In this document: positions 1 through 64,000 of the stretch, one piece after another
Layout of the letters: every line of letters starts with the position of its first letter
Numbering within the stretch: position 1 is the first letter of the stretch
Source: Polyangiales bacterium
GTDB taxonomy: Bacteria > Myxococcota_A > Polyangia > Polyangiales > Polyangiaceae
Assembly: GCA_038231275.1 (NCBI GenBank)
Contig: JBBRLQ010000022.1
Coordinates: 67,539 to 131,538 of the forward strand
DNA length: 64,000 nucleotides
Reading direction: 5' to 3'
Position numbers and translations under genes: made by a program
Notes under the pieces: model-generated
Told to the model about the DNA's origin: nothing
The model's input: only the letters and a program-made list of their open reading frames with translations
Databases searched by the model: none

Positions 1-614
1 ACGAGCCGATCGACCTGGAGCGCGGCAGCGCCCCCTCCCTTCACGTGACGAAGGATGGCCAGGGACGCCAGAGGCTCGTCGCCGACGTGGAGCACCGACA
101 TGCCGACCGCCTGGCGCGCCCGATCGTGGAGGCGGCGCGCGTCTGGATCGCGCTCCGCTTGCATCACGAGCATCACGCGGAGACGGTGGTCGTGGCCGAG
201 GAGCGGACCCACGATCTCCCAACCGGCGGTGTGCGCGGTCACGACGATGAGCCCGCGCCCATCGGCGAGCGCGTCCTTGATGTGATTGTCCCCGTGAATC
301 TCGGCCTTCGGGTGCTCGAAGTTCCGTGAGCCGAGCGCCAGCGCCTCGGCGAGGCAGCCGGCGTACGTCGCGAACGTACGTCCGACGTCGACCGCGTCAC
401 GCAGCGCCCCCGCCTCCCCGCGCGTTCGCGTGAGGTTCGCGCGAACGGCCCGCCGCGCCGACGGGATCAGCGCCGCCGCGGCGAGTCCGAAGAACGGCGG
501 CGAGTAGCGGAGCCACCACATGGGGCCGTGGGCCGCGCCGAGGTACGCGAGGCGGCGAAGGAACGCTCCGTCATGACGGAGCTGGGACGCATGGGATCCA
601 TCGCGCGAGGGCAC
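1..614 (-). CDS. Lysophospholipid/lipid A lauroyl-type acyltransferase family protein (3' end runs off the window)
   Basis: Not in the ORF track. Manual minus-strand translation gives ...HIKDALADGRGLIVVTAHTAGWEIVGPLL...AALQVDR, the LpxL-like H-x-x-G-W-E motif. GTG start at 614 follows GGGAGG. Confidence 0.8.
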   Translation of the reverse strand, partial: MPSRDGSHASQLRHDGAFLRRLAYLGAAHGPMWWLRYSPPFFGLAAAALIPSARRAVRANLTRTRGEAGALRDAVDVGRTFATYAGCLAEALALGSRNFEHPKAEIHGDNHIKDALADGRGLIVVTAHTAGWEIVGPLLGHDHRLRVMLVMQAERDPDARRLHDRARQAVGMSVLHVGDEPLASLAILRHVKGGGAAALQVDRL

Positions 615-698
615 GGCACCTCCCAGGTAGCCGGTCGGCGGGCGCGGATCATCCTTTTTTCTTCGGAATTACGAGGGGTGATCATTTTGCGCGAACGT

Positions 699-714
699 CG
701 GAACACACATTGCA
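699..714 (+). promoter_or_regulatory. Putative sigma54 (-24/-12) promoter for vWA gene 1
   Basis: cGGaACacacaTTGCA: GG-N10-GC with TTGCA, 33 nt before the start codon. Confidence 0.6.
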
Positions 715-747
715 ACACATCGTCGCCATCCCAAGGAGCCCGCCCGC

Positions 748-1920
748 GTGACCAACTCCACTCGCCTCTCCACTCGCCTCCCCACTCGCCTCGTCTCGTT
801 CGGATTCGTGGTCGTCTCCACCGCTCTTTGCGCGACGGCGTGCAGCAGCGCGACGCGCGGGAACGGATTCACCGAAGACAACCCGGCGACCGGCGGCGGG
901 AAGGGCACGAGCTCGGGCGGTGGCGGAAGCAGCGGCGGCGATTCACCGACCCTCGGCGGAAGCGATACGGACGGCGGCGGCGGAAGCACGGGCGACGCGA
1001 GCGCGTGCGCGACGACGACCGCGCAAGCCGAGCAAGTGCCGGTCTACCTCGTCTTCATGTTCGATCGCTCCGGCAGCATGAAATACAACCCGTCGCCCAA
1101 CAACAAATGGGACGCGTGCGTCGCGGGGCTCGACGCGTTCTTCGGCGATCCGGCGAGCAACGGGCTCTACGCGTCGATGCAGGTCTTCCCGTACGACAAC
1201 GGCGAGTGCTCGTCCTCGACGTACCAGACGCCGCTCGTCGCCGCGACGGCGCTGCCCGATCCGAGCGCGAGCTTCAAGAACGCGCTCGCGCAGAACGGGC
1301 CCGATCCCAGCTACGGAACGCCGACCCTACCCGCGCTACGCGGCGCGATCGACTACGCGAAGCAACTGCAAGCCGGCTTCACGCACGGCGAGAAGGCCGC
1401 GGTGGTCCTCGTCACCGACGGTGATCCCAACGACTGCTCCTCATCGGCCCAGAACGTCGGCCAAGAGGCCGCGAAGATCGCGGCGCAGATCCCCACGTAC
1501 GTCGTCGGCGTCGGCAACAGCTTGAGCAACCTGAACACGATCGCGCAGGGCGGCGGCACCAAGAGCGCGCTCCTCGTCGACACGTCGAACCCGCAGCAGA
1601 TCACGACCGACTTCATCAAGGCGGTCTCGCAGATCCGCTCGGCGGCGCTGACGTGCGAGTACAAGATCCCGGCGGCGCCGGTCGGTCAGACGCTCGATCC
1701 GAACAAGGTGAACGTCGTCTACACGCCCGTCGGCGGCGCCGCGCAGACGCTCTCGTACAACAAGGACTGCGCGGGCAACGGCCAGGGCTGGCACTACGAC
1801 GATCCGAACGCCCCCACGAAGATCTCGATGTGCGGCTCAAGCTGCGACGGAGTGAAGGCCGCCGCGGGCCGCGTGGACATCGTCCTAGGATGTGCGACAC
1901 AAGGAGGCGTTACCCGCTGA
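748..1920 (+). CDS. vWA-domain lipoprotein (myxobacterial, Cys-rich C-terminus)
   Basis: AAGGAG RBS; lipobox-like ATAC; Gly/Ser linker; MIDAS FDRSGSM...TPT...LVTDGDP; C-terminal Cys domain. Confidence 0.85.
   Translation: MTNSTRLSTRLPTRLVSFGFVVVSTALCATACSSATRGNGFTEDNPATGGGKGTSSGGGGSSGGDSPTLGGSDTDGGGGSTGDASACATTTAQAEQVPVYLVFMFDRSGSMKYNPSPNNKWDACVAGLDAFFGDPASNGLYASMQVFPYDNGECSSSTYQTPLVAATALPDPSASFKNALAQNGPDPSYGTPTLPALRGAIDYAKQLQAGFTHGEKAAVVLVTDGDPNDCSSSAQNVGQEAAKIAAQIPTYVVGVGNSLSNLNTIAQGGGTKSALLVDTSNPQQITTDFIKAVSQIRSAALTCEYKIPAAPVGQTLDPNKVNVVYTPVGGAAQTLSYNKDCAGNGQGWHYDDPNAPTKISMCGSSCDGVKAAAGRVDIVLGCATQGGVTR
758..792 (+). repeat. 12-bp in-frame tandem repeat x3 (CCACTCGCCTCN) in the signal-peptide N-region
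   Basis: Encodes STRL-STRL-PTRL. Confidence 0.8.
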
Positions 1921-1957
1921 GCTTACTACGTCGCCCCTGAGACCGGCCGGCATCACA

Positions 1958-2007
1958 TGGATAGCGCGCTATCCAGGTGATCTCCCCTCGTGTGGGGGTG
2001 GATCACC
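1958..2007. promoter_or_regulatory. Perfect 18-bp palindrome plus adjacent inverted repeat upstream of vWA gene 2
   Basis: TGGATAGCGCGCTATCCA (1958-1975); GGTGATC...GATCACC (1976-2007). Confidence 0.5.
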
Positions 2008-2049
2008 GGAAGCGTGGAATTTTCCGACAGGCGGAAATCCGCCACCGGT

Positions 2050-2065
2050 GGGAACGAGGGTTGCA
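2050..2065 (+). promoter_or_regulatory. Putative sigma54 (-24/-12) promoter for vWA gene 2
   Basis: gGGaACGagggTTGCA, close to TGGCACG-N4-TTGCW. Confidence 0.65.
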
Positions 2066-2103
2066 CTGCAACTGGGTCTTCCCTGTCGCTAGGAGGTCCC
2101 ATC

Positions 2104-3243
2104 ATGTCGAACCTGAGGCCGTTTGCTCTCGCCGTTGGCGCCGTGGGGCTGGTCACGATGGCCTGCGGGAGCTCCGGGTGCGGGAGCTCCGCGAACGACT
2201 CGACGTTCAACGATCCCAACGCGGGCCTCCTCGGGGACGGTGGTCAGAACGGCTCGAGCGGGTCCTCCGGCTTCGGGTCGAGCGGATCGAGCGGCAACCC
2301 CGGAGGCGTGACGCCCGGGTCGGCGTGCGCGACGTCGAGCGCCGGCTCCAACGGGCTGCCTGTCTACCTGGTCTTCATGGTCGATAAGTCCGGCAGCATG
2401 GACAAGAACAACAAGTGGACGTCGGCGACGGCGGCGCTCGACAACTTCTTCGGAAGCTCGGCCTCGACCGGCCTGCACGCGTCGATTCAGTTCTTCGGGC
2501 AGCAGGACAAGTGCAACGTCGCGGCCTATGCGGCTCCCTCCGTACCGATGACCGCCCTCCCCGCCGGTCCTACCTTTCAAAGCGTCATCGCCAAAAATAA
2601 CCCCGGCGGCGGCACGCCCACCATCGCGGCCGAGCAGGGCGCCATCCAATACGCGCAACAGGTCCAGAAGACGCTGAAGCCCGGCGAGAAGGTCGTCATC
2701 GTGCTCGTGACGGACGGCGATCCGAACGACTGCGCGCAAAACCCCCAGGACGTCGTCGCCGCCGCCGCGGAGGTGGCCGCCGCCGCCAAGCTCGTCGCCG
2801 GCTCGATCCCCACCTACGTCATCGGCGTCGGCCCGGACGCGCAGAACCTCAACGCGATCGCCGTGGGCGGCGGCACCACTCAGGCGATCATGGTCGCGAC
2901 CAACAACCCCGCCCAGACGACCGCCGACCTCCAGAAGGCGATCGGCCAAGTGCGCACGTCGTCGCTCGGCTGCGACTACACGTTGCCGACGCCGCCCAAC
3001 GGCCAGACCCTCGACATCAACGCCGTCAACGTGAACTACACGCCCCCGGGAGGCCAGTCGCAGACGCTCCCGTACTCGAAGGACTGCGCGGACCCGAACG
3101 GCTGGCACTACGACAACCCCGCGACGCCCACGCTCGTCCAAATGTGCCCGGGCATTTGCGCGACGCTCAAGACCACCGGCCCTCAGGGCGCCAAGGTCGA
3201 CGTCGTGTTCGGCTGCAAAACAGTGGGCGGCGTCACTCGATAA
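2104..3243 (+). CDS. vWA-domain lipoprotein, paralog of 748-1920
   Basis: AGGAGG RBS before ATG 2104; lipobox-like TMAC; MIDAS VDKSGSM, TPT, LVTDGDPNDC; same C-terminal GGVTR. Confidence 0.85.
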   Translation: MSNLRPFALAVGAVGLVTMACGSSGCGSSANDSTFNDPNAGLLGDGGQNGSSGSSGFGSSGSSGNPGGVTPGSACATSSAGSNGLPVYLVFMVDKSGSMDKNNKWTSATAALDNFFGSSASTGLHASIQFFGQQDKCNVAAYAAPSVPMTALPAGPTFQSVIAKNNPGGGTPTIAAEQGAIQYAQQVQKTLKPGEKVVIVLVTDGDPNDCAQNPQDVVAAAAEVAAAAKLVAGSIPTYVIGVGPDAQNLNAIAVGGGTTQAIMVATNNPAQTTADLQKAIGQVRTSSLGCDYTLPTPPNGQTLDINAVNVNYTPPGGQSQTLPYSKDCADPNGWHYDNPATPTLVQMCPGICATLKTTGPQGAKVDVVFGCKTVGGVTR

Positions 3244-3254
3244 GGACGCGCCGG

Positions 3255-6200
3255 TCAAACGCGCAGCAAATCGGGCCGCTTCTTGAGGACGTGGTCGAGC
3301 CAGGCGTTGGAGACCGTCTCCTGCATGGAGTTCGCGCGGAGGCGTTCGCGGAGGTGGTGGAAGTCCACGCGATCGAGCGCCTGGTCCTGGTTGTAGCAAG
3401 AGAAGACCAGGTACTCGCGGCCGGTCTCAGGATCCTTGTGCTTTTGGAGGCACTGCGCGCAGACCTCTTTCATCATGCACTGCATCGGCGAGTTGATGCT
3501 CGCGATGCCGAGGTGACGCGGCGAGAGGATCGGCTTCAAGACCGTCTGACGCGCCTCTTGCACGGCCGCCATCATGCGATCGGAGCCGATCGCGATGATG
3601 CGCGCGACCTCGGCGAGCGGGATCTGCTTGTTGCCGATCTCGCCGCGGCCGTACGCGACCATGGCCTTGACGATGTTGCCGCGGAAGTGCGCGTCCTGCG
3701 GGCGGCGCGCCTTTACCTCGGCGCCGCTGTCGGTGCACCAGATGACCTGGTCCGTGAACGCCTCGATGTCGTCTTGCTTGAAGAGATCCTCGCCGCGCTT
3801 GTAGCCGGCGAAATAGAGGACCTTGGCGCCGAGGACCTTGAACGCGCGCGCGATGGAGAAGAGGACGGCGTTGCCGAGGCCGCCGCCGCAGAGCATGACC
3901 GTCTCCTTCGCGGCGATCTCGGTCGGTGTCCCGGTCGGGCCCATGAGGACGATCGGCTCACCGGGGGCGAGCGCGGCGCAGAGGCGTGAGGAGCCGCCCA
4001 TCTCGAGGACGATGGTGCCGAGCAGGCCCTTCTCCTCGTCGATCCACGCACCTGTGAGCGCGAGGCCCTCCATCGCGAGGCGCGTGCCGTCGACGATCGG
4101 CGCGTAGGACTCGAAATTTTGGAGGCGGTAGAACTGACCCGGCTTGAACTTTCGCGCAGCCATCGGCGCGTGCACGACGACCTCGACGATCGTCTCGGTC
4201 AGGCGGTTCACCGTCACGACGCGCGCGACGAGCTCGTGGTCGAGGCGCGCGTAGAGCTCGCGCTGCTTGGCGTCGCGCGCGGGCTGACCGGCGGCGTCGA
4301 GCGACGTGGTCTCTTCGAAGAGCGCGGAGACGTGGGGGTAGCCGTCCTTCGCGCTCGCCATCGCCTTGACGACGCTGCCGGCGTAGTGCGGGTGGTTGTC
4401 GCCGTAGAACGAGACGGTGTGGCCGCCCTTGTCGTAGCTCGTGAAGAACGCGCCGGCGGTCGTCTTCGACTCCTCGACGATGATCTTCCCGCTCTCGCGG
4501 CGCGCGGTGTGGGCGAGGAAATACTGCTTCTTCGCGTCGAGCTTGAACGTGCCCTCGTACTCCCGCTCGTAGGTGACGTTGGGGCTCGTGCCCGCGGCGA
4601 CGCAGACGGTGCGCGCGGGGAGCGTCGTCTCGCCGTCCTTGCGCGCGAACTTCACGGCGACGACGTGCCCGCCGGGGTCGAGCACCGCCTCGAGCGGCGA
4701 CATGTGCTCGATGTAGCGGACGCCCTCTTCGAGGCTCTTGGCGACCTCTTCGTGGTTCAGGCGGTAGGCAGGCGAGTCGCCGAGCGCCTTCCTGTAGACG
4801 AGCGTGACGCCGCCCCACGTGTCGAGGAGCTGCTGGACCCGCGCTTCGCGGTTCTCCGCCTTCGCGCGCGCGCGCTCGTCGGCGAGCTCCTTCGCGTGCG
4901 AGAGGTGGACCTGGAGCGTCTCCCACTCTTCGTCGTCGAACTGCGCGCGCATCGCGGCGTCGCCCTTCTCGCGCGAGAGGATGGCGAAGCGCTCCGACTC
5001 CTTCTCGATTTGGACGACGTAGTAGGCGAGGAGCTCGGTGGCAGTGTCGATCGCGGTGAGGCCGCCGCCGATGACGATGGCGGGGAGATCGATCTGAAGG
5101 TTCGCGATCGAGCTCTTTTTGTAGGCTCCCGTGAGCTGCAGGCCCATGAGGAAGTCCGACGCCTTGCGGATGCCGCGCGTCAGGTTGTTCTTCATGTCGA
5201 TGACCGTGGGGCGACCGGCGCCGGCGCTGATCGCGACGTGATCGAAGCCCATCGCCCACGCGTCTTCGATGGTGAGCGTGCCGCCGAAGCGGATGCCGCC
5301 GAAGATGCGGAGGTTCCTGTTTCGAGCGAGGGTGACGTACGTGACGGTGAGGAAGTTCTTGTCCCACCGAACGGTGATGCCGTACTCGCTGACGCCGCCG
5401 AAGCCGAGGAGGATGCGCTCGTCGAGCTCCGTGTAGAGTGCACTGAACTCGCGGACCGGCACCGGCGGCACCCAACCGTCGTCGGCGACGTGGCCGGTGA
5501 GCGGCTCGGGCAGCGGCTCGACCTTGAGTCCGTCGACGGCGACGACCGCGAAGCCCTCGCACGCGAGGTGATGCGCCAGCGTGTAGCCGGCCGGACCGAG
5601 GCCGACGACGAGCACGTTGCGGCCGTTGTACGGCTTGGCGAACGGACGCGCGACGTTGAGCGGGTTCCACCGCGTCAGAAATCCGTAGATCTCGAGGCCC
5701 CACGGCAGCTCGAGGATCTCCGTCAGCACCCGCGTCTCGATCTGCGGGATGTTGACCGGCTCCTGTTTCTGGAAGATGCAGGCCTTCATGCAGTCGTTGC
5801 AGATGCGGTGACCGGTGCCGGCGCACATCGGGTTGTCCACGAGGACGAGCGAGAGCGCGGCGAGGGCGTCGCCGTCGCGCCGCATCGTGTGCATCTCGCT
5901 GATCTTCTCCTCGAGAGGGCAGCCCGCGAGCGCGACGCCGATCGGGTTCTTCTTGAGCTCCTTGCTCTTGGCGTCGAAGAGCCCCTTGCTGCACGAGTCC
6001 TTGTCGCGGTTGTGGCAGTAGAGGCAGTAGTCGATCTCCTGCTCCACGGTGCGCGCGTCGCCCCGGCGATCGGTGAGGCGGAAGCCGTCGCGCTCGCGGC
6101 GCTCGTGATCGGGGCCGACGAAGAGCTCGGGGATCTTCGGATCGGGGCGGCGTAGCTCGACGAGGTGCGCGTAGTCCAGGTTCTTCGGCTGGCGGAGGCT

Positions 6201-7028
6201 CGCCCAGCGGCGAATGGGATCGTGCGCGTCGGCGAAGCGCGCGGCGAGCCACGCCTCGATCGCGTCGAGGGCGAAGGCGGCGACCTTGGCGTCGTCGGCG
6301 TCGGTCGGGGCGTCGGGGCTGGCGGGCGCGATCGCGGACGCGGCGACGGGATCGCGGGCGAGCGCGGCGCGGACGGTCGCGACGCGCGCGCGGAGGACGT
6401 CGGTCCACTGGGCGCCGCCGGCCTTGGCGGCCTTGCGCGCGGTCTCGTCGACCTCGAACAAGAGGAGGGTGGCGCGGGCGACGAAGAGCTCCTCGTCGGA
6501 GTGCGCGTCGTGATCCGCGGGGAGGACGGCGGAGAGCGCCGCGAGGGCCGACGTCTTTGCGGCGGCAACGTCACGCCCGGCGTCTCGCCACGCCTTGCCC
6601 GCGCCGTCACGTAGGACGCGCTTTTTGCCGAAGTCGCGCTTGAAGCGCCAGAGCGGCTCGCGGTCCATGACGCCCGCGCGCAGCGCCTCGAGCTGGGCCT
6701 CGACGCCGAAGAGCCTCCCGGTGAACTGGCTCACGAACGGCGCCGCGGCCAGGAGGGCCTCGCTGATGGCCTCGTTCGTCATCCCCTTCCCCTTGCACGC
6801 GGCATACGACGCGAAGCGCGCGTGCGCGTCGGGGGCGGTAGCCAAGAACCAGCGATCGAAGTCGGCGTGGAGCGCGGCGAGCTTCGGCGGATCGAAGAGA
6901 TCCGCGAACGAGTAAGGCGCGATGCCGAGCGGCATGTGGCGCGCCTCATGGCTGCCCGGAGGAGGCGGAACGGACCGCGGCGGACGAGAGATCGGCGGGT
7001 CGCTTCCGGCGGCGACGGTCCCGGGCAT
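3255..7028 (-). CDS. Large FAD/Fe-S oxidoreductase: GltD/NfnB-like domain fused to an NfnA/PyrK-like FAD-NAD(P)-[2Fe-2S] domain
   Basis: CLYCH...C...GCP and C...CNDCMKAC clusters; VVGLGPAG; IGGGLTAID; C-terminal GPTG, GGGLG and SPMQCMMKEVCAQC...C. Start may be 6935. Confidence 0.85.
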   Translation of the reverse strand: MPGTVAAGSDPPISRPPRSVPPPPGSHEARHMPLGIAPYSFADLFDPPKLAALHADFDRWFLATAPDAHARFASYAACKGKGMTNEAISEALLAAAPFVSQFTGRLFGVEAQLEALRAGVMDREPLWRFKRDFGKKRVLRDGAGKAWRDAGRDVAAAKTSALAALSAVLPADHDAHSDEELFVARATLLLFEVDETARKAAKAGGAQWTDVLRARVATVRAALARDPVAASAIAPASPDAPTDADDAKVAAFALDAIEAWLAARFADAHDPIRRWASLRQPKNLDYAHLVELRRPDPKIPELFVGPDHERRERDGFRLTDRRGDARTVEQEIDYCLYCHNRDKDSCSKGLFDAKSKELKKNPIGVALAGCPLEEKISEMHTMRRDGDALAALSLVLVDNPMCAGTGHRICNDCMKACIFQKQEPVNIPQIETRVLTEILELPWGLEIYGFLTRWNPLNVARPFAKPYNGRNVLVVGLGPAGYTLAHHLACEGFAVVAVDGLKVEPLPEPLTGHVADDGWVPPVPVREFSALYTELDERILLGFGGVSEYGITVRWDKNFLTVTYVTLARNRNLRIFGGIRFGGTLTIEDAWAMGFDHVAISAGAGRPTVIDMKNNLTRGIRKASDFLMGLQLTGAYKKSSIANLQIDLPAIVIGGGLTAIDTATELLAYYVVQIEKESERFAILSREKGDAAMRAQFDDEEWETLQVHLSHAKELADERARAKAENREARVQQLLDTWGGVTLVYRKALGDSPAYRLNHEEVAKSLEEGVRYIEHMSPLEAVLDPGGHVVAVKFARKDGETTLPARTVCVAAGTSPNVTYEREYEGTFKLDAKKQYFLAHTARRESGKIIVEESKTTAGAFFTSYDKGGHTVSFYGDNHPHYAGSVVKAMASAKDGYPHVSALFEETTSLDAAGQPARDAKQRELYARLDHELVARVVTVNRLTETIVEVVVHAPMAARKFKPGQFYRLQNFESYAPIVDGTRLAMEGLALTGAWIDEEKGLLGTIVLEMGGSSRLCAALAPGEPIVLMGPTGTPTEIAAKETVMLCGGGLGNAVLFSIARAFKVLGAKVLYFAGYKRGEDLFKQDDIEAFTDQVIWCTDSGAEVKARRPQDAHFRGNIVKAMVAYGRGEIGNKQIPLAEVARIIAIGSDRMMAAVQEARQTVLKPILSPRHLGIASINSPMQCMMKEVCAQCLQKHKDPETGREYLVFSCYNQDQALDRVDFHHLRERLRANSMQETVSNAWLDHVLKKRPDLLRV

Positions 7029-7030
7029 GC

Positions 7031-7327
7031 TTACTTCTTCTCCTCGGCGGAAGAGCCCGCGGGCACGTAGGCCGTCGCGGCGAGATCACCGTCCTCGAAG
7101 CCGAGGTAGATCGCGCACTGCTTGAACATGAACTTCTGCCCCTCGGGCGAGGCCAGATCGACGCGGTAGGTGTTGATGTACTTGACCGAGTCCTTCAGCC
7201 ACATGGCCCAGGCCTCTTTCGAGACCTCGTTGAACACGCGCTGGCCGAGCTCGTTCTTGTACGGCGGGCGGGCGAGCCCCGGCAGGTCTTTTCCGAGCTT
7301 CTTGCAGTGGACGATTCGGTCGGTCAT
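7031..7327 (-). CDS. yggX: Oxidative damage protection / Fe(II)-trafficking protein YggX
   Basis: RIVHCKKLGK...GL..PPY..ELGQRVFNEVSKEAW..W...INTYR signature. Confidence 0.92.
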   Translation of the reverse strand: MTDRIVHCKKLGKDLPGLARPPYKNELGQRVFNEVSKEAWAMWLKDSVKYINTYRVDLASPEGQKFMFKQCAIYLGFEDGDLAATAYVPAGSSAEEKK

Positions 7328-7427
7328 GGCGAGGGGGTTTCTAGCCGTTCGGCGCCCGCATTGCCAGCAGGGCGCAAGGGAGCCACGGCGGGGCGAAACT
7401 GGGCCGCGATCCGCGTAGGATCAAACG

Positions 7428-9296
7428 GTGCGGTCGGCGTTCCTCCCGTTGGTGCTGCTCGCGTGGCTCTCGGTCAGCGCGTGCGGCCCCTCGGGAGGCG
7501 CGAAGGGTCCCGGTGGGGCCGAGCTGGGGCTCGTCGTCGTGGTCATCCTGCCCACGCCGGAGAAGCTCCCCTTCGATCCCCAGGACGCGCGGCGGCGGGC
7601 CGCGTCGGCAGAGCTGGGCCGGATCGTCGGACACCCCATCACGTTCGCGATCGAGGCGGGGCTGGCGGCGGAGTGGCGGTCGGGCTTCGCCGCGCAGCTC
7701 ATCGACGCGGTGGAGACGGTCGCGCGCGATCTGACGGCGCTGCGCGAGCGGTCGCCGGTCGCCTTCGCGCACGGAGCGCCGCTCCTGGAGCGGATATCGT
7801 GCCGATACCGCGCGGTCGCGACGAAGGCCGAAGGGTCGCTCGACGCGAAGTCGCGGACGATCGACGTGGTCGAGCCGGCGCACGGCGGCGCGCTCGTCCC
7901 GCGCGGCCTCGTGTTCGGCGTGCTCCTGGATGACTACGAGGCGTTCGCGTCGGCGCGCTACCTCACGATGGCTCCCGCCGACGTGCCCATCACCGAGCGG
8001 CGCGCGTACTTCGATCTCGTCACCGGCTCACGCGCGACGAGGGGAGATACCGAGCCGCTCTTGGACAAGCGCTCGGCGGCGATCGAACGGCTCGTCGAGC
8101 TCGCGCGCGTCACCGGCGGCTCCGATCCGGCGCTCGCGGCGGATCTTCGCAAGCACCTCCTCGGTGAGCGGCGCCACTTCGTCGACGCGTACGTGCATCA
8201 CGGCGAGGAGGCGCAAGGGGCGGCGCCGGCGTTCCATTCGGCCGAGCGCGCGTGGATCGGGTGGCTCGTCGCGACGCTGCCCAGGTTCACGGCGGAGGAG
8301 AAGCTCGAGCTCGCGCACGACGTCTTCGCCCGTGGATTCAACGGAAAGGGATACCTGCCCTTCGCGTTTCCGGGCTTCGACGCGATGGGCTTCGCGCTCG
8401 GCGTGGTGGACGGGTGGATCGCGGCGGGACACCCCGACACGTTCGCGACGCACACGCCGGAGACCCAGCTCTACGAGTACATCGTGTGCCCGCACCCGAA
8501 GAATGCGGACGGCGATCGCGTGATGGGGCCGCGCTGCGACTACCACATGTACCGGCTCGCCCTCGAGAACGAGGCCGCGCGCAAGCGGCTCGTCGACGCG
8601 ATCGTGTCGCGACGCGATCCGGTCTTCACCGAGCAGGCGTTCGCGGCGATCACGTACGCCGACGGACGCGAGGATCCGCTCGCGCGCTTTCTGCTGCTCC
8701 TCCGCGGCGTCGAGGCCGACGAGGCGGCGTGGACGATCGGCGCGCGCGTCCTCGCCGAGCATGCAGAGACCGGCGGGGCGCGGCTGGTCGATGAGGTGCG
8801 GCGCCTATGGGCCGCGTACCCGCCCCGGCGCGCGTCCCTCCTCGTCGTGCTCGCCGCGGCCGATCCGTACGACAACGGCGCGGTGGACTGGGCGGGCTTC
8901 GCGCACGATTACGGCGCTCCGCTCGACCCCGCGCTCCTCGGCGCGATGCTCGATCGCGCGCCCGCCGACGTCGCGCGCCTTCCGGCGATGTGGCCCGCGT
9001 TCGGCGGAGGCTGGTCGCGGTCAGCGGTGATCGTGCCACGCCTCGACGCGTTCCTCGATCACCCCGCGCGGCGGGATCCGCAGCGCCCGTACACGACGAT
9101 GCGCGCGATGTTCCACCGCATGTGCGCCGACGGAGCGAGCGGCGCGGCAGACGTTGCGCAAGTGACCGCGCACCTTCGAGGGCGCGCGCGAACGCGGCCC
9201 GGCGATCCCTACGTGTCGCTCGCCGACGAGGCGCCGACCCACTGCGGCGCGCGGACGTCACGGCCGGCAACGCCGCGCGCGCGAGGCCGACAGTGA
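7428..9296 (+). CDS. Hypothetical lipoprotein (unknown helical family)
   Basis: Signal peptide with VSAC lipobox; typical codon bias; paralog lies downstream. Confidence 0.75.
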   Translation: MRSAFLPLVLLAWLSVSACGPSGGAKGPGGAELGLVVVVILPTPEKLPFDPQDARRRAASAELGRIVGHPITFAIEAGLAAEWRSGFAAQLIDAVETVARDLTALRERSPVAFAHGAPLLERISCRYRAVATKAEGSLDAKSRTIDVVEPAHGGALVPRGLVFGVLLDDYEAFASARYLTMAPADVPITERRAYFDLVTGSRATRGDTEPLLDKRSAAIERLVELARVTGGSDPALAADLRKHLLGERRHFVDAYVHHGEEAQGAAPAFHSAERAWIGWLVATLPRFTAEEKLELAHDVFARGFNGKGYLPFAFPGFDAMGFALGVVDGWIAAGHPDTFATHTPETQLYEYIVCPHPKNADGDRVMGPRCDYHMYRLALENEAARKRLVDAIVSRRDPVFTEQAFAAITYADGREDPLARFLLLLRGVEADEAAWTIGARVLAEHAETGGARLVDEVRRLWAAYPPRRASLLVVLAAADPYDNGAVDWAGFAHDYGAPLDPALLGAMLDRAPADVARLPAMWPAFGGGWSRSAVIVPRLDAFLDHPARRDPQRPYTTMRAMFHRMCADGASGAADVAQVTAHLRGRARTRPGDPYVSLADEAPTHCGARTSRPATPRARGRQ

Positions 9297-11212
9297 ACGG
9301 CCTTCGCGCGTGGATTGTCGCGGGGGCGACGGCGCTGGTGGTGGCCTGCGGCGCGGCGAACGGCGGCGGCGCGCACGGGCAGGCGATCGGCCGACTGGTC
9401 ATCGTCATCGTGCCGCCCGCCGATCCCCTCCCCTTCGATCCCAGGAGCGTCCGCCTCGCGCAAGCGGCGCGTGAGCTCGCGGACATCGTCGGCGCGCCCG
9501 TGTCGTTCGAGCTCGACGCGGCGCTCCTCCCCGAATACCGCGCGAGCTTCGAAGAGCAGCTGATCGCGTCGATCGAAAACGCCGCGCGCGATCTGGCGTC
9601 GCTGAAGAAGGACGCGCCGCGCGTCTTCGAGAGGGCGGCGCCTTCGATCGGGACGATCGCGTGCCGCTACAAGGCCACCGCCGAGCACGCCGATGCGGTG
9701 CTGTCGCCCGAAGCGCGAACGTTGACCATCACCGAGCCGCCGGGGAGCCGCGCCCTCGTCGAGCGCGGGCTCGTGCGCGAGGCGGTCATCGACGAGTTCG
9801 AGGCGTTCCTCGACCGGCGCTACCACGACAAGGAGCCCGCGCAGGTCCCGGAGGGCGAGCGCGCCGCCTATTTCGAGTACCTCACGCGTACGCGCCCTGG
9901 TCGCGGCAACCTGATCGATTGGCGCGCGCGCCAATCGCTGCAGGGGATGGAGTCCACGGTCCGCGAGCTGGAGGCGCACGGCCAGAGCCTCGTCCGGATC
10001 GCGGCGCTGGGGGAGCTCCTGGGAAAGTCGGTCGATCCGGTGGCGGTGGCGGTCCGCGCGCACCTCGTCGACGAGGCGCGCGACATGGACCTTCGCGAAC
10101 GCACGGACCACCGCGCGATCCTCGACTTGCCGAAGGACAGCCAGTGGAGGCGCGCAGAGGCGACGTACGTGCGATGGCTTTCGACGAACGCGTCCGCCCT
10201 CACGGACAGCGAGACGCGGCGCATGGTGGAGGTGATGTTTCCTGCGATGATCGCGTGCCGCGAGGAGGATGTTCGCGACCCGTGCTGGAGCGAGCCGCCG
10301 TCGTTTCCCGGCTTCGATCGCTTCCAGTTCGGTCTCGCCGTCGTCGACGCGTGGCGGAGCGAGGGTCGGCCGCGCGACGGGATCGGCGACCACTTCGCGA
10401 TGCTCGACGGCGTCGTCTGCCCGCACCAGACCGCGCCGGACGGAAAGAGGACGCGCAATCGAAGCTGCGCGAGCTCCTTCTACCACTACGCGATCGCGAC
10501 GCCGGCCGCGTCCAAGCGCCTCGCGGCTGCGCTCGTGCAGCGCCACGATCCGATGGTGGTCGACGAGGTCTTCGCGAACCTCGAACGGGAGCTGCCGGCG
10601 CGCGTCATGGCCCTGTGGCGTGCGCTCGAGAACGATCCGCCGGAGTGGCAGGCCGCGTCGCACGTCGTCCTCGAGCACCTCCTCAAGGAGGCGCGCTTCG
10701 AATCGGCGATCGTCGACGAGGCCAACCGCTTCTGGCAGCGCGGGGCCGAGCGACGCGGCGTCGCGCTGTTCGCGCTGGGGTGGAAGTATCGAACCACCGA
10801 TCGGCACTACGCCGATCCACAGATGCTCGACTTCCCGAAGCGCTACGGCGCGCCCGTCAGCGAGGGCGAGCTGCGGCAGCTCCTCGCGCTCGGGCCGCTC
10901 GCGGTGCCGCTCGTCCCCGTCCTCTGGCCTGCTCTCGGAAAAGGGTACGCTCGGATCGACGTCCTCGCGCCGCGCCTCGACGCGTTCTTCGCCGACCGGG
11001 GCGCTTCGAGCGGCGAGCCGAGCAAGACGCTGCACGCCCTGGTCGAACGTCTCTGCGCCGACGGTGACGCCGCGGGTCTCGCGCGCCTCCACGCGGTGCT
11101 CGTCGCGCGCGTTCAAGCGCACCCCGACGACGCCGCGCCGCTCGGCACGCTCCTCGCGGACACGACCCACTGCAAGCCCTCGCCCGCACGCGGGCGCAGC
11201 GGATTTCTCTAG
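9293..11212 (+). CDS. Hypothetical lipoprotein, paralog of 7428-9296
   Basis: GTGA overlap start; LVVAC lipobox; shared motifs LPFDP, CRY, FPGFD, VCPH, PRLDAF, CADG. Confidence 0.75.
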   Translation: MNGLRAWIVAGATALVVACGAANGGGAHGQAIGRLVIVIVPPADPLPFDPRSVRLAQAARELADIVGAPVSFELDAALLPEYRASFEEQLIASIENAARDLASLKKDAPRVFERAAPSIGTIACRYKATAEHADAVLSPEARTLTITEPPGSRALVERGLVREAVIDEFEAFLDRRYHDKEPAQVPEGERAAYFEYLTRTRPGRGNLIDWRARQSLQGMESTVRELEAHGQSLVRIAALGELLGKSVDPVAVAVRAHLVDEARDMDLRERTDHRAILDLPKDSQWRRAEATYVRWLSTNASALTDSETRRMVEVMFPAMIACREEDVRDPCWSEPPSFPGFDRFQFGLAVVDAWRSEGRPRDGIGDHFAMLDGVVCPHQTAPDGKRTRNRSCASSFYHYAIATPAASKRLAAALVQRHDPMVVDEVFANLERELPARVMALWRALENDPPEWQAASHVVLEHLLKEARFESAIVDEANRFWQRGAERRGVALFALGWKYRTTDRHYADPQMLDFPKRYGAPVSEGELRQLLALGPLAVPLVPVLWPALGKGYARIDVLAPRLDAFFADRGASSGEPSKTLHALVERLCADGDAAGLARLHAVLVARVQAHPDDAAPLGTLLADTTHCKPSPARGRSGFL

Positions 11213-11233
11213 GGCGTACGAAATCGGCTTATT

Positions 11234-12028
11234 TCAAGCGCGAAACGGGAGCTCGAGCTGGCCACGCGCCTGGATGCGGAAGGCGGCGGGCACGCAGTGA
11301 CCAAGGACCGTCAGCTCCATGCCACGCGCCCGCGGTCGGATCGCGGCGAGCGCGCGCTCGGGTGTGTTGTTGGTGCGCGACATGTGGCCGAGGAGGAGGC
11401 GCTTCATGCGGCTGCCGACGAGGCGCTCGGCGATGTCGGCGGTCTCGTGGTTGCCGAGGTGACCGAGGCCGCCGCTCACGCGCTTCTTCAGGCGCGGCGG
11501 GTACGGGCCCATCTCGAGGAGCTCGCGGCAGTGGTTGGCCTCGAGGAGCGCGGCGTCGCACCCGCTGAAGAGGCGCACCAGCTCGCGCGTGGGCGCGCCT
11601 ACGTCGGTCGCGATGCCGAAGCTCGCCCCGCCGGGACCGCTCGCGGTGACGCGCAGCGCGACCTGCGGTGCGTCGTGCGGGACGGAGACCGCGTCGACGT
11701 GCATGCCGCCGACCGCGAACGTGCGACCCGGCTCGTACGCGCGCACCTCGAAGCGCGCGCGCACACGCTTCGCCTCGATGCCGGGGTGGAGGAACGCCGG
11801 GCACCGGAACGCGCGCAGGAGCGACTCGAGGTGACCGATGTGGTCGCCGTGCTGATGCGTGATGACGATCGCGTCGAGCGCGCGCGTCCCCAAGTGGAGA
11901 CCGAGCGACTCGAGCCTCCGCGCCGACGAGCGCGGCCCGAATCCCGCGTCGACGAGCACACGCGTTCCGCCGGCCTCGATGAGCGTCGAGTTTCCCTCCG
12001 AGCCGCTGCCGAGGACGAAGACGCGCAC
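11234..12028 (-). CDS. MBL-fold metallo-hydrolase (YycJ/WalJ-like)
   Basis: LGSGSEGN, VDAG, THQHGDH, PHDA, LEANH, GHLGN, GHMS..NN. Confidence 0.88.
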   Translation of the reverse strand: MRVFVLGSGSEGNSTLIEAGGTRVLVDAGFGPRSSARRLESLGLHLGTRALDAIVITHQHGDHIGHLESLLRAFRCPAFLHPGIEAKRVRARFEVRAYEPGRTFAVGGMHVDAVSVPHDAPQVALRVTASGPGGASFGIATDVGAPTRELVRLFSGCDAALLEANHCRELLEMGPYPPRLKKRVSGGLGHLGNHETADIAERLVGSRMKRLLLGHMSRTNNTPERALAAIRPRARGMELTVLGHCVPAAFRIQARGQLELPFRA

Positions 12029-12093
12029 GGTCCCGACCTTAGTCCGGAGGACATGCCTTCGCTGCTCGAAAACGCACCGATTCGCAGTAGAGT

Positions 12094-14073
12094 ATGGTGC
12101 TCGACGCCATGGCGCTCCCGACCTCCTGCCCCAAATGCAGCACGCCCCTCGCGGACCAGGCGAAGTTCTGCGGCAAGTGCGGGGCGGTGACCGAAGACAC
12201 GTCGATGCGAACGCTCATGGAGTTCGCGGCGCCGCCGAGCGTTCGCGCGCTCGCCCCGGTCGGAACGGAACCTACGCAGCCCGACGTCCCCGCGCACAAG
12301 CCCGCGGAGGACGGCAAGCTGAAGCAGACGATGCTCGGTTTCTCGGCGATGGAGGTCGTGAAGGCGAGCAGCCCGAAGGCGACGCAGGCGATGGCGCAGA
12401 CTCCCGCCCCTCCCGCAGCGGCACCCCCCGCGCAGCCTCACGGCCCCGCGCCAATGCCCGCCCCCGCGCAGGCACGTGTTCCGATCGGCGGAACCATGCT
12501 CGGCATCGCCGCACCTCCCAACCTGATGGGCTCGCCTGGGCAAGCGACCGCGCAGCCGCAGCAGCACCCTCAGCAGGCGGCGACGCAGGGTCGCGCGCCG
12601 ATCGGCGGAACGATGCTCGGCGTCGCCATGCCCGGGATCGCTCCGACGGCGGCCGGACAGGCGCCGCCGCAGACCGGACCGCGCGTCGGGAGCACGATGC
12701 TCGGCGTCGCGATGCCGGGGATCGCGCCCACGCACGGCCAGGCGCCGGGACGCGGGTCACAGCCGAGGCAACGCGCCGTCGGCGCTCCGGTTCCGCTCGG
12801 TCCGATCGTGCCGGCCCCCGCGCCGCTAATCGACGACGAGCCGCAAATCGCCGCTCCGATGCGCGGCGCGCGGGGTGGCGTGCCGATGTCCGCCGTCGCC
12901 GCGGGCCTGGCGGGCGTCCTCCTCCTCGCTGGCATCCTCGTCGCGATCTTGTGGAAGGGGGCGCCGCCAATCGTCGCGCGCCCGACGCTCGACGCGCAGG
13001 GGCACGAGGCGCTGCACCTGGTCTGCGAAGGATGCCCCGACGGGACGCGCGTCGAGCTCGCCAGCAACAAGACCGAGCTGAAGGATCACCAGGGAGATCT
13101 CCTCCTCGCAACGCCCCTCGTCATCGGAGACAACCCGTTGTCGCTCCAGGTCGTGCGTCCCGGCATGGGCCGCAACGAGGCCGTGAAGATCGTGGTGCCC
13201 GTTTCGTTCCGCATCCACGCCGACATGACCACCCTGAGCGCGAAGCCGCCGGTCATCACCATTCGCGTGGAGGCGCTTTCGTCGTCGAAGGTGGAGCTCG
13301 ACGGCAAGGCCGTGACGCTCGACGCAGAAGGACACGCGGCCGTACCGATCGACGTGACCGCGGAGACGACCGGCCCGAGCGTGGAGACGCGCCGCATCGA
13401 CAAGAAGATCGCGTACGTCGTCACGCACAAGGACGGCCAGGCGACCAAGGGCACGTTGCCAGCGGCGGTCGGGATCGCGCCGCTCCAGCTGGACGCACCG
13501 ACGTCGCACGCCGTCACCGATCGCAAGACGGTCATCGTCGCGGGCCAAACGGGGCCCGGTGACTCGGTCAAGGTGAACGGCGAGGCGGTCGCGCTCGACG
13601 CGGCGGGTACCTTCAACAAGACGCTCTCCTTCGGCGCGGGAGACCTCGCGGTCGACGTCGAGGCGAGCGGGCCGCAGCTCGCGCCGCGCACCGTGCACGC
13701 CACCGTCCGGCACGTCGACAACCTCGACGCAGAGGCGAAGGCGGCGGAGACGTTGCCCCTCGCCTCCTACGACGCGGTGAAGGACGACATCGCGGGCAAC
13801 GCCGGCAAGGCGATCGTGATCGAGGGAGAGATCGTGGATACGCGCTTCGCCGGCCATCAGACGATCCTCGTCGTCACCGATCACCGCGGCTGCGCCGGCA
13901 AAGCGGATCCCAACGCGTGCCTCGCGCGCGTGCTCTTCGGCGGCGAGGACAAGCGCAAGAAGGGGGAGCTCGTCCGCGTCTTCGGGCGCGTCACCCGCGC
14001 GGTGCCGGCGCAGAACGGGCGCAGCGTGCCGGAGATCGAGGCGGACTTCCTCGCCAAGGCGAAGGGCCGTTGA
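12094..14073 (+). CDS. Zinc-ribbon membrane protein with Pro-rich TMLG repeats and beta-rich extracytoplasmic domains
   Basis: CPKC...FCGKCG; repeated TMLG motif; single TM helix (AAGLAGVLLLAGILVAILW); Ig-like and OB-like C-terminus. Confidence 0.8.
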   Translation: MVLDAMALPTSCPKCSTPLADQAKFCGKCGAVTEDTSMRTLMEFAAPPSVRALAPVGTEPTQPDVPAHKPAEDGKLKQTMLGFSAMEVVKASSPKATQAMAQTPAPPAAAPPAQPHGPAPMPAPAQARVPIGGTMLGIAAPPNLMGSPGQATAQPQQHPQQAATQGRAPIGGTMLGVAMPGIAPTAAGQAPPQTGPRVGSTMLGVAMPGIAPTHGQAPGRGSQPRQRAVGAPVPLGPIVPAPAPLIDDEPQIAAPMRGARGGVPMSAVAAGLAGVLLLAGILVAILWKGAPPIVARPTLDAQGHEALHLVCEGCPDGTRVELASNKTELKDHQGDLLLATPLVIGDNPLSLQVVRPGMGRNEAVKIVVPVSFRIHADMTTLSAKPPVITIRVEALSSSKVELDGKAVTLDAEGHAAVPIDVTAETTGPSVETRRIDKKIAYVVTHKDGQATKGTLPAAVGIAPLQLDAPTSHAVTDRKTVIVAGQTGPGDSVKVNGEAVALDAAGTFNKTLSFGAGDLAVDVEASGPQLAPRTVHATVRHVDNLDAEAKAAETLPLASYDAVKDDIAGNAGKAIVIEGEIVDTRFAGHQTILVVTDHRGCAGKADPNACLARVLFGGEDKRKKGELVRVFGRVTRAVPAQNGRSVPEIEADFLAKAKGR

Positions 14074-15368
14074 GGCTCCGCGCGCGCGCCGTCGCGATCG
14101 CGTGCGGTGCCCTCGTCGTCGCCGCGGTCGGCGGCGCGACCCACGTGCACGCGCAGCGCGTCGACCCGAAGCGCGCGACGACGCTGACGGTGGGAACACC
14201 GCGCGGGAGCGCGCCCGCGGCGCGGGTCGACGGCAGGCGCACGGGGTTTTCGCGAACGGCGCTTCCAACGGGCACGCTGCGGGTCGCGTGGCAAAAGACG
14301 ACCGGCGCGAGCCTCGAAGGTGCGCCGCTCGTCGACGCGCGCGGCGACGTCTTGATCGCGACGGGTCGCGGCGAGGTGCTCGCGCTCGATCCCGACGACG
14401 GCATCGAGCGGCCGCACGCGGGCGTCATCGGCGCGGCGCCGCTCGGCGCGATGGCGCTCTTGTCGGATCGCACGGTGGTCTTCGCGACCGCAGCGGGCGA
14501 CGCGCTCGGCTCGCGCGACGGCGTCTTTCGTTTTCGCACGCGCGTCGGCGACGGGCGCGTCGTGACCGAGCGCTCCGGCGCGCTGGCGCTCGATGACGGA
14601 GGCGTGGCCGTCGCGACGGGCACCGAGCTCGCGACGCTCGACGCCGAGGGGCACGTCCGCGCGCGCGCGTCGCTGGAGGAGCCGGTGAGCGTGCCGCTCA
14701 TCGCGACGCCCGGGAAAATTGCGGCGATTACGAGCACCGGCAAGGTGTTCCTCTGGGCGCCGGGCCGCGAGCCAGTGCGCGCGGGGAGCTTCGGCGGCGT
14801 CGTCGACGGGGGCGCGGTGCTCGCCGACGATCACACGCTCCTCGCGATCGTCTCCGGCCAGCAGCTCGTCGAGCTCGATCTCGACCGGGGGGTCGCGGCG
14901 GCGCGAATCGGCGCGGCCGGGCTCCTCCTCGGTCCGCCCGCGGTCCGCGGTGACACCGCCTACGTCCTCGCGTCCCTCCCCGGCCGCACCTTCGCCCTCG
15001 CCATCGACGGGAGCGGCCAAGAGATCGCGCGCGTCGCGGTGGTGACCACGCCAGCTCCAGTCTTGCCTGACGGAGGCGCCGCGGCGGTCGTGGTGGCGCC
15101 CCACACGGGTCCCCTCGTCGACGCCGCCGGCACCCTCGCCTTCGCGACGCCGGAGGGGCGCATCGGCGTGCTCACCAAAGACGGCGCCCTCGATCTCCTG
15201 GGCGACACGTTCTGCCTCCGCGCAGCCGGCCTCCAAGGGCGCGGGCCCACTCCCCCACCCCCGACCGCCGCCTACGCGGGGATGGCTCCGGCAGGCCCCA
15301 ACGCGTTCGTCGTTGCCTGCGAGACGGGCGTCGTGGTCAAAGTGACCCGCGCGCACGCCGGCGACTGA
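14070..15368 (+). CDS. Secreted PQQ-like beta-propeller repeat protein
   Basis: TTGA overlap with the upstream stop; signal peptide ending VHA-Q; repeats such as GAPLVDARGDVLIAT..GEVLALD. Confidence 0.7.
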   Translation: MRLRARAVAIACGALVVAAVGGATHVHAQRVDPKRATTLTVGTPRGSAPAARVDGRRTGFSRTALPTGTLRVAWQKTTGASLEGAPLVDARGDVLIATGRGEVLALDPDDGIERPHAGVIGAAPLGAMALLSDRTVVFATAAGDALGSRDGVFRFRTRVGDGRVVTERSGALALDDGGVAVATGTELATLDAEGHVRARASLEEPVSVPLIATPGKIAAITSTGKVFLWAPGREPVRAGSFGGVVDGGAVLADDHTLLAIVSGQQLVELDLDRGVAAARIGAAGLLLGPPAVRGDTAYVLASLPGRTFALAIDGSGQEIARVAVVTTPAPVLPDGGAAAVVVAPHTGPLVDAAGTLAFATPEGRIGVLTKDGALDLLGDTFCLRAAGLQGRGPTPPPPTAAYAGMAPAGPNAFVVACETGVVVKVTRAHAGD

Positions 15369-15433
15369 TCGGCCGAGGTCCCCGAGACAACTGGCGGATC
15401 GGGCCGCGCGGCACTATAGTCCTCGTTGAAGCC

Positions 15434-15757
15434 ATGATCACGATCACCGAAAAAGCCGCCAGCAAGGTCAAAGAAATTTCCGAGTCCGAGGCGCTCGGAG
15501 GCCAGGGGCTCCGCCTTCGTGTGGTCGGCGGCGGCTGCGCCGGGTTCTCGTACGACCTCTACTTCGAGGACAAGGTCGACGAGATGGATGAGGAGTACGA
15601 GTCGAACGGCGTGAAGCTGTACGTCGACCCCCTTAGCCACCAGTACCTGGAAGAGACGGAGATCGACTACGTCGAGGGCGCGCACGGCTCGGGCTTCAAG
15701 TTCAACAACCCGAACGTGAAGGGCAGCTGCGGCTGCGGCTCATCCGTAAGCTTCTGA
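15434..15757 (+). CDS. erpA: A-type Fe-S carrier (ErpA/IscA/HesB family)
   Basis: ITITEKAA, GGGCAGFSY, GFKFNNPN..GSCGCGSS; ErpA versus IscA cannot be resolved by eye. Confidence 0.92.
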   Translation: MITITEKAASKVKEISESEALGGQGLRLRVVGGGCAGFSYDLYFEDKVDEMDEEYESNGVKLYVDPLSHQYLEETEIDYVEGAHGSGFKFNNPNVKGSCGCGSSVSF

Positions 15758-15838
15758 GCCGCTTCTGACGGCCTCGGGCTACGCGACTTAAGACACCGAA
15801 CCACGCGGTCCGGCATCGGAGGTTCTACGGAGCCTACG

Positions 15839-16786
15839 ATGAAGAGCGTTGAGCACGATTCGGTGGCGCAGTACCTCGCCGAAGTGGATAAAATCCCGGT
15901 GCTTTCGCGGGAGGACGAGCACGAGCTCGCCGTTCGCGCGAAGACTGAACCGGCGGCCGCCTCGGCCCTGGCGCGCGCGAACTTGCGCTACGTCATTGCG
16001 ATCGCGCTGAGCTACCGCCGGTATGGGGTGCGCGTCGGTGATCTGGTGTCGGAGGGCAACGTCGGGCTCATGATCGCCCTGCGGAAGTTCGATCCGTCGC
16101 GCGGCACGCGCTTCGTCACGTACGCCGCGCACTGGATCCGCGCGATGATCCTGGACCACGTCATCAAGAACCACAGCCTCGTGGGCCTCGGCTCGGGACC
16201 GATGCGGTCGAAGGTGTTCTTCCGCCTCCGCCGTGAGCGCGCGAAGGTCGCGGCCGCGACGAACGATCACGAGGAAGCGTCGCGCATGCTCGCGGCGCGA
16301 TTCGGAACCACGCCCGAGAAGATCGAGCTGATGTCGGCGCGCCTGGAGTCGCGTGACGTCTCGATGGACGTGACGACGCGCGAGGACGGCACCGTGACCC
16401 TCCTCGACTCGATGGCGTCCCCCTTGCCGTCGCAAGAGGACCAGCTGGCCGAGCGCGAATATTCCCAGCGCGCGACGGTGCGCGTGCGCTCGGCGATCGC
16501 CGAGCTCGACCCGCGGGAGCGAATCATCATCGAGCTTCGTATGATGGCCGACGATCCGGAGGAGCTCAGCTTGGCGGAGCTCGGACGCAAGCTCGGTGTC
16601 TCCCGTGAGCGCGCGCGCCAGCTCGAGGCCCGCGCCAAGACCAAGCTCCAGCGCCTGCTCACCGATGACTTCGGTCCCGCCCCCGCCGCGACCTCCACCG
16701 TCATCGAGGCCATCGCGCCGGCGCACGAGCTCGTGGCGGCGCCCGACTCGCACGCCACCCTGCCCCTCGCGAGCGAAGCGGCGTGA
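15839..16786 (+). CDS. RNA polymerase sigma factor, RpoH/sigma32 family
   Basis: Region 1.2 YLAEV..IP.LS.E.E; DLVSEGNVGLM; RFVTYAAHWIR; RpoH-box-like KVFFRLR; GVSRERARQLE. Confidence 0.9.
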   Translation: MKSVEHDSVAQYLAEVDKIPVLSREDEHELAVRAKTEPAAASALARANLRYVIAIALSYRRYGVRVGDLVSEGNVGLMIALRKFDPSRGTRFVTYAAHWIRAMILDHVIKNHSLVGLGSGPMRSKVFFRLRRERAKVAAATNDHEEASRMLAARFGTTPEKIELMSARLESRDVSMDVTTREDGTVTLLDSMASPLPSQEDQLAEREYSQRATVRVRSAIAELDPRERIIIELRMMADDPEELSLAELGRKLGVSRERARQLEARAKTKLQRLLTDDFGPAPAATSTVIEAIAPAHELVAAPDSHATLPLASEAA

Positions 16787-16787
16787 G

Positions 16788-16822
16788 TTGACACCATCGG
16801 TCTATCGCGATAGACCGATGGT
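16788..16822 (+). promoter_or_regulatory. sigma70-type promoter overlapped by a perfect 30-bp palindromic operator (probable SahR site)
   Basis: TTGACA 16788-93, 17-nt spacer, TAGACC 16811-16; ACCATCGGTCTATCG-CGATAGACCGATGGT 16793-16822 abuts the ATG. Confidence 0.8.
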
Positions 16823-17763
16823 ATGGCGAGCCTCACGGCCACGGTCACGACGCTTCAGCTCCTGGGGGAGCCGACGCGCGTGCGCCTCATGGCGCTCCTC
16901 GCGCGCGAAGAGCTGACCGTCGCAGAGCTCGTCGCGATCACCGACGTCGGTCAGTCGAGCGTGTCGACGCACCTCGGGCGCCTTCGCGAGGCGGGTGTGC
17001 TGCGCGATCGCAAGGCGGGCGCGTCGACGTTCTACGCCCTGAATGAGGTGGCGATGCCCACCGACGCGCGCCGCCTCTGGACGCTCCTCCACGCCGAGCT
17101 CGCCGACGGGGTCCTCGACGCCGACCGCGCGCGCATGGACAAGGTGCTCGCGACGAGGCGCGCGGCGTCCTGGCCCGACGCGTTCGCCGGCGAGATGGAG
17201 CGGCACTACTCGCCCGGTCGCACCTGGGAGGCGATGGCGCGCGGTCTCCTCGGCCTCCTCCGCCTCGGCGACGCGCTCGACGCCGGCAGCGGGGACGGCA
17301 CGGTCGCGCAGATGCTCGCCCCGCGCGCGCGCTCGATCACGTGCCTCGACAAGAGCGAGCGGATGATCGACGCCGCCAAGGCGCGCCTCACCAAGGCCAA
17401 GAACGTGTCGTTCGAGATTGGCGACGTCGCGGCCCTTCCCTTCGCGGCGCGCTCGTTCGACGAGGTCCTCCTCTTCAACGTGCTTCCGCAAGTGGACGCG
17501 CCCGCGAAGGTGCTCTCCGAAGCCGCGCGCGTGCTGCGCCCCGGAGGCCTCGTCGTCGTGAGCGCGCTCGCCGCCCACGCGCACCCGCACGTGACCGCGC
17601 CCTACGGCGACGTGCAGCCGGGAATCGCCCCCTCCGCGCTGAAGACCCTCCTCAAGAAGGCGGGCTTCTCCGTCGACCACTGCGACGTCACCAGCCGCGA
17701 GAAGCGCGCACCGAATTTCGAGATCGTCACCGCGTTCGCACGCCTCCCCGAAGGACTTTCATC

Positions 17764-17767
<4 letters not shown>
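16823..17767 (+). CDS. sahR: ArsR-HTH plus SAM-methyltransferase-fold regulator (SahR-like)
   Basis: EPTRVRL...[31 protein letters not shown]; coupled to metH. Confidence 0.85.
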
Positions 17768-21432
<3,665 letters not shown>

Positions 21433-21472
21433 GAAGGCCCGCGCGCACGCCTTCGCGTACACAAAAGCCGAA

Positions 21473-21496
21473 CGCCCACGCTTTGGGGCGTGGGCG
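21473..21496 (-). terminator. Hairpin terminator downstream of rnpB (convergent with metH)
   Basis: CGCCCACGC/GCGTGGGCG 9-bp stem followed on the minus strand by TTCGGCTTTT. Confidence 0.6.
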
Positions 21497-21500
21497 CGCG

Positions 21501-21923
21501 GGTCGACGTCGTTCGTAAGCCGAGTTCTGTTCCGCCGGCGCGTCTCCTTGCCGGCGGTGACGATCATTCCTCTAGGACGCGCGTTACCGCGCGCCTCGAG
21601 CAGCCAACCCGCAGGCTCGGGCGAGTCACCCTTTCCGCAGACCTTGCGGTCCACGGGCACCTGCCTATGCGGCCTTGCTCCTGGTGGGGTTTACCTAGCC
21701 ACGGACGTTACCGCCCGCGCGGTGGGCTCTTACCCCTCCGTTTCACCCTTACCGCCCGCGGTTCGCTTTCGCGTCCCGAGGGAGGCGGTCTGTTTTCTGT
21801 TGCACTCTCCTCGGCGTTTCCGCCACCGGGCGTTACCCGGCACCTCACTCTGTGGAGCTCGGACTTTCCTCTCGCCGAGCGGCTTTCACCGCGCGGCCAG
21901 CGATCGTCTGAGCGGCGTCGACC
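21501..21923 (-). ncRNA. rnpB: RNase P RNA (type A)
   Basis: Minus strand has GAGGAAAGTCCGAGCTCCAC, AGTGCAACAGAAAACAGACCGCC, GGGTGAAACGG..GGTAAGAGCCCACC and ACAGAACTCGGCTTAC; P1 ends pair (GGTCGACG/CGTCGACC). Confidence 0.97.
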
Positions 21924-21998
21924 GGCCCAGTTTGAGCATCCGCGGCGCTCGGCGCAAGCCTCGTCGACTCGCGTTCCGTAAACGGGCAGAATCGATGA

Positions 21999-22973
21999 AT
22001 GTCGGGCGCGCTTGGCTCCTGGGTCACCGCTTCGCTCTTCCTGGCGTGCTCGGGCGCGGCGGGGTGCGGGGGCACGGCGGTCACCCTGCACGCGCCACGG
22101 TGCGCGAAGAGCGCCGCCCGCGAAGAGCCCGCGCGCGTCGAAGTAGAGCCCATGACCGCGCGGCCCGACGCGGCGGCGGACTCCAATGTCGCCCTCGGTC
22201 ACCCGGGACCCGCGGAGGTCCTGACGAGCGGGATGAAAGAGGAGCTCTCGGCGCGCGCGCTGACGGGCGGCGCGCCGGGGGGCTACCGCGTGCGGTGCAC
22301 GATGGATCGGTTCGCGCTGCGCGCGCGCGTCGGCATGGTCGGGACGGCGACGATCGCCGCGCTGTACGTGGACCTCGCGTGCGCGATCGAGACGATCGAC
22401 GCGCCCAAGCTCGTGTGGCGGGGCGCCTTGCGCGCGCGTTCGGCGGCGACGGCCACGACGCCGCTCGCGAGCGAGACGGCGCTCGTGCAGTCGCTCGCCG
22501 ATCGCGCGATGAGCGACGCGTCGCGCGAGCTCGCCAGCGATCTGGCGGTGCGCGTCCTCGGGCTCGGCGGCGGGCCGAGCGCGCGCGTGTTCGCGGACGA
22601 AGCGGCGCGGGCGGCGTCGAGCGGCGTCGACGACACGCTCTTCGGCGGCGCCGGCCTCTCCGAGGCCCCCGATCGCGCCGCGCTCGCACTCCCGAGCTTG
22701 CGCGATCTCGATCCCTCCGTCCGCGCGGCCGCGTGGAACGCCGTCGCGCTCGCGATGGGACCCGGCGACCGCTGGTTCGCAGGCGATCCGGTCATGGATG
22801 ACGACGCCGTCGTCCGCTTCTACGAGTACAAGGCCCTCGCCCGACACGCCGAGCCGTCGTCGCTCGCGAAACTCGGGCAAGCGCGCAAACGCGAAGAGGA
22901 GCCGTGGCTGCAGGAGCTCCTCACCGACGCGCTCGCGACCGGCGGTCTCGGGCTGCCCCGGCGGCCTCGGTGA
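21999..22973 (+). CDS. Hypothetical lipoprotein with HEAT-like C-terminus
   Basis: FLAC / AAGC lipobox; LRDLDPSVRAAAWNA repeat-like segment. Confidence 0.6.
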   Translation: MSGALGSWVTASLFLACSGAAGCGGTAVTLHAPRCAKSAAREEPARVEVEPMTARPDAAADSNVALGHPGPAEVLTSGMKEELSARALTGGAPGGYRVRCTMDRFALRARVGMVGTATIAALYVDLACAIETIDAPKLVWRGALRARSAATATTPLASETALVQSLADRAMSDASRELASDLAVRVLGLGGGPSARVFADEAARAASSGVDDTLFGGAGLSEAPDRAALALPSLRDLDPSVRAAAWNAVALAMGPGDRWFAGDPVMDDDAVVRFYEYKALARHAEPSSLAKLGQARKREEEPWLQELLTDALATGGLGLPRRPR

Positions 22974-23052
22974 GGATGCCCGCCGCCCCGCGAACGACGC
23001 TCGGGATTTCCCGCGGACTGGGCGGATAGGCTCGGCGGCGTCGACACGTCGC

Positions 23053-24420
23053 TCAGGCCGCCGCCGTGATGCGTCGTGGATTCGCCGGGAGTCGAACGAA
23101 GGCGAGCGCCGTGACGAGCGGGACGACGACGAGGCCGTACCGACCTGCGCCGAAGAACACCCCGTGCGCGAGGGCTGTGATCGCGATGACGAGCGCCGCC
23201 CACGGGACGACGAGCGGAAGCTCTGCCACGCGCCGTCGACCGAGCAGCACGACCACGAGGGTCACCGCGAGGTAGGCAGGCCACGCGTGCTCCGTGACGG
23301 CGAAACCGGCCGCGACGAACGCGATCGCCGCGCGCGTGATGGATCGCGGCCCCGGCAGTCGCGCCACCGCGAGCAGCGCGCCGAGGAGGAGGAGGCGCGC
23401 CGCGACCGTCTCGAACGCGCCGAGCGCGAGCTTGTCCACGTCGCGGAGCACGCTGCCGTTCGCGGCGTGGAGGTACCACGGGGCCGCGCCGAAATAATCG
23501 AACGTCGCGGCGAGCTTCGACGGCGTCTTCGCGAGCCACGTGCCTGGCGATCGCACGATCGCTTCGCGGCCCGCGCGCTCGAAGCACGCGTCTTTTCCCG
23601 CCTCGTCCCATACGGTCCGACACTCCACCGGCACGTCGAGCTCGGTCCACGCGCCGGTCGTCGTCTGCGCGCCGATGAGGAGGTTCCATCCGCCGTTGAC
23701 GCTCACGAGCGCGCACCGCTGCATGCGGACACAGTTGCGCGCGGTCCACGGCGCGCAGATCGCGAGGGCGACACACGCGACGCACGCAGCCGCCGCGGCG
23801 CGCGCGCGGAGGGTCGCGCCGGACGCCAGCGCCATGGCGCCGAGCGCCGGGGCGAGGACGAGGCACTGCGGGCGCACCAGCGTCGCGACGCCCATCACCA
23901 TCCCTGCCGCGACCAACCACGCCGCGCGCCTTCGCCCCTCATGATCGCGCGACGCCGCCGCGACCGCCGCCGCGATCACGACGAGCCCCGAGGTGACTCC
24001 CTCGGTCATGATCGCGGAGGTGTACGGAACGAGCGCCGGGTGGATCGCGACGACGATCGCTCCCGCGTACGCCGCCAGGCGCGAGGTGGCGCGGAGGAGC
24101 AGCCGATGCGTCGCGACCGCCGCCGCCGCACCGATGAGTCCGTTCACGGCGCCGGCGACGAAGGGCCCTGCACCGAACGCGGCGTACGCGAGGGCGAGGA
24201 GCGCCGGGTAGCCCACCGGATAGTGTGCGACGTACGTCACCGCGCCGTCGGGCCAGGCCCACGTGTAGCCCTGACCGTGCGCGAGGCGCGTCGCGAGGGC
24301 GTCGTAGTAGACGCCGTCCGCCACCGCCGGGAACGAGACACCCGCCCACGCCAGCCACGCCGCGCGCGCCGCCAGCGCCGCGAGCGCGACGAGGAGCGTC
24401 TCACGCGTAGCGCCCTTCAC
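23053..24420 (-). CDS. GT-C / ArnT-PMT-like integral membrane glycosyltransferase
   Basis: DG..Y..LA..LA.G.GY, YPVGYP, IMTE, LVRP, PWTARN; many TM helices; GTGA overlap with maf. Confidence 0.78.
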   Translation of the reverse strand: MKGATRETLLVALAALAARAAWLAWAGVSFPAVADGVYYDALATRLAHGQGYTWAWPDGAVTYVAHYPVGYPALLALAYAAFGAGPFVAGAVNGLIGAAAAVATHRLLLRATSRLAAYAGAIVVAIHPALVPYTSAIMTEGVTSGLVVIAAAVAAASRDHEGRRRAAWLVAAGMVMGVATLVRPQCLVLAPALGAMALASGATLRARAAAAACVACVALAICAPWTARNCVRMQRCALVSVNGGWNLLIGAQTTTGAWTELDVPVECRTVWDEAGKDACFERAGREAIVRSPGTWLAKTPSKLAATFDYFGAAPWYLHAANGSVLRDVDKLALGAFETVAARLLLLGALLAVARLPGPRSITRAAIAFVAAGFAVTEHAWPAYLAVTLVVVLLGRRRVAELPLVVPWAALVIAITALAHGVFFGAGRYGLVVVPLVTALAFVRLPANPRRITAAA

Positions 24421-25043
24421 GTCGCGATGAGCCCGAGCGCGCCGAGCGCGACCGCGACCTCGCACGCGGGGAGGCCCACGACGTTCGTGTACGAGCCAGA
24501 GATTCGCGGGACGAGCGCGGCCCCCTTCCCTTGCACCGCGTAGCCGCCCGCCTTGTCGAGCCCCTCGCCGCTCGCCGCATAGGCGCGGATCTCGGCGGCC
24601 GTGAGCGCGCGAAACGCGACGAGCGTGGTGACCGTCTCGGCGTGCGCCGGCGCCTCTCCGATCGCACGCGCGCTCCGCGCGATCGCAAAGCGCGTCTTCA
24701 CCTCGTGCGCGCGCCCGGCGAGCCGTGCGATCATCTGCTCGGCTTCGGCGGCGCCTTCGGGTTTTCCGAGGATCGCGCCGTCGACGATCACGCTCGTGTC
24801 TGCGACGAGGATCGCCATCGCCCGCGCGCGCAGATCCGCGGGGAGCGCGCTCGTCACCGCGTCGAGCTTTGCGCACGCGATCCGGACGAGGTACGCGTCG
24901 GCCTCTTCGCCCTCGTGGACGGTCTCGTCGGCCTGGCCGACGACGGTGACGTGGGGGATCCCGAGGCTCGTCAGGATCTCCCGCCGGCGCGGCGATCCGC
25001 TGCCGAGCACCAGAGGCGACGCGTCGCTCAAGAACGAGGGCAC
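24417..25043 (-). CDS. maf: Maf family nucleoside triphosphate pyrophosphatase
   Basis: LVLGSGSPRRREIL, ADT.V..DG.ILGKP, DKAGGYAVQG, NVVGLP. Confidence 0.95.
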   Translation of the reverse strand: MPSFLSDASPLVLGSGSPRRREILTSLGIPHVTVVGQADETVHEGEEADAYLVRIACAKLDAVTSALPADLRARAMAILVADTSVIVDGAILGKPEGAAEAEQMIARLAGRAHEVKTRFAIARSARAIGEAPAHAETVTTLVAFRALTAAEIRAYAASGEGLDKAGGYAVQGKGAALVPRISGSYTNVVGLPACEVAVALGALGLIAT

Positions 25044-25130
25044 GACGCCTCTCTAAAGCAGAAGTGGTTCGACCGGAACGGCAAACGACGCATGCGACCC
25101 GGGCCGCGGCCGTGGTAGCGTGGCACCCAC

Positions 25131-26429
25131 ATGCGAGGCCTCTGCACCGTCGCGCTCGTGAGCGCCGCGATCGCCCTCCTCTCCACGCGCGCGCGCGCCT
25201 CCGAGAACTGTGGCAGCCCGCTCGTGACGACGTGCATCAACAGCGACACGCTCTGGCCTCACGCCGGACCGTCGCAATTTCTCACCGTGGGCGGCACCGA
25301 AACGGTCGCGAAGGGGCAGGTCGGCTTCGGGCTCTTCGCGACGTACCTCTCGCGCCCGATCACGCTTCACCTTCCGTCGCCCGGCCCGGGCGGCAGCAGC
25401 CAGTACGCCGTCAACGATCAGGTGAACGGTACGTTCCTCTGGGCATACGGCGTGACCGATCGCCTGGAGCTCGACGTCGCATTGCCCGTGACGTTCGGCC
25501 AGGGCGGCGCGGGCACCGAGCCGATCACCGGCGGCGCGGGGCTCCAAGACACCGCGCTCCGCGATCTGCGCTTCGGCGCCGCCTACGCCATCGTCCCGCG
25601 CGCGCGACGCGACGCCGAGCGCCAGTCGACCTGGTCCCTCACCGGGCGTTTCGAGACGAGCGCGCCCACCGGCGACGAGGATCAGTTCGCCGGCGAGCGC
25701 TCCGCGGTCTTCCTGCCGAGCGTGGCCGCCGACGCGCGCTACCGCCGCATCTTCGTCGGCGCGGAGGTCGGCGCACGCCTCCGCCCCACCGCCGAGCTCG
25801 CCGGGGCGCGCGTCGGCTCGCAGCTCCTCTTCGCGCTCGGCGCCGGCTACGACATCCTGCCGCGTCGCGATCTCCTGGGAATCATGCTGGAGGCGCGCGC
25901 GCTGCCGACGCTCTCCGAGCAACACGATCTCAACCCGACCGCGCAAGGTCTCGTGAGCACGCCCAACGGCAAGCACATCGTGCCCGCCGAGTGGACGCTC
26001 GCTGCGCGAACGGCGCCCATCGCGGGCGGCGACTTCGTCCTCCACGCGGGCGGCGGCGGGCCCTTGACGACCGACGCCCCCATCACCTCGCCGCGCTTCC
26101 GGTTCATGCTCGGCGTCCGCTACGCGCCTCTTCAGCGCGACAGCGACGGCGACGGCGTCCTCGATCGGGACGATCGCTGCCCGCACCACGCCGGCTCCAT
26201 CGCCTCGGGCGGCTGCGAGCCCGACAAGGCCGCCGAAAAGCCCGTCTTCGAAATGCGCCCGGGAAATCCGGCGTGCGACGACGATCCCGACACCGTCGAC
26301 GGCTTCACCGACGACGCGTGCCCCGACGAGGACGCCGACAAAGACGGCGTCGACGATCGCCACGACAAGTGCCCCTCCCAGGCGGAAGACTTCGCAGGCC
26401 TCCCCGACGGCTGTCCGGAGACTCGATGA
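25131..26429 (+). CDS. Outer-membrane beta-barrel protein with thrombospondin type-3 repeats
   Basis: Signal peptide; amphipathic beta strands; DSDGDGVLDRDDRCP, DADKDGVDDRHDKCP, EDFAG..DGCPE. Confidence 0.8.
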   Translation: MRGLCTVALVSAAIALLSTRARASENCGSPLVTTCINSDTLWPHAGPSQFLTVGGTETVAKGQVGFGLFATYLSRPITLHLPSPGPGGSSQYAVNDQVNGTFLWAYGVTDRLELDVALPVTFGQGGAGTEPITGGAGLQDTALRDLRFGAAYAIVPRARRDAERQSTWSLTGRFETSAPTGDEDQFAGERSAVFLPSVAADARYRRIFVGAEVGARLRPTAELAGARVGSQLLFALGAGYDILPRRDLLGIMLEARALPTLSEQHDLNPTAQGLVSTPNGKHIVPAEWTLAARTAPIAGGDFVLHAGGGGPLTTDAPITSPRFRFMLGVRYAPLQRDSDGDGVLDRDDRCPHHAGSIASGGCEPDKAAEKPVFEMRPGNPACDDDPDTVDGFTDDACPDEDADKDGVDDRHDKCPSQAEDFAGLPDGCPETR

Positions 26430-27268
26430 AATCGCTCACGACCGAAAAAGTACGCCACCTCGTCGTCCGCGCGGATCAGGCGGACACGCTCCCCGACTCG
26501 CTCGTCACCGAGCTTCGCGACCAAGCGGTCACGTGCGGCTTCGTGCGCGGTAGCGGCGTCCTCCGCGACGTTTCGCTGCGCGCGTACTCGAGCGAGCTCG
26601 GAGGCCTCGCGCCGCCGCGCTTCATCGCCGGGCCCGTCCACGTGCTCTCGCTCGAGGGAAGCGTGGGCCTCTCAGGCGGCGACATCTCGCTCGGCCTCCG
26701 CGCCGTCCTCGGACGCGAGACCGAGCGCGGAATGGAGACCTTCGCAGGTGAGCTCGTCAGCGCCCGAGTGGTGGGCCTCGAGCTCCTCGTCGCCGCCTTC
26801 GACGAGCACGCCGCGCCGCGCGCGCTCGATCCCCTCGCGAAGATCTGGCTCCTCGGCGAGGGTGACCCGTCGAAGGCGCCGGCCATCCGCCGCGAGGCCC
26901 GCCCCGAGCTCTCCCCCGCGGCTGCGTTCAGCGAGGCGATCGCTGCGAGCGCCGCAACGGCAGCCACCGTCTCGAGTGCCGAGCGACCTCGGCCGCCCTC
27001 ACCGCTCACCGGCACGGGCCCCGTCGTCCCCCAAAGACCCGTCCGCGTGCAGATAGAGGAGGAGCTCGCGCTCGTCCCCGAAACCGGATCGATCGTCGAC
27101 CACTTCGCGTTCGGCAAATGCGACGTCATCAAGAGCGAGGACGATCGCCTCTACCTCAAGATGCACCGCGACGGCCGCATCAAAGAGATCGCCCTCGAAA
27201 TGCTCAAAGTAACGCCCCTCGAGGACGAGGACGGCAAGAAGAGCTACCGCCTCGCCCGGCGTCTCTGA
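26426..27268 (+). CDS. PPC (DUF296)-like domain protein with a C-terminal PcrA/UvrD-CTD-like small beta domain
   Basis: ATGA overlap; G.G.L..V.L..Y, VLSLEGSV, FAGEL; C-terminal GSIVDHFAFGKCDV. Confidence 0.7.
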   Translation: MKSLTTEKVRHLVVRADQADTLPDSLVTELRDQAVTCGFVRGSGVLRDVSLRAYSSELGGLAPPRFIAGPVHVLSLEGSVGLSGGDISLGLRAVLGRETERGMETFAGELVSARVVGLELLVAAFDEHAAPRALDPLAKIWLLGEGDPSKAPAIRREARPELSPAAAFSEAIAASAATAATVSSAERPRPPSPLTGTGPVVPQRPVRVQIEEELALVPETGSIVDHFAFGKCDVIKSEDDRLYLKMHRDGRIKEIALEMLKVTPLEDEDGKKSYRLARRL

Positions 27269-27310
27269 GCGACCCACCGCGCTGGACTTGCACCGACGGG
27301 CGACCGGGCT

Positions 27311-28225
27311 CTATGCCGGCGTCTCGGCGATCGTCGCGGCGCGCGCGCCGAGGGAGAGCGTCTCGCCGGCCTTCGCGTGGGCGAATTTGATCATCGCCAA
27401 CGCCACCGGCGCGCCGAGGGTCGGGCTGTGCGCCGCGCTCGTCACCTGGCCGACGACGTCCCCGGAGGTCGTCGTCACGCTGTCTCCCTTGGACGGGACC
27501 TCCCCGGCCGCGAGGACCAGCGGCATCAGCTTGCGCTTCACGTGGCCGCGCATCTCGAGCATGCAGACGACCTCCTGTCCGAGGTAGCAGCCCTTGTCGA
27601 AGGAGACCGCGCGCTTCTCGAGCGACGCTTCTTGCGGGTACATCGTCGTGTCGAAGTCGACTCCGAACCGCGGGACGCCGCGCTCGAGGCGCAACGCGTC
27701 CCAGCCCGCGTCGTCGCCCATCGCGCAGACCTCTGCGAGCTTCGCGCGGATTTGCGCGTCGACCGCGGGATCCTTCGGCGAGAGGACGATCGCGCCGCCG
27801 AGCCCGGTCGCGTCGAACGCCGCGCCGTGCGCGCCCGCCGCACGCGCGGCCTCGAGCGCCGCTTCTGCCTTCGGGCCGTGCACGAACGCAACGGTCAGCT
27901 CGCCCACCGCGCCCATCTCCGCGTCCTCCATCACGAGGTATTTGTCGAACGCGGCGCGCAGGGCCTCGATTTCGCTGGCCGGCGCGACCACGAGCACGCG
28001 ATCGGCGTCCGCGACGAAGACGAGATCGGCGAGCATTCGGCCCTTCTGGGCGACCGCCAGGCCATACGCCGCGGCCCCCGGCTGGAGCTTCGTCAGGTCG
28101 CACGTCACGAGGCCGTTGAGCCAAGTGGCTCGATCGGCGCCGCGCACCGGTAGGACGGCGAGCCCCGGCGCGGAGACGTAGAGGGCGCCGGTCCGAGCGG
28201 CGCGTACCTGCGAAGCGACATCCAT
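27311..28225 (-). CDS. ygfZ: Folate-binding protein YgfZ (GcvT family)
   Basis: GADRATWLNGLVT; KGCYLGQEVV signature. Confidence 0.93.
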   Translation of the reverse strand: MDVASQVRAARTGALYVSAPGLAVLPVRGADRATWLNGLVTCDLTKLQPGAAAYGLAVAQKGRMLADLVFVADADRVLVVAPASEIEALRAAFDKYLVMEDAEMGAVGELTVAFVHGPKAEAALEAARAAGAHGAAFDATGLGGAIVLSPKDPAVDAQIRAKLAEVCAMGDDAGWDALRLERGVPRFGVDFDTTMYPQEASLEKRAVSFDKGCYLGQEVVCMLEMRGHVKRKLMPLVLAAGEVPSKGDSVTTTSGDVVGQVTSAAHSPTLGAPVALAMIKFAHAKAGETLSLGARAATIAETPA

Positions 28226-28342
28226 GATCGTACCTATGCCCCTTCCGCACGCGCCGGCGCAAGCCCCCGAGGAGCCGCCCGGCCACGTCTAAGCCTCGAA
28301 AATATTTGACGGTCGCTCTGTCCCGCGGCACACATCCCAACA

Positions 28343-29317
28343 GTGACCATCGGCGTCGTCCTGAACCCGCGCAGTCGCAGGAACCTTCGGGACCCGCGCG
28401 CCGCGAGCCGATTGGCCAGGACGCTCGGCGACAACGGTGTGGTGCGTGAAGCTCGCACCTTGGATGACCTCTACCGAATCGCCGAAGATTTCAAGCAGTT
28501 GCAGATCGACGTCCTCGGCATCAGCGGGGGCGACGGCACCAATCACGTCACGATCACAGGCTTCATCAGCGTCTACGGCGGCAGCCAGCTGCCCCAGATC
28601 GCCTTCTTGCGCGGCGGGACGATGAACACCGTCGCCAACTCGGTCGGTGTGAGCCGCGGAAAGCCCGAAGGCCTCCTGGGCGACCTCATGCAGGCCTACG
28701 CCGCGCGCGCCACCCGGCCGCTCCGCCACGCCGAGCGCCACGTCATGCGCGTCGTCGCCACCGACCGTACGGCCAACCCCGACGCCGATCACTACGGCTT
28801 CCTCTTCGGCACCGGCGTCGTCCGCGGATTCCTCGCGGAGTACTACCGCGGCGGGGAGCCGACGCCCCTCGTGGCCGCGAAGACGCTTCTCCGCGGCGTC
28901 GGCTCCACCATGGTGCGCGGCGAGATGATCACGCGAATGGCCGCGCCGTTCCGAGGAACCGTCGAGCTCCCGGACGGAACGCGCTGGGCCTCGCGGGACT
29001 ACCTGGCGGTCGCGGCCGGCTCGATCGACCACATCGGCCTGAATTTTCGGCCATTCCCGCGGTACGGAGAACGCCAGGACGCCTTCCAGATCCTCGGCAT
29101 TTACGCGACCCCGTTCCAGTTTGTCCGCGATCTTCCGCGCATTTGGCGCGCCGAGCCGATGCGCCCGGGGCGCACGTTCGAGGCGGTCACCGGCGTCGCG
29201 CGCGTCACGAGCGACGACGGCGTGATGAAGTACATGATCGACGGCGACCTCCACGAAGCGCGCGGGCCCGTCGAGCTCCACATCGGCCCGAAGGTTCGGA
29301 TCGTCGTCAACTTGTGA
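28343..29317 (+). CDS. Diacylglycerol kinase family lipid kinase
   Basis: LNP.S, GGDGT, GGTMN..A, MIDGD. Confidence 0.88.
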   Translation: MTIGVVLNPRSRRNLRDPRAASRLARTLGDNGVVREARTLDDLYRIAEDFKQLQIDVLGISGGDGTNHVTITGFISVYGGSQLPQIAFLRGGTMNTVANSVGVSRGKPEGLLGDLMQAYAARATRPLRHAERHVMRVVATDRTANPDADHYGFLFGTGVVRGFLAEYYRGGEPTPLVAAKTLLRGVGSTMVRGEMITRMAAPFRGTVELPDGTRWASRDYLAVAAGSIDHIGLNFRPFPRYGERQDAFQILGIYATPFQFVRDLPRIWRAEPMRPGRTFEAVTGVARVTSDDGVMKYMIDGDLHEARGPVELHIGPKVRIVVNL

Positions 29318-29353
29318 AAGTTGTCATCAATTGTCGCGCGAGGCCTCCGCGCG

Positions 29354-29389
29354 TTGCACAGGAGAAACCCCGTCTCTAGGCTTCGCGGG
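29354..29389 (+). promoter_or_regulatory. Putative sigma70 promoter giving a leaderless transcript
   Basis: TTGCAC-N17-TAGGCT-N7-ATG(29390). Confidence 0.5.
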
Positions 29390-30028
29390 ATGGGGGTTTC
29401 GCGTCTCCTCGCCACGCTCGCGTTGGTCGGCCTCACGGCGCTGACCACGGCGGGGCCTGCGCGCGCGGACGGCCTCGGGGCAGACGAGACCGCGCGCCTC
29501 TTCCGCGGTGAGACGATCACGCGCGAGCAGACGGTCACGCGGGGCAAAGGTCACTACGTCGGCGGCGTCACGTACACGCTCCTTGACGCTACGACCGAGG
29601 AGCTCTCGGATTTGTTCGACGACGTCGCCTCGTACGCGCGCGTGCTCCCCAAGACCAAGCGCGCCACGCTGGTCGGCCGCAACGACGGCGACACGTTCGT
29701 CGAGCTCCACCAAGGCAACGCGTTCGTCGATACGTCGTACACGATCCGCCTGCGCCGCACGGCCGACGCGAACGAGGTGCGCTTCTGGCTCGATCCGACG
29801 AAGCCGCACGGCATCGAGGACGCGTGGGGGTTCTTTCGCTACGATACGGTGATCGACGCCACGGGCGCGCCAAGGGTGCTCCTCACCTACGGCATCCTCG
29901 TCGATCTCGGCCCCGGAATCGTTCGCGACCTGTTCGAGGAGCGCGTCCGCGGCGCCATGCTCGGCGTGCCCGAGCGCGTCCGCGCGTACCTGACCAGCGG
30001 CGCCGGCCGTCGGGTCGCGCGTCAGTAG
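29390..30028 (+). CDS. Secreted SRPBCC/START-like (polyketide cyclase family) protein
   Basis: Signal peptide ending ARA-D; D...Y..VLP motif; beta-rich core with C-terminal helix. Confidence 0.65.
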   Translation: MGVSRLLATLALVGLTALTTAGPARADGLGADETARLFRGETITREQTVTRGKGHYVGGVTYTLLDATTEELSDLFDDVASYARVLPKTKRATLVGRNDGDTFVELHQGNAFVDTSYTIRLRRTADANEVRFWLDPTKPHGIEDAWGFFRYDTVIDATGAPRVLLTYGILVDLGPGIVRDLFEERVRGAMLGVPERVRAYLTSGAGRRVARQ

Positions 30029-30073
30029 CTGCGCAAACTCGTCGGGCTCTGCTAAAACCGGCGGGCGTCCGGC

Positions 30074-31006
30074 ATGCTGAACCGCATCCTCGTCATCGCC
30101 CTCAACACGTACCGCGAAGCCGTGCGCGCGCGTGTGCTCTATGGGCTGCTCGCGTTCGCGCTCGGCACCGCCGTCTACTCGCTCGTCATCGGGACGCTCT
30201 CGCTCCACCAAGAAGCGCGGGTCGTGGCGGACATCGGCGCGGCGTCGATCTCGCTCTATGCGGTGCTGGTCGCGATCGTCCTGGGCGCGACGAGCCTGCA
30301 CCGCGAAATCGAGCTCAAGACCGTCTTTCCTATCCTGACGCGACGCCTTCGTCGCCACGAGTACCTGCTCGGCAAATACACGGGCACGCTCGCCGTGCTC
30401 GGCGTGTTCGTCGCGCTCGACGGAGCGACGGTGCTGACCGTCCTCGCGAGCCAGTCGCCGCAAGCGGGCGCGACCATCGCGGCCGTGATCGGCGCGTTCG
30501 CGATCGCGCTCGTCGTGCTGCTCGTGCGCGTCAAGCACGCGCGCGTCTTCGTGTTCCTCCCGTGGTCGCTCGCGCTGTTCATTGTGATGGCGTTCGTGGC
30601 CGCGCCAGCCGGCGGCGAGCGGCAGCTGGTCGTGGCGAGCTGCATGCTCACGATGTGCGAGGTCGCGATCGTCGCCGCGGTGGCCACGTTCTTCTCGTCG
30701 TTCTCCTCGCCGTTCTTGACGGCGATCTTCACGCTCGGCGTCTTCCTCGTCGGCCGGTCCGCCGACACGCTGAACAACCTGCCGAGCCGCGTCTTCGGCG
30801 AAGAGATCCACGCGGTCGGGCGCGGCCTCGCCCACGTGTTTCCGAACCTCCAGGTGTACGTGCCGCCGCGGCCCATCCTGCTCGGCGAGGTGAGCGCGAT
30901 GCCGACGTGGCCGTTCGTCGGCACCGCGGCGATGATGGCCGCGTTCTACGCCGCCGTGCTCCTCACGATCAGCGCCATCGTCTTCCGGAAGCGCGACTTT
31001 CAGTGA
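30074..31006 (+). CDS. ABC-2 type permease (PilI-like)
   Basis: IALNTYREAVR, REIE.KT...ILTR, YLLGKY.G, FPNL, FRKRDF. Confidence 0.85.
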   Translation: MLNRILVIALNTYREAVRARVLYGLLAFALGTAVYSLVIGTLSLHQEARVVADIGAASISLYAVLVAIVLGATSLHREIELKTVFPILTRRLRRHEYLLGKYTGTLAVLGVFVALDGATVLTVLASQSPQAGATIAAVIGAFAIALVVLLVRVKHARVFVFLPWSLALFIVMAFVAAPAGGERQLVVASCMLTMCEVAIVAAVATFFSSFSSPFLTAIFTLGVFLVGRSADTLNNLPSRVFGEEIHAVGRGLAHVFPNLQVYVPPRPILLGEVSAMPTWPFVGTAAMMAAFYAAVLLTISAIVFRKRDFQ

Positions 31007-31527
31007 GGGCGCGGGCGCTCGCGGCGCTGACCGTCGCGTCGGTGCTCACCGTCGGCGTCGCGCGCCAGATCACGACGGGAGCGCGTGGGATGCAGGCGTC
31101 CGACGAGGCGGTGCACGACGGAAACGTCCGCCAGGCGATCTCGGGGGCGCGCGCGGCGGCTGAGGCGCTCCTTCCGGGGAGCCCTTACCCGAGGCGGGGC
31201 ATGGAGCGGCTCGCGCAGATCGCGCGTGACGCGGAGACGCGCGGCGACGAGGCGACGGCGGCGAGCGCGTGGCGTGCGATGCGCGCGGCGGCCTTGGAGA
31301 CGCGGGCGTCGTGGAGCAACAACGGCGCGTGGCTGCCGGAAGCGAATGCCGGGCTCACGCGGGCGGCGGCGATGGATGCGCCTGCACCTGCGCCCCCACC
31401 GTCAGGCGCCGCGCTGGAGGCCGAGCCCGGCCCGTCGTCGCTCGAGCTCCTCGCGTTCGGCGCGCTCCCGTTTGCGTTGTACGCGGCGGCGACGCGCTTC
31501 CTTCGCGGGGCGCGGCGCAAGGCCTGA
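31003..31527 (+). CDS. Hypothetical membrane protein with a TPR-like middle
   Basis: GTGA overlap with the permease; N- and C-terminal hydrophobic segments. Confidence 0.6.
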   Translation: MRARALAALTVASVLTVGVARQITTGARGMQASDEAVHDGNVRQAISGARAAAEALLPGSPYPRRGMERLAQIARDAETRGDEATAASAWRAMRAAALETRASWSNNGAWLPEANAGLTRAAAMDAPAPAPPPSGAALEAEPGPSSLELLAFGALPFALYAAATRFLRGARRKA

Positions 31528-31618
31528 CGCCGCGAAATCGCTGGCGGAACACCGCTTTGGGGTCGCGCGTTTGGATGCTACGCTGACGGTAGATCGCAAC
31601 GCACACCTCGTCCGTCCA

Positions 31619-33067
31619 ATGTCCATGACCCAGGCCCAGAACCACGGAGGACCCCCGGTTCGCGAGGGAGAGATCCTCGCGGGGAAATACCGCGTGGAGC
31701 GCGTCCTCGGTCAGGGCGGAATGGGCGTCGTGGTCGCGGCGATGCACCTGCAGCTCGAGAGGCGCGTCGCGCTGAAGTTCGTCCTCCCCGAGGCGATCCA
31801 GAGCCCCGAGGCCACCGAGCGCTTCGCCCGCGAGGCCCGAGCCGCCAGCAAGCTGCAGAGCGAGCACGTCGCGCGCGTCCTCGACGTCGGCACCCTCGAG
31901 AGCGGCGCGCCGTACATGGTCATGGAGTACTTGGAGGGGCGTGACCTCGGCCAAGAGGTCGACGCACGTGGCCCCCTCCCCTTCGCCGAGGCGGCGGAGT
32001 TCGTGCTCCAGGCGTGCGAGGCGATCGCCGAGGCGCACGGGCTCGGCATCATCCATCGCGATCTCAAGCCGCAGAATTTGTTCCTGGCGCGGCGCGTCGA
32101 CGGGCGGCCGCTCGTGAAGGTGCTCGACTTCGGCATCTCGAAATTCAACGGCGCGCAATCGGGCGAGAACATGTCGCTCACCAAGACGCACGCGGTGATG
32201 GGCTCGCCGAACTACATGTCCCCGGAGCAGCTCCGCTCGGCGCGCGGCGTGGACGCGCGATCGGACATCTGGGCGCTCGGCGTCATCTTGTACGAGCTCC
32301 TGACCGGCAAGGTGCCGTTCGTTGCGACCAGCGTGACCGAGCTCTGCGCCATGGTGCTCCAGGATACGCCGCGTCCGCTCCGTGAGATTCGCCCCGAGGT
32401 CCCGCTCGCGCTCGGCGACGTCATCGCGAAGTGCCTGGAGAAAGACCCCAATCAACGCTTCCCGTCGATCGCGAGCCTGGCCCACGCGCTCGAGGCGTAT
32501 GCGCTGAGCTCGCAGTCCGGCGTCGGTCAGCGAATCCTCGCGGTCGCGCGGGAATCGAGCGCGCGCAACTTCGGGTCAGGGCCCCCGCCTGCGCCCGGCG
32601 CCACGTCGTCGCAGCAAGTCGCCGTCGCGGGTAGCCCCGGCAAGACGAGCGTCTCGTGGGCCGCGACGGAGCTGCAGAAGCCGGCGAAACGCGGCGTCGG
32701 CCTTTACGTCGCTCTCGGGAGTATCGGCGCGCTCGTCCTCTTCGGTGCGATCGCGCTGGTGGCGTGGCGCGTCCTCTTGCCGAAGTACCGGTCCGTCGCC
32801 GCGAGCCCGAGCCCGACGACGAGCGCAACGGCGCAGCTCGCCGCCGACAAGACCGACGCGGGAGCGATCGCAGCCGCCGCAACTGCTCCCGCGACGCCGG
32901 CCGATCCGACCGCAAATGCGGGGGGTACCGCGGTCGCACAGTCTCCCTCGGCGCCGACGCCGACCGCGAAGAAGCCAGGCGGCCCTGCGCCCCACCCTGC
33001 GGGTCCGACGACGGGAAAGCCGCCGAAGAAGAACCCGAACGACGACGCCCCCGACGAACGAAACTGA
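31619..33067 (+). CDS. Transmembrane Ser/Thr protein kinase
   Basis: GQGGMG, VALK, HRDLKPQN, DFG, GSPNYMSPE, SDIWALG; one TM helix; Pro/Ala-rich tail. Confidence 0.95.
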   Translation: MSMTQAQNHGGPPVREGEILAGKYRVERVLGQGGMGVVVAAMHLQLERRVALKFVLPEAIQSPEATERFAREARAASKLQSEHVARVLDVGTLESGAPYMVMEYLEGRDLGQEVDARGPLPFAEAAEFVLQACEAIAEAHGLGIIHRDLKPQNLFLARRVDGRPLVKVLDFGISKFNGAQSGENMSLTKTHAVMGSPNYMSPEQLRSARGVDARSDIWALGVILYELLTGKVPFVATSVTELCAMVLQDTPRPLREIRPEVPLALGDVIAKCLEKDPNQRFPSIASLAHALEAYALSSQSGVGQRILAVARESSARNFGSGPPPAPGATSSQQVAVAGSPGKTSVSWAATELQKPAKRGVGLYVALGSIGALVLFGAIALVAWRVLLPKYRSVAASPSPTTSATAQLAADKTDAGAIAAAATAPATPADPTANAGGTAVAQSPSAPTPTAKKPGGPAPHPAGPTTGKPPKKNPNDDAPDERN

Positions 33068-33079
33068 GAGGTCCCCGGT

Positions 33080-34126
33080 ATGAGTCGTTCGATCGCGCGC
33101 GCCACGGTCTTGTCGTTCTCTCTTTCGCTGGGCGTCTCGTTCGTCGCAGCCTCTGCGCTGTCGCCGTCCGTGGCCCATGCGCAAGGCGCCGGGAAGCAAG
33201 CCGCCGCACAGGCGCTCTTCGAGGACGCGAAGAAGCTCATGACGAAGGGCGATTACGGCGCCGCGTGCCCGAAGTTCAGCGACAGCCAGAACCTCGACCC
33301 GGCGCCGGGCACCCAGTTCAACCTCGCCAACTGCTACGAGAAGGCCGGACAGACCGCGAGCGCGTGGGCGACGTTCAAGAGCGCCGCCGCGTCGTACCGC
33401 GCACACAACCGCGCCGACTGGGAGACCAAGGCCCGCGATCGCGCGAACGCCATCGAGCCGAAGCTGTCGAAGCTCACCGTCGTCGTCCCCCCCGAGTCGG
33501 CGGTGCCCGGCCTCGAGGTTCGACGTGATGGACAGGCGCTGAGCGCGTCGGAGCTCGGGGCGCCGATCCCCGTCGATCCGGGCGACCACGCGATCGAGGC
33601 GTCGGCGCCGAACAAGAAGCCCTGGAAGTCGACGGCGAAGGTCGCGACCACCCCCGGCGAGCAGAAGTTTTCCGTCGGTCCGCTCGAAGCCGAGGCAAAG
33701 GCGCCCGTGGCCGTGACGCCGACGCCTGCGAGCACGACTCCGCCGGTGAAGGTCGCCGAGGACAAGCCGCCGCCGGCCAGCGGGAGCGGCCGCAAGACCG
33801 CAGCCTTCGTCGCGCTCGGGATCGGCGGCGCGGGGCTCATCGTCGGCGGCGTCACCGGCGTCATGGCCCTCTCCAAGAACAAGACCGCCAACGACGCATG
33901 TCCCAACGACGGCGCGTGCGCGAGCAAGGACGCCGTCGACGCGAACAGCTCAGCGAAGAGCCTCGCCACGATCTCGACCGTCGGCTTCATCGTCGGCGGC
34001 GTCGGCGTCGCGGCGGGCGCGGTGCTCCTCCTGACCGCGCCCAGCGCGCCGAAGACCGGCTCGATCCACGTCGTGCCGACCGCAGGCCCGACCGGCGGCG
34101 GGCTCGCGGCGTTCGGCACGTTCTGA
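33080..34126 (+). CDS. TPR + PEGA domain protein with C-terminal hydrophobic hairpin
   Basis: Signal peptide; ALF..A...ACPKF.DS..LDPAPGT.FNLA.CYE; PVDPGDH.IEASAP. Confidence 0.85.
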   Translation: MSRSIARATVLSFSLSLGVSFVAASALSPSVAHAQGAGKQAAAQALFEDAKKLMTKGDYGAACPKFSDSQNLDPAPGTQFNLANCYEKAGQTASAWATFKSAAASYRAHNRADWETKARDRANAIEPKLSKLTVVVPPESAVPGLEVRRDGQALSASELGAPIPVDPGDHAIEASAPNKKPWKSTAKVATTPGEQKFSVGPLEAEAKAPVAVTPTPASTTPPVKVAEDKPPPASGSGRKTAAFVALGIGGAGLIVGGVTGVMALSKNKTANDACPNDGACASKDAVDANSSAKSLATISTVGFIVGGVGVAAGAVLLLTAPSAPKTGSIHVVPTAGPTGGGLAAFGTF

Positions 34127-34196
34127 GCGGCGCCCGTCCGCCCCGCGCGCCGCGCGCACGCGCGAAATAGCGGCAAATTCCGGCCATCTGTGGCAA

Positions 34197-35750
34197 ATGG
34201 GGGCGATGGCAACCGTTCCCATGGACGCGAAGGTCGTCGCGGAGTGCCGCGCGATCGCCGCCGAGATCGCCGACGACGTTCAGCGCTACATCGACGCGCA
34301 TACGAGCGTCGGCGTGGAGCGCACGATCCTGCGCGCGTTCGGCGTGGACGGAGTGGACGATCAGGGCGCGCCGCTCGTGAACGTCGCCGTCGATCGGTAC
34401 CAGAAGGCCGGGCTGCTCGACCGCGGCATCAGCTACTGGCTCGCGCGCGCGCTCGACGCCGGGATGAAGGACCCACAAGAGGCCGCTGAGCGACTGGCGT
34501 ACGGGCAGGAGCTCGATCGCGGCGAAGGCGGTCTCGACGCTGCGCAGGCACGCGCGCTCCTCGCCCCTCACGTCGACCAGGCTATCGCCCGCATCGACAA
34601 GGCCAAGGAAGCGCGCGAGGCGCTCAAGGCGCGCATCAAGGCCGGCGACACGCCGCACAAGTACGTCATCGTCGCGACCGGCAACATCTACGACGACGCG
34701 GTCCAGGCCAAGGCCGCCGCCCACGCGGGCGCCGACATCGTCGCCGTGATCCGCGCGACCGCGCAGTCGCTCCTCGACTACGTCCCCCACGGCGCGACGA
34801 CCGAGGGCTACGGCGGCACCTTCGCGACGCAGGAGAACTTCAAGATCATCCGCCGCGCCACCGACGTGGCGACCGAGGAGTACGGCCGCTACATCCAACA
34901 GACGAACTACTCGAGCGGCCTCTGCATGGCGGAGATCGCGTGGATGGCGGCGGTCGAGCGCCTCGACATGCTGCTGAACGACGCGATGTACGGGATCCTC
35001 TTTCGTGACATCAACATGTGCCGCACCTTCGTCGATCAATACGTCTCGCGCCGCTTCATCGCGCGCGCCGGCATCGTGATCAACACCGGCGAGGACAACT
35101 ACCTCACGACCGCCGACGCCGTCGAGAAGGCGCACACGGTCCTGTCGAGCCAGTTCATCAACGAGGCGTTCGCGCTGCGAGCCGGCTTGAAAGAAGAGCA
35201 GATGGGGCTCGGCCACGCCTACGAGATCGATCCGTGGCTCGAGGACAGCTTCCTCATGGAGATGGCGCAGGCGCAGCTCATTCGGCAGATCTTTCCGAAG
35301 CACCCCATCAAGTGGATGCCGCCCACCAAGCACAAGACCGGCGACATTTTCTTCGCGCAGGTGCACGACGCGATGTTCAGCCTGGTGGGCATCACGACGC
35401 ACCAGTCGATCGAGCTGCTCGGCATGTTCAGTGAGGCGATCCACAACCCGCTCCTCATGGACCGCTACCTGTCGCTGAAGAAGACACGATACGTGTACAA
35501 TGCAGCCAAGCACCTGGGCGACGAAATCCAGTGGAAGCCGGACGGCCGCATCGCCGCGCGCGCCAAGCAGGTCCTCGGAGAGGCGCACGAGCTGCTCCTC
35601 GACGTAAAGCGGACGACCATCTGGGAGGCGATCGGCAACGGCGCATTCGCCGACGTGAAGCGCACGCGGACGGGCGGCAAGGGGTACGCGGGAGTCGTCG
35701 CGCGGGCGAAGGACTACGTGAACCCGATCCTCCAACGACTCGAGCGCTGA
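34197..35750 (+). CDS. kamD: Lysine 5,6-aminomutase alpha subunit
   Basis: YVIVATGNIYDD, AVIRATAQSLLDYVP.GAT.EG.GGT.ATQEN, NYSSGLCM.EIA, NTGEDNYL, MPPTKH. Confidence 0.96.
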   Translation: MGAMATVPMDAKVVAECRAIAAEIADDVQRYIDAHTSVGVERTILRAFGVDGVDDQGAPLVNVAVDRYQKAGLLDRGISYWLARALDAGMKDPQEAAERLAYGQELDRGEGGLDAAQARALLAPHVDQAIARIDKAKEAREALKARIKAGDTPHKYVIVATGNIYDDAVQAKAAAHAGADIVAVIRATAQSLLDYVPHGATTEGYGGTFATQENFKIIRRATDVATEEYGRYIQQTNYSSGLCMAEIAWMAAVERLDMLLNDAMYGILFRDINMCRTFVDQYVSRRFIARAGIVINTGEDNYLTTADAVEKAHTVLSSQFINEAFALRAGLKEEQMGLGHAYEIDPWLEDSFLMEMAQAQLIRQIFPKHPIKWMPPTKHKTGDIFFAQVHDAMFSLVGITTHQSIELLGMFSEAIHNPLLMDRYLSLKKTRYVYNAAKHLGDEIQWKPDGRIAARAKQVLGEAHELLLDVKRTTIWEAIGNGAFADVKRTRTGGKGYAGVVARAKDYVNPILQRLER

Positions 35751-35825
35751 TCCCGAAGAGAGGGTGGGCGCGCCTCCGGCCGCCGGGCTTTGGCCAAATC
35801 ACCTCGAAACGCCTAGAGTTCACAC

Positions 35826-36590
35826 ATGCATCCGACCCCCCCGGCCAAGCCGCTGCGCGCCTACGGCGATCGCGAAGGCGACGGCATGGTCCAAATGAGC
35901 TTCGTGCTCCAGATCCCGCCTGGCGCCCGCGCGCGGGAGGCCGCCAAGCGCTTCGGCGAGAGCCACGGCCTCCGCGAGCCGATCGTCGCGACGATGGAGC
36001 GTTGCGCCGAGGGCTACTCGTACTTCGTCGTCTACGGGCACTCCAAGCACTCGGTCGACGTCTCGCAGATCGACGTACCGGAGATCCGCACCGAAGCCCT
36101 CACGCGCGAAGAGATCGAGCACCGCATCACCACGCGCTTCGGACGCAAGATCATCGTGGTCGGCGCGTGCACCGGCAGCGACGCCCACACCGTCGGGATC
36201 GACGCGATCCTGAACTACAAGGGCTACGCGGGCGACAAGGGGCTCGAGAGCTACAAGGGCTTCGAGGCGTACAACCTCGGCGCGCAGGTCGAGAACGATC
36301 AGCTGCTCGCGAGGGCGAAGGCGCTCGATGCCGACGCGATCCTCGTGAGCCAGGTCATCACGCAGCGCAACTGCCACAAGGAGAACGGGCAGGCGCTCAT
36401 CGAGATGGCGAAGAAGGAGGGCGTGCGCGACGAGTACGTCATGCTCTTCGGGGGGCCGCGTGTCGACCACAAGCTCGCCCTCGATCTCGGCTTCGACGCG
36501 GGCTTCGGGCCTGGCACCAAGCCGAGCGACGTCGCGGGATTTCTCGTCGAGAAGCTCTGCGGCGCGGAGCCTCCGCCACTCAGGACCTGA
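35826..36590 (+). CDS. kamE: Lysine 5,6-aminomutase beta subunit (B12-binding)
   Basis: YGD..GDG..Q.SF; DAHTVGIDAILNYKG (DxH B12 ligand and PLP Lys); GGPR, DAGFGPG. Confidence 0.96.
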   Translation: MHPTPPAKPLRAYGDREGDGMVQMSFVLQIPPGARAREAAKRFGESHGLREPIVATMERCAEGYSYFVVYGHSKHSVDVSQIDVPEIRTEALTREEIEHRITTRFGRKIIVVGACTGSDAHTVGIDAILNYKGYAGDKGLESYKGFEAYNLGAQVENDQLLARAKALDADAILVSQVITQRNCHKENGQALIEMAKKEGVRDEYVMLFGGPRVDHKLALDLGFDAGFGPGTKPSDVAGFLVEKLCGAEPPPLRT

Positions 36591-36613
36591 CCGGAAAAGC
36601 CTGGTCAGTCTTT
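36587..36613 (+). terminator. Putative hairpin terminator after kamE
   Basis: CTGACCGG-loop-CTGGTCAG stem followed by TCTTT. Confidence 0.45.
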
Positions 36614-36653
36614 CCGTCAGGAAACGTTTCGCTCCGCTGCGCTTCGCTCCACT

Positions 36654-38486
36654 TCACCGGGGCGGCAAAAAATCGACCGTGAGGCCAACGTCGACGCCGG
36701 GGCGGCCGAGGCGGTGACCGCCAGCCGCGCGGACGACGAGGCACCCACACTTGTCCCGCAGCTCGATCGACGCGCGCGCGGCGAGGAGCTCGCGCGCGGA
36801 GAGATCGCCGTCGGCACCGAAGCTCGTGGTGATGACGCGCGACCATGGGATCGAAACGCGTGGGCCGCCGGTGAACCCCTCGAGCGCGAGGAGGCCGCTC
36901 GACGGCTCGAGGGGCGCGTCGGTCAGCGCGCGCGCGGCGACCGGATCGACGCCGTAGCGGACGGCGACGAGGACGCCGAGGTGGATGCTGTCGGCGCGAC
37001 CGAGCCGATAGCGCGTGATCGCCGCGACGCCGGCCGGCGTGGTGCCCGCAAAGACGCGCGCGACGTCGGCGCCGGTTCCGACCCACTTCGTCGTGGTCGC
37101 GCCGCGCCAACGGAGCATCGGGCGCGCGCGCGACGCGTCGCCGAGCGCGCCGAAGGACGCCTCGAATTCGCTGCCTTCGCGCGCGCCCCAGCGGCCGAAC
37201 GCGTTGTACACGGTGCCTTGCGCGACCCACGCCGCGCCGTGAACGAGCGCGGCGCCGCGACCCGGGAGCGCGCCGAGCACACCCTCGTCGTGCGCGCCGA
37301 GGAGGGCGGCGGCGACGCGCGGCTCGAACCGGTGCCGGATCGGATCGGTCGGCTCGTCCTTCGACTCGTACGCCCGTACGAATGGAAGCGCGAGCTCTCC
37401 ACGCAGCGCGCCGGTGCCGTCTTTCCCGCGGTGCTCTCCATCGTCGGCGACGTCGCCTGCGCCGCGCGCAGACACGGAGGCGCCGACTGGACCCACGCGC
37501 GTCGCGAGCATCGTCCCGGCCTCGGCGCGCGCATAGGCCAGCGCGCGCAGACCATCGCCGCGCAGCTCGCCCCCGTCGACGGTGGCGTCGAAGGCTCCCA
37601 CCGCGCCGAGCGCTTCGCTCACCCGCGCAGCCGCCATGGGCCCGGCGGCCCCGACGTCGAGCGGTCCCGCCCCCCGAACGGCGACGCCTCTCACGCCGGT
37701 CGCCAGCGTGAGAGGCCCCGCGCGCCACGACGTCTCCGCGCGCGCGCGATCGAAGACGCGCGCAGACGCCTCCAGATCCGAGGTGCCGAGGATCCCGCGT
37801 GAGCCGCGGATCGCGTCCACGTCCCACGCGACGCTCCCGAACGCCCCCTTTGCGTCGACTGTGATCCCGTCGTCCCCCTTCACGCGATCCCACCGCACGT
37901 GCGTGAGGGTCGCCGCCGTATGCGACTGCGCGTCGATCGCGACGCCCCCCACGGTGTATCCCGCCGCCCGAAGATCGACGCCGTTCTCCGCGTCTCCAGG
38001 CGCGAGCGGCAGGTGCACGCCCTCACCGAGGAGCATCCCGTCGTGCCCGCGGTACGAGATCTCGGGCGGCAGCACACCGACGCGACCCGGCGATCGCAGC
38101 CAAAAATACGGCAACCACGCGACCGGCACGTCGTACACGCGAAGCGTCGGATCGGTCAGGAACAGATCGCCGGGAGGCGCGACCGTTGCCCCGTCGAACC
38201 CCACCGCGAGCGGCGTCCCCAGGCACGGACAGAACGCGACCTGTCCCTTGCCGTCGACCTCCGCGCCGAAGCGGGTGCGCTTCACCAGCAAGCGGTCGCT
38301 CGTCAGGTAGAACGGCGGCGAGTCGACGCGGACGTGACCTTGCAGCGCGAGCTCGTGCTCACGCCCGTCGATCGCCACGTCGTCCGCGCGCGCGTCCACC
38401 GCCGGGGGCAGATCCGGCTCCTGTGCCGCAGCGCTCCGCGCGACGAGGGCGAGCGCGGCCGCCTGAATGGAGCGCCCACGCGCCAA
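36654..38486 (-). CDS. LptD-like outer-membrane protein
   Basis: N-terminal OstA-like jellyroll (ADDV...LQGHVRV...CPC...DVPVAWLPY) followed by beta-barrel strands; divergent. Confidence 0.65.
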   Translation of the reverse strand: MARGRSIQAAALALVARSAAAQEPDLPPAVDARADDVAIDGREHELALQGHVRVDSPPFYLTSDRLLVKRTRFGAEVDGKGQVAFCPCLGTPLAVGFDGATVAPPGDLFLTDPTLRVYDVPVAWLPYFWLRSPGRVGVLPPEISYRGHDGMLLGEGVHLPLAPGDAENGVDLRAAGYTVGGVAIDAQSHTAATLTHVRWDRVKGDDGITVDAKGAFGSVAWDVDAIRGSRGILGTSDLEASARVFDRARAETSWRAGPLTLATGVRGVAVRGAGPLDVGAAGPMAAARVSEALGAVGAFDATVDGGELRGDGLRALAYARAEAGTMLATRVGPVGASVSARGAGDVADDGEHRGKDGTGALRGELALPFVRAYESKDEPTDPIRHRFEPRVAAALLGAHDEGVLGALPGRGAALVHGAAWVAQGTVYNAFGRWGAREGSEFEASFGALGDASRARPMLRWRGATTTKWVGTGADVARVFAGTTPAGVAAITRYRLGRADSIHLGVLVAVRYGVDPVAARALTDAPLEPSSGLLALEGFTGGPRVSIPWSRVITTSFGADGDLSARELLAARASIELRDKCGCLVVRAAGGHRLGRPGVDVGLTVDFLPPR

Positions 38487-38498
38487 GGCGATCGCTCG

Positions 38499-39266
38499 TT
38501 AATTCTTCCTCTTCACGCGCATCGACGCCGGCCTGGGTCGCGACGTGTCGATGGCGTTCGGATCGGCGGTCGGACCGGTCGGCGCCGCCGGCCCCCCAAG
38601 GAACTCCCCTTTCGGGAAGTCGATCGCGAGGACCGCGCCGTTGTCCTTCGCGGGCTCGAGCTTCCACGTCGGCTGCGCGGTGTTGCGCAGCTCGACGATG
38701 AACAGGAGGTCACCGCCCTGCGGGACGAGCCGCGCACGCGACACCGGCGTGTTGAAGTGAACGGTCACGAGCGCGTTCTCGTTGTTGTGCTTCACGACGT
38801 GCGCCCCCTTGAGGACGTACGTGATGGTGCCGGCCGCGCGCTTCTCTTCGACCGGAACGGTCTGCGTGAGCTGGACGAAGAAGCGCGAGCCACCCTCCGG
38901 CATCATCTCGAAGCCGGGAAGCGTCGCGATCGGCCCCGACGCACGGGCGGCGATGCGACGAGAACGCGGCGCAGCCGTCCCTCCTCCGCCTCGGCGCGGC
39001 GTCGGATCGGAGTAGCCGTATCCGGTCGCCTCGACCTTGGGCTTCGGCGGATCGGTGGTCGCCCCCTGCGTTCCGCCAGGCGCCACCGGGTCGCCAGGTG
39101 TCACCGGAGCGGCCGCGGCACCCCCCGGCGCGGGAGCCGCTGCGGGAGGCGGCGCCGGCGTTGTCGTGGGCGCTGGACTCGCGGTTTGCGCGACGGCCCC
39201 GACGGGCAGCAGAAGCAGCGGAAGGGAGAGCAGCAAGGCGGGCACGTGGACGCGAGCGGTCGCCAT
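38499..39266 (-). CDS. Secreted AMIN-like domain protein
   Basis: Signal peptide; Pro/Ala linker; NTPVSRARLV....DL..IVELR...L.IDF. Confidence 0.65.
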   Translation of the reverse strand: MATARVHVPALLLSLPLLLLPVGAVAQTASPAPTTTPAPPPAAAPAPGGAAAAPVTPGDPVAPGGTQGATTDPPKPKVEATGYGYSDPTPRRGGGGTAAPRSRRIAARASGPIATLPGFEMMPEGGSRFFVQLTQTVPVEEKRAAGTITYVLKGAHVVKHNNENALVTVHFNTPVSRARLVPQGGDLLFIVELRNTAQPTWKLEPAKDNGAVLAIDFPKGEFLGGPAAPTGPTADPNAIDTSRPRPASMRVKRKN

Positions 39267-39382
39267 GACGAAAGTAGAACACGCCTTAGGGTGTGGGTTC
39301 AAACTTGCGTCAAACTTCCACGTTTTCACGGCGCTTTTCGCCCACAACGTAGGTCATCCCCGCTCGCGCGTCCGCGTCGCCT

Positions 39383-40633
39383 TCAGAGCGATTCGAGGCG
39401 CCCGATGTTCTTGACGGGCCTCGGCTGCTTCGCGGTCTTGCTCGCTGCTTTGGCCTTCCGGCCACTGCCCCATTCGTAGAGCTTGTCGAGGTTCACGGTG
39501 ATGTCGAAGAAGACGCGCGCGTCGGGGCTCCACCAGATCACGTCGCCGCCGACGATCCCGCGGCGCTGACCGTTCGGCGCGATCTCGCTCGCCAGGTTGT
39601 AGTACCCGAGGCCGAGCGACAGCTCGTCGAGGAGCGCGTACTCGGCGCTCGCGATGAACCAGGTGCGCTGCGTGAAGAGCGTGTCGTCTGCCGAGCGCGG
39701 CACGAAGACGTCCCCTCCGGAGATCGGCACGTTCACCGCGCCGGGGGCCGAGTAGTGCCACGAGTTGATCCAGATCATGTCGAGGCCGGCGCCGAGCTTC
39801 GGCGTGATCTGCAGGCCGCCGTGGATCGCCGCGAGGAGGGTATGGTTCGAGAGCGGCGTCCCGCGCAGCTGATCGCTGACGAACGTGCGCCCTTCGGTGT
39901 TCTGCCGGACGTAGTTCAGCTCGCCGTTCGTCGGCGTCGTCGCGCGCGAGAACGGGTGCGAGTACGCCAGGCTCAGCGACACGTCGGCGCCGTTCAGGAA
40001 CTTCGCGTTCTCGCCGTTGATGGTGAACTTCTGCTGCGCGGCTGCGGTGAGGCCGGTCGTCACGTAGACGCCGTTGCCCTGGCTCTCTTTGGACGTCGGC
40101 CACAGCGCGCGCAGGCCGAAGGTCGTGCGAAAATTCTTGCTGATCGCCTCGACCGGCGTCGTGTAACGAAGGTCCGTCCAGATGTCGCCGAAGACGTCCT
40201 CGCGGTATTTCGTCGTGTCGCTGGAGTTCGTCATCTCCTTGTTCAGGTCCATCCTGGCCCACACGTAGACGTGGTCGCTGAAGTACCAGCGCGGACGGAA
40301 CGAGAACCAGAGCTCGTAGAGCGGGACGTACGACTGTTGCGGGCTCGTCTGGAGGTGCGCGGTCTGCGTCGTCATCGACTGATCGAAGAGTAACGTCGTG
40401 CCGCGCCAGGGGAGCGTGCTCTCCTTCTTCTTCGTGTCGACCGCCTCGGCGCCGCCGGCTTCGTCCTTCGGAGGCTCGTTCGCGGCGGACACCACGGGCT
40501 CGGCGGACGTCGACGCGCCCGCGGACGTCCCCGCCGCGGAGTCGCCCGACGACTGCGCGAGCGCCTCTGCGGACGCGAGCGTCGACGCGGACGCCGCCAG
40601 GAGGCCGATGAGGACGGAGGCTCGAACTTTCAC
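39383..40633 (-). CDS. Hypothetical outer-membrane beta-barrel protein
   Basis: GAAGGAG RBS before GTG; signal peptide; alternating aromatic beta strands. Confidence 0.7.
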   Translation of the reverse strand: MKVRASVLIGLLAASASTLASAEALAQSSGDSAAGTSAGASTSAEPVVSAANEPPKDEAGGAEAVDTKKKESTLPWRGTTLLFDQSMTTQTAHLQTSPQQSYVPLYELWFSFRPRWYFSDHVYVWARMDLNKEMTNSSDTTKYREDVFGDIWTDLRYTTPVEAISKNFRTTFGLRALWPTSKESQGNGVYVTTGLTAAAQQKFTINGENAKFLNGADVSLSLAYSHPFSRATTPTNGELNYVRQNTEGRTFVSDQLRGTPLSNHTLLAAIHGGLQITPKLGAGLDMIWINSWHYSAPGAVNVPISGGDVFVPRSADDTLFTQRTWFIASAEYALLDELSLGLGYYNLASEIAPNGQRRGIVGGDVIWWSPDARVFFDITVNLDKLYEWGSGRKAKAASKTAKQPRPVKNIGRLESL

Positions 40634-40891
40634 GCGCGACGTGCTCCTTCGCGAGGCGATCTTAAGTGCGCGGCAGGGCTACGGAAGTCAATCGCCGTCG
40701 CCGGAGCCGCGGGCGCGAGACCCATCCTAGACGAAAGCACACCGCGTACCTGAACGAAATTCCAGGAAACTCCTCGGGATTCCGGTCACGGTCCGCAGCG
40801 CCGTAAGCCGTCTGACGGCGTCCGTTTTCCTGCCGGTGCGCGCGTTTCGTCGTTGCCGGTGAATCGTGAACCGGCTACGCCGAGGGCCACC

Positions 40892-41341
40892 ATGGATCAG
40901 ACGTTGCCGGCCACGGAAATCACCGCGCTCCTCGGCAAGGGGACGCGCTTCGAGGGGAAGCTGCACTTCGAAGGGCGCGTTCGCGTGGACGGCATCTTCA
41001 AGGGCGAGATCAAGAGCGACGACACGCTCATCATCGGCGACGGCGCCGAGGTCCACGCCGAGATCGACTGCGGGACGGTCATCGTCCGCGGCGGCATCGT
41101 GCACGGAAACATCCGCGCGAAGAGCACGCTCGAGGTCCACGCGCCGGCGAAGCTGATCGGCAACATCCACTCGCCGTCGATCTTCATCGAGCGCGGCGTG
41201 GAGTTCCAGGGCAGCTGTCGCATGGATCCGATCGACGCCGCCGCGGCGCAGCACGCACCGGCCGCCGCGCCGAGCGTCCCAGCCGCTCCGGCCGCTCCGG
41301 CCGCTCCGAAGGCGGCCGCCAAGGACCAGGCGCGCGCCTGA
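40892..41341 (+). CDS. Bactofilin (polymer-forming cytoskeletal protein)
   Basis: LGKGTRFEGKL.F.G.VRVDG...GEI...L.I...AEVHA...G.V.GNI...IERGVEFQGSC; Ala/Pro tail. Confidence 0.92.
   Translation: MDQTLPATEITALLGKGTRFEGKLHFEGRVRVDGIFKGEIKSDDTLIIGDGAEVHAEIDCGTVIVRGGIVHGNIRAKSTLEVHAPAKLIGNIHSPSIFIERGVEFQGSCRMDPIDAAAAQHAPAAAPSVPAAPAAPAAPKAAAKDQARA
41282..41308 (+). repeat. 9-bp tandem repeat x3 (GCCGCTCCG) encoding the AAP tail of the bactofilin
   Basis: Three exact copies. Confidence 0.8.
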
Positions 41342-41376
41342 TCTGCGACGCTCGCGGCGCCGTCGCGGCCATCTTT

Positions 41377-41829
41377 TTGGTCGCGTGCGGCGCAGAGCCT
41401 CCCCGCGCGCGCGCGATCGCCGCGGCGCCGGTTCCGATGGACGCGGGGCGCTCGGACGCCGCCGATGGTGCGGCGACCGATCCGCTCCCCGCCGTGGCGC
41501 GGATCGCCGAGAGCGGCGCCGCCCTCGCGCCAGGCATGCGCGAGATCGTTCGTCTCGACGAGGAGGCTCCCTTCGAGCGCGCGCTCGTTCGCGCCGCCGA
41601 GAAGGACACCTGCGCGCGCGTCGCGTTCGCCGCGACCGAGCCGCTCGTCGTCACGCTCCTCGACGGGGCGGGCGCGACGCTCGACGCGACCCCGCGCGGC
41701 GCGAGCGGCGTCACCGGAACGGCCTGCGTTCAGCGCGCGCGCGACATCGTGCTGCGCGTGGCGCGCGCGGCGGACGCAGATGCTGGAGGCGCGCCTCGGA
41801 TCCGAGCCGTCGCCTTCGCGTCTCCATGA
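41377..41829 (+). CDS. Hypothetical lipoprotein (start uncertain, possibly ~41338)
   Basis: In-frame AAIFLVAC lipobox; LAPGMRE...CARVAF...C pattern. Confidence 0.5.
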   Translation: MVACGAEPPRARAIAAAPVPMDAGRSDAADGAATDPLPAVARIAESGAALAPGMREIVRLDEEAPFERALVRAAEKDTCARVAFAATEPLVVTLLDGAGATLDATPRGASGVTGTACVQRARDIVLRVARAADADAGGAPRIRAVAFASP

Positions 41830-42425
41830 CGTCGTTCGAGCGGAACGCCTAGCCCCACCAGACGCGCGGACGGTCGTGACACGTGCCGGCTGTCGGGATC
41901 GAAAAAGCGCCACGGCGCGTCGGCGATCTCTCCCGCGTAGGCCACGCCCACGCGCGCGGTCACGGTGATCTTCGGCCGCCGCGCGCGCTCTTCCAGGTAC
42001 AGCGGCGGCGCGGTCAACGCCACGCCATCGTGCGCGCGCGTGATGCCGAGCGCGCGCGTGAGGCGACCAGGCCCATCGGTGCGCGCGCCCGCGTCGAAGA
42101 GCGGCTCGACGCCACGGATCAGGACGGCGTGCCCCTTCCCTTCCCCGAGGCACGTCACGTTGAAGCAGTCGTACATGCCGTAGATGAGGTAAACGTACGC
42201 GCGCCCCGGCGGCCCCAGCAGCGTGCGCGTTCGCTTGGTGAGCCCGACCCTCGCGTGGCACGCCGCGTCGTTCGGCCCGCGGTACGCCTCCGTCTCGACG
42301 ATCCGCCCCGCGCGCCGCTCTCCGGTCGGCAGATCGTGCACGAGCGTGGTCCCGATCAATGCGCGCGCGACGACGAGCGCGTCACGCGCGAAGAACGACG
42401 GCGGGAGGACAAGCGATCCTGTCAC
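41730..42425 (-). CDS. mpg: DNA-3-methyladenine glycosylase (MPG/AAG family)
   Basis: VARALIG, GRIVETEAY.G..D.ACH, AYVYLIYGM..CFN, AVLIR, GPG.L..ALGI, RVGV...PWRF. Confidence 0.95.
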   Translation of the reverse strand: MTGSLVLPPSFFARDALVVARALIGTTLVHDLPTGERRAGRIVETEAYRGPNDAACHARVGLTKRTRTLLGPPGRAYVYLIYGMYDCFNVTCLGEGKGHAVLIRGVEPLFDAGARTDGPGRLTRALGITRAHDGVALTAPPLYLEERARRPKITVTARVGVAYAGEIADAPWRFFDPDSRHVSRPSARLVGLGVPLERRHGDAKATARIRGAPPASASAARATRSTMSRAR

Positions 42426-44410
42426 GGCTTCGGCGGCAGGGGGTCTGTGACCTTGATGTCTCGGATCGCCTCGCGGAAGCGCACGCGCAGCTCGGCGAGC
42501 TTCGAGTCGATCTCGACCGCCTGCTTGGTGATCTCGTCGAGGCGCGACGCCGTCTCGCCGAGGCGCTGCGTAAGCTTCACGCGCAGTGCGTCTGCCGCCT
42601 TGTTTTTCTCGATCGCTCGCAAATTACGGCGCGTCTCTTCGGTTTGCTGCCCGAGGTTCTGCTGCTCCACGGAGAGCTTCTGACGCGTCTCCACCTTGGC
42701 GACGATCTCGTTTCGCGTCGTCCACGCCGCCGTCAGCTTCGCCGCCACCGCGCGATCGGCGCGCGGATCGGCCACGTAGGCCTTGAACGCGTTGTCGGCG
42801 ATCGTGGAGAACCAATCCTGCTGGCGACGCAGCGTCGCCCGCTCGTCGACCACGAGCTCCGCCGTCGCGCGCGGCGGAATCGTCGAGGGCACGAGCGCGG
42901 AGTGCGTCCCGACGTTGTCCTCGGTCTCCTTCGGCGGGTTGAAGAGGCGCGTGCCGTTCATGCGAGGGTGCTTCACGAGGATCTTCGCGGGCAGCTCGGC
43001 GCCGTTTCGAAGCCGGTACTTGGTCAGGGTCACGGAGTCGCGCTCGATGGTGAGCTCGGCGTTCTCGATTTTGGCGATGCGCTCGCCCTGCTCATCGTAC
43101 TTGCGCTCCTGATCGACGGCGACCGCGCGCTCGAGCGCGAACGGGACCGTGGCGGTGGCCCCGTCGGGCAGCGGATCGACGAGCCCCTGGCCGATGAACG
43201 AGCCGGCTTCGAAGACCGCGATCGGCCCCTTCTCCAGCGTGCCGCCGGTCTTGTTGGAGAAGCGCGCGACGCGGAACGGATGGCTCGACGAGTCGGGCAC
43301 GCCGCCGTCGGGCGCGAACAGAAAGCTCGCCTCGCCAGGGACGCGTCGCGACAGAAGCATGACCATGGTCGCGCTCTTGTCGGGCACGGTGACGAGGTTC
43401 GGGAGATCGTAGCGCGTCGTCCCTGCCTCGACGGCGACGGCGGCGAGCGATCGCAGATCGCGCGGAGCGGACGGCATGAGGCGCGCCTCGGCGACCGTTG
43501 CGGGCGGCGGCGACATTGGCGCAGCCGCTCCGCCCATCGGACCGCGCATGTCGGCGGAGGCCGTCTTCTTGGGCCGGTTGGCCGCGGGCCCAGCGCCGCG
43601 CCCGCTGCCCTTCCCGACGCCACCCGGCGCGCGCGTGGCGGCCGAGTCCTTTTTGTCGCTCGGCTTGTCCTCCTCGTCGCCGTCATCGGCTCCGCTCGAG
43701 GGCGAAGGCTGCGCAGACGGCGGCGGAGGAGGAGGAGGGGCGGGCGCGAGCTGCTCTTGGTGCAGGCTCGTCTCGGCGCGCGGCACGGCGGCGATCACCT
43801 CCCCGTTGTCGGTGACGATAGGCCGCGTCGGGATCACCGGCGTGCCCAGCTGCGCCTCGAAGGCCAGCGGCGCACCGGCGACGAGCGAGAGCTTCACGTT
43901 CTTCCAGTCCTCGCCCGAGAGGTTCTCGACGATGCCCCACGCCTGAAGATCAGCCTCGCCGTTCGGCTGCACGACGAGCCGGTACGACGGCCGCCACACC
44001 GGCGACTCCGCGACGTAGCCGATTTGGAGATCGTGCGCCTTCCCGTCGAGCGAGAGGATGACGGTCTTCATCCCGTTCTTCTCGTCCTGGCTCATCTCCT
44101 TGCGCGGCTTCGCGTCGAGGTTGTCGTCGTCCATCTTCAGCGGAAAGGCGGCCGCGCGGACCGAGCTCCCTCCGCGCTCCATCACCGCGAGCGTGGCAAG
44201 AAAGTCGCCGACCTCGCCCTCTTTCATCTTGAAGCGGACCTCTCCCTCTTCGGTGTGCCCTCCTCGCTCGAAGTACGCGACGCCGTTTCGGTAGACGACG
44301 ACCCGCTTCAGCGGGAGCCCATCCACGGACACGACGGCCTGCCGGCAGCCGCTGGAGAGGACGCCAAGACCGATACCAAGAAGCGTCCCGAGCTTGAGGA
44401 GTGAGCGCAT
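42422..44410 (-). CDS. DUF4139-like lipoprotein
   Basis: SSGC lipobox; RVVVYRNGVAYFER; WRPSYRL, WGIVENLSGEDW.NV.LSLVAG; C-terminal coiled coil. Confidence 0.85.
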   Translation of the reverse strand: MRSLLKLGTLLGIGLGVLSSGCRQAVVSVDGLPLKRVVVYRNGVAYFERGGHTEEGEVRFKMKEGEVGDFLATLAVMERGGSSVRAAAFPLKMDDDNLDAKPRKEMSQDEKNGMKTVILSLDGKAHDLQIGYVAESPVWRPSYRLVVQPNGEADLQAWGIVENLSGEDWKNVKLSLVAGAPLAFEAQLGTPVIPTRPIVTDNGEVIAAVPRAETSLHQEQLAPAPPPPPPPSAQPSPSSGADDGDEEDKPSDKKDSAATRAPGGVGKGSGRGAGPAANRPKKTASADMRGPMGGAAAPMSPPPATVAEARLMPSAPRDLRSLAAVAVEAGTTRYDLPNLVTVPDKSATMVMLLSRRVPGEASFLFAPDGGVPDSSSHPFRVARFSNKTGGTLEKGPIAVFEAGSFIGQGLVDPLPDGATATVPFALERAVAVDQERKYDEQGERIAKIENAELTIERDSVTLTKYRLRNGAELPAKILVKHPRMNGTRLFNPPKETEDNVGTHSALVPSTIPPRATAELVVDERATLRRQQDWFSTIADNAFKAYVADPRADRAVAAKLTAAWTTRNEIVAKVETRQKLSVEQQNLGQQTEETRRNLRAIEKNKAADALRVKLTQRLGETASRLDEITKQAVEIDSKLAELRVRFREAIRDIKVTDPLPPKP

Positions 44411-44479
44411 GAGGTCATCCTACGGCCGGTGGAGCCGCGACGATCTAAATGGATACGCTCAGCAGCTGCTCAGGGCCGT

Positions 44480-44968
44480 TCAGCAGCCGGGTGTCGCCGA
44501 GCAGTTGATGCCCTTGTAGTTGGGCCCGGCGAACCTCGCGCAGCAGAACTCGGTCGGCGCGCAGCCCTTGTTCAAGCAGTCCTCGCAGTGCTGGCACGCA
44601 GGACCGACGCACGTGCGAGACGACGATGCGCCGGTGCAGCACATCACGCCGGCCTCGATCATGAGCGGGCACGCCACGTTCGCGTCGCCCGCGTCGGAGC
44701 CGGCATCGAGACCGCCGGACGCCCCGGAGCTTCCGCTCGATCCCGAGCTTCCCGAAGTACCGGACGTGCCGGACGTCCCAGAGGAGCCCGAAGTACCAGA
44801 GCTGCCGGAGGTGCCCGAGCCCCCCGAGCTGCCGCTCGCGCCCGAGGAGGAGCCCGACGAGCTGCCCGAGCTCGACCCGCCATCGCCCGCGACGTACTCG
44901 AGGCTGGGGGTCGCGGCGCACGCGGCGACCAGCGCCAGCGCCACGCAGGCGAACCGCACCACCCTCAT
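44480..44968 (-). CDS. Small Cys-rich lipoprotein with GSS/GTS linker
   Basis: VAAC lipobox; (GSS/GTS)n linker; Cys-rich C-terminus including CC pairs. Confidence 0.75.
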   Translation of the reverse strand: MRVVRFACVALALVAACAATPSLEYVAGDGGSSSGSSSGSSSGASGSSGGSGTSGSSGTSGSSGTSGTSGTSGSSGSSGSSGASGGLDAGSDAGDANVACPLMIEAGVMCCTGASSSRTCVGPACQHCEDCLNKGCAPTEFCCARFAGPNYKGINCSATPGC

Positions 44969-45017
44969 TCCTTGAGGGTAGCACACGACGGGACGACGAA
45001 AGAACCGGCGTTTTACC

Positions 45018-45599
45018 TTAGTTCGCGAGCTCGATGTCGACGCGGCGGTCCCTCGCCCAGCCGTCCTCGTCCTTGCCCATCGCGTCGATCTCGCCGCGCG
45101 ACGTGGCCCCGAGACGCTCGGCCTGGACGCCGAGATCGTGCAGGTACTTGCGGACGGACTCCGAACGCGTGCCGCCGAGCGACATGTTGTACTCGTCCTC
45201 GCCGCGCGCGTCGGCGCGACCGACGAGCGACACGTTCTTCCCGCGGAGCGCCCCTTCGGTGAGGCACTTGGCGACCGCCGCGAGGACGGTCTTGTCGTCG
45301 TCGCCGATCGTCGCGGAGTCGAAGTCGAAGCTCGTCTTCGCGTCGGACCTCGGCAGCGCGCACGCGCGGGCGATCGCGTCCGAGACGTGGAGGCCATTCG
45401 TGGTCACCGACGCGTCCACGCCGGGCGGCAGCGCGTTCGGGTTGGCGTTCGAGGGCGGCAGCTCCGCGTGCGTGAGCGTCGCCGGGCTCTTCGGCGGGGT
45501 CGCGGTGGTCTTCGTGTTGTCGCAGCCCCCGAGGAACGCAGAGACACCCACGGCGACGATTGCGGCGACGGCGACGGCGACGAAAGAAACGCTCTTCAT
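45018..45599 (-). CDS. OmpA/Pal-family peptidoglycan-binding lipoprotein
   Basis: GGAGGAG RBS; LGGC lipobox; FDFDS, VGRADARG..EYNMSLG..R, SRGE, DRRVDI. Confidence 0.9.
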   Translation of the reverse strand: MKSVSFVAVAVAAIVAVGVSAFLGGCDNTKTTATPPKSPATLTHAELPPSNANPNALPPGVDASVTTNGLHVSDAIARACALPRSDAKTSFDFDSATIGDDDKTVLAAVAKCLTEGALRGKNVSLVGRADARGEDEYNMSLGGTRSESVRKYLHDLGVQAERLGATSRGEIDAMGKDEDGWARDRRVDIELAN

Positions 45600-45746
45600 G
45601 ACTCCTCCAGCTCCCGATTTCGCGGAAATTCCCGCGCGATTTCACGACGGACTACCACGACCAGCTACCACGATAGAAGTCGCCAGGACCACCTTTCCGG
45701 GCTCTTTTTCTCGGACGAATCCCAACGTAGTGCTAAGCCAACGGCC

Positions 45747-46328
45747 ATGGACCTCGGCGTGTTCCTCGAACCGAAGCTCGACCTCGAACGCATCACCAAG
45801 ACCCTCGACGAGCTGGGCCACGAAGGTCGAGTGCACACGACGCGGACGTGGCATCGCCACCAGATGGAACGCATCTTCGAGGCGGCGAAGGGGTACCGCC
45901 CGATCGACCTCGAGCACTTCGTCCCGTCGAGCGTCGGCCGCAAGGTCGAGGTGATCCACGAGCTCAAGAACTCGCTCCCGTTCTTCTCGGTCAGCCAGAA
46001 GCGCTTCTGCCGGCCCGACGAGGGCGACGACGAGCTCTGGGGCTACAACCACGCGAGCTCGAATCCGTTCACGGGGCCCGGCTACTTCGTCACGAAGAAG
46101 TCGGAGACCGAGGGCGAGGTCGTCGTCGACTACCGCACGCTGCCGAAGGGGCGCGTCGCGAGCTGGCCGGAGATCGTGCCGAACGAAGGGCGCCTCGGGC
46201 GCTTCGTCTACGCCGGAATGGTCGACCACATCCGCGGGATTTCCAGCCATGTCTGCATCGGGCGCGCGCAGAAGGGGCCCGCGCCGATGGACGCCTGGTT
46301 CGTACTTTGCCGCAAGGATTTGAGCTGA
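45747..46328 (+). CDS. Hypothetical protein
   Basis: Typical codon bias; globular-looking motifs KNSLP.F..QKRFCR, WGYNH, TGPGYF. Confidence 0.75.
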   Translation: MDLGVFLEPKLDLERITKTLDELGHEGRVHTTRTWHRHQMERIFEAAKGYRPIDLEHFVPSSVGRKVEVIHELKNSLPFFSVSQKRFCRPDEGDDELWGYNHASSNPFTGPGYFVTKKSETEGEVVVDYRTLPKGRVASWPEIVPNEGRLGRFVYAGMVDHIRGISSHVCIGRAQKGPAPMDAWFVLCRKDLS

Positions 46329-46350
46329 CGATCCGTGGTAGAAAGGCCGA

Positions 46351-47535
46351 GTGCAGGCCTTCGTCACCGCGCATCGACCGCTCATTTTGAAGCACGCGCG
46401 CGCGTTCGTGCGCGCGAACGCCGAGAAGATCGCCGGCGAGGACGTCGCGCGTGAGGTGGAGCTCGTGCTCGCGCAGCTCGGCGAGCAGCGCGGGATCGCC
46501 GCCGCGCAGATCGAGTCACCGGACAGCTACCTTCGGATGATCGTGCTCCACGCCGCGCGTCGCGCGAGGCGACGATACACGCTCATCCAGCAAATCGCGG
46601 CGGGAGACGACCTCGGCGCGGTCACCGACGATCTCAAATCGCTCGACTCCGATTTGCCCGAGCCCCCTTCGCCTGCGTCGGTCGACGCGAAGGCCGCGCG
46701 CGCGCTGCTCGATTCGGTCAAGGACAAGCTCACGCCGAAGGACCGCCTCTTCTTCGCGCTCCTCTTCGAGGACGACGGCACGGTCGACGACGTGGCGCGA
46801 GCGCTCGGCAGCCCGCTCGACGCGGTCGGCAGCTCGCGCGACCGGGCGCTCAAGACCGCCGGTGAGCTCGCGATCGAGGGCGAAGGCGACCGGCGCGGCG
46901 GCGGCACCACGCCCGAGGAGCGCCGCGACAAGAAGCTCCGTTACCTCGGCCGCGTCGCGACGACGCCAGGGAAGTCCGGCGATCACGTCGACGATCCGCT
47001 CCTCGCGCTCGTCCATGGCGGCGACCAGAGTGACGATCTCGGCGACGCACTGAACCACCTCGCCGGGTGTCCCGACTGCCGCGCGCGCCTCACCGAGGGG
47101 GCGACGCTCCACCGCAGCGTCGTCGTCATGGCGATCGAGGCGCCGCGCGCCAACCAGGAGCAGCTCATCAGGGTCGCCGACGAAGCGAAGGCCCGCCTGT
47201 TCGAGCGCGGCGCCGGACGATGGACCGCGGTCGTCGCCGCCGAACGCAGCTCGGCCATGGTGCAGAAGCTCGAGGCCGAGGAGACGAGCATCGCCTCGCG
47301 CATCGGCGTCGCGCAGCCCGTCGAGGTGCCCGGCGTCCCCAGCGTACGCGGCGGCGCGGCGTCGATCGTGGACCCGAGCGAGGCCGGCACCGACGCGGCC
47401 GAAGTACAAGCCTGGGCGCAGGCCGCCAAGGCCCCCAAGCGAAAGGTCGCCACCGCGAACGCCGGGTGGGTCGCCTTCGCCGTCATGGCGATCGCCGGCG
47501 CGATGGGCATCGCGTACGTCCTCGCGACGCGCTAA
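46351..47535 (+). CDS. ECF sigma-like domain + ZAS (HxxxCxxC) finger + C-terminal TM helix fusion
   Basis: Region 2-like AGEDVAREV...YLRMIV; region 4-like LTPKDR...VDDVARALG; HLAGCPDCR; terminal TM helix. Confidence 0.65.
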   Translation: MQAFVTAHRPLILKHARAFVRANAEKIAGEDVAREVELVLAQLGEQRGIAAAQIESPDSYLRMIVLHAARRARRRYTLIQQIAAGDDLGAVTDDLKSLDSDLPEPPSPASVDAKAARALLDSVKDKLTPKDRLFFALLFEDDGTVDDVARALGSPLDAVGSSRDRALKTAGELAIEGEGDRRGGGTTPEERRDKKLRYLGRVATTPGKSGDHVDDPLLALVHGGDQSDDLGDALNHLAGCPDCRARLTEGATLHRSVVVMAIEAPRANQEQLIRVADEAKARLFERGAGRWTAVVAAERSSAMVQKLEAEETSIASRIGVAQPVEVPGVPSVRGGAASIVDPSEAGTDAAEVQAWAQAAKAPKRKVATANAGWVAFAVMAIAGAMGIAYVLATR

Positions 47536-47552
47536 ATCACGTCGGGCCCTTC

Positions 47553-48689
47553 TTGGAGCGAAAACTCCGCATCCTCCAGCGCGTCCGCGAGGTCGATCAG
47601 ACCGCCTGGGACGCCCTCGCCGTTCCATCGAGCTCTCCGTTCGTCGAGTGGACCTGGCTCGACTGCCTCGAAGAGGCGGGCTGCGTCGGACCGCGCACGG
47701 GCTGGCTGCCGCACCACTTCGCCTTGTTCGAGGACGAGCGCCTCGTCGCCGTCGCGCCCGCCTACCTGAAGGGCAACAGCGAGGGCGAGTTCGTCTTCGA
47801 CTGGAGCTGGGCCGATCTCGCGCAGCGGATGGGCGTCGAGTATTACCCGAAGCTCGTCTTTGCGGTGCCGTTCACGCCGGCGACCGGCGATCGACTGCTC
47901 GTCGCGCCCGGGAACGACCGCGCCGAGATCGCTCAGGTGTTCGTCGCGGTGGCCAAGGAGCTCGCGCGCGAGCTGCCGATGTCGAGCGCCCACGTCCTCT
48001 TCCCCCGCGAGGCCGAGGCCGACGCCTGGAGCGCCGCCGGAATGCTCCACCGCTCCGGCGTGCAGTACCACTGGCACAACCGCGGGTACGCGACGTGGGA
48101 CGACTTCCTCGCGACGTTCAATTCCAAGCGCCGCCACCAACTCAAGCGCGAGGCCGCGCAGCCCGCGAAGGATGGCGTCGAGATCCGCACGCTCGGGTCG
48201 GACGAGCTCACCGAGAAAATCGCGGACGAGATGCATGCACTCTACACGGTCACCGTGGACAAGTTCCGCTGGGGCCGGCGCTACATGAACAAGCGCCTCT
48301 TTCGCCTCGTCGCCGAGCGCTGGAAGGATCGCCTCGCGTGGGTCGTGGCCACGAAGGGCACGCGCATCATCGCGAGCGCGTTCAACGTGAAGAAGGGCGA
48401 CCGCCTCTACGGGCGCTATTGGGGCGCGCACGAGGAGCTGCCGTTCCTCCACTTCAACGTCTGCTACACGCACGGCGTCCAGCAGGCGATCCGCGAAGGC
48501 CTCGCGGTCTTCGAGCCCGGCGCCGGCGGCGAGCACAAGCGCGCCCGCGGCTTCATCCCGACGCTCACCCACTCTGCGCACTGGGTGAAGGACCAACGCT
48601 TCGCCGCGATCCTCGCGCCCCACGTCGCTCGCGAGGCCGAGGCCGTACGGGACTACGTCCGCGGCGAAGGGCCCGATCCGGAGGGCTAG
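47553..48689 (+). CDS. FemAB-like GNAT protein (DUF482)
   Basis: SPF....L..LE..GC, LKGNSEGEFVFDW.WA, YYPKL..VPFTP, LYGRYWG, LHFNVCY, FEPGAGGEHK..RGF. Confidence 0.92.
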   Translation: MERKLRILQRVREVDQTAWDALAVPSSSPFVEWTWLDCLEEAGCVGPRTGWLPHHFALFEDERLVAVAPAYLKGNSEGEFVFDWSWADLAQRMGVEYYPKLVFAVPFTPATGDRLLVAPGNDRAEIAQVFVAVAKELARELPMSSAHVLFPREAEADAWSAAGMLHRSGVQYHWHNRGYATWDDFLATFNSKRRHQLKREAAQPAKDGVEIRTLGSDELTEKIADEMHALYTVTVDKFRWGRRYMNKRLFRLVAERWKDRLAWVVATKGTRIIASAFNVKKGDRLYGRYWGAHEELPFLHFNVCYTHGVQQAIREGLAVFEPGAGGEHKRARGFIPTLTHSAHWVKDQRFAAILAPHVAREAEAVRDYVRGEGPDPEG

Positions 48690-48838
48690 AGCTGGGTTAG
48701 AGCGGCGCAAAACGCTCCTCCTGACGCGATGCCCGCAGGGCCGTGACACGATGCTGACATTCCGGTCCCGGTGTGACCGAGCCGTGGCGGCCAGGCGCGG
48801 GAAAACCCCCTAGTTACAAGGGGAACAAGGAGCGTCGC

Positions 48839-49678
48839 GTGACCGGAACCATCGTCATCCTCACCTTCTTCGTCCTGCACTGGCAGCTCAGCGTCTTCGC
48901 GCAGAGCTTCTTCCTGCACCGCTACGGCGCGCATCGGCAGTTCTCGATGAGCAAAGGCTGGGAGCGCTTCTTCCAGCTCTTCACGTTCGTGCTCCAGGGC
49001 TCCTCCTACTTGAACCCGCGCGGCTACGCGATCCTCCATCGCATGCACCACGCGTTCAGCGACACGCCGAAGGATCCGCACTCGCCGGAGAACCACGGCA
49101 ACGTGATGTCGATGATGTGGGAGACCGCGAAGACGTACGCCGGCTTCGTGCGTCGCGAGACGCAGCCCGAGCCGCGCTTCGACGGCGGGACGCCCGAGTG
49201 GCCGGCGCTCGACAAGATCGGCGATTTTTGGATCACGCGTCTCGCGTTCGGTGTCGGCTACACGCTCGTCTACATCGCGTTCGCGCCGCACTGGGCGTTC
49301 TATCTCCTCTTGCCCGCGCACTACCTCATGGGCCCGCTGCACGGCGCCATCGTCAACTGGTGCGGCCACCGGTACGGCTACCGCAACTTCAAGAGCGACG
49401 ACGTCTCGCGCAACACGCTGGTCTTCGACGTGCTCACCGCTGGCGAGCTGTTCCAAAACAACCACCACAAGTTCGGCATGAGCCCGAACTTCGCGGCGCG
49501 CTGGTTCGAGGTCGATCCGACCTACCAGGTCATGAAGGTCCTCTCGGCGCTCAAGATCATCGACATGAGCGGCGCGCAGGTGATGCGGTGGAAGCCGTCG
49601 GATCGCGCGAGCGTGCCGGTCATCTCCGCCGCGTCCGTCACGTCCACCGCCGACGCCGAGCCGCTCCCCGGCGAGTGA
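48839..49678 (+). CDS. Delta-9-type acyl-CoA/lipid fatty acid desaturase
   Basis: AAGGAG RBS before GTG; His boxes [20 protein letters not shown]. Confidence 0.92.
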
Positions 49679-49691
49679 GCGCTCCGCTCGC

Positions 49692-50483
49692 TTAGAACGA
49701 GTCCTTCGCCTTGCGGATCGCTCCGAGGGCGGTGGCACCGTCGACGTCCGCGGGGATCGCGAGGGTCTCGCGGATCTCGACGGAGCTGGTGCGGAGGAAC
49801 GGGTTCGTCGCGAGCTCGTCCTCGATGCGCGTCGGGACCGTGGGCTTGCCTTCGGCTTGCAGAGCGGCGGCCCGCTTCTGCGCCTTCTCGACCGCGACGC
49901 TCTTCGGCTCGACGTGCTTGGCGAAGCGAAGGTTGCTCTCGGTGTATTCGTGCCCGCAGTACACGAGAGCGCTCGAGCCGACCGCCGCGATCGCCTGAAG
50001 CGACGTGTGCATCTGCGCCGGCGTCCCTTCGAAGAGGCGCCCGCAGCCCGCCGCGAACATCGTATCGCCCGTGAACACCGCGGTCTCCACGCCGTCGGTC
50101 ACGACGTAGGCGATCGCGCCGAGCGTGTGTCCTGGGATGTGGATCATGCGAACTTTCAGGTCGCCGAGCTGCATCGTGTCGCCGGTGTCGTAGAACTTCG
50201 TCTGCCCGGGGATGCGCCCCTTGTCGGAGACGTGGCCGACGACGTCGGTGACGCCGAGCGCGTGGGCGACCTCTTCGTTCCCGCCGACGTGATCCATGTG
50301 GTGGTGCGTGCACCAGATGTCCCGCGGCGATACGTCGAGCGCGCGGACGGCGGCGATCACCGGCGCGGCCTCGCTCGCGTCCACGATGGCGCTCTTGCCG
50401 GTCTTCTCGCAGACGACGACGTACCCGTAGTTGTCTTTGAGGCACGGCACGACGTGGATCTTCATGCCGCCCATCGTACTCAT
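49692..50483 (-). CDS. gloB: Hydroxyacylglutathione hydrolase (glyoxalase II)
   Basis: DNY, THHHMDHVGG, PGHT, FTGDTMFAAGCGR.FEG, CGHEYT..NL, ATNPFLR. Confidence 0.95.
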   Translation of the reverse strand: MSTMGGMKIHVVPCLKDNYGYVVVCEKTGKSAIVDASEAAPVIAAVRALDVSPRDIWCTHHHMDHVGGNEEVAHALGVTDVVGHVSDKGRIPGQTKFYDTGDTMQLGDLKVRMIHIPGHTLGAIAYVVTDGVETAVFTGDTMFAAGCGRLFEGTPAQMHTSLQAIAAVGSSALVYCGHEYTESNLRFAKHVEPKSVAVEKAQKRAAALQAEGKPTVPTRIEDELATNPFLRTSSVEIRETLAIPADVDGATALGAIRKAKDSF

Positions 50484-51910
50484 TTTTTCCCGCCGTCCTG
50501 GTCCTTCTTGTACGCGCCGTTGAGGCACACCGTCGGGAGGCAGGCGTACGGATCGATGTCCTTCACCGTCTTCTCGAAGTCGAAGTAGCGCGCCTTCATG
50601 GCGTCGTAATCCGGTCCCTTCAGGATCTTGTCGAGCTCTTCGGGATCCGTCGCGAGATCGTAGACCTGCAGGTACTTGTCGTTGCCGTAGGCGATGAGCT
50701 TCAGGTTCTCGTGGAGGATCGCGCGGCGGCGATCGCTGTCACTCGTCGTCGGCAGATCGAGGACCACGTCACGCGCAGGCGCGGGCGCACCGTAGAGCTC
50801 GGGGACGAGGCTCACTCCCTCGAAACCAGGGTCGGGCGGCACGCCAAACAGCTCGCAGATCGTGGGCGCCAGATCGAGCGCGCCGCGCGCCACGTCGACG
50901 TGATGCGGCGTGATGCCCGGGATGTAGACGAGCAGTGGAACGCGCACGAGCATCTCCCACAGCTCGAAGCCGTGCGCGTAGTGGTTGTGCTCGCCGAGAC
51001 CTTCGCCGTGATCGGCGCTCACGATGATCGCGGTGCGATCGCCGTAGGGGCGCGACGCCACGAACTCGAGCAGCTTTCCCACGTATTTGTCCGTAAACGT
51101 GACCTCGCCGTCATACTGATCGCGGCGGAGGCGCCCCCACGACGGGATCTCCGGCTCGTGCGGCAGGTACTGATCGTGCGGATCCAAGAAATGGAACCAC
51201 GCGAAGAATCGCGCGTCGGGCGCATCGAGCGCCGGATCCGAGAGGAGGCGCTCGGCGAGCTTCACGTGCTGCGGCGCCGTGATGTTCTTGTCCGTGGTGT
51301 TGTCGAACTGGATACCCGGGACGATCTCCCACTTGTCGAAGCCTTGCTGGAAGCCGCCGTCCCTGAAGTACGCGTGCGCGTGCCCGCCGATCGTATGGAT
51401 GCCGGCCTTCTGGAGGAGCTCGGGGAAGAAGACGTTCTTCTGGTGGTAGGTGCCGAAGAAGAAGCCGTCGCGCGAGAGCTCGCCGGGGAGCTTTCCGGCG
51501 AGCAGACCCCCCAGGCTCATCGACGTGTACGACGAGACGGCGTACGCGTGCGTGTAGTCGACGCTCTTCGCCTCGAGCGCCGAGAGCGCCGGCGCGATCG
51601 GTCGCGGGTAGCCGGCCCATGGCATGTCCCATCGCAGGCTGTCGATCGTGATGAGCAGGACGTTTAGGTTCGTCGGCGGACGGATCGGCGCGCCGGATGC
51701 GGACGCGGACGCGCTCGCGGAGGTTGAAGGAGCGACTGCGTCGGAGGACGAGACGTCCTGCCCGCCTGCTTCCGCCGCGGCGTCGGTGCTCACCGGCGCG
51801 CCCGCGTCGCTCTTCTTGAGCTTCGCCCAAAGCTTGCGCATCGAGGAGCAGCCCGCCGTGCCGCCGCACAGCGCGAGCAGCACGATGCCCGCAAAGAACC
51901 GTGGAGCCAA
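50480..51910 (-). CDS. Sulfatase / alkaline phosphatase superfamily lipoprotein
   Basis: NVLLITIDSLR.D, HFLDPH, YDGEV, ADHGE, VPL; lacks the C/SxPxR motif. Confidence 0.85.
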   Translation of the reverse strand: MAPRFFAGIVLLALCGGTAGCSSMRKLWAKLKKSDAGAPVSTDAAAEAGGQDVSSSDAVAPSTSASASASASGAPIRPPTNLNVLLITIDSLRWDMPWAGYPRPIAPALSALEAKSVDYTHAYAVSSYTSMSLGGLLAGKLPGELSRDGFFFGTYHQKNVFFPELLQKAGIHTIGGHAHAYFRDGGFQQGFDKWEIVPGIQFDNTTDKNITAPQHVKLAERLLSDPALDAPDARFFAWFHFLDPHDQYLPHEPEIPSWGRLRRDQYDGEVTFTDKYVGKLLEFVASRPYGDRTAIIVSADHGEGLGEHNHYAHGFELWEMLVRVPLLVYIPGITPHHVDVARGALDLAPTICELFGVPPDPGFEGVSLVPELYGAPAPARDVVLDLPTTSDSDRRRAILHENLKLIAYGNDKYLQVYDLATDPEELDKILKGPDYDAMKARYFDFEKTVKDIDPYACLPTVCLNGAYKKDQDGGKK

Positions 51911-51922
51911 AAGGCGCTCGCT

Positions 51923-52738
51923 CTAGTTCGTGAGGAAGATGCGCACGAAGCCGGTCGCCTTGCCGCCGTTGGGCTTCAGGGTCGCATCGGTGTACGTAAT
52001 CGTTCCGGACCCGCTCTCGATCGTGAGATCCTTGTCGACCGGGAACGGCTTCATCTTGCACGTCGGGTGCTTGCCGGTCACTGCGACCGCCTTGCCCGCC
52101 GGTACGTTGTAGATGACCGCGTGCGGGAACGAGCCGCTCTCCGCGGACATCTGATCCGGCGCCGGGAACCCCGAGCGCGCGTAGATCAGCTTGACGGCGG
52201 CCGGCGGCGGCGCGCCGTCGACCGTGAACTCGATCGTCGCGCCGCCTTCGTCGAGGCAACCCTGGTTCTCGAAGGCGACGCTCACGACGCCGCCCGACAC
52301 GTCGTACCCCGGCAGGGTCTGCGTGAGGAGGCCCGCGGTGTTCTCCGAGAGGAACTTGGTCTTGCCGAGGCTGTAGCTCGTCGTCCCCTTCGACGACTGC
52401 TCGAGGAGCGAGTAGTAGCCGGCGTTGACCACGTTCATGTTCGTGATCTTGGTGGGATCGATCTCGAGCTGGTAGTTGCCGCTCGCGTCGGTCGTCGCGG
52501 ATTTCGTCCCGACGGTGATGGTGGCGCCGGCGACCGGCTTGAGCGAGCTGAAGTCGATGATCTTCCCGGACTGGATGACGGCGCCGGGGGGCGCATCGAC
52601 CTGCACCGGCCCGTCCGTCGTTCCGCCCCCGTCGGCGACGAGGAGCGGCGGGGGATTCACGTCTCCCGCGCTGCACCCCGCGAACGTGGCAAAGGCGAGA
52701 AGAGGGACGAGCGAAGATACCGAAAGCAGTCGAAGCAT
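51923..52738 (-). CDS. Lipoprotein with carboxypeptidase-regulatory-like (transthyretin-fold) domains
   Basis: GGAGG RBS; FAGC lipobox; G.I.D....PVAGATI...TTDASGNY. Confidence 0.75.
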   Translation of the reverse strand: MLRLLSVSSLVPLLAFATFAGCSAGDVNPPPLLVADGGGTTDGPVQVDAPPGAVIQSGKIIDFSSLKPVAGATITVGTKSATTDASGNYQLEIDPTKITNMNVVNAGYYSLLEQSSKGTTSYSLGKTKFLSENTAGLLTQTLPGYDVSGGVVSVAFENQGCLDEGGATIEFTVDGAPPPAAVKLIYARSGFPAPDQMSAESGSFPHAVIYNVPAGKAVAVTGKHPTCKMKPFPVDKDLTIESGSGTITYTDATLKPNGGKATGFVRIFLTN

Positions 52739-52857
52739 GGAGGCCTCCATCAAGAACCTGGGTTCTAGGGTATCAGGCCCCCGTCTCGAGGGTTGTCGAG
52801 AAATCGACCAGAGAAGTCCTTGCGACGGCCAAATAACTGGGTTGGTGTGGACACCCT

Positions 52858-55800
52858 CTAGGAGTCGATCGAGATCCCGAGCTTCTCGCGGATCGCGAAA
52901 TAGTCCTCGCTGACGCTGAAGAGGACGATCTCCTTCATGCGCTCCTTGGTCGGAATGCTCGCGGCGTCCTCGGTCGCGCGGATGACCTCGGTCGCGAGCT
53001 GGAGATCGTGCGCGAGGACGAAGCCCGCGCGATCGGCGCTCAGATCGATCGAGGCGACCCACTTCTTCAGGTCGAGCTGATTGCCCGCCTGGAGGAGCTT
53101 GGATACCGCGCTGGCGAGCATCTCCCTCTGGACACCCTGGAAATCGGGCGCCATCGCCGCCATCGCCTCGGCCACCTGGCCCTGGAGATCCGGCGTGACC
53201 GGGAACTGCGGCACGCTCATCTTGATCGCCGCGAACAGCCACGCCTTCAGACCCGTGCCGGTCGGCACGAGGTGACGGATGTAGAAGCCCGGCCGGAAGT
53301 ACGTCATGTGACGCCCGGCGACGAACGCCATCGACTGCGTCGGCACCGCGCCCGCGAACGCCGCGCGCCCGATGACGATCGCCGGCGTGTGCGCATGGAG
53401 GAACCCGAGCGCCGACGGATCGTTGGTGTTTTGGAACACCAGCGGCGCCGGCATCCCGAGCGCGCCCTTCACGTAGTGGAGCGTCTGCGAGACCGGGTAC
53501 GGGTGGAGCGACGTGTCGATCGCGTAGCGCGGATCGTAGCCCATCGCCTCGACGGGCTGCGTGCGCGCGCGGATGATCGTCGGCTGGATGATCGCGAAGA
53601 TGCGGGTCAGCAGCGGATCGGTGTCCTGGTGCGTGAGGCGCGACCACTCGTCCTCGGTCATCGGCGTCTGCGCGGGGGCGGCGTTGTCGGCGCGGTGGCG
53701 CTTGAAGAAGCGCTCCTCGTCGGGCTCGGCGAGGTTGAGCACACTGAGCGCTTGGCAGAGGCACCACGCGGAGTCCGCGCGCTTGCTCTCGGTGTAGAGG
53801 CGACGGAGCAGCTTGTAGCTCTCCACGCGGTACGGGTTACGCCGCAGGATGGTGGCCTGCGCCTTGACCGCCTTGTCGAGGTACTGGTTCACGTCCGACG
53901 CGTAGAGCTCGGAGAGCGTGTCCATGCGCTCGCGGTTCTCCGGATCGAAGGCCTGCGCGGCCTCGAAGGCGTCGATCGCCATCTCCGGCTCGTTCAGGAA
54001 TTTGCGGTAGACATCGGCGAGGCGGTCCAGGATCTTCGGCAGCTGCTCGCGATCTTCGGCGGCCTTGGCGTGATCGAGCTGCACGTTGAGGAGCTTCTCG
54101 ACGCCGTCGTAGTCGCCTTTCCCGCTCTTCAGCTCGATGAGCTCTTCGAGCGCGCGCGTGAGGCCCTCGTCGTACTCGAGCGCCTTCTCGTAGTACGAGA
54201 TCGCCTGATCCACGTCGCCGATCTGCTTCTGCGACACGATGGCTGCAGTATGCATGTACTTGGCGCGCTGCTTGGGATCCTCGACGAAATCGGCGAGGCG
54301 CGTGACGACCTCGACGAGCTTCGCCCAGTCCTTCTCCTCCGAGTAGAGCTGCATCAGCTTGGTGAGGAGCTTACGGTCGTCCGGCCGCTCTTCGAGGGCC
54401 GCGGCGTAGGTCCTTTGCGCGCGTGCCTTGTCGCCGAGCTTCTGGAACTCGACCTCCGCGATTTCGAGCAGCAGCTCGAAGCGCTCCTGACCGCTCGCGA
54501 CCTCGAGGCGCTGGCGCTTGGTGCGGACGACCTCGTCCCAGAGCCCTTTGTCCTCGTACACGCGCGAGAGCGCGCGCAGCGGCATCGGGTTGGCGGGATC
54601 GAGATCGGCGGCGTCGCGAAGCGGCTTCATCGCTCCCTCGACGTCGCCCATCTTGCGGGCGGCCTCGCCGAGGCGATAGAGCGCGTCGGCGCGGGCGGTG
54701 AGCGGCAGGTCCTTGCCGTGCTTGGCGAGGAGCTCCTCGTACATCTTGTGCGCGGCCTTGGGATCGCCGTGATCGAAGACGACCTGCGCGGCACGCGCGA
54801 TCGACTCCGGCTCCTCGGGGGCGAGCTTCTCGAGCGCCTCGACCGCGGCGGCCATGCGCGGGTGGTTGATCGCCGGAATTTCCGGGGGCTTCGAGCCGCG
54901 CGAGCTCTGCGGGCCGTTGACGTCGTTCATGCTCGTCGTCGACGGCGGCGGCAGAATCGAGTTGCTGGTCTTGCCGAGCGACTCCATGAATTGAACGACG
55001 ATGCGAATGGCGTCCTCGCGCGGGAAGACCTGCGCGCGGCCGATGAGCGTCTCGTAGTGCTTGGCGGCCTCGATGAAGCGGCCGGCGGCGAACGCCATGT
55101 CGCCGAGGACCATGAGGGCGTCGGCGTTGGTGCCGTCGAGGTCGATCGCGCGCTTGGCGGCGAGCTCGGCCTTCTGTTTGTCGTCGAGGCGCACCATCTG
55201 CACCTTGGCGAGCTCCGCGAAGAGGCGCGCCTTGGCGAGGTCACCCTCGGCGAAGCCGATCTCCTTCTCGATGAGAATGACGACGCTGAGCGAGTCGCCC
55301 CGGTGATCGTAGGCCTTGCGGAGCGCGGAGCTGGCACCGGAGTTGTTGGGGTTCGCGTCGAGGGCCGCCTTGTAGCGCTCGATGGCGCCGTCCTTGTCGC
55401 CGCGCGCGTCGAGGAGACGTGCCGCGCGGATCCACTGCTCGGCCTTCGCCTCGGGCGTCGGCGCCTTGAGCGCGAGGGCCTCAATCGCCGACAGCGCGGC
55501 GTGGGAGTCGCCGGCGACCTCGCGCAGGTGCGCGAGCGCCTCGAGCGCGGCCGGGTGACCCTCCGATCGCTCGAGCACCGCCTCGTACGCGCGCGTCGCG
55601 CGCTCGGGAGAGCCAATCTGATCGGCGAGCGTGCGCGCCTTCGCGAGGAGGAGCTCCACCTTGCGCGGCTCGTCGGTCGTGACGCCCATGTGCTTCTCGT
55701 AGAGGCGCACCGCGTCCTCCCAGCGATCAAGCGCGCGGTAGTGACGCACGAGCGCGGTGAGCGCGCCGTCGTGCGACGGATCAATTTCGAGCACGTGCTC

Positions 55801-58332
55801 GAACGCGCGCGCGGCGGCAGCGTGATCGAGGAACTCCTCGTCGTGCAGTGCGGCCATGCGCTCGAAGAGGTTGATCTTCTGGCGCGGCGTCGCCGCCATC
55901 GCGACCTGGCGCTCGAGCGTCTCGAGGAGCTCGCGGTAGCGTCCAGTGCGGTTGTAGATGCGATCGAGGCCCTTCAGCGCGATCATGTTGACCGGCTCGA
56001 TGGCGAGCGCGGCCTCGTAGCGACGCGTCGCCTCGGGCAGATCGTTGAGGCTGTCCTCGAAGACCTCGGCGAGCTTGGTGAGGACGGCCGCCTTCTCGGA
56101 GCCGCGCTTCGCTTCGGCGCGACGCTCGAGGACCTTGGCGAGCGTCTGGAAATCGCCGGTCTTCTCGGCAATGCGGGCGAGCGCGTCGCCGGCCTTGGCG
56201 TGGCCCGGATCGTCGGCGACGACGGCCTGGTAAAGATCGCGCGCGCGGTTCGCGTCGTTGAGCTTCGTCTCGAAGAGCTCGGCGGCCTCGGCGCGCAGCT
56301 CGCGTGCGCGGGGGTGGCTGACGCTCGCGTCGGCGCGGGCGAGGAGGATCGCCGCAAGCTCCGGCCACTGCTGGGCGCGGCGGTAGATGACGGTGAGCCC
56401 CTCGGTCGCCTGCTCGTTGGCGGGGTCGGTCGCGAGGATTTGCTGGAACGCCATGAGCGCGAGATCGGCGCGGCCGGCCTTCGCGTCGTACCAGCGACCC
56501 ACGCGCGCCAAGAGCGCAGCGCGCTGCTCGACCGAGAGGAGCTCGGTCTTCAGCACTTCGGTCGCGGCGTCGAGCGTCTCGGTCCAGCGCTCGTGGCGCG
56601 AGCCCGCGAGGCGCTCGATCTCGGCCGCGTATCCGTCGTCGCTCGGCGACTCGCAGAGCGCGCGCGTGTACGCGACGAGGGCCTGATCGGCGTCCTCGAG
56701 CTCGTTCGCGTAGAGGTGGCCGATCTCGGCCATGATCCGCGCGCGATCGACGCCGGGCACCGCCAGCTCGCTGCGCTGGACGAGCATCTCGACGATCTCC
56801 TCGTACTTGCCGAGGGACTTGCGGACCTCCTCGAGCGCGACGCGGGCGATCTCGTCGTTCGGGTCGAGCTCCAGGATCTCGACGTACGCCTTCTCTGCCA
56901 TCTCCTTGTTCTTCGCTTGCGAGTCGAAGATGCGGGCGGCGCGGTAGAGGAGTGACTTTTTGGTCTCCTGCGCGTCGTCGTCGATCGGCGGCGCGTCCTC
57001 GAGGCCTTCGGCGCGCTCGCGGGCGGTGGGGACGGCGACTTGCTCGGACGCGGCGAGGAACGCCTCGGCGACCTTCTGCGCATCGGCCCCTTCGTCGACG
57101 GCCTTCTCGAGGCCCATCGCGGCCTCCGAGTCGTCGGGCGCTGCGATGAGCATGTCGATGAGTTGATCGACCTTCTCGGGCGCGATCGCCTTGCCGACGC
57201 GCATCGCACCGGAGGGACGACCGACGGCCTCGAGCGCCTCGAGGAGCGCCATCGCGTCCTTGGGGCGACGCGCCGGATCCTTGCCGAGGAGCGCGAGGAC
57301 GAACTGATCGACGTCCTTCGAGACCCAGCCGCGCGGCGCCTTCGCGCTCGGCGGCTCCGGCTCCTTCGAGAGGTGCGCGAACGCCGCATCGGTCGCGTTC
57401 TCCGCCGTGTGGAAGACGGCCTTACCGCTGAGGAGCTCGTACGCCACCGCACCGAACGCGTACACGTCGCTGCGCGGATCGGCGCCGCGGCCGCGAATGA
57501 GCTCGGGCGCGACGGTCTTGGGCGAGCCGAAGACCGCGAGGAGGCCGGTGTGCCCGTTCGCGGCGACACTGCGCTGGCGCAGGCGGTCGGTGCCGAAATC
57601 GATGAGGGTCACTTGCGGATCGGCGCCGGGGACCTGGTTCTTGCCGACGAGGATGTTCTCGAGCTTCACGTCGCCGTGGACGAGGTGCGCCTTGTGCAGC
57701 GCGGCGAGCGGCTCGAGGATGCCCTGGAAGAGCGGCTTCAGCTCGCTCATGTGGAGCGGCCCGGTGCGCGCGAAGCGCTGGCTCAAGGGCTGCGCGTCGA
57801 CGAACTCGTACGCGACGAAGAATGTCCCGTCCGGCAGCTCGCCGGCGGAGAGCGCCTTGGGCAAGCCCGCATGCTCGACGGTGGCGACGAGTCGGTTGGC
57901 GGTGAGGAAGCGATGCACGGCGCGGCGATCACGCGACGCCTCCGCGCGGAGGACCTTCAGCGCGAACTGCTTCTCGCCGAGGAGCGCGAGGTACACGGTG
58001 CCGAGATCGCTCTGGCCGATCTTCTTCTGGATGCGGAAGCCGCCCATCTCGCTGCCGATGGCGAGCTCGTCTTTGCCGATGAGCGCGGCGATGTCACGCA
58101 CGCGCGGATCGACCTCACGCTTGCTGACGAGGAGAACGTCCACGAGGGCCTCGATGCGATCGCCGTCCATGCAGCGCTCGGTGAGCGCGCGCGCGAAGCT
58201 GGCCTTCGCGCTGGAGCCGCCGACCTCGACGGGATCGAGCCCGAGAAGCTCTCGGCTCATCGACGTCATTTCCTCGAGCGAAAAAAGGCGCTCGAGCTCA
58301 CCGCGGAGAATTTCGATCGTGGCGTGTGACAT
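52858..58332 (-). CDS. Giant cytoplasmic protein: N-terminal helical domain + Ser/Thr kinase-like domain + extensive TPR array
   Basis: ALK, HGDVKLEN, DFG, APE, SDVYAFG; about 1200 aa of TPR-like repeats; C-terminal SADRAG domain. Confidence 0.88.
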   Translation of the reverse strand: MSHATIEILRGELERLFSLEEMTSMSRELLGLDPVEVGGSSAKASFARALTERCMDGDRIEALVDVLLVSKREVDPRVRDIAALIGKDELAIGSEMGGFRIQKKIGQSDLGTVYLALLGEKQFALKVLRAEASRDRRAVHRFLTANRLVATVEHAGLPKALSAGELPDGTFFVAYEFVDAQPLSQRFARTGPLHMSELKPLFQGILEPLAALHKAHLVHGDVKLENILVGKNQVPGADPQVTLIDFGTDRLRQRSVAANGHTGLLAVFGSPKTVAPELIRGRGADPRSDVYAFGAVAYELLSGKAVFHTAENATDAAFAHLSKEPEPPSAKAPRGWVSKDVDQFVLALLGKDPARRPKDAMALLEALEAVGRPSGAMRVGKAIAPEKVDQLIDMLIAAPDDSEAAMGLEKAVDEGADAQKVAEAFLAASEQVAVPTARERAEGLEDAPPIDDDAQETKKSLLYRAARIFDSQAKNKEMAEKAYVEILELDPNDEIARVALEEVRKSLGKYEEIVEMLVQRSELAVPGVDRARIMAEIGHLYANELEDADQALVAYTRALCESPSDDGYAAEIERLAGSRHERWTETLDAATEVLKTELLSVEQRAALLARVGRWYDAKAGRADLALMAFQQILATDPANEQATEGLTVIYRRAQQWPELAAILLARADASVSHPRARELRAEAAELFETKLNDANRARDLYQAVVADDPGHAKAGDALARIAEKTGDFQTLAKVLERRAEAKRGSEKAAVLTKLAEVFEDSLNDLPEATRRYEAALAIEPVNMIALKGLDRIYNRTGRYRELLETLERQVAMAATPRQKINLFERMAALHDEEFLDHAAAARAFEHVLEIDPSHDGALTALVRHYRALDRWEDAVRLYEKHMGVTTDEPRKVELLLAKARTLADQIGSPERATRAYEAVLERSEGHPAALEALAHLREVAGDSHAALSAIEALALKAPTPEAKAEQWIRAARLLDARGDKDGAIERYKAALDANPNNSGASSALRKAYDHRGDSLSVVILIEKEIGFAEGDLAKARLFAELAKVQMVRLDDKQKAELAAKRAIDLDGTNADALMVLGDMAFAAGRFIEAAKHYETLIGRAQVFPREDAIRIVVQFMESLGKTSNSILPPPSTTSMNDVNGPQSSRGSKPPEIPAINHPRMAAAVEALEKLAPEEPESIARAAQVVFDHGDPKAAHKMYEELLAKHGKDLPLTARADALYRLGEAARKMGDVEGAMKPLRDAADLDPANPMPLRALSRVYEDKGLWDEVVRTKRQRLEVASGQERFELLLEIAEVEFQKLGDKARAQRTYAAALEERPDDRKLLTKLMQLYSEEKDWAKLVEVVTRLADFVEDPKQRAKYMHTAAIVSQKQIGDVDQAISYYEKALEYDEGLTRALEELIELKSGKGDYDGVEKLLNVQLDHAKAAEDREQLPKILDRLADVYRKFLNEPEMAIDAFEAAQAFDPENRERMDTLSELYASDVNQYLDKAVKAQATILRRNPYRVESYKLLRRLYTESKRADSAWCLCQALSVLNLAEPDEERFFKRHRADNAAPAQTPMTEDEWSRLTHQDTDPLLTRIFAIIQPTIIRARTQPVEAMGYDPRYAIDTSLHPYPVSQTLHYVKGALGMPAPLVFQNTNDPSALGFLHAHTPAIVIGRAAFAGAVPTQSMAFVAGRHMTYFRPGFYIRHLVPTGTGLKAWLFAAIKMSVPQFPVTPDLQGQVAEAMAAMAPDFQGVQREMLASAVSKLLQAGNQLDLKKWVASIDLSADRAGFVLAHDLQLATEVIRATEDAASIPTKERMKEIVLFSVSEDYFAIREKLGISIDS

Positions 58333-58503
58333 TGCTAGTTACCCCTCGCAAAACCCGTGAGAAAACGAATGCCTCACGTACCGCGGGCGGGGCCCTTTGC
58401 CACGACTTTTTGTGTAGTTTTGCGCTCTGAGACGCACGCGAAACCAGCGCGTACGCACATTGGACTACACGACCTCGCGACGGGCTTGGGCTCCGGGGCG
58501 CGA

Positions 58504-59496
58504 TCAGGGCGTGTACTTGGTGCGCAAGTAGGCTTCGAGCGTCGCGATGTCCGCGTCGGAGAGCGCGCCGCGGTACGCCACGATCTCGGCGATCTCGCCG
58601 TGCAAAAGCTGGAGGGAGCCGTCGCGCGAGCCGATGAAGACCGGCTGCCCGCCCGTGCTCACGTCGACCGCGGCGATCGTCGCGGCCGTGATGGCGCCGT
58701 CGACCCGCGCCTCGAGCGTGGTCTGCCCGACGCGGCGCGTTCCGTAGACGCGGAACGTTCCGTCGTTCAGACCGTCGGCCTTGCTGTTGACCCACCCGCG
58801 CGGGGTGTCGTCGGGCGTCTTCACCTGGACGAGGAGATTCGAGGTCGCGGAGCCTGCGATCGAGTTCGCGAACAGGGCGACGCCGGGGTACGGGTACGCG
58901 GGCGTGCCCTTCGTCCAAAGCGCGCCGTAGCCCACGACGTCGTCGGTCGACGGCGTATTGGTGTACTCTGCAACTATTTCGATCGTGTAGTCGTCGAGGC
59001 CCCAGCGCAGCGAGGCGGCGTCGGCGAGGGCGAGGCCCGACGCGGCCCCGTCGAACGCGATCGTCGGCTTCTTCGCGAGGGCGCCGGGATGCACCGACGG
59101 TTGCCGCGCGGTGACGGTCTGCGCGGCGTCGTTGCCGCGACCCGATTGGTCCGCCCAGAGCGACACCTTGCCGGCGGCTTGCGTGACGCCCCTGCTCGCG
59201 TCGAGCCACACCACGAGGCCCGCGCCGAGCGACGCCGGCGTGAACGGACCCGGCTCGGTCGCGTCGGGCCCCGCCTCGGTGGCCGCCGCGCCTCCGCCCG
59301 AATCGCCGGCGTCCTCCGCGGAGACGGCGGGGGCTCCTGCTTCGGAGACGGGGGCGGCGCCCGGAGTCGCGGCCGGATCGGACGGCGCGCCGGCGTCGGA
59401 GGCGCCTTCGTTCAACGTTTGGAACCCGGCGACCAGAGAGCAGGCGCTCGACGCGGCGCTCGCGAGGACCAGGACCATGCAGGCGGCGCTCCTCAT
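58504..59496 (-). CDS. LamG/concanavalin-like domain lipoprotein
   Basis: SSAC lipobox; LVVWLDA...V..WADQSGRGNDA, FDG, GEIAEIVAY..ALS....LEAYL..KY. Confidence 0.85.
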   Translation of the reverse strand: MRSAACMVLVLASAASSACSLVAGFQTLNEGASDAGAPSDPAATPGAAPVSEAGAPAVSAEDAGDSGGGAAATEAGPDATEPGPFTPASLGAGLVVWLDASRGVTQAAGKVSLWADQSGRGNDAAQTVTARQPSVHPGALAKKPTIAFDGAASGLALADAASLRWGLDDYTIEIVAEYTNTPSTDDVVGYGALWTKGTPAYPYPGVALFANSIAGSATSNLLVQVKTPDDTPRGWVNSKADGLNDGTFRVYGTRRVGQTTLEARVDGAITAATIAAVDVSTGGQPVFIGSRDGSLQLLHGEIAEIVAYRGALSDADIATLEAYLRTKYTP

Positions 59497-60293
59497 GCGA
59501 GGTGCCTGTGCAGGCTCGTGGGGAGCCGACTGGCGGCGAGAGCCATAAGGCTGTCCAGCTCGCGGTCCTCGACGCCGAGGCGTCCCTTCAGGCGAAGGCG
59601 CGTCTCCTCGAGGATGCGCTCGCGGGCGTGGGCCAGCCATCGCGCCGCAGTCGCGCGGCTGACGCGGTAGGCGGCGCCGACCTGCTCGATGGTGAGGCCG
59701 TCGAGGTAGTGCATGCGGAGCACGTTGCGCTCGTCGGCCGTGAGCGTCCCGAGGGTCGCCACGAAGGCCTCGCGGAGATCGGCGGCGTAGCGGCGCTTCA
59801 GGAGCTCCATCTCGGGATCGGCGCCGGGCGCGCGGAGATCGAGCGTGCCTTCGTCGCCGGAGGTCGCGCGGGTGCGACGGGCGTGGCGGATCGCGGCGCG
59901 CACGGCGGAGACACGCACCCACGCACCGAGCGGGCCACGACCGCTGTACGCGGAGATCGTCGGCGGTCGCCCGGCGTGGCCGGTGAGCAGCGCCTCGCGG
60001 ACGATCTGACGGACCTCGTCCTTCGACTCCGCGGTCCGCGCGACGCGGCCGATGTGGGCGTCGAGGCCGGTGACGTACGCGCGCTCGAACGTGGCGACGG
60101 CGTTCGGGGCGTCGTGCGCGCAGGCGCACGCGAGGAAGAGGTCGGCGCCGTGCAGCCGGCGGAGGGCCTCGGCCGACGGCGCCTCCTCGCCGACGCGCGC
60201 AACGACATGCCGGGCGAACACGGCAGGATCGAGGGCAATTTCCGGCCAAGCGGCCCGTGACGCGTCGACGAACGAAGCGAGCGCCTCTACCAT
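59493..60293 (-). CDS. RNA polymerase sigma-70 factor, Myxococcales-type ECF-like family
   Basis: LHGADLFLACACA, YSGRGPL..WVR, DPE..LLK..Y, L...ERNVLRMHYLDGLTIE.VG..YRVSRATAARW. Confidence 0.85.
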   Translation of the reverse strand: MVEALASFVDASRAAWPEIALDPAVFARHVVARVGEEAPSAEALRRLHGADLFLACACAHDAPNAVATFERAYVTGLDAHIGRVARTAESKDEVRQIVREALLTGHAGRPPTISAYSGRGPLGAWVRVSAVRAAIRHARRTRATSGDEGTLDLRAPGADPEMELLKRRYAADLREAFVATLGTLTADERNVLRMHYLDGLTIEQVGAAYRVSRATAARWLAHARERILEETRLRLKGRLGVEDRELDSLMALAASRLPTSLHRHLA

Positions 60294-61147
60294 CGTCCCT
60301 CCAGGACCGCGCCGCCCAACGTCGGCGTGACGCGCAGCGACGCCGACCTGGACGCCATGCTCGGCGCGGGCCGAGACGTCGTCGGCGACGTCAAGAAGAG
60401 GACCGCACCCACCGCGAGCGCCACGCCCCCTGAGGCCAACGCGATGGTCGATCCGAGCGCAGCGCTCCGTCCGGCGTCGTCGAGATCGCGCGCCGCCCCG
60501 ATGCGATCGGGCGCGCAGGTAGGGTACGCCGGGCACGTCGACGAGAGATCCGAGCGCCTCGAAAGGGCGACGCCCCCGAGCCATGCGCCGGCCGCGACGC
60601 CAACCACGCCCGCGACGAACGTGCCCGCGCCGGCCCAACGCCGCGTGTCCCATCCGTAGGACGGCGCGTACTCCGCGCGCTTCGCGGTCGTCGCGGGTGC
60701 GAATGGCGCCGGAGTCGCGGCCGGAGCGATCGGCGTTTCGCTCTTCGCCGGCGGAGCCTCGAGGTCCGCCCGCGGCGCTTCCACGACGGGAACGCGCGGC
60801 TCGAGCGCGCTCGCCCTCTCGCGGGCGGCGCGCGCGCGCTCCGATTTTCCGGCCGCCTGCGCGGCGACCGCGACCTGCCGAAAGACACGGAGCGCGGCGG
60901 CGAGCTTCCCGCTCCGCTCGTAGCAGACGCCCAGGTTGAACTCCGTCCCGAGCGCGGGATCGAGCCGCTCGCTCTCCTCGAGCTTCGCGCACGCCTCCGC
61001 GTAGCGCCCGGCGTCCACGAGCGGCGTCGCCGCGCGAAAGAGCTGCTCGGCGCGGGTCTCGCGCGACGGCTCGTCGGTCGGCTGCGCGGCGGCGGCGCCC
61101 GGCGCGCATGCGAGGGCGATGAGGAGCGGGAGGACGCGCCTATCCAT
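60287..61147 (-). CDS. TPR protein with C-terminal hydrophobic hairpin (kinase partner type)
   Basis: Signal peptide; ACAKLEESERLDPALGTEFNLGVCYE; homologous to 33080-34126. Confidence 0.82.
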   Translation of the reverse strand: MDRRVLPLLIALACAPGAAAAQPTDEPSRETRAEQLFRAATPLVDAGRYAEACAKLEESERLDPALGTEFNLGVCYERSGKLAAALRVFRQVAVAAQAAGKSERARAARERASALEPRVPVVEAPRADLEAPPAKSETPIAPAATPAPFAPATTAKRAEYAPSYGWDTRRWAGAGTFVAGVVGVAAGAWLGGVALSRRSDLSSTCPAYPTCAPDRIGAARDLDDAGRSAALGSTIALASGGVALAVGAVLFLTSPTTSRPAPSMASRSASLRVTPTLGGAVLEGRW

Positions 61148-62792
61148 GACGATCCGACGCGAGCCCGGACGGGGCGCTCGGGGTGGAAGCGGGCGGCGTC
61201 GGAGGAGGAGGAGACGGCGGATCGGCGACGGCAGGGCTCGGCGTCGTCGGAACGGTGGTCGCCGCGGGAGAGGCCGCGCGAGCTCTCGGCGTGGAGATCG
61301 GCGTCGAGTTGGACGTCGAGCCGGACGCGCGAAGCGGCTTGCTCGCGGGGCGCGACGACGGCGACGGGATCGTGACCGCGGCCGACGTCGGAGGCGGCTC
61401 CGGCTCCGCGAAGGCGAACGGAGGATCGGGCGCGATCGTCGGCGTCGGCTGCTCGGCGATCACGGTCCCCGCGAGCGCCTGGCCGCGGTGAGCGCTCGCC
61501 GCGCCGGCCAGAATGGCAGCGGCCGCAAGCGCCCCCGCGACGCCAAGGACGACGGCTCGCGCACGTCGCATCGGGCGCCTCAGGGAAGGCGGCATCGGAA
61601 GCGAAGGCGAGGTCGCCGCAAAGGCGAACGGCGTCGGCACGAGCGTCGGGTTCACGAGCGTCGCGGCCTCCGAGTCGGCCTCGGCGTCGCCAAGCGCCGC
61701 GCGCAGCGCGGCTATGAGCTCGAGGACGCTCTGGAAGCGCGCGGACCGATCGCGCAGGAGGCACCTCCGCACGACCGCGGCGATGGGGCGCGGCGTACCC
61801 GGGCGCTCGATCTCCAACGAGACCGGCGGCTCGAGCAGGATCCGCGCGCACAAGAGCTGGAGGTTCGCCGCGCGAAACGGCGGCTGGCCGGCGATGAGCT
61901 CGTGCAGGCACGCGCCGAGCGCCCACACGTCCGTGCGGGGATCGACGTCGCGCGCGGACTCAATTTGCTCCGGCGACATGTAGTGCGGCGACCCGATCAT
62001 CGCGTGCGCGCGTGTCAGACCCGACTCACCGGCGGCGAGCGCGCCGTCGAACGTCTTCGCGAGGCCGAAGTCGACGACCTTGACGGTGCGTGCTCCATTC
62101 CCGGTCCACGCGAGGAAGATGTTCGCCGGCTTCAGATCGCGATGCACGATGCCGTGTGCGTGCGCCTCGGCGATCGCCTCGCACGCGTCGAGGATGTAAC
62201 CCACCGCTTCGCCGATGGGCAGCGGACCAAGCGCGTCGAGGACGCGCCCGAGGTCCATCCCCTCGAGGTACTCCATCACGATGTAGGGCGCCCCCGACTC
62301 GAGACGCCCCACGTCGAGGACGCGCGCCGCGTGCTCTCCGGTGAGCCGCGCCGCCGCCATCGCCTCACGCGCGAACCGGCGCGCCGCGTCCTCGTCGTCC
62401 AAGAGCTCGTCGTGCATCGTCTTGATCGCGACGCGCGTGCCGAGGACGGCGTGGCGCGCGGCGACGACGAGCCCCATTCCTCCACGACCCAGGATGCGAT
62501 CGACCGTGTATTTGCCGGCGAAGAGGCTCCCCACCTCGACAGGCGTGGCGGCAGGGCGCTGGTTCCTCGGCTCGCCTCCCGTGACGCGCGACGCCCCGTT
62601 CGCCACGGCAGCGCGGCACTCGTCGCACAGATCGAGGTGCGCCTTCACGACGCGCTCGCGGTCCTCCGTGAGGTCTCCCTCCAAGAAGAGGACGACCTCT
62701 TCGTCGCCGACGCAGTCCTCCGCGAACGACGGCGCCGTGCTCGGTGCGAAGCGCACGCGGAGCGTAGACGTGTGGTGCGCTCCCATCCTCAC
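61140..62792 (-). CDS. Transmembrane Ser/Thr kinase with N-terminal ZAS (zf-HC2) finger
   Basis: C...AHLDLCDECR; GRGGMG, VAIK, HRDLKPAN, DFGLAK, GSPHYMSPE; TM helix and Pro/Thr tail. Start may be 62786. Confidence 0.92.
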   Translation of the reverse strand: MRMGAHHTSTLRVRFAPSTAPSFAEDCVGDEEVVLFLEGDLTEDRERVVKAHLDLCDECRAAVANGASRVTGGEPRNQRPAATPVEVGSLFAGKYTVDRILGRGGMGLVVAARHAVLGTRVAIKTMHDELLDDEDAARRFAREAMAAARLTGEHAARVLDVGRLESGAPYIVMEYLEGMDLGRVLDALGPLPIGEAVGYILDACEAIAEAHAHGIVHRDLKPANIFLAWTGNGARTVKVVDFGLAKTFDGALAAGESGLTRAHAMIGSPHYMSPEQIESARDVDPRTDVWALGACLHELIAGQPPFRAANLQLLCARILLEPPVSLEIERPGTPRPIAAVVRRCLLRDRSARFQSVLELIAALRAALGDAEADSEAATLVNPTLVPTPFAFAATSPSLPMPPSLRRPMRRARAVVLGVAGALAAAAILAGAASAHRGQALAGTVIAEQPTPTIAPDPPFAFAEPEPPPTSAAVTIPSPSSRPASKPLRASGSTSNSTPISTPRARAASPAATTVPTTPSPAVADPPSPPPPTPPASTPSAPSGLASDRHG

Positions 62793-62868
62793 TCTTGGTC
62801 CTACGCCCGTCGCGTGTGTTCGATTTCTCGCACGAACGATTTATTTCGATGAGGGCGCTCGAGCGCGC

Positions 62869-62894
62869 GAGACGGCCGCGAATCCGCGTCCTCA
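62869..62894 (+). promoter_or_regulatory. Candidate ECF-type promoter GAGACG-N15-CCTCA (copy 1)
   Basis: Ends 8 nt before ATG 62903; same motif and spacing at 63197. Confidence 0.45.
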
Positions 62895-62902
62895 AGCGGA
62901 TC

Positions 62903-63154
62903 ATGAAGACCATTTCATCGTCCGCCGTTTTTCTCGCCATCGCGTTGCATACCCTGGGCTGCGGCTCGTCCAATGCGCCGCCCGAGCCCACGTCGAAGAG
63001 CGCGGAAGCCCTCGGCGGCGACTGCTCGGGAGCGCTGGGCGCGTGCTACGTCGCGTGCCAACAGGTCCTTCCCACTCCGACCGAAGGTTGCTTCACGCGC
63101 TGCGACCAGCTGTTCACGAAGTGCACCCAGCCGATGGAGGAGATCGAGCAGTGA
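62903..63154 (+). CDS. Small Cys-rich lipoprotein (CX6CX3C-X10-CX3CX6C)
   Basis: MKT...TLGC lipobox; six symmetrically spaced Cys. Confidence 0.7.
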   Translation: MKTISSSAVFLAIALHTLGCGSSNAPPEPTSKSAEALGGDCSGALGACYVACQQVLPTPTEGCFTRCDQLFTKCTQPMEEIEQ

Positions 63155-63196
63155 TCGCACTCCTCCTCTCGCGTCACCTTTCGCATCGCGAACGGT

Positions 63197-63222
63197 GAGA
63201 CGCCTGTCGGCCACGCGCCTCA
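63197..63222 (+). promoter_or_regulatory. Candidate ECF-type promoter GAGACG-N15-CCTCA (copy 2)
   Basis: Upstream of CDS 63287. Confidence 0.45.
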
Positions 63223-63286
63223 TCGTCATCGAGAGCAAGATCACGAGCCCTCAGCACCGATAAACGATCCCAAAACGGAGGTTTCC

Positions 63287-64000
63287 ATGCCTTTCCATCT
63301 TCACGACTTGGCAGTTCCTGTCGCAGCGATCCTCTGTGTTGCCGGATGTACCGCCGATGCCTCGACGCCGACTCCGACGCCGGCGCCGACCACCTCGTCG
63401 CCGTCCACCTCTGACACTTCCTCCACAATCCCGGCGACGCCGGAGACGACGGCGAGCCTCGGTGTCTCGTCGTGGGTCATCCGCGCGCGGGTGGGGAAAA
63501 GCGGAACGTTCGTGGTCACGACCGGAGTCGACGCGAAGGGCGCGGAAGTCACGCGTTGGTGGGGGATGCGGAGCGCGTCCAAGGGATTCCTCGTCGGCGA
63601 CGCCGCGCACGGGGTGGCGCTCATCGATGGGAACAGCACGTTGGTACGCTCCTCCATCCGCGGTCCCAACTTGGAGTTGTTGTCGCGTAGCGCAGGGGTG
63701 ATGCGCGCGGACGTCGAAAAGCATCGTCTCGAGGCGGCGGTAGAGTATGCGACTTGCGAGGAGGCGACGGCCGCTGCGGATGAGGCCGCTGCCCAACTTG
63801 CAATCGCGTTCGTGGGCCTTGCAGCATGCGCCTTGCTGCCTCCGCCCATCGATGCCTGCACCATTCCGGCGGCTGCACTGGTCGCTGCGGCCGAAGTTCA
63901 CCTCGCGTTCGCCGTAAGCGCGCGAAACACGGCGTGCCAGAACGGTGGCGGTGGCGGCGGTTGGGGCGGCGGCGGCGGCGGTTGGGGCGGCGGCGGCGGC
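63287..64000 (+). CDS. Lipoprotein with Cys-bracketed hydrophobic hairpin and Gly/Trp tail (3'-truncated by window end)
   Basis: Not in the ORF track because there is no stop in the window. GGAGG RBS; MPFHLHDLAVPVAAILCVAGC lipobox; open frame to the window end. Confidence 0.75.
   Translation, partial: MPFHLHDLAVPVAAILCVAGCTADASTPTPTPAPTTSSPSTSDTSSTIPATPETTASLGVSSWVIRARVGKSGTFVVTTGVDAKGAEVTRWWGMRSASKGFLVGDAAHGVALIDGNSTLVRSSIRGPNLELLSRSAGVMRADVEKHRLEAAVEYATCEEATAAADEAAAQLAIAFVGLAACALLPPPIDACTIPAAALVAAAEVHLAFAVSARNTACQNGGGGGGWGGGGGGWGGGGG

Follow-up and report, generated by a model that had tools for sequence, protein, structure and literature searches.

The kinase PknB of M. tuberculosis is described as phosphorylating the ZAS anti-sigma factors RshA and RseA, by which the ECF sigma factor is set free (PMC8999054, PMC13147305, and the supplement of PMC7826278). 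Kinase-linked ECF groups are treated in the main texts as having no anti-sigma factor (PMC7826278). The sigma factors of one such group, ECF43, are reported to lack the acidic DAED patch, with S/T in its place, and to require phosphorylation for binding to the core polymerase. Planctomycete kinases that carry HxxxCxxC at the N-terminus are listed, unclassified, as partners of ECF62 sigma factors in the supplementary table of PMC7406223, together with many ECF62-partner kinases that have no such motif, and the table states no function for the zinc finger. The zinc finger of these kinases is mentioned only in a paper supplement. The ECF62 sequence group itself has been reported as 100% Planctomycetes.

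Organization of the locus

The window analysed here, a stretch of 64,000 nucleotides from an uncultured Polyangiales bacterium, contains four overlapping genes, all on the minus strand. They encode a membrane Ser/Thr kinase with an N-terminal ZAS anti-sigma-like domain (548 aa, 61140..62786), an exported TPR-like membrane protein (286 aa, 60287..61147; TPR protein below), an ECF-type sigma factor belonging to TIGR03001 (266 aa, 59493..60293) and a lipoprotein with a ConA/LamG-like β-sandwich (58504..59496). The overlaps are 8 nt between the kinase and TPR genes (61140–61147), 7 nt between the TPR and sigma genes (60287–60293) and 4 nt between the sigma and LamG genes (59493–59496), and the gene models thereby reproduce exactly the architecture given in a first-pass annotation of this DNA. 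A GTG at 62792 is an alternative start of the kinase gene.

The pair of divergent lipoprotein genes named in the same annotation is present on the plus strand, the second being only lipoprotein-like. The first encodes a small Cys-rich lipoprotein of 83 aa (…LHTLGC; 62903..63154) and has a counterpart in G201, a genome of the same genus. The second (…CVAGC; 63287..>64000) is incomplete at the contig end and exceeds the cut-off for no family in Pfam or NCBIfam; both lipoboxes were judged by eye. The 116-bp intergenic region between the divergent genes (62787..62902) contains AT-rich blocks that are conserved in an alignment with the G201 orthologue. No sigma-70-type consensus was found in these 116 bp, and no sigma-specific promoter could be defined there.

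The sigma factor

The sigma factor matches TIGR03001 with 239.1 bits over profile positions 1–243 of 244 (NCBIfam cut-off 154.6), and the family named in the first-pass annotation is therefore the right one. It also scores above cut-off with TIGR02937 (52.3 vs. 42.9 bits), Sigma70_r4 (35.7 vs. 24.1) and Sigma70_ECF (25.6 vs. 21.1), and its profile matches solved ECF sigma factors. As in ECF (group 4) sigma factors, only regions sigma-2 and sigma-4 are present. The Pfam model Sigma70_r2 gave no match at E ≤ 0.1, so region 2 is divergent. Family members are extended by ≈45 aa N-terminally and by ≈35 aa C-terminally, with three near-invariant serines in the C-terminal extension (S248 in 34, S255 in 35 and S260, as S or T, in 34 of 36 sequences). 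In region 2.2 the residue at position 92 is acidic (D/E) in 28 of the 36 TIGR03001 sequences and that at position 93 in all of them.

The kinase and its ZAS domain

The catalytic domain of the kinase (aa 93–351; 61734..62510) matches Pkinase with 138.2 bits and is of the Hanks type, with the VAIK Lys, HRD, Asn, DFG and APE-Glu all kept. It is followed by a single transmembrane helix, recognized as a hydrophobic stretch (aa 411–432; 61491..61556), and by an extracytoplasmic tail of 116 aa (61143..61490) that is rich in P, S, T, and A and has neither a Pfam match nor a recognizable fold.

The ZAS domain precedes the catalytic domain (aa 20–70; 62577..62729). It matches zf-HC2 (PF13490) at aa 32–58 with 23.9 bits against a cut-off of 22.2, and its ligands C25…H50-x3-C54-x2-C57 follow the pattern C-x24-H-x3-C-x2-C. 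[quoted passage not shown] Searched against PDB sequences, the ZAS profile found 3hug_B (E = 2.6e-6), RsiW (5wuq_C, 5e-5), ChrR (2q1z_B, 2.6e-4) and DdvA (8rlz_A, 3.2e-4). We take 3hug_B to be RslA, its label in the PDB table being 'probable conserved membrane protein'. In entry 3hug the sigma chain is matched by our sigma profile and the anti-sigma chain by our ZAS profile.

A further 12 kinases of the genome with the N-terminal motif were compared with zf-HC2, of which six reached the cut-off, two fell below it and four were unreported. All 14 ZAS kinases of the genome keep the Lys, Glu, HRD, Asn, DFG, and APE positions. The family is large: at E ≤ 1e-10, 4,433 cluster representatives match the ZAS profile, which is biased towards kinases, and all 55 of the long matches examined were kinases.

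The HxxxCxxC finger had been read as a ZAS domain in the first-pass annotation, and both the zf-HC2 score and the matches to solved anti-sigma domains bear this out. Checking the remaining domains by HMM gave a mixed picture: Pkinase is matched and TIGR03001 also exceeds its cut-off, while TPR and Laminin_G_3 stay below theirs.

The TPR membrane protein and the LamG-like lipoprotein

The TPR protein is predicted from its AlphaFold2 model, Foldseek and alignments of its paralogs to have a signal peptide, 2.5 TPR-like repeats, a transmembrane helical hairpin and a C-terminal β-hairpin, with a cytoplasmic C205-x5-C211 loop predicted in the transmembrane hairpin. All Pfam TPR models score below cut-off, the best being TPR_2 (24.1 vs. 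27). The model has five helices at aa 29–118 with pLDDT 96–98, and its top Foldseek matches are all TPR proteins; none reaches E ≤ 0.001 (best E = 7.4e-3), and the match to 3ma5_A has a TM score of 0.82 and an rmsd of 1.7 Å.

There are 28 such paralogs in the genome, and 20 of them lie directly downstream of a co-oriented kinase gene, at a spacing of −17 to +58 nt. Most of these kinase-TPR pairs have no sigma gene. Fifteen of 18 scored TPR-paired kinases consist of a kinase domain, a transmembrane helix and a low-complexity tail of 76–120 aa. The functional partnership of kinase and TPR protein proposed earlier thus agrees well with a family that so often directly follows kinases with only a disordered outer tail of ≈100 aa. 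We define here this 28-copy family of TPR-like membrane proteins, unannotated so far and translationally coupled to kinases without a sensor domain.

The LamG-like lipoprotein scores 21.2 bits with Laminin_G_3, below the Pfam cut-off of 27.6. Its AlphaFold2 model is a β-sandwich (jelly-roll; pTM 0.71, with pLDDT mostly above 80 for aa 87–328), and the 244 PDB matches at E ≤ 0.001 found by Foldseek are all concanavalin-A-like lectin domains. The gene has no paralog elsewhere in the genome and was not found in the two genomes of the same genus that were searched; at the orthologous locus of G201 an unrelated Cys-rich lipoprotein occupies its position. Judged by these sequence comparisons the LamG-like gene appears to be an accessory specific to this locus, and the idea that it is the fixed first sensor of a relay is not supported.

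Linkage of ZAS domains and TIGR03001 sigma factors

The genome encodes 12 TIGR03001 paralogs, nine of which neighbour a kinase with an N-terminal C-x24-H-x3-C-x2-C domain. At a tenth, the ZAS domain of the neighbouring kinase follows the catalytic domain and precedes the transmembrane helix (hhalign 97%, E = 9.7e-11). Another paralog has no kinase and is adjoined by a divergent stand-alone ZAS gene of 54 aa (98.7%, E = 2.3e-16), and the last (L007) has no ZAS nearby.

Seen from the kinases, 14 of 262 kinase-domain loci in the genome have a ZAS domain and 248 do not. Within 3 kb of a TIGR03001 paralog we find 10 of the 14 and one of the 248, an unrelated giant kinase of this same locus (Fisher p = 3e-14, a value that overstates the case because the paralogs are not independent). 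No sigma-like ORF was found for the other four ZAS kinases in the 8–12 kb loci examined, which span ≈1.4–5 kb either side of the kinase gene and in one case (L018) end at the contig end. Among the nine pairs of the genome there is no co-variation of sigma and ZAS distances (r = 0.10, a value that 1566 of 5000 permutations reached); over all 27 pairs r is 0.38, reached by 0 of 5000, for which the common ancestry of orthologues can account.

Outside this genome, in 13 genomes from a 201-genome sample of the phylum, we considered all 22 TIGR03001 matches that exceed the cut-off, together with two loci of G201. A ZAS-kinase is adjacent to the sigma gene at 18 of these 24 loci. One locus has a 215-aa non-kinase ZAS protein, one a ZAS ORF ending 20 residues into the kinase domain, and one (L050) no ZAS near the sigma. 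The ZAS module tracks the sigma rather than the kinase, as it also occurs after the catalytic domain, in a stand-alone gene and in a non-kinase protein.

At the orthologous locus of G201 the order kinase-TPR-sigma is the same, the 8-nt overlap recurs and a small lipoprotein is again encoded divergently, with identities of 63% for the kinase, 51% for the TPR protein, 70% for the sigma and 44% for the small lipoprotein (L087:8657-8905, in the same divergent position). Among the 24 foreign sigma loci this is the only one with a TPR paralog, and a LamG paralog occurs at none of them. The neighbourhood survey thus upholds the co-occurrence of ZAS-kinase and sigma, but not the four genes as a conserved cassette. 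The cassette is a combination of two recurrent modules, (A) a sigma with a ZAS domain and (B) a kinase with a TPR membrane protein encoded after it.

A proposed sigma/anti-sigma switch inside a receptor kinase

We consider it fairly probable that the core of the locus is a sigma/anti-sigma pair whose anti-sigma domain lies inside a receptor kinase, with the kinase activity governing sigma release. By homology and gene linkage the cytoplasmic ZAS domain (C25/H50/C54/C57) would bind the co-encoded TIGR03001 sigma and keep it at the membrane, off RNA polymerase. As the kinase is catalytically intact, release would most likely be driven by phosphorylation and not by the usual proteolysis; candidate phosphosites are in the ZAS domain or linker, in the sigma (e.g., the conserved C-terminal serines), or in both. 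The outer part of this kinase contains no folded domain. It probably receives its input from the TPR protein, whose gene is linked and translationally coupled to its own and whose 28-copy family appears nearly always paired with such 'bare' kinases; the TPR protein might instead be a substrate of the kinase. The LamG-like and divergent lipoproteins would be locus-specific accessories, perhaps ligand-binding helpers or targets. Two parts of the first-pass interpretation survive here while its fixed LamG sensor and conserved four-gene cassette do not: the pairing of kinase and TPR protein, and the kinase itself as anti-sigma factor, for which the ZAS domain speaks by tracking TIGR03001 across paralogs and genomes, by standing alone and by its homology to solved anti-sigma domains.

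The kinase might also activate the sigma by direct phosphorylation as in ECF43, its ZAS-like N-terminus being a docking site for the substrate and not an inhibitor. Kinase-linked ECF groups are described in PMC7826278 as phosphorylation-regulated without anti-sigma factors. Experimental cases are EcfP/PknT and EcfK/PknS; PknS, as published, has an N-terminal region of ≈81 residues that is predicted to be a helical bundle of unknown role, and the serines S248, S255, and S260 would suit such a mechanism as well. However, the loss of the DAED patch that defines ECF43 is not seen in the TIGR03001 sigma factors, given their acidic positions 92 and 93, and stand-alone ZAS genes adjoin kinase-less sigma paralogs, which argues that the ZAS domain acts on the sigma without a kinase. 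We regard direct activation in place of inhibition as unlikely, although docking and inhibition may coexist and the two readings are compatible.

Much less probable is that the HxxxCxxC domain regulates the kinase that carries it, by sensing zinc or redox state, and makes no contact with the sigma, the kinase acting on the sigma or on other targets by another route. ZAS domains of the RsrA/RshA type do lose zinc upon oxidation (PMC8999054), and the four ZAS kinases without a nearby sigma gene and the missing co-variation within the genome fit this idea. Yet it leaves unexplained why ZAS kinases and not the others adjoin TIGR03001 sigma genes and why the same domain stands alone beside sigma paralogs, and the domain is homologous to the sigma-binding domains of solved sigma/anti-sigma complexes. 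Hardly credible to us is a juxtaposition that means nothing for regulation, or a phage-defence kinase of the PD-T4-6 type, the four genes being just packed together in both cases. The genome is rich in kinases, and PADLOC models for PD-T4-6 match the kinase at 2.2e-82, but these matches are confined to the generic catalytic domain, and the other five proteins have none; G201 keeps both the gene order and the 8-nt overlap, and the ZAS-sigma linkage is far above chance.

For the myxobacterial TIGR03001 family the evidence suggests, in contrast to the current description of kinase-linked ECF groups, that a bona fide anti-sigma domain is part of the partner kinase. Hanks kinases and ECF sigma/anti-sigma pairs, two of the main bacterial signalling systems, would then form one switch; they appear joined in one protein because the ZAS-kinase/sigma pairing recurs in this genome and in its relatives. 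More tentatively, and with more doubt than conviction, ZAS-kinase fusions could be a large overlooked class of receptor/anti-sigma factors made of a single polypeptide, in which an ECF-type sigma is freed by signal-induced phosphorylation and not by regulated proteolysis. Polyangia-like myxobacteria would have two-piece receptors of this class, a bare-tail kinase and an exported TPR(-PEGA) membrane protein that would pass periplasmic signals on to the kinase through its cytoplasmic H/C-x5-C loop. In that case, what has been missing from kinase-linked ECF groups as their anti-sigma factor would be their kinase. The ZAS domain placed after the kinase domain, the stand-alone ZAS genes and the ten pairs in one genome offer natural controls for the mechanism.

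Comparison with known systems

With the ECF62 systems our locus has only the kinase architecture in common; the present organism is a myxobacterium, of another phylum, and its sigma scores as TIGR03001. The ECF43 pairs EcfP/PknT of Vibrio and EcfK/PknS of Xanthomonas likewise have the gene of a transmembrane Ser/Thr kinase beside that of an ECF sigma, and in PknS a domain, predicted to be a helical bundle, precedes the kinase domain as it does here; PknS is not known to carry a zinc motif. Unlike ECF43, the TIGR03001 sigma factors retain the acidic pair.

An anti-sigma factor and a protein kinase in one protein are known from SpoIIAB/RsbW of Bacillus, as described for RsbW. Their fold, that of a GHKL ATPase, is unrelated, they act on group 3 sigma factors, and their kinase targets an anti-anti-sigma factor in a partner switch.

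[quoted passage not shown] It shares with them a helical N-terminal domain with significant profile matches and a gene that adjoins that of an ECF-type sigma. It differs in being the N-terminus of an active Hanks-type kinase (or, in one paralog, in following the catalytic domain), and release of the protease or redox type is not implied. Whereas PknB, a global kinase, is a different protein from its substrates RshA and RseA, here both functions would reside in one polypeptide dedicated to one neighbouring sigma.

Organization and domain content of the cassette

The genes for the kinase (61140..62786, −), the TPR protein (60287..61147, −), the sigma factor (59493..60293, −) and the LamG-like lipoprotein (58504..59496, −), as given by the gene models, overlap by exactly 8, 7 and 4 nt. 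These overlaps suggest that the four genes form a single operon with translational coupling. Two lipoprotein-like genes are transcribed in the opposite direction, one of 83 aa that diverges from the kinase start (62903..63154, +) and one that is cut by the contig end (63287..>64000, +), so that the arrangement described in the first-pass annotation was confirmed. The window is the final 64 kb of contig C22, in an assembly of 9.28 Mb and 164 contigs. The second divergent lipoprotein enters a Gly/Trp-rich repeat (GGGGGGW...) exactly at this end (63900–64000, +), and the repeat is probably the cause of the assembly break.

The kinase was recognized by Pfam both as Pkinase (138.2 bits) and as zf-HC2 (23.9 bits; cut-off 22.2). 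It has a single TM helix at aa 411–432, followed by a 116-aa outer tail rich in P, S, T and A, in which no recognisable domain was found. The sigma factor scores 239.1 bits against TIGR03001 (cut-off 154.6), and the family named for it in the first-pass annotation is therefore correct. Members of this family have an N-terminal extension of ∼45 aa, where an AWP motif is conserved, and a C-terminal extension of ∼35 aa beyond region 4.2 (aa 231–266 of the window sigma factor; 59496–59603, −), in which S248, S255 and S260 are nearly invariant.

The expected HMM confirmation was thus obtained for the kinase, the zinc finger and the sigma factor, but not for the TPR and LamG proteins, whose Pfam matches all fell under the cut-off. 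The AlphaFold2 model of the TPR protein shows helices at aa 29–118 (pLDDT 96–98) together with a C-terminal beta-hairpin and a TM helical hairpin. Foldseek placed it next to TPR proteins only, with no match at E ≤ 0.001. The LamG-like lipoprotein is modelled as a beta-sandwich, for which Foldseek gave 244 PDB matches at E ≤ 0.001, all of them concanavalin-A-like lectin domains; what these matches indicate is limited to a fold of the carbohydrate-binding type.

Downstream of the LamG gene, at a distance of 171 nt and in the same orientation, lies a gene for an 1824-aa Ser/Thr kinase with a very long TPR array (52858–58332, −). This kinase is without the ZAS motif and has no counterpart at the orthologous locus of the same-genus genome G201. 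A phage-defence identity of the cassette is disfavoured, as its PADLOC matches were to the generic kinase domain only. No Rfam families were found in 58000–64000.

The ZAS domain accompanies the sigma factor family

The genome contains 12 TIGR03001 paralogs and 262 kinase-domain loci. An N-terminal H-x3-C-x2-C motif is present in 13 kinases, of which nine are encoded within 3 kb of a sigma paralog. Two kinases near a sigma paralog lack the motif at this position: the unrelated 1824-aa kinase and the kinase of a second kinase-TPR-sigma cassette (L010:7910–9442, −; contig C5 of this genome, G000). In the latter, a natural domain-order variant, the ZAS domain lies between the catalytic domain and the TM helix (hhalign 97%, E 9.7e-11). 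One sigma paralog without a kinase has a divergent stand-alone ZAS gene of 54 aa only 37 nt away (98.7%, E 2.3e-16). A ZAS domain thereby adjoins 11/12 sigma paralogs; none was found within 3 kb of the remaining one (locus L007).

Kinases near a sigma paralog make up 10/14 of those with a ZAS domain vs 1/248 of those without (Fisher p = 3e-14, a value that overstates independence because the paralogs are related). All catalytic residues are kept in 14/14 ZAS kinases. Mirror-tree analysis of the nine sigma-ZAS pairs of this genome gave no co-variation (r = 0.10, reached by 1566/5000 permutations), and the r = 0.38 obtained with all 27 pairs is confounded by orthology. The ZAS kinases are scattered in the kinase-domain tree, the deep nodes of which are weakly supported; the window kinase has as its sister a TPR-paired kinase without a ZAS domain (support 0.94).

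Among 201 genomes of the phylum searched with the TIGR03001 family, 14 have members above the cut-off, with 12 copies here and 1–4 in the others. We examined 24 loci outside this genome, comprising all 22 foreign loci above the cut-off and the two best of G201. An adjacent ZAS-kinase is present at 18 of these. One further locus encodes a 215-aa non-kinase ZAS protein, and at another a ZAS open reading frame ends 20 residues into a kinase domain (L068:6713–7003, −), being a remnant of a kinase or else the product of a break in the assembly. Three loci (L055, L058 and L060) are on short contigs or at contig edges, and at L050 neither a ZAS-kinase nor another ZAS protein was found adjacent to the sigma gene.

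An alignment of 31 ZAS segments showed that H50, C54 and C57 are invariant, with the upstream ligand being Cys in 29/31 and His in 2/31. The ZAS profile matches the anti-sigma chains 3hug_B (E 2.6e-6), RsiW (5e-5), ChrR (2.6e-4) and DdvA (3.2e-4) in the PDB, and the sigma profile matches ECF sigma factors, including the partner chain of 3hug. The kinase is thus intact, and the ZAS domain fused to it shows homology to domains of proven sigma binding and a genetic link to a single sigma family. The proposal that the kinase itself doubles as the anti-sigma factor is well supported by comparative evidence, with the kinase as a candidate for that role.

Of 1.84 billion representatives searched, the ZAS profile matched 46,542 at E ≤ 0.001, of which 4,433 also pass E ≤ 1e-10. 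From the best 150 matches we checked the 55 proteins of at least 400 aa with a single matched stretch (N-terminal in most), and a Pkinase domain directly follows the ZAS domain in 55/55. The sensor parts of these proteins vary and include TPR_12, C-type lectin, GH6 and Laminin_G_3. Because the profile extends into the first kinase-domain residues, kinases are favoured among its highest-ranking matches; ZAS-kinase fusions are shown to be common, and the kinase share of all ZAS proteins is not deducible from such a list. The best matches also contain proteins of 380–640 aa with three to five tandem ZAS-like domains (P0132 and others).

The kinase-TPR module

Twenty-eight paralogs of the TPR protein were found in the genome, and 20 of them have a co-oriented kinase directly upstream. 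Eighteen of the 20 pairs were scored, leaving out the window's own pair and one on contig C25, in which the kinase match overlaps the TPR gene. Gaps range from −17 to +58 nt, and 15/18 kinases share the layout of kinase domain, TM helix and a low-complexity tail of 76–120 aa. Only three kinase-TPR pairs are linked to a sigma factor. A second pair is found in the window itself (31637–34123, +), with a kinase-domain match at 31637–32497 and a TPR paralog at 33110–34123 that begins 42 nt past the kinase stop.

No Pfam family covers the TPR protein family. Its database relatives, from Polyangiaceae, Sorangium, Chondromyces and similar taxa, are annotated as 'hypothetical', 'tetratricopeptide repeat' or 'PEGA domain-containing'. 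The TPR part and the membrane hairpin are separated by a beta-rich, PEGA-like domain in most paralogs (about 310–350 aa) and in the G201 orthologue (319 aa); the window protein (286 aa) is without this middle domain. In the loop between the TM helices (aa 191–212; 60512–60577, −), C205 and C211 are invariant in 24/24 paralogs, often with a His before them. As a K/R-rich stretch precedes it, the loop is probably cytoplasmic, and it may be a metal-binding or kinase-docking loop.

Conservation of the cassette and its accessories

At the orthologous locus of G201 (L087) the kinase, which includes the ZAS domain, is 63% identical, the TPR protein 51% and the sigma factor 70%, and the 8-nt kinase/TPR overlap is kept. 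The small divergent Cys-rich lipoprotein is also kept (44% identity). The LamG gene is absent from this locus. Between the TPR and sigma genes there is instead a 232-aa lipoprotein with 23 cysteines (L087:5213–5911, −), whose N-terminal ∼70 residues are similar to the start of the window LamG protein (39% over 74 aa, low-complexity); the globular part differs.

This genome encodes no paralog of the LamG protein, which was also not found in the two same-genus genomes and has only eight database relatives at E ≤ 1e-5, itself included. The ZAS-kinase P0257 carries an outer Laminin_G_3 domain but shows no significant similarity to the window LamG protein (E = 5), and is at most a hint of a LamG-kinase link. 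Apart from the G201 orthologue, neither a TPR nor a LamG paralog was found at the sigma loci examined in other genomes. The neighbourhood survey therefore upheld the co-occurrence of sigma factor and ZAS domain but not that of TPR or LamG proteins, and the conserved core is the sigma factor and the ZAS domain. The TPR partner goes with a kinase subfamily, and the lipoproteins are accessories that can be exchanged.

The divergent intergenic region (62787–62902) contains AT-rich blocks (TTCGATTTC, TTTATTT) in a genome of ∼70% G+C, and these are conserved between the window and G201. Because the block spacing differs by 5 nt between the two, no −35/−10 pair could be called. No sigma-70-type promoter was found in 58300–63400. 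Each paralogous sigma factor probably has its own promoter specificity.

Proposed mechanism and comparison with known systems

We propose that the ZAS domain binds the neighbouring sigma factor and keeps it at the membrane, and that kinase activity would free it by phosphorylation of the ZAS domain or linker, or of the sigma factor. Since the kinase itself lacks a sensor domain, the TPR partner could act as its input and set kinase activity through the TM region. The relay proposed earlier, from a LamG sensor via the TPR protein to the kinase, is thus retained only in its kinase-TPR link, given the pairing in the paralogs, and loses its LamG step.

Kinase-linked ECF groups are listed as ECF43, 59–62, 217, 267 and 283 and are typically without anti-sigma factors according to the main-text passages found (PMC7826278); one sentence of its supplement mentions an N-terminal zinc finger in ECF62 kinases of Planctomycetes. 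In a supplementary table of PMC7406223, some kinases are entered as anti-sigma candidates without classification. ECF62 partners and one ECF22 partner in this table have the N-terminal HxxxCxxC motif, many other kinases are without it, and the main-text passages found do not discuss these kinases. A 2026 paper on PknS/EcfK gives the role of an N-terminal helical bundle as unknown. Our literature search turned up neither a paper with a ZAS-kinase fusion interpreted as an anti-sigma factor nor one mentioning TIGR03001 by name. Assignment of the sigma factor to ECF283 seemed promising from the supplement text, but was dropped because the table of PMC7406223 has Actinobacteria under ECF283s1.

The ECF43 model, by which the sigma factor depends on phosphorylation because its acidic DAED patch is lost, does not fit, as the TIGR03001 family keeps acidic residues there. 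The sigma factor may be phosphorylated directly at other positions, with S248, S255 and S260 of the C-terminal extension as candidate sites. A parallel to the proposed phosphorylation-driven release of the sigma factor is offered, in the passages found, by the action of PknB on RshA and RseA in M. tuberculosis.
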